Of a stretch of 27,664 bases of DNA, positions 1 through 27,664 are shown one piece after another. Both the position numbers and the translations under genes were made by a program. This DNA comes from Thermoplasmata archaeon (GTDB lineage: Archaea; Thermoplasmatota; Thermoplasmata; Lutacidiplasmatales; UBA184), in contig JAGWLG010000041.1 of the NCBI GenBank assembly GCA_028864975.1, positions 1-27,664 on the forward strand. Direction: 5' to 3'. The notes under the pieces are model-generated. The model saw nothing but the letters and a program-made list of their open reading frames with translations, searched no databases and was not told where the DNA came from. Each line of letters begins with the position of its first letter. Position 1 is the stretch's first letter.

Positions 1-2032
1 TGATCATCACCGGGATGGCCTGGCTCCAGTTCCCGTTCGCGTCGAAGACCTCCACGGTGGCCGCGTAGGCCCCCGCGCTCGTGTAGGTGTAGGTGAGCGA
101 GGAGGACGTCCCCGTCCATTGCCCAAGGTAGAGCCCCGGGGAGAAGTCGTACTGGAACGGGGCCTTCCCTCCGGAGGTGACGCTCGCGGTGAGCTTCGTA
201 GTGAGCGGAGCCGCGCCGCTCGTGACCGACGCGCTCAGGGTGACCGTGATGGTCGAGGTGGGCATGTGATAGACCGCCAGCTTGGGCAGTAGAACGCTTC
301 CGATCGGGTCTCCCAGCCCGGTGCACGCGTCCCATCCCCGCGTCGCCGGATAGCCGTTGTTCCCGACGACGATGTCGTGGAAGCTCGAGTTGTAGGAGGA
401 GGAGCGGTAGATGGAGTAGAGGGAGGGTCCGATGAGTCCGAGCCCGCTCCCGTGGATCTGGTCGGCGACGGCGATGATGCCGGCCCACTGGGGCGTGGAA
501 GCGCTGGTCCCGTCCCACGAGTCCGCCGCCACGTCCGGGTCCCCCCGCAGGGTCTTGTCGGGGATGTTCCAGCCGTGCTGCCACCAGGGCTGCGGGAAGG
601 GGGCCCATCCTCCACCACCGCCGCCGGTGTTGGAGGAGCACATGGACCCGTTCCCATCCCACGCGGTGCCCCCGGTCCAGGCCGCCCCGCTCCCGTTCAG
701 CACCGTCCCACCGACCCCCACTACGTAGGGGTCGCTCGAGGGGTAGTCGGTCGACACCGTCGCCGTGGAGTCGGCGGCTCCGCAATCCCCGGCGGCGGCG
801 AAGGGAGTGATCCCCTCGGCCACGGCCTCCTGGAAGACCGGGTGGAGGAATGCATAGGAACCGTCCCACGTGGCATTGCAGCTGTAGTACGGTTGACAGG
901 GCGACCCAGGGGGCCCGGCCTGATACATCCAGCCGACGTCGGCCTCGCCCCACGACATCGAGATCGTGTCCGTCAGGTTGTAAGCCGCGAGGAAGTCCAC
1001 CGCCTGGTACACGCCGAACTCCACGTCGTGTCCGAAGGTCATGGCGATGGTGGCCCCTGGGGCCATCGCATCGACCATGGTGAGGTCGAGCTCGGTCTCT
1101 CCCCCCCACCCGGTCGAACTCCCGTTGAGGTTCGAGCCGTTCGCGTAGGGGTACAAGTAGTGGACCGTCGGGTTCGCGAGCCCGTTCGTGGACGCGAAGC
1201 TATTGACGTAGGAGGTGAGCGTGCTCGGGGTCGTGGAGGAGTCGTAGGCATCCACGATCGCCACGGTGGTGCCCGCCCCGTCGTCGCCCGCGTTCTCGAG
1301 CGAGGTCATGCCGTACTGTCCCCAGTGGTTGCAGACGTACTGTCCGCTAGTGCAGGTGACCCCGGGGACCGAGGAGTGGGCAGGGGAGGACGAGGACGAA
1401 CTCGAGCTCGCGGTCAGGGACGGCGGAAGCACCGGCCCCGTCGTCAACGGATACGGGCCTACAGCATCCGTGAAACCGGTGACCCCGGAGATGCCAAAGG
1501 AGGAGGGAACATGGACACCCGCCGAAGGCCCGAACACCGTGCGCCCATCGGAGAGCGCGTAGCGGTGGAAGTCCGTGTGAAAGGCCGACGCGACCGCGGT
1601 GGAAGGGCCCTCGAGCCCGAGCATCAGTCGGTCGGGGGTGGGTTCCAGGGTGAGCCCCTGGGCAGCGTAGAAGTGTTCCAATGCCCCGTAGCGCGACGCA
1701 GAGGGGGAGAACATCGATCGGTATTCGGAGGGGGTTACACGGTGGCCGAACTCGGGGGAACCGGGGGTGTACATCGAGCGGATCAACTGATCTGCGCCCG
1801 CAGAGTTCGGAGGCGCGAGCGCCACGCCCACGGTCATCGTGTGTGGAGCCATGGGCCCGAGGTCGGCGGCGGCTTGGAAGGTCTGAAGGAAGTCGGGAAG
1901 GATCTCTTGGAACTCTCCCGGAAGGGCCGTGATGGGCGCCCAGGGAAGCCCGGGGACGACCAGGGGCAGCACGGACAGGATCAGGGCGGTCGTCGCGGAA
2001 GCGGCGAAGAGCTGGCGGAAGAGACGCTTCAC
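1..2032 (-). CDS. Secreted S53 (sedolisin/kumamolisin-like) serine peptidase with signal peptide, pro-domain and C-terminal PKD domain; runs off the left edge
   Basis: Absent from the ORF track because it has no stop in the window. Hand-translated open frame from GTG 2032 (in-frame TAG at 2054-2056 upstream). Hydrophobic N-terminus (MKRLFRQLFAASATTALILSVLPLVV), pro-kumamolisin-like segment, catalytic motifs GGETELD (E 1097-1099, D 1085-1087), AAAGDCG (D 785-787) and DGTSAS (S 503-505). Ca-site-like FHDIVVGNNG..GWDACTGLG, then a PKD-like SVTSGAAPLT...YTYTSAGAYAATVEVFD. Confidence 0.92.
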   Translation of the reverse strand, partial: MKRLFRQLFAASATTALILSVLPLVVPGLPWAPITALPGEFQEILPDFLQTFQAAADLGPMAPHTMTVGVALAPPNSAGADQLIRSMYTPGSPEFGHRVTPSEYRSMFSPSASRYGALEHFYAAQGLTLEPTPDRLMLGLEGPSTAVASAFHTDFHRYALSDGRTVFGPSAGVHVPSSFGISGVTGFTDAVGPYPLTTGPVLPPSLTASSSSSSSSPAHSSVPGVTCTSGQYVCNHWGQYGMTSLENAGDDGAGTTVAIVDAYDSSTTPSTLTSYVNSFASTNGLANPTVHYLYPYANGSNLNGSSTGWGGETELDLTMVDAMAPGATIAMTFGHDVEFGVYQAVDFLAAYNLTDTISMSWGEADVGWMYQAGPPGSPCQPYYSCNATWDGSYAFLHPVFQEAVAEGITPFAAAGDCGAADSTATVSTDYPSSDPYVVGVGGTVLNGSGAAWTGGTAWDGNGSMCSSNTGGGGGGWAPFPQPWWQHGWNIPDKTLRGDPDVAADSWDGTSASTPQWAGIIAVADQIHGSGLGLIGPSLYSIYRSSSYNSSFHDIVVGNNGYPATRGWDACTGLGDPIGSVLLPKLAVYHMPTSTITVTLSASVTSGAAPLTTKLTASVTSGGKAPFQYDFSPGLYLGQWTGTSSSLTYTYTSAGAYAATVEVFDANGNWSQAIPVMI

Positions 2033-2239
2033 GGGCCAACGAATTTTTCCGTGCTATATGAGCGCACGGTCGGACGGCTCGCTGTTGCCGTGCGGGGGGG
2101 TCGTTCGGCGCCCAGTGCGGGGGCTGGGGGGGAACCGCCAGCGAGCTCGCGGTCTTGACGTGCCGCACTTCGCGAGCCCCACGGGTCCGTCAAGGCGTCC
2201 CGCACGCTCCCCGCGATGGAGCCCAGCTTCCCGTCGGTC

Positions 2240-3967
2240 TCAGTACATCGCACGCTCGCGGTAGGGTCCGTAGACCTCCTGGAGCGCGACGACGATCTCT
2301 CCGAGCGTGGCCTTGGCCTTCACGGCTTCTAGGATGGGCGGCATCGTGTTCTCCCGTTCCGTCGCGGCCACCCTCTTGAGGCGTTCCAGCGCCGTCGCGA
2401 ACTTCTTCGCGTCTCGGCTCGAGCGAAGCCGCTTGAGCCTCCTCGACTGGGCCTCGCGGGCCTCTTCGGTGATCCGCAGCGGGGGGACGGAGAGCGATCC
2501 TTCGACCGTGTAGGCGTTGACCCCCACGACCTTGCGCTCGCCGCTCTCCACCTGCCGCTGGAACTTGAACGAGGCCTCCTGGATCTCCCGCTGGAAGAAC
2601 CCGCGTTCGATCCCCGCAACGACTCCGCCCATGGAGTCGATCTGGTCGAAGTACCGGTTCGCTTCCTCCTCCATCCGGTCGGTCAACCACTCGACGTAGT
2701 ACGAGCCGCCGAACGGGTCGATCCAGTCGGTGACCCCGCTCTCCTCCGCGATGATCTGCTGGGTGCGCAGGGCGATGCGCACCGCGTCCTCCGTCGGCAG
2801 CTGGATCGCCTCGTCGTAGCTGTTCGTATGGAGGGACTGGGTCCCACCGAGGACCCCGGCGAGGGCCTGGACCGTGGTCCGGACGATGTTCAGCTCGGGT
2901 TGCTGGGCGGTGCAGGAGCACCCCGCCGTCTGGGTGTGGAAACGCATCCACCAGGAACGCTCCTTCTTCGCGCCGTACCGCTCGCGCATCCGGGTCGCCC
3001 AGATCCTTCGAGCCGCGCGGAACTTCGCGATCTCCTCGAAAAAGTCGTTGTGGCTGTTGAAGAAGAAAGAGACCCGGGGGGCGAAGTCGTCGATGGCGAT
3101 GCCCCGCGCGATCGCCTCCTCGACGTAGGCGAACCCGTCGGCGAGCGTGAACGCGAGCTCCTGGACGGCCGTCGAACCGGCTTCTCGGATGTGGTAGCCC
3201 GACACCGAGATGGGGTTCCATCGAGGGAGATGCTCCGTCGCGAACTCGACGGTGTCGGTGACGAGCCGCAATGCGGGACGCGGCGGGAAGAGGAACTCCT
3301 TCTGCGCGATGTACTCCTTCAGGATGTCGTTCTGCGTCGTGCCGCCCAACGCGGCCATCGAGGTCCCGTGCGCCTCGGCGGTGGCGATGTACATCGCCCA
3401 GATGATCGAGGCGGGGGCGTTGATGGTCATCGAGGTCGTGACGTCGGCGAGCGGGATCCCCTTGAGCAGACGGACCATGTCCTCGAGAGAGGAGACGTTC
3501 ACCCCGCACTTGCCCACCTCGCCCCGGGCCTCCCGATGGTCCGCGTCGATCCCGTAGAGGGTGGGGTCGTCGAACGCGATGGAGAGCCCGCTCTCGCCGT
3601 GCTTCAGGAGGTAGTGGAACCGCCGGTTCGTGTCCTCCGGGGTGCCGAACCCCGAGAACATCCGCATCGACCAGACCCGTCCCTTGTACATCGTGGCGTG
3701 CACCCCACGGGTGTACGGGTACTGTCCGGGGAAGCCCACACGGCCGAAGTCCCGACGCGAGTTGAGGGGGGTGTAGAGGCGGTCGATCGGGACCCACGAG
3801 AGGTTCTCGAAGCGGTCCTTGCGTTCGGGCCCCTTCTGGAGGGCCGGTCGCAGCGTCTCCTCTTCCCACGCCCTCTGGGCTTGGGCGACCCCCTCCAGCT
3901 CTGGTGGGACGGACCCCCCGCGCTCGGTCGGGGGCATCGGAGGGGCCGAGGCCTTGGTGCCCGCCAT
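2240..3967 (-). CDS. Adenosylcobalamin-dependent acyl-CoA mutase large (substrate-binding) subunit, methylmalonyl-CoA mutase family, with isobutyryl-CoA-mutase-type specificity residues; no B12-binding domain
   Basis: Family motifs [63 protein letters not shown]. Start moved from the 4381 ORF start to ATG 3967 (alternative ATG 3937), about 575 aa, the usual size for a split archaeal large subunit. Confidence 0.93.
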
Positions 3968-4105
3968 CGAAGAGGAGAGCGGCGGCCCAGCCAAAAAGAT
4001 GCTGTCGCCCCGTGGCGAGACGTCAACGCGTACCTCATGCGCGCCAGAGGTTTCCAGCGCCCAGGGCTGCCTGAGGTCAGCGCCGGGAGCCGGGGGGGTG
4101 CTTCG

Positions 4106-4684
4106 GTGATCGGATCGAAAAGGAGCACGGCCCTCCTCGTGATGGACGTGCAGGTCGGGATCGTCGACCGCTTCGGGGAGGAGGGCCGGCTCACCCCGCT
4201 CGCGCGGGCGCTCGAGGCCGCCCGGGGAGCGGGAATCCTGGTCGTGTTCGTCCGGGTGGCGTTTCGACCCGGTCACCCTGAAGTAAGCTCGTCGAACAGG
4301 GCGTTCTCCGCCCTTCGAGCCTCCCAGGGATTCGAGGAAACGGACCCCCGGACCCAGGTCCACCCCTCCGTGACGCCACACCCGGGGGAGAGCATCGTCA
4401 CGAAGCGTCGCGTGAGCGCCTTCTCCGGAAGCGACCTCGAGGTGCTCCTACGGTCGGCGGGGATTGAGACCCTGGTCCTCACTGGGATCGCGACAAGTGG
4501 TGTGGTCCTTTCGACGCTCCGGGAGGCGGCCGACAAGGACTACCATCTCGTCGTCCTCTCTGACGCCTGCCTCGACCAGGACGCCGAGGTCCATCGCGTG
4601 CTGGTGGAGAAGGTCTTCCCCCGGCAAGCGGAAGTGCTCCGCGTGGATGACTGGGTGGGGCGGCTCACGCCCCAACGGTCGTGA
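4106..4684 (+). CDS. Isochorismatase/cysteine-hydrolase family protein (catalytic Cys position occupied by Val)
   Basis: C-terminal part of ORF 2828..4684. GTG 4106 is preceded by GGGGGTG (SD-like). Motifs [44 protein letters not shown]; 192 aa. Confidence 0.88.
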
Positions 4685-4726
4685 TCCTCGAAGCTCGGGC
4701 GCAGCGCCGGCCCATCGGGGGGCCCC

Positions 4727-5410
4727 TCATCGCGTCCAGCGTGCCCCGTCGATCACCCACGTCGACGAGCTCCCATGGGCCTCCACGTGGCTCGAGAGGA
4801 TCGAGACCCGCCCGCGGAAGAAGGGAGCTCCGACGACGAAGGTCTCGAACTCGCCCCCCTCCCCGGCGACGTTGAACTCCCGGACCTTCTTCGAGCGCTC
4901 CTCGAGGGTCTCCAGCACCTTCTCGTCCAATCTCTGCCCCAGCAGCTCAGCGCTCAAGGCCTCCGTGGCGACGTGGGAGATGCGGATATCGAGTCCGCTC
5001 CCGATCTCTTCCTGGACCACCCTTCGAGGGTCCACCCGCCATAGGGGGGAGAAGACCTCCACCCCCACGTCGTAGGCGACGCGGTGGATCCGCGACCACT
5101 GGTACGAGGACGCCACCGCTCCCACGCTCACCCCCTTCAGCCCCCGGTGCTTGACCCCCTCGAGCGCGGTCTCCAACGCCTCGAGCTCGGCCTCCTCTCC
5201 CTTCCCTTCGACCGGAACGCGGTGATGCTTCTTCTTCCAGGCCTGCGCGAGGAGGGGGACCCACCGGAGGTTCGGGGTGTGGAACATCCAGGCGTCCGGT
5301 TCCGAGGGCTCGAGGGTGATCAGCTCCTCCGCCGTCCAGCCCCAGTTCTCGAGGAGGGATGCCGCATGCAGGGAATCCTTGCCCCCGGAGACCAGGGCTG
5401 CGAACTTCAC
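4727..5410 (-). CDS. dph6: Diphthine-ammonia ligase (Dph6)-family PP-loop ATP pyrophosphatase
   Basis: SGGKDS PP-loop, WMFHTPN, PLWRVD, AGEGGEFETFVVGAPFF. GTG 5410 overlaps the purL stop (GTGA); 227 aa. Confidence 0.88.
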   Translation of the reverse strand: MKFAALVSGGKDSLHAASLLENWGWTAEELITLEPSEPDAWMFHTPNLRWVPLLAQAWKKKHHRVPVEGKGEEAELEALETALEGVKHRGLKGVSVGAVASSYQWSRIHRVAYDVGVEVFSPLWRVDPRRVVQEEIGSGLDIRISHVATEALSAELLGQRLDEKVLETLEERSKKVREFNVAGEGGEFETFVVGAPFFRGRVSILSSHVEAHGSSSTWVIDGARWTR

Positions 5411-7833
5411 TTCCGCCTCTTCGAGCGAGAGGTGCGAGAGCCGTCCATGTCCCGCGGCTCGAGCCCCTCCCGCCACCGGGGGTAGAGCTCCGACAGCGGA
5501 AGCGAAGCGAGGACCCGGTCTCCCGTCCGGAGCGTCCCGCGCCCCTGCGCCGTTTGCCCGAGCCGCAGGCACGGGAGCCCCGAGAGGGCGTGCTCCACCG
5601 ATGGAGCGTCGTCCTTCGAGACCTCGATGACCCACCGGGACCCTCCCTCCGCGACGAGCAGCTGCCAGGGCTCAAGTCCCGGTACCGAGGGCAACCGAAC
5701 GTCGAACCCGAGCCTTCCCCCGAAGGCCATCTCAGGGAGGGCCACCGCGAGCCCCCCCTCGGAGACATCGTGGCAGGCTCGAAGCCTTCCCTCTTGCCCG
5801 AGGGCGAGCAGCTTCTCCCCCAGCGTTCGCGTCATCGCCCCATCGTACGGGGCGGTCCGCGTCGCATGCCCTCCAAAGACCCGGAGGTAGAGCGAGCCGG
5901 CAAGGCCAGGGTGCGTAGGCCCGACCAAGTAGAGAAGGTCCCCCGCCTGTTTGAGGTCGGAACTGATCCGCCGTCGCACGTCCGGTAGGATCCCGGTGGC
6001 CATGACCACGGGCGTGGGGGGGATCGCCGCCCCCAAGCCTCCGTTATAGAAGCTCACGTTGCCGGAGGGGACCGCCATCCCAAGGTCGCGGGCCGCTTCG
6101 GCCATCCCCGCGACCACGGCGTTGAACTCCCCGAGCACGCGAGGGTCCTCGGGGTTCCCGAAGTTGAGACAGTTCGTGAACGCGTCCGGTCGCGCGCCGA
6201 CCGCGTAGAGGTTCCGTGCCGCCTCCTCCACGACCCCCTGCCCTCCTCGCCGGGGGTCCGCCGCGCACAGGAACGGTTGGCTCCCGACCGAGACCGCGAG
6301 CCCGAGGTACCCGGGAGGATCGACCTGGAGCACGGCCGCGTCGGCGTGCGTGGGCGAACGGAGGTCCCCGACGAGGGGCTTCCCGACGGTCCTTCCCTGC
6401 ACCTCATGGTCGTAGACCCGGATCACCGGTTCCCGGCTGACCGAGTCCTGGTGGAGCAGGAGCTTCTCGACGACCTCGGCGACCTTTCGGCCGAAGGGAG
6501 GTGTGGGCTCTGGCCCCGGAGGGGGAGGTGCGGCGACCGAGCGGGCGACGGGAGGCGGGTCGACGCGGAAGTCCAGGTCCAGTTCTGCGACCTGGGCATC
6601 CTGGAAGAAGAGCCGCTCCCGGTTTCCCTCCACGGAGGCGCCCACGACCGTCGCGGGCACGTCGTGGCGCGCGAAGATCGCAAGGAGCGCGCTGACCTTC
6701 GACGGCTCCACCGCCATGAGCATCCGCTCCTGGCTCTCGGAGATCCAGATCTCCCAGGGCGACATCCCGGGTTCCCGGAGCGGGACACGGTCGAGATGAA
6801 GCTCGGAGCCGAAGCCGCCCGCATGCACCAGCTCGCCGGAGGCCGACGCGAGCCCGCCACCTCCCAGGTCCTTCATCCCTGCGATGAGCCCGGCCTCCAC
6901 GCCCTCGAGGACGGCGTGGATGAGCGGTTCCTTCATGATCGCGTTACCCAGCTGGACCGCGCCCCGGTCCTCCCGTTCGCTATTCTCGGAGAGCTCTCGG
7001 GAGGCAAAGGCGACCCCTCCGAGTCCGTCCTTCCCGGTGAGTCCCCCCGCAAGCACGAGCGCCTGCCCGGGGGCCGTCGCGCGGTTCGGGACCAGATGCC
7101 GTCGTGGAAGGATCCCCACACACGCCACGTTCACGAGCGGATTGACCCGGTAAGCGGGGTCGAACGTGATCGAACCCGCGATGGTCGGAACCCCCACGCG
7201 GTTCCCGTAGTCGCGGATGCCGGCGACGACGTTAGAGTAGAGGTAGCGAGGGTGCTTGACCCCCGGCGGGAGCTCGGGGAGCGGGAGGTCGAGCGGGCCA
7301 AAGAAGAGCGGGTCGGCGAGCGCCACGGGTTTCGCCCCCATGGCCAGGACGTCCCGGAGGATCCCTCCGATCCCCGTGGCCGCCCCCCCGTAGGGCTCGA
7401 CGGCGCTCGGATGGTTGTGCGACTCGATCCGGATCGCGTAGGCCAGCTCGGAAGAGAGCGCCATCACCCCGGCGTCCCCCTTCGCAAGAACGCGGGGGTC
7501 GGGAGGGAGCGAGCCGAAGTGCTTCGAAAGGAACGGTCGGGAGGACTTGTACGAGCAATGCTCGCTCCACGATTGGGCGATCCCCGCGATCTCCACCTGC
7601 GTCGGGTCGCGACCGAGCTGCTCGAAATGGTCCTGCAACCGGGATAGCTCGAACGGTGAGAAGCCGAGCGACAGCGCCGCACTCTGCTTCTGCAGCTCCC
7701 GAGCGCTCAGCCCCCGAAGCCGAACGAACGGACCGGAGAGACCTCCCCTCTTCCCCCCGAACGTGGGGCCCCCGCTTGGCTTGCCCCGGCTCCGGGGGGC
7801 ACCCTTAGCGACGGCCACCCTCGGAGACCCCAT
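5407..7833 (-). CDS. purL: Phosphoribosylformylglycinamidine synthase subunit PurL (small-type)
   Basis: SWSEHCSYKSS, ESHNHPSAVEPYGGAATGIGG, DLGGGG, SESQERM, NCLNFGNP, SGNVSFYN, HDVSEGG. Start taken as ATG 7833 (alternative GTG 7818); about 808 aa. Confidence 0.96.
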   Translation of the reverse strand: MGSPRVAVAKGAPRSRGKPSGGPTFGGKRGGLSGPFVRLRGLSARELQKQSAALSLGFSPFELSRLQDHFEQLGRDPTQVEIAGIAQSWSEHCSYKSSRPFLSKHFGSLPPDPRVLAKGDAGVMALSSELAYAIRIESHNHPSAVEPYGGAATGIGGILRDVLAMGAKPVALADPLFFGPLDLPLPELPPGVKHPRYLYSNVVAGIRDYGNRVGVPTIAGSITFDPAYRVNPLVNVACVGILPRRHLVPNRATAPGQALVLAGGLTGKDGLGGVAFASRELSENSEREDRGAVQLGNAIMKEPLIHAVLEGVEAGLIAGMKDLGGGGLASASGELVHAGGFGSELHLDRVPLREPGMSPWEIWISESQERMLMAVEPSKVSALLAIFARHDVPATVVGASVEGNRERLFFQDAQVAELDLDFRVDPPPVARSVAAPPPPGPEPTPPFGRKVAEVVEKLLLHQDSVSREPVIRVYDHEVQGRTVGKPLVGDLRSPTHADAAVLQVDPPGYLGLAVSVGSQPFLCAADPRRGGQGVVEEAARNLYAVGARPDAFTNCLNFGNPEDPRVLGEFNAVVAGMAEAARDLGMAVPSGNVSFYNGGLGAAIPPTPVVMATGILPDVRRRISSDLKQAGDLLYLVGPTHPGLAGSLYLRVFGGHATRTAPYDGAMTRTLGEKLLALGQEGRLRACHDVSEGGLAVALPEMAFGGRLGFDVRLPSVPGLEPWQLLVAEGGSRWVIEVSKDDAPSVEHALSGLPCLRLGQTAQGRGTLRTGDRVLASLPLSELYPRWREGLEPRDMDGSRTSRSKRRK

Positions 7834-8044
7834 GGATGTCCACCCGGTGGATGACAGGGTTCGCGAGGAGCCGCTCGACGGCCATTTCGGCCCGTCGCCG
7901 CGCCTCCTGGGCATCGGCGTGGGAGAACTCTAGGGTATAGAGGCGGGCGACCCCCACCCGCACGACCCCCTTGAGACCCAGCAGATCGAGAGCTTTCTTC
8001 ACGGCCTCGGCTTCGGCATCCATCACCCCGGGCTTCAGCTCCAC
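7805..8044 (-). CDS. purS: Phosphoribosylformylglycinamidine synthase subunit PurS (true start may lie upstream at 8080)
   Basis: ELKPGVMDAEAEAVKKAL...LLANPVIH is the PurS signature, and the gene lies directly upstream of purL. The start is uncertain (see findings). Confidence 0.92.
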   Translation of the reverse strand: MELKPGVMDAEAEAVKKALDLLGLKGVVRVGVARLYTLEFSHADAQEARRRAEMAVERLLANPVIHRVDIHGVSEGGRR

Positions 8045-8129
8045 CCGGACCTCGACGCGGTGGGTGCGATCCGACGCCGTTCGGGCCGACCTCCTCTCCG
8101 CCGTTCCTTTCCCCCCGGACGCGCCCGAA

Positions 8130-8182
8130 CTCGCGGAAGGATTATAACCGCGAGGGCCCGAATTGCGCGAAAAGCTTAATTG
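8130..8182. promoter_or_regulatory. Divergent promoter region: self-complementary TTATAA (8142-8147) flanked by a 7-bp inverted repeat, and a BRE/TATA-like GAAAAG-CTTAAT (8169-8180) on the + strand
   Basis: These are the only AT-rich patches in a GC-rich intergenic gap between purS (-) and the small ORF (+), at plausible distance from both starts. Sequence pattern only. Confidence 0.6.
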
Positions 8183-8224
8183 GACCTTTTTGTCCCCACC
8201 TCGCCTTCGGGAGGGTTCTCGTCA

Positions 8225-8398
8225 GTGGAGGAACTCATTCTCTCCGTGGAGTTTCTGCGCAGCAAGCAGAAGGTCGTCGCCCGGGTGGCCAGCGAAGCTG
8301 GAGGGGTCCGTGAGTACACGGGCGCTCTTCCGCTCGAGGTCATCGAGATGGTGGTGGACGACCTCCGTGAAGAGTTCGAGTCCGCACCGCCGAGCTAG
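8225..8398 (+). CDS. Small hypothetical protein (57 aa)
   Basis: ORF 8180..8398 restarted at GTG 8225, because TTG 8180 overlaps the TATA-like element and GGGAGGG (8209-8215) precedes 8225. Amphipathic beta/alpha pattern with an acidic C-terminal helix (EMVVDDLREEFE). Confidence 0.7.
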   Translation: MEELILSVEFLRSKQKVVARVASEAGGVREYTGALPLEVIEMVVDDLREEFESAPPS

Positions 8399-8436
8399 TC
8401 GATCGAAGGATGTCTCGGGCCAGGGGCACAGGAGGC

Positions 8437-8781
8437 ATGCCGAAGTCCGGCGGGGGGAACCCGCCCGTTAGCGCCGCTGTCGAGGGAGCTTTTACGAAGG
8501 TCTGGGGCGAGGATTCCGTCGTCGCCCTCGTGGCCCTGAAGGTGGAGACCAGCGAGGCCGACCACGTTGCCAGCGAGGCGGCGAAGTTCCCCGAGGTGGA
8601 GGACGTCTTCCTCGTGACGGGGGACACCGACATCATGCTCAAGGTCCGCTTCGTGAACTACCACGAGCTGAAGGAGTTCGTGATCCACCGGCTCCCCGAT
8701 GTGAAGGGGATCCGCGAGTCGAAGACGCTCCTCGTGGTCACGGCCTACAAGGAAGCCGGCGAGCGGAAGGGGGGCCCATGA
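8437..8781 (+). CDS. Stand-alone Lrp/AsnC ligand-binding (RAM) domain protein, no HTH
   Basis: ALVALKVE...FPEVEDVFLVTGDTDIMLKVRFVNYHELKEFV..L..VKGIRESKTLLV is a RAM-domain pattern. ATG 8437 follows GGAGG (alternative ATG 8410). Confidence 0.88.
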   Translation: MPKSGGGNPPVSAAVEGAFTKVWGEDSVVALVALKVETSEADHVASEAAKFPEVEDVFLVTGDTDIMLKVRFVNYHELKEFVIHRLPDVKGIRESKTLLVVTAYKEAGERKGGP

Positions 8782-9155
8782 GCGCCACCGCGACACCGAC
8801 CCCGGGCGCCCCGCGGGCTGCGAGCCCGGCCGCTCCCGCGCAACGGACGGCGCTCCCCACCTCTCCGACCACCCCACCTTCTCCCGTCGTGGTCGCCTCG
8901 TCCCCGACCAACTCGCCCCTCGACAAGATTCTCGCCTCGCTGGGCCAGATGGCCGAGGACCCCTCGCTCCCCCGGAACATCCGGCGGGGGGCCCAAGGGG
9001 CCCGCGAGACCCTCACCAAAGGGGGCTCCGCCATCGACGTCCGCGTCGCCGGGGCCGTTGGGCTCTTGGACGACCTCGCCAACGACTCGAACATCCCCGT
9101 GCACGGCCGAACCGCGATCTGGTCCTTGATCAGCCAGCTGGAGAGCATCCAGTGA
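8778..9155 (+). CDS. UPF0147 family protein with Pro/Ala/Thr-rich N-terminal extension
   Basis: EDPSLPRNIRR...LLDDLANDSNIPVHGRTAIWSLISQLES matches the archaeal UPF0147 pattern. ATGA overlap with the upstream gene. Confidence 0.85.
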   Translation: MSATATPTPGAPRAASPAAPAQRTALPTSPTTPPSPVVVASSPTNSPLDKILASLGQMAEDPSLPRNIRRGAQGARETLTKGGSAIDVRVAGAVGLLDDLANDSNIPVHGRTAIWSLISQLESIQ

Positions 9156-9170
9156 GCCGCACCTTCTTCG

Positions 9171-9182
9171 GAATCGTTAAGG
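9171..9182 (+). promoter_or_regulatory. Candidate BRE/TATA element (GAATC-GTTAAGG) for the tRNA-Lys / rpoH transcript
   Basis: The only AT-rich element between the UPF0147 stop and the tRNA 5' end, about 36-40 nt upstream of it. Confidence 0.45.
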
Positions 9183-9238
9183 GCCGGGCCCCGATGCCCG
9201 CCCTCGGGGCGAACGGTGGGCCCGTAGCTCAGGTCGGT

Positions 9239-9269
9239 AGGACGGGAGCCACCTCTCCCGCCCCGATGG
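9239..9269 (+). other. tRNA intron 1 (31 nt, D-loop position 20/21), relaxed bulge-helix-loop motif
   Basis: Central helix GTCG(9233-9236)/CGAT(9264-9267), 3-nt bulges GTA and GGA, inner stem GGACGGGAG/CTCCCGCCC with one mismatch. Cutting after the second bulge nucleotide on each strand restores the D-loop AGGTCGGTA. An alternative register (9240-9268) is possible. Confidence 0.85.
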
Positions 9270-9308
9270 AGAGCACCCGGCTTTTAACCGGGTGGTCCGG
9301 GGTTCGAA

Positions 9309-9349
9309 AGGTCTCGAAGTCCCTCCGACCGAGGGACGGGGCCCGAAGC
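9309..9349 (+). other. tRNA intron 2 (41 nt, T-loop position 59/60), strict bulge-helix-bulge motif
   Basis: Outer helix CGGGG/CCCCG, central helix TTCG(9303-9306)/CGAA(9344-9347), bulges AAA(9307-9309) and GCT(9348-9350), inner stems GGTCTC/GGGGCC and GTCCCTC/GAGGGAC. Cutting AA|A and GC|T restores TTCGAAT. Confidence 0.92.
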
Positions 9350-9417
9350 TCCCCGCGGGCCCGTCGACCCCCCTTCCCCACGCTCCCCGCTCCGCCGCCC
9401 CGACCCCGAGGTTCCCC

Positions 9418-9789
9418 ATGACCCCCAGCAAGTCCGCAGCGCGCCCGAAGCGATCGAAGTCCGGCACCAAGGGTGCCGCCGCGGCAGAGGAGGCCCCGAA
9501 GCTCCCCGCGGTCCAGCATGCCCTCGTGCCGACGCACGAGGTCCTCTCGGCCGAGGAGTCCCAGAAGGTCCTCTCGGCCCTCGAGACCGCTCCCGAGCGG
9601 CTCCCGAAGATCCTCTACGATGACCCTGGGCTGTGGACCGACCCCAGCTACCGGGCCATCTCCGACTCGGCCGACGGCGCCCGGTCGCTCGTCGGGCGGC
9701 TGGTCCGGGTCCGACGTCCCTCTCCTACGGCGGGCGAGGCCGCCGTCTATCGCGTGGTGGTGGGTGGCGCCTCCCTGCGCGAGGACTGA
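9418..9789 (+). CDS. rpoH: DNA-directed RNA polymerase subunit H (Rpo5)
   Basis: HALVPTHEVLS...LPKILYDDP...RVRRPSPTAGEAAVYRVVV. ATG 9418 follows GAGGT; the longer ORF start overlaps the tRNA. First gene of the RNAP operon. Confidence 0.95.
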   Translation: MTPSKSAARPKRSKSGTKGAAAAEEAPKLPAVQHALVPTHEVLSAEESQKVLSALETAPERLPKILYDDPGLWTDPSYRAISDSADGARSLVGRLVRVRRPSPTAGEAAVYRVVVGGASLRED

Positions 9790-9811
9790 AGGAGAATAAC
9801 AGGAGGGTTCC

Positions 9812-12800
9812 ATGCGCGAGATCGTCGACGGCTTCTTCCGCGAGCGTTCCATCGTCAACCACCACCTGGCGAGCTTCAACGACTTCCTCCCGACCCCGGA
9901 CAATCCGGATTCCCGGATGCAACGGATCGTGGACGAGGCCCGGGTCACCGAGGAGGCCGCGGACCGGGGCATCATCCGGCTGGACGTCCAGAAGACCAAG
10001 AGCTCCATCTACGTCCGTGTCGGCCGCCGCCGAGACGCCCGGGGATACGTCGACCCGAACGCGGAACCGACGATCTTCGTCGGCAGCCCGTTCGTCAAGG
10101 AGCCGGTGGGGTCGAAGCCCACGCTCACCCCGATGGAGGCCCGGCTGCGGAACCTGACCTACATGGCCCCGATCTTCCTCGATGTCACCGTCGTGGAGAA
10201 CGGGGTCGAGCGGGCCCCCGAGCACGTCCACATCGGCGACCTGCCGGTGATGGTCAAGAGCCGCCCGTGCAACCTGCACCGGGCGAACATCGAACGGGAC
10301 ACGGGCTTCTCGCTCTACCCCGAGGAATACCGCGCGAAGCTGGTCGAGTACCAGGAGGACCCCCTCGACCCGGGCGGGTACTTCATCATCGCCGGGACCG
10401 AGCGCGCCATCATCTCCCTGGAGGACCTGGCCCCGAACCGGATCTTCGCCGAGTTCAACGAGCGCTACGGGACCCCCGTGGAGAGCGCCAAGGTGTTCTC
10501 CCAGCGGGGCGGGTACCGCTCCCTCACCGTCGTCGAGAAGAAGAAGGACGGGATCCTCCAGGTCTCCGTCCCATCGGCGAGCGGACAGATCCCGCTGGTC
10601 GTCCTGATGAAGGCGCTCGGAATGAAGAACGACGAGGAGATCTACCAGGCCGTCCTGGGCGAGCTCCTCCCTCTGGACGAGGCCTTCGTCCAGACGATGA
10701 AGCACCTCTTGAACGTCAATCTCGAGGAGTGCACGAGCAAGAAGACCTACCCCCCCGAGGGGATCATGACGGTGGAGGACGCGCTCCTCTTCCTCGAGAA
10801 GAAGTTCGCGACGGGCCAGGCCAAGGAGTACCGCCAGCGGAAGGTCGATGCGATCCTCGACCGAGCGCTCCTGCCCCACCTGGGCGACACCCGGACGGAC
10901 CGCCTCAAGAAGGCCCTCTACCTGGGACGCATCGCCCGTACCGTCCTCGAGCTCTACCTCAAGCAGCGGAAGGAGGACGACAAGGACCACTACGCGAACA
11001 AGCGCCTGAAGCTCGCCGGGGACCTCATGGAGGACCTCTTCCGCGTGGCCTTCACCCTGCTCCTGAAGGACCTCAAGTACCAACTCGAGCGCTCCTTCGC
11101 GCGCAAGAAGGACCTGCGCATCGCCTCGGCCATCCGCCCGGACCTGCTCACCCAGCGCCTGATCCACGCCCTCGCCACGGGCAACTGGGTCGGCGGTCGC
11201 GCGGGGGTGTCGCAGCTCCTGGACCGGACGAGCCACATGTCCACCATCTCCCACCTCCGACGGGTCACGAGCCCGCTCACCCGCAGCCAACCGCACTTCG
11301 AGGCGCGCGACCTGCACCCGACGCAGTTCTCCCGGCTCTGCCCGAACGAGACCCCCGAAGGGCAGAACTGCGGTCTCGTCAAGAACTACGCGCTCTGCGT
11401 CGATGTCTCAGAAGGGTGCGACGAGGAGGAGGTCACCCTCATCCTGCGCGACCTCAACACCCGCGAGATCGGCCCCGAGGTCTTCACCGAAGGGACGCCC
11501 GCGCGGGGCCGCCGGGCCGCCCGGGTCTTCGTCAACGGGAATCTGGTGGGCCTCCACTCGAACCCCGAGGAGCTCGTTCGGGAGATCCGGGACCGCCGAA
11601 GGGGCGGCACGCTCTCGCCCACGCTCGGCGACCAAGCCTACGAGATCAACGTCCGCTACGACAGTGTGATGAACGAGGTCATCGTCAACTCCGACAGCGG
11701 CCGGCTCCGCCGCCCGCTCTTGGTCGTCAAGAACGGTGTCACCCGCCTCGCCCGGCAGGACCTCGACGATCTCGGACGCGGCTCGCTCGCCTTCACCGAC
11801 CTGGTCCGGGCCGGGAAGGTCGAGTGGCTGGACGCAGAGGAGGAGGAGGACACCCTCATCGCCGTCGAGCCCTACGAGCTGGCCGAGCGCTGCCCGCACT
11901 GCGAGAGGGCCCTCTCCCGTGGGGACATCAAGTGGCTCAACATCGGCGAGAAGGCGACCGAGGCGAAGCTGCTCTGCAGCCGCTGTCAGAAAGAGTTCCC
12001 CGTCCCCCTCAAGCTCGACAAGGACCACTCCCACCTCGAGATCGACGCGAACTTGATGCTCGGCGTGTGCACGGGGCTCATCCCCTACGCGGAACACAAC
12101 TCGACGCCCCGGAACACGATGGGCGCCGGGCAGGCGAAGCAGTCCCTCGGGGTCGAGTCGGTAAACTACCGCCGACGCCCGGACACCCGAGGCCACATCC
12201 TGCACTACCCGCAGGCGCCGCTGCTCCGGACCCAGACGATGCGCTACGTCCACTTCACGGAGCGTCCCGCGGGGCAGAACTTCGTCGTGGCCATCCTGTC
12301 GTACGAAGGGTACAACATGCAGGACGCGCTCGTGCTCAACCGCAATGCGGTGGACCGAGGGTTGGGCCGCTCCTCCTTCTTCCGGACCTACCGCAGCGAG
12401 GAGCGCAAGTACCCCGGAGGCCAGGAGGACCGCTTCGAGATCCCGCGACCGGACGTCGCCGGGGCTCGCGTCGACACGGCCTACCGGAGCCTGGGGGAGG
12501 ATGGGCTCATCTTCCCGGAGCTTCAGGTCTCGGAAGGGGACGTCCTCATCGGCAAGACCTCCCCGCCCCGGTTCCTAGAGGAGAAGACCGACCTGCTCAC
12601 CCCGCAGAAGCGACGTGAGACCTCGGTCACGGTCCGCGCGGGGGAGGCCGGGTGGGTCGACTCGGTCATCCTGACCGAGGGCGAGAACATCTCGAAGCTG
12701 GTCAAGGTGAAGGTGCGGAACGAACGGGTCCCCGAGCTGGGCGACAAGTTCTCCTCCCGCCACGGACAGAAGGGGGTCGTCGGCCTCATCGTCCCGCAGG

Positions 12801-13483
12801 AGGATATGCCGTTCACCAAGGACGGCATCGTCCCGGACCTGGTCATCAACCCGCACGCCATCCCTTCGCGGATGACCGTCGCCCACGTCCTGGAGATGCT
12901 GGGCGGGAAGGTGGGCTCGCTGGAAGGCCGGTTCATCGACGGCACGCCCTTCAGCGGCGAGCGCGAGGAGGCGCTCCGCGAGTCCCTGACGGAGCTCGGG
13001 TTCGCCCCGACGAGCCGTGAGGTGCTCTACGACGGGCTCACCGGGCGGCGGATGGAGGCCCAGATCTACATGGGCGTCATCTACTACCAGAAGCTCCACC
13101 ACATGGTCGCCGGGAAGCTGCACATGCGTTCCCGCGGCCCCGTCCAGATCCTGACGCGCCAGCCCACCGAGGGCCGCAGCCGCCAGGGCGGGCTCCGCTT
13201 CGGAGAGATGGAGCGCGACACGCTCATCGGACACGGCGTCGCCATGGTGATCAAGGACCGCCTGCTGGACGAGTCCGACGGGACCGTCCAGTACGTCTGC
13301 GGCAACCCCACGTGCGGACACATCGCGATCCCCGACCACAAGGCGGGCTCGCTCCGATGCGCCACGTGTGGGAACACCTCGTCGATCTACCCTGTCGAGA
13401 TGAGCTACTCGTTCAAGCTGCTCCTGGACGAGCTCGTGAGCCTGGGCGTGATCATGCGGCTGCAGCTCGAGGACATGAAGTAG
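9812..13483 (+). CDS. rpoB: DNA-directed RNA polymerase subunit B (fused Rpo2), with Cys4 insertion
   Basis: 1223 aa; [39 protein letters not shown] and a C-terminal CGNPTCG...CATCG zinc site. GGAGG SD. Confidence 0.99.
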
Positions 13484-13500
13484 GAGGAAGGAGGAGGAAC

Positions 13501-16308
13501 ATGCCACCCACAGGACTTGCCAAGCGCATCCGCTCGCTCCAGTTCGCCTTCCTCTCCCCCGACGAGATCCGCCGGATGGCGGCGGTGAAGATCATCACGG
13601 CCGACACCTACGACGACGACGGGTACCCCATCGAGATGGGGCTCATGGACCTTCACCTGGGGGTCATCGAGCCGAACCTCCGATGCCGCACCTGCGGCGG
13701 ACGGGTCAACGAGTGCCCCGGCCACTTCGGGCTCATCGAGCTCGCGATGCCGGTGATCCACGTCGGCTATGCGAAGGAGATCAAGCGACTTCTGCAGAGC
13801 ACCTGCCGTGCCTGCGGCCGTATCGTGCCGGAGGCCCTCACGGGTCGCGGCGTCGCCTTCAGCGGGATCGAGGACACGGCGGGAGGGTTCTCCCGACCGG
13901 TCAGGGAAGACGTGGCCTGCCCGCACTGCCACGAGGTCCAGCAGAAGATCGTGCTCGACAAGCCCACCACGTTCCGAGAGAGCGGGCACAAGATCACCCC
14001 GAAGGAGGTTCGCGCCCGCCTGGAGCGCATCACTGACGAGGACTGCCGCGAGCTCGGGCTCAACCCCAAGTTCGGCCGGCCGGAGTGGATGGTGCTGACC
14101 GTCCTTCCCGTCCCGCCCGTCGCCGTCCGCCCCTCGATCACCCTGGAGAGCGGGGAACGCAGCGAGGACGACCTCACGCACAAGCTCGTGGACGTGCTGC
14201 GCATCAATCAGCGCCTGAGGGAGAACCGCGACATGGGCGCGCCCCAGCTCGTCGTCGAGGACCTCTGGGAACTGCTCCAGTACCACGTCACGACCTACTT
14301 CGACAACCAGACCTCGGGCATCCCGCCCGCCCGGCACCGCTCGGGCCGCCCGCTGAAGACCCTCGTCCAGCGCCTGAAGGGGAAGGACGGGCGCTTCCGC
14401 TCGAACCTCTCAGGGAAGCGCGTGAACTTCTCCGCGCGCACGGTCATCAGCCCCGACCCGCTTCTCTCGATCAACGAGGTGGGGATCCCGGTCGAGGTCG
14501 CCCGCGCGCTCACCGTCCCGCTCGATGTGACCCCCCAGAACCTCGAGGTCGCGCAGGAGCTGGTGAAGCGCGGTCCCTCCCCCCCCATGGACGGGGGGAA
14601 CTACCTGCCCGGCGTCAACTACCTGGTCCGTCCCGACGGCCAGCGCATCAAGGTGATGGACAAGAACGCCGAGGCCTGTGCCGCGATGGTCACGCCGGGG
14701 TGCCGCGTCGAGCGGCAGCTCATCAACGGCGACATCGTCCTGTTCAACCGGCAGCCCTCGCTCCACCGGATGAGCATGATGGCCCACTTCGTGCGGATCC
14801 TCCCCTACAAGACGTTCCGCTTCAACCTCTGCGACTGCACCCCGTACAACGCGGACTTCGATGGCGACGAGATGAACCTGCATGTCCTGCAGGGCCACGA
14901 GGCGCGCGCCGAGGCGAAGGTCATCATGCAGGTCCAGGAGCACATCCTCTCGCCGCGCTACGGCGGCCCGATCATCGGGATGATCCACGACCACATCACC
15001 GCGGCCTTCCTGCTCACCCACAACGACCCGCACTTCAACGAGGCCGAGACCTGCTACATGCTCTCGAAGAGCAAGCTCGCGATGCCCCCGCCGAAGGGGC
15101 ACGAGAAGAACGGCGAAGCCTACTGGACGGGCAAGCAGCTCTTCTCGCTGACGCTCCCCGAGGACCTGACGGTGGAGTTCCGCTCGTCCATCTGCAGCCA
15201 CAAGAGCGGGGGCGACCCCAAGGAGCACGCGGCGGACGACTGTCTCGTCGTGGTCGAGAAGGGACAGCTCTTGAGCGGCACCATCGACGCGAAAGCCATC
15301 GCGGCCGGCAAGGGGGTCATCCTGGACGCCATCGCGAGGAACAACGGCCCCTCCCGGGCCCGCAACTTCCTGGACGAGATGAGCCGGCTCTGCATCACCG
15401 CGATCTCTCTGAACGGTCTTTCCACGGGGATCGACGACGAGGACGTCCCCGAGGACGCGCGCAAGCACATCGCCAAGGTGATGTCGGACGCTCGGGAGCA
15501 GACCGAGACCCTGGTGGAGCAGTACCGAAACGGCAAGCTTGACCAGATGCCGGGCCGTTCCCTCGAGGAGACCCTCGAGGTGCAGATCCGGGGGACGCTC
15601 TCGAAGGCGCGCGACCAGGCGGGGGACATCGCAGGTCGCTTCCTCGGGCTCGACAACCCCGCCGTCATCCTGGCGAAGTCCGGTGCCCGTGGCACCATGC
15701 TCAACCTGACGCAGATGACGGGGGCCGTTGGCCAGCAGTCCGTGCGTGGCGAGCGGTTGCTCCGCGGCTACTACAACCGCACCCTGCCGCACTTCGCTCG
15801 AGGGGACCTGGGCGCCGAGGCGAGGGGGTTCGTCTCCTCCTCGTACAAGACCGGGCTCTCCCCCACCGAGTACTTCTTCCACAGCATGGGTGGGCGGGAA
15901 GGGCTGGTAGACACGGCCGTGCGGACGAGCCGGTCGGGGTACATGCAGCGGCGGCTGATCAACGCGCTCGAGGACCTGCGCGTCGAGGAGGACGGCACGG
16001 TCCGCAACACCGCCGGGACGATCATCCAGTACAAGTACGGGGAGGACGGCGTCGACCCCTCCCGGAGCGTACAGGGCAAGCCCCTCGTCATCGAGGAGGT
16101 GCTCCGAGAGGCCCTCGGGAAGAAGTACCGCACGGAGCTCGAGCTCCGGGGCGAGGGCCTGGTCGGGACCACCGTCGTGGGCGAAGAGGAGCTGGACCTG
16201 CTCGCCGAAGCCCAGGCCGAAGAGGAATCTGAGGAGGAAGAGGGCGAGGAAGGCGGCGGGTTCGAGGGCGGCGAGGGCGGCGGCGGCGGCGAAGGCGGAG
16301 GGGAGTGA
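13501..16308 (+). CDS. rpoA1: DNA-directed RNA polymerase subunit A' (Rpo1N)
   Basis: CRTCGG..ECPGHFG, FRSNLSGKRVNFSART, NRQPSLH, active-site YNADFDGDEMN, TAVRTSRSGYMQRRL. ATG 13501 follows GGAGGA; 935 aa. Confidence 0.99.
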   Translation: MPPTGLAKRIRSLQFAFLSPDEIRRMAAVKIITADTYDDDGYPIEMGLMDLHLGVIEPNLRCRTCGGRVNECPGHFGLIELAMPVIHVGYAKEIKRLLQSTCRACGRIVPEALTGRGVAFSGIEDTAGGFSRPVREDVACPHCHEVQQKIVLDKPTTFRESGHKITPKEVRARLERITDEDCRELGLNPKFGRPEWMVLTVLPVPPVAVRPSITLESGERSEDDLTHKLVDVLRINQRLRENRDMGAPQLVVEDLWELLQYHVTTYFDNQTSGIPPARHRSGRPLKTLVQRLKGKDGRFRSNLSGKRVNFSARTVISPDPLLSINEVGIPVEVARALTVPLDVTPQNLEVAQELVKRGPSPPMDGGNYLPGVNYLVRPDGQRIKVMDKNAEACAAMVTPGCRVERQLINGDIVLFNRQPSLHRMSMMAHFVRILPYKTFRFNLCDCTPYNADFDGDEMNLHVLQGHEARAEAKVIMQVQEHILSPRYGGPIIGMIHDHITAAFLLTHNDPHFNEAETCYMLSKSKLAMPPPKGHEKNGEAYWTGKQLFSLTLPEDLTVEFRSSICSHKSGGDPKEHAADDCLVVVEKGQLLSGTIDAKAIAAGKGVILDAIARNNGPSRARNFLDEMSRLCITAISLNGLSTGIDDEDVPEDARKHIAKVMSDAREQTETLVEQYRNGKLDQMPGRSLEETLEVQIRGTLSKARDQAGDIAGRFLGLDNPAVILAKSGARGTMLNLTQMTGAVGQQSVRGERLLRGYYNRTLPHFARGDLGAEARGFVSSSYKTGLSPTEYFFHSMGGREGLVDTAVRTSRSGYMQRRLINALEDLRVEEDGTVRNTAGTIIQYKYGEDGVDPSRSVQGKPLVIEEVLREALGKKYRTELELRGEGLVGTTVVGEEELDLLAEAQAEEESEEEEGEEGGGFEGGEGGGGGEGGGE

Positions 16309-17655
<1,347 letters not shown>

Positions 17656-17701
17656 TCACGGCAAGGCTCAAGTCCACCCACGGTAGAGGAGAGGAGGAAC
17701 G

Positions 17702-17992
17702 ATGGACATCGCACACGCGTTGAAGCTCGCCTTGAGCACCGGGAAGGTCAAGATGGGGCTCGAGGAGTCCTTGGTGACCGTGAACCAGAAGCAGGCGAAG
17801 CTGCTGGTGGTCTCCTCCACGTGCCCCAACGAGAAGCTCCTGGCCGAGAAGAAGCTCAACGGGGTCCCGGTCTACCACTACGACGGGACCGCGGCCGAGC
17901 TCGGCGCCGCGTGCGGGAAGCCCTTCCCGATCTCCACGCTGGCCATCCTCGACGCGGGCTCTTCCGCGATCCTGTCGCTCGAGACGGGATAG
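17702..17992 (+). CDS. rpl30e: 50S ribosomal protein L30e
   Basis: LALSTGKVKMG...AKLLVVSSTCP...YDGTAAELGAACGKPFPISTLAILDAGSSAIL; canonical position after rpoA''. Confidence 0.96.
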   Translation: MDIAHALKLALSTGKVKMGLEESLVTVNQKQAKLLVVSSTCPNEKLLAEKKLNGVPVYHYDGTAAELGAACGKPFPISTLAILDAGSSAILSLETG

Positions 17993-18068
17993 GGCGCCGC
18001 ACCCCTTCCGAGGGTCGGACCCCGCGTTGGCGGGATCGCGTGGCGGGGGGGGGACCCCCGACGAAGGC

Positions 18069-18095
18069 GCCCCGGCGTATTCGGGGCCCTTCTTC
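18069..18095 (+). terminator. Possible terminator/processing hairpin after rpl30e
   Basis: GCCCCG(18069-18074)/CGGGGC(18082-18087) stem with a 7-nt loop, followed by pyrimidine-rich CCTTCTTC. Weak evidence, since GC-rich DNA folds readily. Confidence 0.25.
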
Positions 18096-18205
18096 GAGAG
18101 CCGTTTCGAGGATCCTCAGGTGCGAAAGCGCAGCCCTGTTCGTTCGCTCGAGTCGCTCTCGAAGGCCGCCGAAGTGAGCTGGGCCGTCATCGACCAGAAG
18201 TAAGG

Positions 18206-18233
18206 CTTATGGTAATACAAGTAATGCCATAAG
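18206..18233. promoter_or_regulatory. AT-rich 28-bp imperfect palindrome, candidate TA operator/promoter
   Basis: CTTATGGTAATAC-AA-GTAATGCCATAAG has 11 of 13 arm positions complementary and ends 7 nt before the antitoxin ATG. Confidence 0.7.
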
Positions 18234-18240
18234 TAAGACT

Positions 18241-18489
18241 ATGACGACGGTCAGCGTGGGATCGGTCACGACGAAGGGGCAGGTCACCCTTCCGAAGGAG
18301 GCCCGCGACGCGCTCGGGATCCACGCAGGGGACAAGGTCATCTTCGACCTGAAGGGAGACCAGATCATGGTCCGGAAGGTCCGTGGAGAGAGCATCCTCA
18401 CCCTGATCGACCGAATGGGTGACCTCAAGGAGGACAGCTTGAGCTTCCAGAGGAGGTTGCGGCGTGAGTGGACCCACCGTGGTGCTTGA
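18241..18489 (+). CDS. AbrB/MazE/SpoVT-family antitoxin (VapB-like)
   Basis: VTTKGQVTLPKEARDALGIHAGDKVIF is the AbrB fold signature. It ends with the RREW motif region overlapping the toxin start. Confidence 0.92.
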   Translation: MTTVSVGSVTTKGQVTLPKEARDALGIHAGDKVIFDLKGDQIMVRKVRGESILTLIDRMGDLKEDSLSFQRRLRREWTHRGA

Positions 18490-18898
18490 CACCAATGTGT
18501 TCGTCGCCGCCCGACGGCCAGTCGAAAAGGCCCACGCGGCCTGCCGCACCATCCTAAAGGCGGTGGAGGAGGCCCGCTTGACGGCCATCGTCCCGACCGT
18601 GACCTTGAGCGAGGTCTACGTGGGGTACGTCCAGACCGGGACCCGGGAGGCGGGTGACAAGTTGATGGAGGAGATGCAATCCAGTCCCCAGTGGGTCGTG
18701 CAGGGGCTTGACCTTCCGCTGGCGAAGTCGGCGGCCGTTGTACGGTCGGAGACCGGCTTGCTCCTGCCCGATGCGATCGTCGCCGCCACGGGGATCGCCC
18801 ATGTCGGCGCGAGCATCGTCACGGCCGACACGGCTTTCGGCCGGGCGAAGCGGCTCGTGCCTGTGGTCCACCCGTCAAGCCTGGCCCGGACCCTCTGA
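18464..18898 (+). CDS. vapC: PIN-domain VapC-type toxin (RNase)
   Basis: VVLDTNVF, TLSEV, LPDAIVAATG, IVTADTAF supply the four acidic PIN positions. GTG follows AGGAGGT, overlapping the antitoxin. Confidence 0.9.
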   Translation: MSGPTVVLDTNVFVAARRPVEKAHAACRTILKAVEEARLTAIVPTVTLSEVYVGYVQTGTREAGDKLMEEMQSSPQWVVQGLDLPLAKSAAVVRSETGLLLPDAIVAATGIAHVGASIVTADTAFGRAKRLVPVVHPSSLARTL

Positions 18899-18994
18899 AT
18901 CCCTTCGAGAACGGCACCCGACGCGGGCCCGGGGCCCCGAGGGGGCATCGCTTCGGCAACGCTATCTCCTCGCCTCTCTCGGGTCGCGAGACCC

Positions 18995-19420
18995 ATGCCC
19001 GACATCACCTTCGATACGGCCCAGTTGGGCTACATGCGGGCCTTCGAGGACCTGACGCACGCCAAGGTGATGGACTGCCTGGAGGCCGAGGACAAGCTGG
19101 TCTACGTGGTCCACCCGGAGGACCTCAAGAAAGCGGTGGGCCCCCACGGGGAGATCGTCGAGCGGTTGAAGCAGCTCTTCCACCGGGAGATCCAGGTCGT
19201 CGTTTGGGACGAGGACACCGCGAAGTTCGTCCAGAACCTCTTCTTCCCCTTCTCTCCACAGAAGGTCGACTTTTCACCGAAGCCAAAGGGGCGTCATGCC
19301 ACCGTGACGGTCGACCCCAAGTTCAAGGCCCGGGCGATCGGAAAGCAGGGGAAGAACCTCAAGATCGCCCGCGCGGTGCTTCTGCGCCACTCCGACATCG
19401 TCTCCGTCAACGTGGCCTAG
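18995..19420 (+). CDS. nusA: Archaeal NusA-like transcription elongation factor (two KH domains)
   Basis: 141 aa; DCLEAEDKLVYVV..KAVGPHG, KARAIGKQGKNLKIAR. Last gene of the conserved rpoH-B-A'-A''-L30e-nusA order. Confidence 0.95.
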   Translation: MPDITFDTAQLGYMRAFEDLTHAKVMDCLEAEDKLVYVVHPEDLKKAVGPHGEIVERLKQLFHREIQVVVWDEDTAKFVQNLFFPFSPQKVDFSPKPKGRHATVTVDPKFKARAIGKQGKNLKIARAVLLRHSDIVSVNVA

Positions 19421-19459
19421 CCGGGGGACGCGTACGCCACGCCAGACCCCATGAGGAGC

Positions 19460-21817
19460 TTACGCGAAATCTCGGGAGCTCGAGGAGAGCATGTCCCTCG
19501 GTCCGCGCGCGGTACGGGACGGCGGGGTCTGAGACGGCGGAAGGTACGCCTCGCGGTAGGCGCTGTAGGGGTCCAGGACCGTGTTCGCAGCGACCCCACC
19601 GCTCAGCGCCGACCCCGAAGCAGGAAGGGCCTGGACCTTCCTCCGTCCGCGGTAGTACATCGCCAGCATCACAAGCACCACCGCCGCGATGACCACACCG
19701 ACGAGCGGGAGCACCCACGGAAGGTAGAGCCCGTGAGAGACGGGGGTCACGGGCGTTCCGTGGACGGAGATCGTGCTCGTCGCGCTGGAGGGCGGGGTCG
19801 TCCCGCCGCTCACGACCACCGCGACGTGGTAGGTCCCCGCCCGTAGGTAGGTGTGCTGCGCCTGCACCACCGTGCCAAAGTGGGAGCTGTAGACCGTCAT
19901 CGCGAGGGTGGTCCCGTCCCCGAAGCTCCAGGCGTAGTGGAACGTGCCCACGGCCGAGACCGACGCGCTCAGCGACACGGTCTGTCCCACGACGCTCGTG
20001 GCCGGGACCGTCAGGGCAGGCACTGGGGTACAGTTGCTGCATCCTCCTCCGGACACCGAGATGGTGATGAACGAGGTCGCGAGAGATCCCGCGGCGTCCG
20101 ACACGTCCACGCTCGCGAGGAACGTGCCCGCGCCCTGGTAGGTGTGGGTCGGGTCCTGGACCGCGGCCCCCTGGCCGTCGCCGAACTGCCAGAGGTAGGT
20201 GTAGGGCAGGCTCCCTCCGCTCGCACCCCCGTAGAAGGTCGTGGTCAGCGGTGACGCCCCGGAGGTCGCCGAGGCCGAAGCGAACGCCTGTAGGGATCCC
20301 GAGCAGTTCCCCTGGCAGGTGGTGCCGTTCACGTTCACCCAGACGCTGGCCGACCCGGCGTTGCCCTGCGCATCGATGACCTTGACCGTCGCCTGGTAGA
20401 CGCCGCTCGAGGAGTAGGTGTGCGAGGGGTCCGTGAGGGAGGACGTGGCCCCGTCCCCGAAGCTCCATCCGTAGCTGAACGGACCGACCCCTCCGTTCAC
20501 CACGCTCGTGAAGCTCACCACGAGCGGGGCTTGGCCGGACGAGGGGGACGCCGAGGCTTGGACCGAGAGGGGGGTGATGTTCGTCCCGACCGCGACCAGC
20601 ACTGACGCGTTCGCGGAGTTGCCGAGAGAGTCCAGTACGAACAGAACAGCGTGGTAGATTCCGTTCGACGTGTACACGTGATAGTTGGGAGCGCCGGTGG
20701 CGTTGGAACCGTCGCCGAAGTCCCAAGAATACTGGTAGGACCCCGCCCCGCCGGACGTGCTCCCGTAGAAGGTGACATTGAGCGGGGCCGGCCCGGAGGA
20801 AGGACTCGCGGAGGCATACGCCACGAGGGCCGAAGAGTTCGAACTGACGTTGATGACGGTAGACGACTGTACTGAGCCACCGGCACTGTCGGTGACATAC
20901 AAGGTCGCGACGTAGACCCCCACCTGCGAATAGATGTGCGTGAGGTTGGAACCGGTCGCGTTGCTTCCGTCCCCAAAGCTCCACGAGAAGGTGTAGGGCG
21001 AGGTGCCCCCCGAGGCTGAACCCAGGAAGGCGACCATGAGCGGCGGCGCACCTGCCGTCGGCTTCGCGTTGATGTACGCGGTGAGGTTCGTCGTGCCGTT
21101 GCCGCCTCCCGAGGTCTGGCCGACGAAGATGGACAGGGTGTTGGAGGCGACCGTTTGTCCGCTGGCGTCGCTGACCGTTACGTTCGCCAGATACGTCCCG
21201 CTCTTCTGATAGGTGTGCTGGGCGCTCGGCGTGGTCGCGCCGGGGAGACCGTCTCCGAACGACCAGCTGTAGGTGTAGGGCGAGAGGCCGCCCGAGGTCG
21301 TTGAGGCGAAGTTCACCGTGAGCGGAGCCGTACCCGAGCTCGGGTTTGCAGCTGCGCTGACGTAGAGCGCGGCCCCCACGGAGATGTTGGTGTGGGCGGA
21401 GACCATGGAGCCGGCGGAGTCCGTCACGAGAAGACTGACCATGAAAGTGGAGGAACCCCAGGTGTAAACGTGGTAGGTGGGGTTCTGGCTCGAAGCGTTC
21501 GAATCTCCGAAGTTCCAGGACCAGGTGTACGGGGGAGCCCCGCCGGAAGCGGAACCGGTGAAGCTCACGTTCAGCGGGGCCGCTCCCGAGGTAGGGGTAG
21601 CCGAGACCGAGGCCGAGAGGGTCGCAGGGACAACAGCAACGAGCGCGGCATGACCTCTCGGAGCCCCCACGGTCGTGACGTGCGCGACGGGTCCCACCAT
21701 GCTTCCGATGGCCAAAATCGCGGTGAAGAGCAGCAAGCCGGCAATCATGAGATACCGGACCCGCTTGTGGGAACGCGAGCATGGGGAGATCGCGTTCTCG
21801 TTCCTTGAGAGGTCCAT
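19460..21817 (-). CDS. Membrane-anchored surface protein with seven tandem PKD domains
   Basis: Seven WxFGD motifs in ~82-aa repeats (SG.APL.V.F...SGG..PY.Y.W.FGD...H.Y...G.Y...V.V.D), N-terminal hydrophobic segment, C-terminal TM helix (LPWVLPLVGVVIAAVVLVMLAMYY-RGRRK) plus a cytoplasmic tail, and many NxS/T sequons. Start is uncertain (ATG 21817 chosen). Confidence 0.9.
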   Translation of the reverse strand: MDLSRNENAISPCSRSHKRVRYLMIAGLLLFTAILAIGSMVGPVAHVTTVGAPRGHAALVAVVPATLSASVSATPTSGAAPLNVSFTGSASGGAPPYTWSWNFGDSNASSQNPTYHVYTWGSSTFMVSLLVTDSAGSMVSAHTNISVGAALYVSAAANPSSGTAPLTVNFASTTSGGLSPYTYSWSFGDGLPGATTPSAQHTYQKSGTYLANVTVSDASGQTVASNTLSIFVGQTSGGGNGTTNLTAYINAKPTAGAPPLMVAFLGSASGGTSPYTFSWSFGDGSNATGSNLTHIYSQVGVYVATLYVTDSAGGSVQSSTVINVSSNSSALVAYASASPSSGPAPLNVTFYGSTSGGAGSYQYSWDFGDGSNATGAPNYHVYTSNGIYHAVLFVLDSLGNSANASVLVAVGTNITPLSVQASASPSSGQAPLVVSFTSVVNGGVGPFSYGWSFGDGATSSLTDPSHTYSSSGVYQATVKVIDAQGNAGSASVWVNVNGTTCQGNCSGSLQAFASASATSGASPLTTTFYGGASGGSLPYTYLWQFGDGQGAAVQDPTHTYQGAGTFLASVDVSDAAGSLATSFITISVSGGGCSNCTPVPALTVPATSVVGQTVSLSASVSAVGTFHYAWSFGDGTTLAMTVYSSHFGTVVQAQHTYLRAGTYHVAVVVSGGTTPPSSATSTISVHGTPVTPVSHGLYLPWVLPLVGVVIAAVVLVMLAMYYRGRRKVQALPASGSALSGGVAANTVLDPYSAYREAYLPPSQTPPSRTARGPRDMLSSSSRDFA

Positions 21818-21942
21818 TCTCGGTCCACGGGTCGTCGGGTCGCTCGGCCTCGCCAGCATCACTTCGGCGAAGGGGCCGAGACTACATTCCCCGTCGCCCG
21901 TCCCCCGACCGCCATGGGGCGGGCGGCGTGACATACTGAGTC

Positions 21943-23001
21943 ATGGAGGCCCGAACGCCGACCGCTCCGCTCGCGTTGAGCGAAAGCGAGGCTCTCGTCA
22001 TGTCGAGGATGCTCGCCGCGGGGCTCGAGCCGGAGGAGGAGCGCATCCGTCTCACGGGTCTCGCGAGGTCGACCTTCCAGGAGGCCAAGCGGCGGATGTA
22101 CAGCCGAGGATGGCTCCGGGACCGGTATCTCCCCGCCCTCTCGTTGGTGGGGGTCCCGACGGTCTCGTTCCTTCTCACGCGCGCGTTCGCGGAGCGCGTC
22201 CAGGAGACCGTGAAACGCCTCCAGGAGGACCGAGAGACCGTCCACCTCTGGGTCGCCGAGGAGACGATCTTCGCGGTGGTCTTCCATCGCGCGGTCAACT
22301 CCGCGAAAGCCTTGGGGCGCGCCGTCGCCGAGGGGGCGTTGGGGAGCGACTCGTTCCTCCTGTCGGTCGACCCTTCCGCGCCCAGCGTCCCGGTCTACTT
22401 CGACTTCGAGGGGATCGTCGCGCAATGGACTGGCTCGGCGAGTCCCGCCCGGTACCCTCGACCGCTCCCTCATGTCGCGGCGAGCCGGACGATCTTCGCC
22501 CCCCTCACGGGGCTCGATCCGCTCCTCTCGCGCCCCTTCCTCGCGAGCACGCAAGGCCGAGCGGAGCATCTTCTCGGACCCGCGGGCCTCCCCCGGTCGC
22601 AGAAGCGCCTCCTTCTTTCGGGGAAGGTCGAGTGGAGGGTCATGCCGAGCCTGTCCCGGTTGCCCCCGTTCCACGGGGTGCAACTCTCTCACCTGGTACT
22701 GGCGAGAGGGAGGCTTCGGCCGGGAGTCCGCCTCCTGGACCTGTACAGGACCCTCGCCCAAGAGCTGCAGGCCCACCCCTTCCTCCTCGTGAGCGACACC
22801 GAGCACGTTCTCGTGGGGGGTGTGGCCGTCTCTCGGACCGAAGGCACGGCCGAGGAAGCGCCAGGCGAGCCCACGGCCACCCTTCCCGATGTCCTCGCCA
22901 CTCAGCTCGAGGGCATCGAGCTGACGCGGCTCCCCCTTCGAGCGCTCCGTTCCCCGCTGTTCCATCGGTACGACCGCCTCTCGGGGCCTCCGCCTAGGTA
23001 G
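21943..23001 (+). CDS. Hypothetical protein, probably a divergent, internally duplicated Lrp/AsnC-like (wHTH-RAM)x2 regulator
   Basis: 352-aa ORF between two surface-protein genes. The N-terminus TGLARSTFQEAKRRMYSRGWLRDRYLPALSLVG resembles the Lrp wHTH/linker, and a second copy QKRLLLSGKVEWRVMPSLSRL sits in the C-terminal half. The coding status is confident; the function is inferred. Confidence 0.6.
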   Translation: MEARTPTAPLALSESEALVMSRMLAAGLEPEEERIRLTGLARSTFQEAKRRMYSRGWLRDRYLPALSLVGVPTVSFLLTRAFAERVQETVKRLQEDRETVHLWVAEETIFAVVFHRAVNSAKALGRAVAEGALGSDSFLLSVDPSAPSVPVYFDFEGIVAQWTGSASPARYPRPLPHVAASRTIFAPLTGLDPLLSRPFLASTQGRAEHLLGPAGLPRSQKRLLLSGKVEWRVMPSLSRLPPFHGVQLSHLVLARGRLRPGVRLLDLYRTLAQELQAHPFLLVSDTEHVLVGGVAVSRTEGTAEEAPGEPTATLPDVLATQLEGIELTRLPLRALRSPLFHRYDRLSGPPPR

Positions 23002-23042
23002 AACTACCGGCAGCCTCCTACCTTCCGGGGAGGTCTCCCTCT

Positions 23043-26000
23043 TTGACGGCCCGACCATTTGCCAGCTCCACACGGTCGCCGTCGCGTTGGGCTGTCGCTC
23101 TCGTGGCCCTCTTGCTGCTTCTGGTTCTCTTCTCAGAGCTCGGACGGCCAACCTCCACGGCCCCGCGGCCCTCCGGGGCCGTAGGAGCCCCCCGGACAAA
23201 CGCCGCGCCGACAGCAGAGCGCGTAGACATGTCCTCAGGGGGACCAGGCGGGTCCGCTCCGCCCGTCCCCATCCTCGGTGGGAGAGAAGGAGGCGCTACG
23301 GAACCGATCTCGTCTCACATGACCCCCCAGGTTCCCCTCGCCTCCTCTCTCGGGGAGAGCACGCTCGTCCTCGCGAACAACTCCCAGCTGCCAGGGAACT
23401 TCCTGTCGACCAACGGAGCCACCCCCGTAGCGGCTGCGGTGGACCTCGCGGATGGGAAGGTCTTCGTGGCGGGCTACTGGTCCAACTCGATCGTCGAACT
23501 GTCGACGAGCACCTACCAGGTCGTGGGATACCTGCCGGGTTTCCTGAATCCCATGGGGCTAGTCTACGACAGCGCGGACGGCAATCTCTACGTGGCCTCG
23601 GGGTCGAGCCCGACGGACTACTCGATCTCTGCTGTCCAAGCGTCGACCGGTACGCTCCTCGCAAGCGCCCAGGTCCCGGGAAACTACGGTGTCCTGGCCG
23701 TGGATCCCGTCCACGGCACCGTCTTCGCGCTCACGTCCTACGTGTCGAGCTACGGAGTGTGGGCCTTCACGACGCCGACCCTGGCGCACGTCGCGACCGT
23801 TTCCCTCCCCGGGAGTCCCTGGCTGATCACCATGGGACCATCGGACCACTCGGTGCTCGTGGTCGAGGGTTCGACGGTGCTGACCGTGGTGAACTCGACG
23901 ACCTACGCTGTGACGTCCACCTACACCGTGCCGGGCTCCCCCGTGGACATGGCCATAGACCCCGTCGACGGCACCCTGGACATGATCGGTTGGAGCTCGA
24001 GCGGGGGGGAGAACTTCACCGCGCTCTCCGACACGACCTTCCAGGTGCTGACGTCCTTCTCGATCCCCGAGCTCGCTTGGCGGATGGCGGTCGACCCCAG
24101 CAGCGGCGATGTCTTCGTGGGAACGGTGGACGGCCCTGGGGTCGTCCCCAACCTGCGCGGGAACGTGAGCGTGTTCGCGCCGTTCTCGCATGCCCTCCGC
24201 GCGAACGTCCAGGTGGGGGTCAGCCCGTGGGGCCTGGCGTACAATCCCAGAGGGACCGTCCTGGTCTCGGACGAGCGGTCGGGTGACGTGACCTTCCTTA
24301 ACGCCACGACCTATGGTATCCTGGCCGCTGTTCCAGTGGGCATCGACCCCACGGCGATCGCCGTGGCGGGCAAGAGCGAGGTCTTCGTCGCCGAAGCTTC
24401 CACGAACGTGGTCGCCGTGATCAACCAGGCGTCGGGGAAGGTCTTCGCCACGATCCCAGTTGGTGGGTATCCACGGGCGGTCTGCTACGACGCGGGGACG
24501 GGCGAGGTCTACGTGGCCAACTCGGAGACGAACAACATCAGCGTCATCTCCGCGACCACGAACACGGTCGTGGCGACCATCTCGCTGTCCGGGACGCCCT
24601 TGGGCCTCGCGTACGACGCGACGGACTCCTTGGTCTGGGTCGCCCAGAGCTCGGTCGGGCTCGTGGGGGCGATCTCGGACCGCTCGCATCTCGTCGTGGG
24701 CGAGCTCTCTGTCGGCGTCGAGCCAATGGCGCTCCTCTACGACGCCGCCCACGGGAGCGTGGTTGTCGCGAGCCCCCTCACCGACCAGGTCGTCTTCCTG
24801 CGGGGACCGGGGCATGGAACCCTGACATCGATCCCGGTGCGTGGCCTCTCTCCTGACGCCCTGGCCTTGGACGCCTCCGATGGACGGCTATTCGTCGCCA
24901 ACCTCTACTCGGACAACGTGAGCGTTCTCGACTCGGGCACCGGGGCGTATCTCGGGGCGGTCGCCCTCCCCACCGGTGGGGAGCCCGGGTCCCTCGACGA
25001 CCTCGCGACCGGGGACGAGATCGCCGTGGGCGACATGACCAACAACCAGGTCGAGCTCTTCTCGGCCTCCTCCCTCAGCGCCTTGACCAGGTTCCCCGTC
25101 GGGTTGCATCCGGAGGCGGTGGCGGACAACGGGAGCACGGTCCTAGTCGCGAACTACGGATCCGGGTCGATCACGACGCTCACCCCTCCGTCCTCGGCGG
25201 TGCTGGACGTTTCGGTGGTCCCCGGAAGCTGGCTCTGCAACAGCTTCGTGATCGATGGGGCGACCGTCTGGAGCGGCTCTACGGTCCCTCTCACGGTCGG
25301 CAACCACTCGGCCTTCGCGACAGCCTATTGCGGAGGGAGCCGCGCTTTCCAGGGATGGAGCTCGAGCGGGGGTGTGAACGTGATCGGCTCTGGGAGTGTG
25401 GTGACGGTGCGGGTCCTCGCGAACGGGACGCTGACGGCGATCTACGCGCTCAGCGTAGCGGCCTTCCAAGTCCTCGTGACCGTCGAGCCCTCTTTCTGTG
25501 GTCCTGTCGACTGGGGGTCCCTCGTTGAGGTGAATGGGTCCACGTTCAACGAATGGCGAGGGAACTACTCGATCGGGGCGGGTAGTTGCCCGGGCTACAC
25601 GTTCTCCGATTGGAGCACCGTGGGAAGCCTTGTGATCGGTTCTCCTTTCCTGGCCTCGACCACGGCCATGCTCTCGGGGACGGGGATCAACGCCACCCTT
25701 TCGGCGTGGTTCGGTCTGACCTCCACGCCTCTCAGGCTCACCGCTTCGGCCAACCCGACCAGCGGAAGCGCTCCGCTGACCGTGTCCTTCCAGGGCTACG
25801 CCTCCGGTGGGGTGCCGCCCTACATCTACAACTGGTCCTTCGGCGACGGGACCAACAACTCCGCGCCTGACCCCGTTCACGTCTACAACTTCGCGGGGAC
25901 CTACGACGCGCGTCTCGAGGTCGTCGACTCGGCGTCCTCGTCGGTCTTGACGGCCCTCCTGATCTCCGTTTCGAACCCGGGCCCGCTCACCCTGTCCATC

Positions 26001-26456
26001 CACGCTCAGCCCGCGACCCTCCCCCTGGGGCAGGGCACGACGATCTATTCTTCGGTCTCTGGAGGCCAGGGCCCGTACTACTTCGACTGGACACAGCTGC
26101 CGCCCGGCTGTCAGAACAATTACGCCGCCTATCTTTCGTGCACTCCCTCGGCCGCGGGGACGTTCCCGATCACCCTGAGGGTGAACGACCAAACTGGGTC
26201 CCTCGTGTACGCGAACACCCAGATCGTGGTGACCTCACCGAATCCTACCCCCACCACTAGCCCGGGGGTCGTCTGGGTCCCTGCCGGCCTTGTGTCGATG
26301 GCGATTGCGGCGATCATCGTGTGGGTCGTACTGCTCTTGCGGCGCCCTTCCCGACCTTTCGAAGGCCGTCCGTCGTTCGCCTCCGAGGAGGTCGGGGCCC
26401 AAGGTCCGATGGGGCCTCCTCAGCCTACGGAAGCCGCGTGGAGAGGTTTCCCCTAG
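23043..26456 (+). CDS. Large membrane-anchored surface protein: signal peptide, 14 YVTN/YncE-like beta-propeller blades, two small disulfide-containing beta domains, PKD, Ig-like domain, TM helix
   Basis: TTG start 8 nt after GGAGGT; hydrophobic AVALVALLLLLVLF; repeats such as GGYPRAVCYDAGTGEVYVANSETNNISVI; a PKD motif YNWSFGDG; C-terminal TM VPAGLVSMAIAAIIVWVVLLL-RR. Confidence 0.9.
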   Translation: MTARPFASSTRSPSRWAVALVALLLLLVLFSELGRPTSTAPRPSGAVGAPRTNAAPTAERVDMSSGGPGGSAPPVPILGGREGGATEPISSHMTPQVPLASSLGESTLVLANNSQLPGNFLSTNGATPVAAAVDLADGKVFVAGYWSNSIVELSTSTYQVVGYLPGFLNPMGLVYDSADGNLYVASGSSPTDYSISAVQASTGTLLASAQVPGNYGVLAVDPVHGTVFALTSYVSSYGVWAFTTPTLAHVATVSLPGSPWLITMGPSDHSVLVVEGSTVLTVVNSTTYAVTSTYTVPGSPVDMAIDPVDGTLDMIGWSSSGGENFTALSDTTFQVLTSFSIPELAWRMAVDPSSGDVFVGTVDGPGVVPNLRGNVSVFAPFSHALRANVQVGVSPWGLAYNPRGTVLVSDERSGDVTFLNATTYGILAAVPVGIDPTAIAVAGKSEVFVAEASTNVVAVINQASGKVFATIPVGGYPRAVCYDAGTGEVYVANSETNNISVISATTNTVVATISLSGTPLGLAYDATDSLVWVAQSSVGLVGAISDRSHLVVGELSVGVEPMALLYDAAHGSVVVASPLTDQVVFLRGPGHGTLTSIPVRGLSPDALALDASDGRLFVANLYSDNVSVLDSGTGAYLGAVALPTGGEPGSLDDLATGDEIAVGDMTNNQVELFSASSLSALTRFPVGLHPEAVADNGSTVLVANYGSGSITTLTPPSSAVLDVSVVPGSWLCNSFVIDGATVWSGSTVPLTVGNHSAFATAYCGGSRAFQGWSSSGGVNVIGSGSVVTVRVLANGTLTAIYALSVAAFQVLVTVEPSFCGPVDWGSLVEVNGSTFNEWRGNYSIGAGSCPGYTFSDWSTVGSLVIGSPFLASTTAMLSGTGINATLSAWFGLTSTPLRLTASANPTSGSAPLTVSFQGYASGGVPPYIYNWSFGDGTNNSAPDPVHVYNFAGTYDARLEVVDSASSSVLTALLISVSNPGPLTLSIHAQPATLPLGQGTTIYSSVSGGQGPYYFDWTQLPPGCQNNYAAYLSCTPSAAGTFPITLRVNDQTGSLVYANTQIVVTSPNPTPTTSPGVVWVPAGLVSMAIAAIIVWVVLLLRRPSRPFEGRPSFASEEVGAQGPMGPPQPTEAAWRGFP

Positions 26457-26546
26457 CGGAAGTACGACACCGACACGACGAAGTCGTCGTTCCCTTGTCG
26501 TATCTTCTGCGAGGGCATTTGAAGGCCGAGGTCGAGAAGATGAGCG

Positions 26547-27664
26547 ATGGGAAGTCGAGGGTCGCACCCCATCGCCCGGATGGTCCTCCTCACCTCGCTG
26601 GTGGTGGCCCTGAGTGCTGGCGGGAGTTGGGTCCATCCGACTGGACAGGTCGTCCCCTCTGGTCCCTCAGTCTCCCTGTCCTCGCTCCCGGCAGCACCGA
26701 CTTTGAGGGGCCCGGGCGGACCCGCCTCACCCGGGGAGGCGGTCGGACCGCGTGTCGCGCCGAGCGACAGCTTCGGTCGCCTTTCCCTGGGCTGCACTTC
26801 GGGACTGAACGGGAGCTGTCCCCATCTGAGCCCCGCCATCTCATCGAGCTCGCCGGTCATTTGCCGTTCTGGGGAGACCAGCTGCGGCGGCGCGCCCTAC
26901 AACACCAAGGTCACCCTGACCGTCAACGCCACCGGCACGACCCTCACCAGCCCTCCCAACGTCCAGGTCGTCTTCGTCGTCGAGACCACCCTCTTCGACG
27001 GGGTCTATGACAACCTCGCCGGCGAACCCGGTCGCTCCTCCTGCGGCGGGCCCTGCGCCGAGTCCAACGGCGTCCCCTTCTTCACGGCCAACGCCGGAGA
27101 GATCGCGACCAAGATCGCCGACAAGTTCGGGGGGAACCTCTCATCTTGCAACCCCGCCGGGCAGAACTCCGTCTGCTTCGCCCTCGTCGACTACTTCTCC
27201 ACCCAGGGCGCGGACCATGACGACGGGGATGGGAGCGAGTACAACCCCGACGTTGCCACGTTCGTTCCCGCGGACCAGTTCGGAAGCGCGGTGCAGGACT
27301 CCTTCCAGAAGTACGTGCTGGGAGGGGGCTGGGTCTACGGCGACTCCGACTTCTCCGACAACACCCTCTCCTCCTCCGCCATCACCGGGGTCTACGGCGC
27401 CGAGCGTGGCGGCGGTCTTGCCTGGGACCCCAACGCCGACCACGTCATCGTCTGGATGGGCTCCTCCGTCCCCCGCGACCCCAACTATGTCGTGAATTAC
27501 TCTGTCGGCGCCTCCAACCAGAACTCGGGGAACTCTAGCAATTGCGAGCCCGCATACTTCTCTGGTCAGCCCAACTGCTACGGCTGGGCCGAGCCCTCCA
27601 ACTCCATCGGCGCCTACGCCAAGGCCAACAACATCGTCATCGACACCGTCGACCTGGCGAACGG
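26547..27664 (+). CDS. Secreted protein with a divergent von Willebrand factor A-like domain; runs off the right edge
   Basis: Absent from the ORF track because it has no stop in the window. Hand-translated open frame from ATG 26547 (TGA at 26541 upstream): signal peptide MGSRGSHPIARMVLLTSLVVALSAGG, a low-complexity Cys-containing linker, then VTLTVNATG..PPNVQVVFVVETT..FALVDY..HVIVWMGSSVP..AYAKANNIVIDTV, which follows the vWA beta/alpha order. The vWA call is about 0.6. Confidence 0.82.
   Translation, partial: MGSRGSHPIARMVLLTSLVVALSAGGSWVHPTGQVVPSGPSVSLSSLPAAPTLRGPGGPASPGEAVGPRVAPSDSFGRLSLGCTSGLNGSCPHLSPAISSSSPVICRSGETSCGGAPYNTKVTLTVNATGTTLTSPPNVQVVFVVETTLFDGVYDNLAGEPGRSSCGGPCAESNGVPFFTANAGEIATKIADKFGGNLSSCNPAGQNSVCFALVDYFSTQGADHDDGDGSEYNPDVATFVPADQFGSAVQDSFQKYVLGGGWVYGDSDFSDNTLSSSAITGVYGAERGGGLAWDPNADHVIVWMGSSVPRDPNYVVNYSVGASNQNSGNSSNCEPAYFSGQPNCYGWAEPSNSIGAYAKANNIVIDTVDLAN

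Follow-up and report, generated by a model that had tools for sequence, protein, structure and literature searches.

A tRNA-Lys(UUU) gene split by introns in the D-loop and the T-loop in a Thermoplasmata archaeon

Sequence analysis confirmed that positions 9218-9363 (forward strand) of the window, that is, of the whole analyzed stretch of 27,664 nt, hold a genuine tRNA-Lys(UUU) gene that is split by two archaeal introns, one in the D-loop and one in the T-loop. We are highly confident that this is a functional gene of a Thermoplasmata archaeon, the only one for this tRNA in the assembly, and that its transcript is spliced by EndA and RtcB. The split gene is of a known mechanistic kind; its lineage and its enzyme context are unexpected.

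Anatomy, splice motifs and genomic context

In silico splicing of the locus, i.e., removal of 31 nt at site 20/21 (9239-9269) and of 41 nt at site 59/60 (9309-9349), left 74 nt, which ARAGORN called as tRNA-Lys(ttt). The spliced product reached the top possible score in a home-made cloverleaf check, in agreement with inspection by eye. It has stems of 7/4/5/5 bp, contains U8, A14, G18G19, U33, TTCRA, and the anticodon UUU, and is collinear, without indels, with intron-free orthologues from the same class (about 90% identity to L125, 67/74 by hand count). There is no intron at 37/38 of this locus. The preliminary description of this DNA had proposed just this, a 146-nt locus that becomes a flawless 74-nt tRNA-Lys(UUU) after removal of two inserts at 20/21 and 59/60, and both ARAGORN and the cloverleaf score agree with it.

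All parts of the gene lie on the forward strand. Exon 1 (9218-9238) covers tRNA positions 1-20, namely the 5' strand of the acceptor stem, U8, the 5' strand of the D-stem, and the D-loop up to U20, and it is invariant among relatives. Exon 2 (9270-9308) covers positions 21-59, with the 3' strand of the D-stem, the anticodon arm (UUU at 9283-9285), the variable loop, the 5' strand of the T-stem, and T54-A59; its identity to relatives across the class is 82-100%. Exon 3 (9350-9363) covers positions 60-73, with U60, the 3' strands of the T-stem and the acceptor stem, and the discriminator G. The CCA is not encoded. BLAST with the spliced product recovered exon 1, in a search against the genome, and exon 3.

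The unspliced gene escaped standard detection, as the preliminary description had anticipated. ARAGORN found no tRNA anywhere in the window, and no Rfam match at the gathering threshold was present in the window either. A genome-wide search with RF00005 returned the locus as a partial match of 23.5 bits, below the cut-off of 29 bits.

In the archaeal BHB motif, the four exon nucleotides 5' of the 5' bulge pair with four intron nucleotides 5' of the 3' bulge. Both introns have two 3-nt bulges on opposite strands with a 4-bp central helix between them. In intron 1, the central helix GTCG/CGAT, which includes one G.U pair, joins 9233-9236 with 9264-9267, the bulges GT|A and GG|A lie at 9237-9239 and 9268-9270, and the intron-side helix starts at 9240 with two pairs, an A.C mismatch, and six more pairs. 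The D-stem is reached only past the unpaired A14-G15. Because the 3' bulge faces these two nucleotides, which places the 3' site within a 2x3 internal loop, the motif is relaxed and HBh'-like. On sequence alone, an AG|AG repeat would allow the junction of intron 1 to slide by 1-2 nt, and it is the BHB geometry that fixes it at 20/21. In intron 2, the central helix TTCG/CGAA joins 9303-9306 with 9344-9347, the bulges AA|A and GC|T lie at 9307-9309 and 9348-9350, and the flanks are the 5-bp T-stem on the exon side and seven consecutive pairs from 9310 on the intron side. Intron 2 is a strict hBHBh' motif. Intron 1 is not: its h' is present, but the exon-side helix does not abut the 3' bulge. The helices and the 3-nt bulges were as originally proposed, but the strict motif holds for intron 2 only. 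A fold constrained to the cloverleaf and the two BHBs has -77.8 kcal/mol, compared with -83.4 for the MFE, and both BHB helices are already present in the unconstrained centroid fold.

Upstream of the tRNA gene lies a gene of the UPF0147 family (8778-9155, forward strand; Pfam PF03685, E 4e-25), whose stop context CAGTGA is kept upstream of the tRNA in relatives. The tRNA gene is followed downstream by rpoH, encoding RNA polymerase subunit H (9418-9789, forward strand; Pfam Rpb5_C, E 1.4e-16, in this frame), and then by rpoB (9812-13483); domains of rpoB and rpoA' were identified. The gene order UPF0147, tRNA-Lys, rpoH, rpoB is common to relatives. The RpoB protein encoded beside the tRNA is 97% identical to that of MAGs labeled "Thermoplasmata archaeon", 85-86% identical to that of Ca. 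Lutacidiplasma silvani and Ca. Lutacidiplasmatales MAGs, and 67-68% identical to that of Methanomassiliicoccales MAGs. By these identities, the host is a Thermoplasmata archaeon near Ca. Lutacidiplasmatales, in line with the Thermoplasmata-like host suggested at the outset.

A likely position for a TATA-like promoter is 9177-9184 (forward strand), from -41 to -34 relative to the mature 5' end. At this position a TGAAATAC box is conserved in 86 distinct relatives, with 80-90% A/T against a background of 15-25% A/T, and it is probably a TATA element. The corresponding sequence of this genome, TTAAGGGC, is a weaker A/T element than those of the relatives. The gene would have its own promoter between the UPF0147 gene and the rpoH-rpoB-rpoA' operon, and its transcription would yield a precursor with a core of 146 nt. 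This precursor is predicted to fold into the cloverleaf plus two BHB modules, in which the tRNA loop nucleotides 16-19 (D) and 54-57 (T) each provide one strand of a 4-bp central helix. In each 3-nt bulge, the two-unit alpha'2 EndA of this genome would cut behind the second nucleotide, also at the relaxed 3' site of intron 1, the three exons would be joined by RtcB, and the CCA would be added post-transcriptionally.

Conservation, covariation and need for the gene

Relatives' loci were collected by a DNA search of 40 relatives and from 80 loci anchored on the adjacent rpoB. The preliminary description had raised the question of whether relatives share the introns, and inserts were indeed found at the same two sites in 103 loci (88 distinct sequences) from independent assemblies. 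An unpublished genome, G120, was among the search matches, and none of the conclusions depends on it. This bears on the possibility that the inserts come from metagenome mis-assembly or wrong binning. The genome is a draft of 124 contigs with 89.6% completeness; however, about 100 MAGs produced by many separate projects show this architecture in the same position 5' of rpoB, including on contigs whose lengths run from several hundred kb to over 2 Mb. An artefact is therefore the least credible of the explanations considered, and we regard it as practically negligible.

The exons are near-invariant across the 88 distinct orthologues, and the intron sequences have diverged. Intron 1 has a length of 31 nt in 80 of them, and intron 2 measures between 26 and 58 nt. 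All 88 orthologues preserve pairs 2-4 of the intron 1 central helix, with TA/CG/TG and AT/CG as alternatives, and pair 1 is formed in 47 of the 88 only. In the intron-side helices of both introns, GC, CG, AT, and TA are exchanged among relatives. An ungapped alignment of 47 orthologues of equal length was used to quantify the pairing. The cloverleaf plus BHB structure has 94.8% paired cells in this alignment, compared with 36-57% pairing for slid controls, and both partners have changed in 11 pairs. None of 500 shuffles matched the observed covariation, a count that overstates the significance because the sequences are related. The slid controls and the compensatory changes at individual pairs are the stronger argument. 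Such two-sided changes affect the intron 1 central helix as well as the intron-side helices of both introns, which indicates that the BHB motif is kept by selection.

Neither a further Lys(UUU) anticodon arm within a tRNA context nor a paralogue is present in the assembly (89.6% complete). The only other Lys tRNA in it has the anticodon CUU (contig C39). Another intact tRNA-Lys(UUU), which the preliminary description had considered, was thus not found, although an assembly of about 90% completeness leaves some room for a second copy. AAA codons are rare yet used, with one each in rpoB and rpoA'; in rpoB, a single AAA stands against 56 AAG.

These results also bear on the view that the locus is a decaying tRNA pseudogene with two insertions, in which BHB-like pairings have arisen by chance. 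It is true that standard tRNA finders do not call the locus, and helices arise easily by chance at such a high G+C content, as the many spurious calls of ARAGORN -i illustrate. However, the exons stayed (near-)invariant over 88 distinct orthologues while the introns drifted, the BHB pairing was retained via compensatory changes, and the gene is the only one for Lys(UUU) in the assembly. Furthermore, the loci L013 and L093 have lost intron 2 precisely and were left with an intact T-loop. A pseudogene is therefore very improbable, and a functional gene remains by far the better reading.

Introns in other tRNA genes, in relatives, and the splicing enzymes

The other tRNA genes of the genome were surveyed with a home-made census that combined T-arm plus acceptor seeds, BHB enumeration, and the cloverleaf score, and that may miss other architectures. 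About 18 of the approximately 50 tRNA genes bear introns in this census, 12 of them non-canonical and mostly at 59/60, and Lys-UUU is the only gene with two. Introns at 59/60, 28-41 nt long and with the T-stem on the exon side, are present in Lys-UUU, Asn, Gly-UCC, Ser-GCU, Ser-GGA, Arg-UCG, His, Ala-GGC, and Asp; in the seven that were inspected, at least three of the four central pairs are kept. D-loop introns were found in Lys-UUU, Arg-GCG, Leu-UAG, and Pro-UGG, the first three without an exon-side helix, and canonical introns at 37/38 in Glu-UUC, Tyr, Met, and Leu-UAA. Gene finders without BHB models would report no tRNA for AAA codons in this genome. About a dozen other tRNAs would be overlooked or cut short by them as well, so that the genome looks less complete than it is.

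Two broader searches were abandoned. ARAGORN -i gave 110 calls on the whole genome, mostly spurious long-intron models in high-G+C DNA, and these were discarded. Brute-force BHB enumeration combined with ARAGORN on the spliced variants produced thousands of false three-intron solutions and was replaced by the stricter cloverleaf score.

Several further observations were made on these genes. Two tRNA genes with long variable arms (C83:15780-15883 and C10:2785-2897) carry an insert within or close to the anticodon loop, and one of them may encode tRNA-Trp. Of the two tRNA-Ala(GGC) genes, one is compact (C2:71816-71888) and one has a 31-nt intron at 59/60 (C97:90656-90758). Two tRNA-Ile(GAT) genes have exactly the same sequence (C60:2690-2764 and C99:908-982), and two tRNA-Met(CAT) matches have equal Infernal scores (C77:15387-15459 and C100:1043-1115). 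As the members of each pair lie on different contigs, they might reflect repeats or contig ends that the draft assembly contains twice. A common origin of all nine T-loop introns was considered but found no overall support, as the mean z was 0.45 and only the pairs His/Ser-GGA and His/Asp were mildly similar. The T-loop introns of tRNA-His, tRNA-Ser(GGA), and tRNA-Asp (C93:18312-18418, C104:121071-121188, and C119:61570-61674) resemble one another, with z values of 3.0-3.8 versus shuffles, unlike the remaining T-loop introns, and this likeness may reflect the movement of introns from one tRNA gene to another.

The spread of the trait was followed by aligning the spliced tRNA to the loci of relatives with free long gaps, without assuming a splice motif. 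Within Thermoplasmata, tRNA-Lys(UUU) genes without introns occur in families f8, f15, f20, and f21. Two genomes of f20 (G128 and G121) are presumably Thermoplasma, and one of f15 (G042) is presumably Aciduliprofundum. The intron at 59/60 is present alone in families f4 and f12, and that at 20/21 alone in f14. Both introns are present in f1, f2, f3, f6, f7, f10, f17, f25, f26, and f28. The eight families f5, f9, f16, f22, f23, f24, f27, and f30 have a third intron of 31-104 nt at 37/38 in addition (loci L114, L118, L126, L134-L136, L141, L142, L145, L151, and L152). In another family (f11), locus L121 of genome G038 has the 59/60 intron in a tRNA-Lys(CUU) gene instead of the UUU gene. The lineage that has lost intron 2, with L013 (genome G010) and the identical L093, belongs to the same family as this genome; it has kept the 20/21 intron and offers a clear case of an intron being lost.

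In other classes of the phylum, tRNA-Lys(UUU) is mostly compact, and introns were found singly, at 59/60 in f31 and at 20/21 in f37, f45, and f61. The single 20/21 intron of f61 (L202, genome G212) is unusually long, with 155 nt, and A/T-rich. The sampled families of the class thus have zero, one, two, or three introns in this tRNA, and the two sites are old and recurrent. The two-intron arrangement is ancient and widespread in Thermoplasmata. This modifies the preliminary description, which had proposed an independent expansion of tRNA introns by this lineage. Eleven other tRNA genes of this genome do carry non-canonical introns in the census. The split state of tRNA-Lys(UUU) is not an innovation of this lineage, as most sampled families of the class have introns at the same two sites and single introns at these sites occur in other classes.

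Genes for both splicing enzymes were found. RtcB is encoded on contig C104 (565 bits). EndA is encoded on contig C53 (L031:1447-2571, reverse strand) as one protein of 374 aa with two PF01974 endonuclease units, which aligns end to end with the alpha'2 EndA of A. fulgidus. By this alignment, its architecture is single-chain alpha'2 and neither (alpha-beta)2 nor epsilon2. The catalytic unit is collinear with the EndA of M. jannaschii. The crenarchaeal specificity loop (L1) is absent, as the alignment shows a gap of about 10 residues against the A. pernix alpha subunit (3p1z_B); for the loops L2 and L3, the assessment is based on length and collinearity and not on a structure.

The EndA proteins of Thermoplasmata (loci L153-L182) are of two forms. 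Intron-bearing families have a long form of about 350-370 aa with a complete N-terminal repeat and the conserved motif PRGGxPxKTPSKxWV. Families f15, f20, and f21 have divergent enzymes of 289-321 aa with deletions in both repeats. The segment GGTPSKTPSKWW of the N-terminal repeat was considered as an insertion that could form a lineage-specific loop, but the alignment showed a deletion in the short enzymes of the three families instead, and the segment belongs to the structural unit, away from the known loop site. The long form and the presence of introns are not strictly coupled. Family f8 has the long form together with compact Lys tRNAs, so that the link between EndA form and introns is loose.

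It is the relaxed motif of intron 1 that leaves most room for a different explanation. The T-loop intron might be spliced as proposed, but splicing of the D-loop intron might be inefficient or aided by an accessory factor, a certain order of cleavages, or an undescribed determinant in EndA, and EndA alone would then be an incomplete account. The 3' site of intron 1 lies in the 2x3 internal loop without an exon-side helix, and further D-loop introns of this genome also lack this helix. The catalytic unit follows the strict M. jannaschii enzyme collinearly and has no A. pernix loop. In addition, loop-less enzymes of M. kandleri and A. fulgidus process a D-loop HBh' intron poorly (PMC5829648); the A. 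fulgidus alpha'2 EndA failed in vitro on that of M. kandleri (PMC5829648). On the other hand, the 20/21 intron is conserved across the class with a fixed length of 31 nt, and this argues that it is processed well enough in vivo. Aided or inefficient splicing of the D-loop intron is thus a serious option, which we nevertheless consider clearly less probable than its opposite.

Beyond this gene, we tentatively advance a wider proposal, which we rate at somewhat less than an even chance. Apart from the Thermoplasma and Aciduliprofundum groups, most Thermoplasmata might routinely splice relaxed D-loop BHBs and many T-loop introns with a loop-less single-chain alpha'2 EndA. If so, a broad substrate range would have arisen by a further, undescribed route, in the enzyme itself or through a helper, and the textbook tie between EndA architecture and intron diversity would fail for a whole euryarchaeal class. 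The gene is a natural substrate for asking what sets the specificity of EndA, and the closely related families with zero, one, two, or three introns in the same tRNA lend themselves well to dating when introns were gained and lost.

Comparison with known split tRNA genes

Two views from the literature are affected. According to the first, only (alpha-beta)2 and epsilon2 EndAs with specific loops cut relaxed motifs (PMC5829648). According to the second, fewer than 10% of the tRNA genes of Euryarchaeota, among which Thermoplasmata are placed, bear introns, with a single canonical intron each (PMC4090602).

The closest precedent is the pre-tRNA-Glu(UUC) of M. kandleri (Kaneta et al. 2018, PMC5829648). 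It is also euryarchaeal, has more than one intron, including a relaxed D-loop HBh' intron just before A21, and is processed by an EndA without specificity loops. However, M. kandleri has an (alpha-beta)2 heterotetramer, whereas a single-chain alpha'2 EndA is encoded here, the other intron is canonical (37/38) there and lies at 59/60 in the T-loop here, and one species is concerned there and a whole class here.

Thermoproteales and other Crenarchaeota (Marck & Grosjean 2003, Sugahara et al. 2007/2008, as cited in PMC4090602) have similar BHB introns of 11-130 nt in the D- and T-loops, with up to three introns per gene and with strict as well as relaxed motifs. In contrast to the present genome, with its loop-less alpha'2 enzyme, these lineages have an (alpha-beta)2 EndA with a crenarchaea-specific loop.

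One or two predicted BHB introns are also present in the euryarchaeal tRNA-Pyl genes of Ca. Methanohalarchaeum thermophilum HMET1 (PMC9071458). However, this is another tRNA in another lineage, and it is treated there in a side note, without an analysis of class-wide conservation or covariation. In Asgard archaea (bioRxiv 10.64898/2026.10.13.758758), heavily interrupted tRNA genes have introns that are likewise missed by standard annotation and often lie in an enlarged D-loop. In that study, motif-free alignment to compact orthologues exposed the introns, and the same logic was applied here; it concerns another phylum, and Thermoplasmata are unmentioned.

In the limited set of papers that was searched, no description of multi-intron tRNAs in Thermoplasmata was found. 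The D- and T-loop introns throughout this class are a clear counter-example to the statement in reviews that Euryarchaeota with alpha4 or alpha'2 enzymes have single canonical introns with a strict BHB. Taken together, this genome and its class fit neither the EndA-specificity view (PMC5829648) nor the single-canonical-intron view (PMC4090602).
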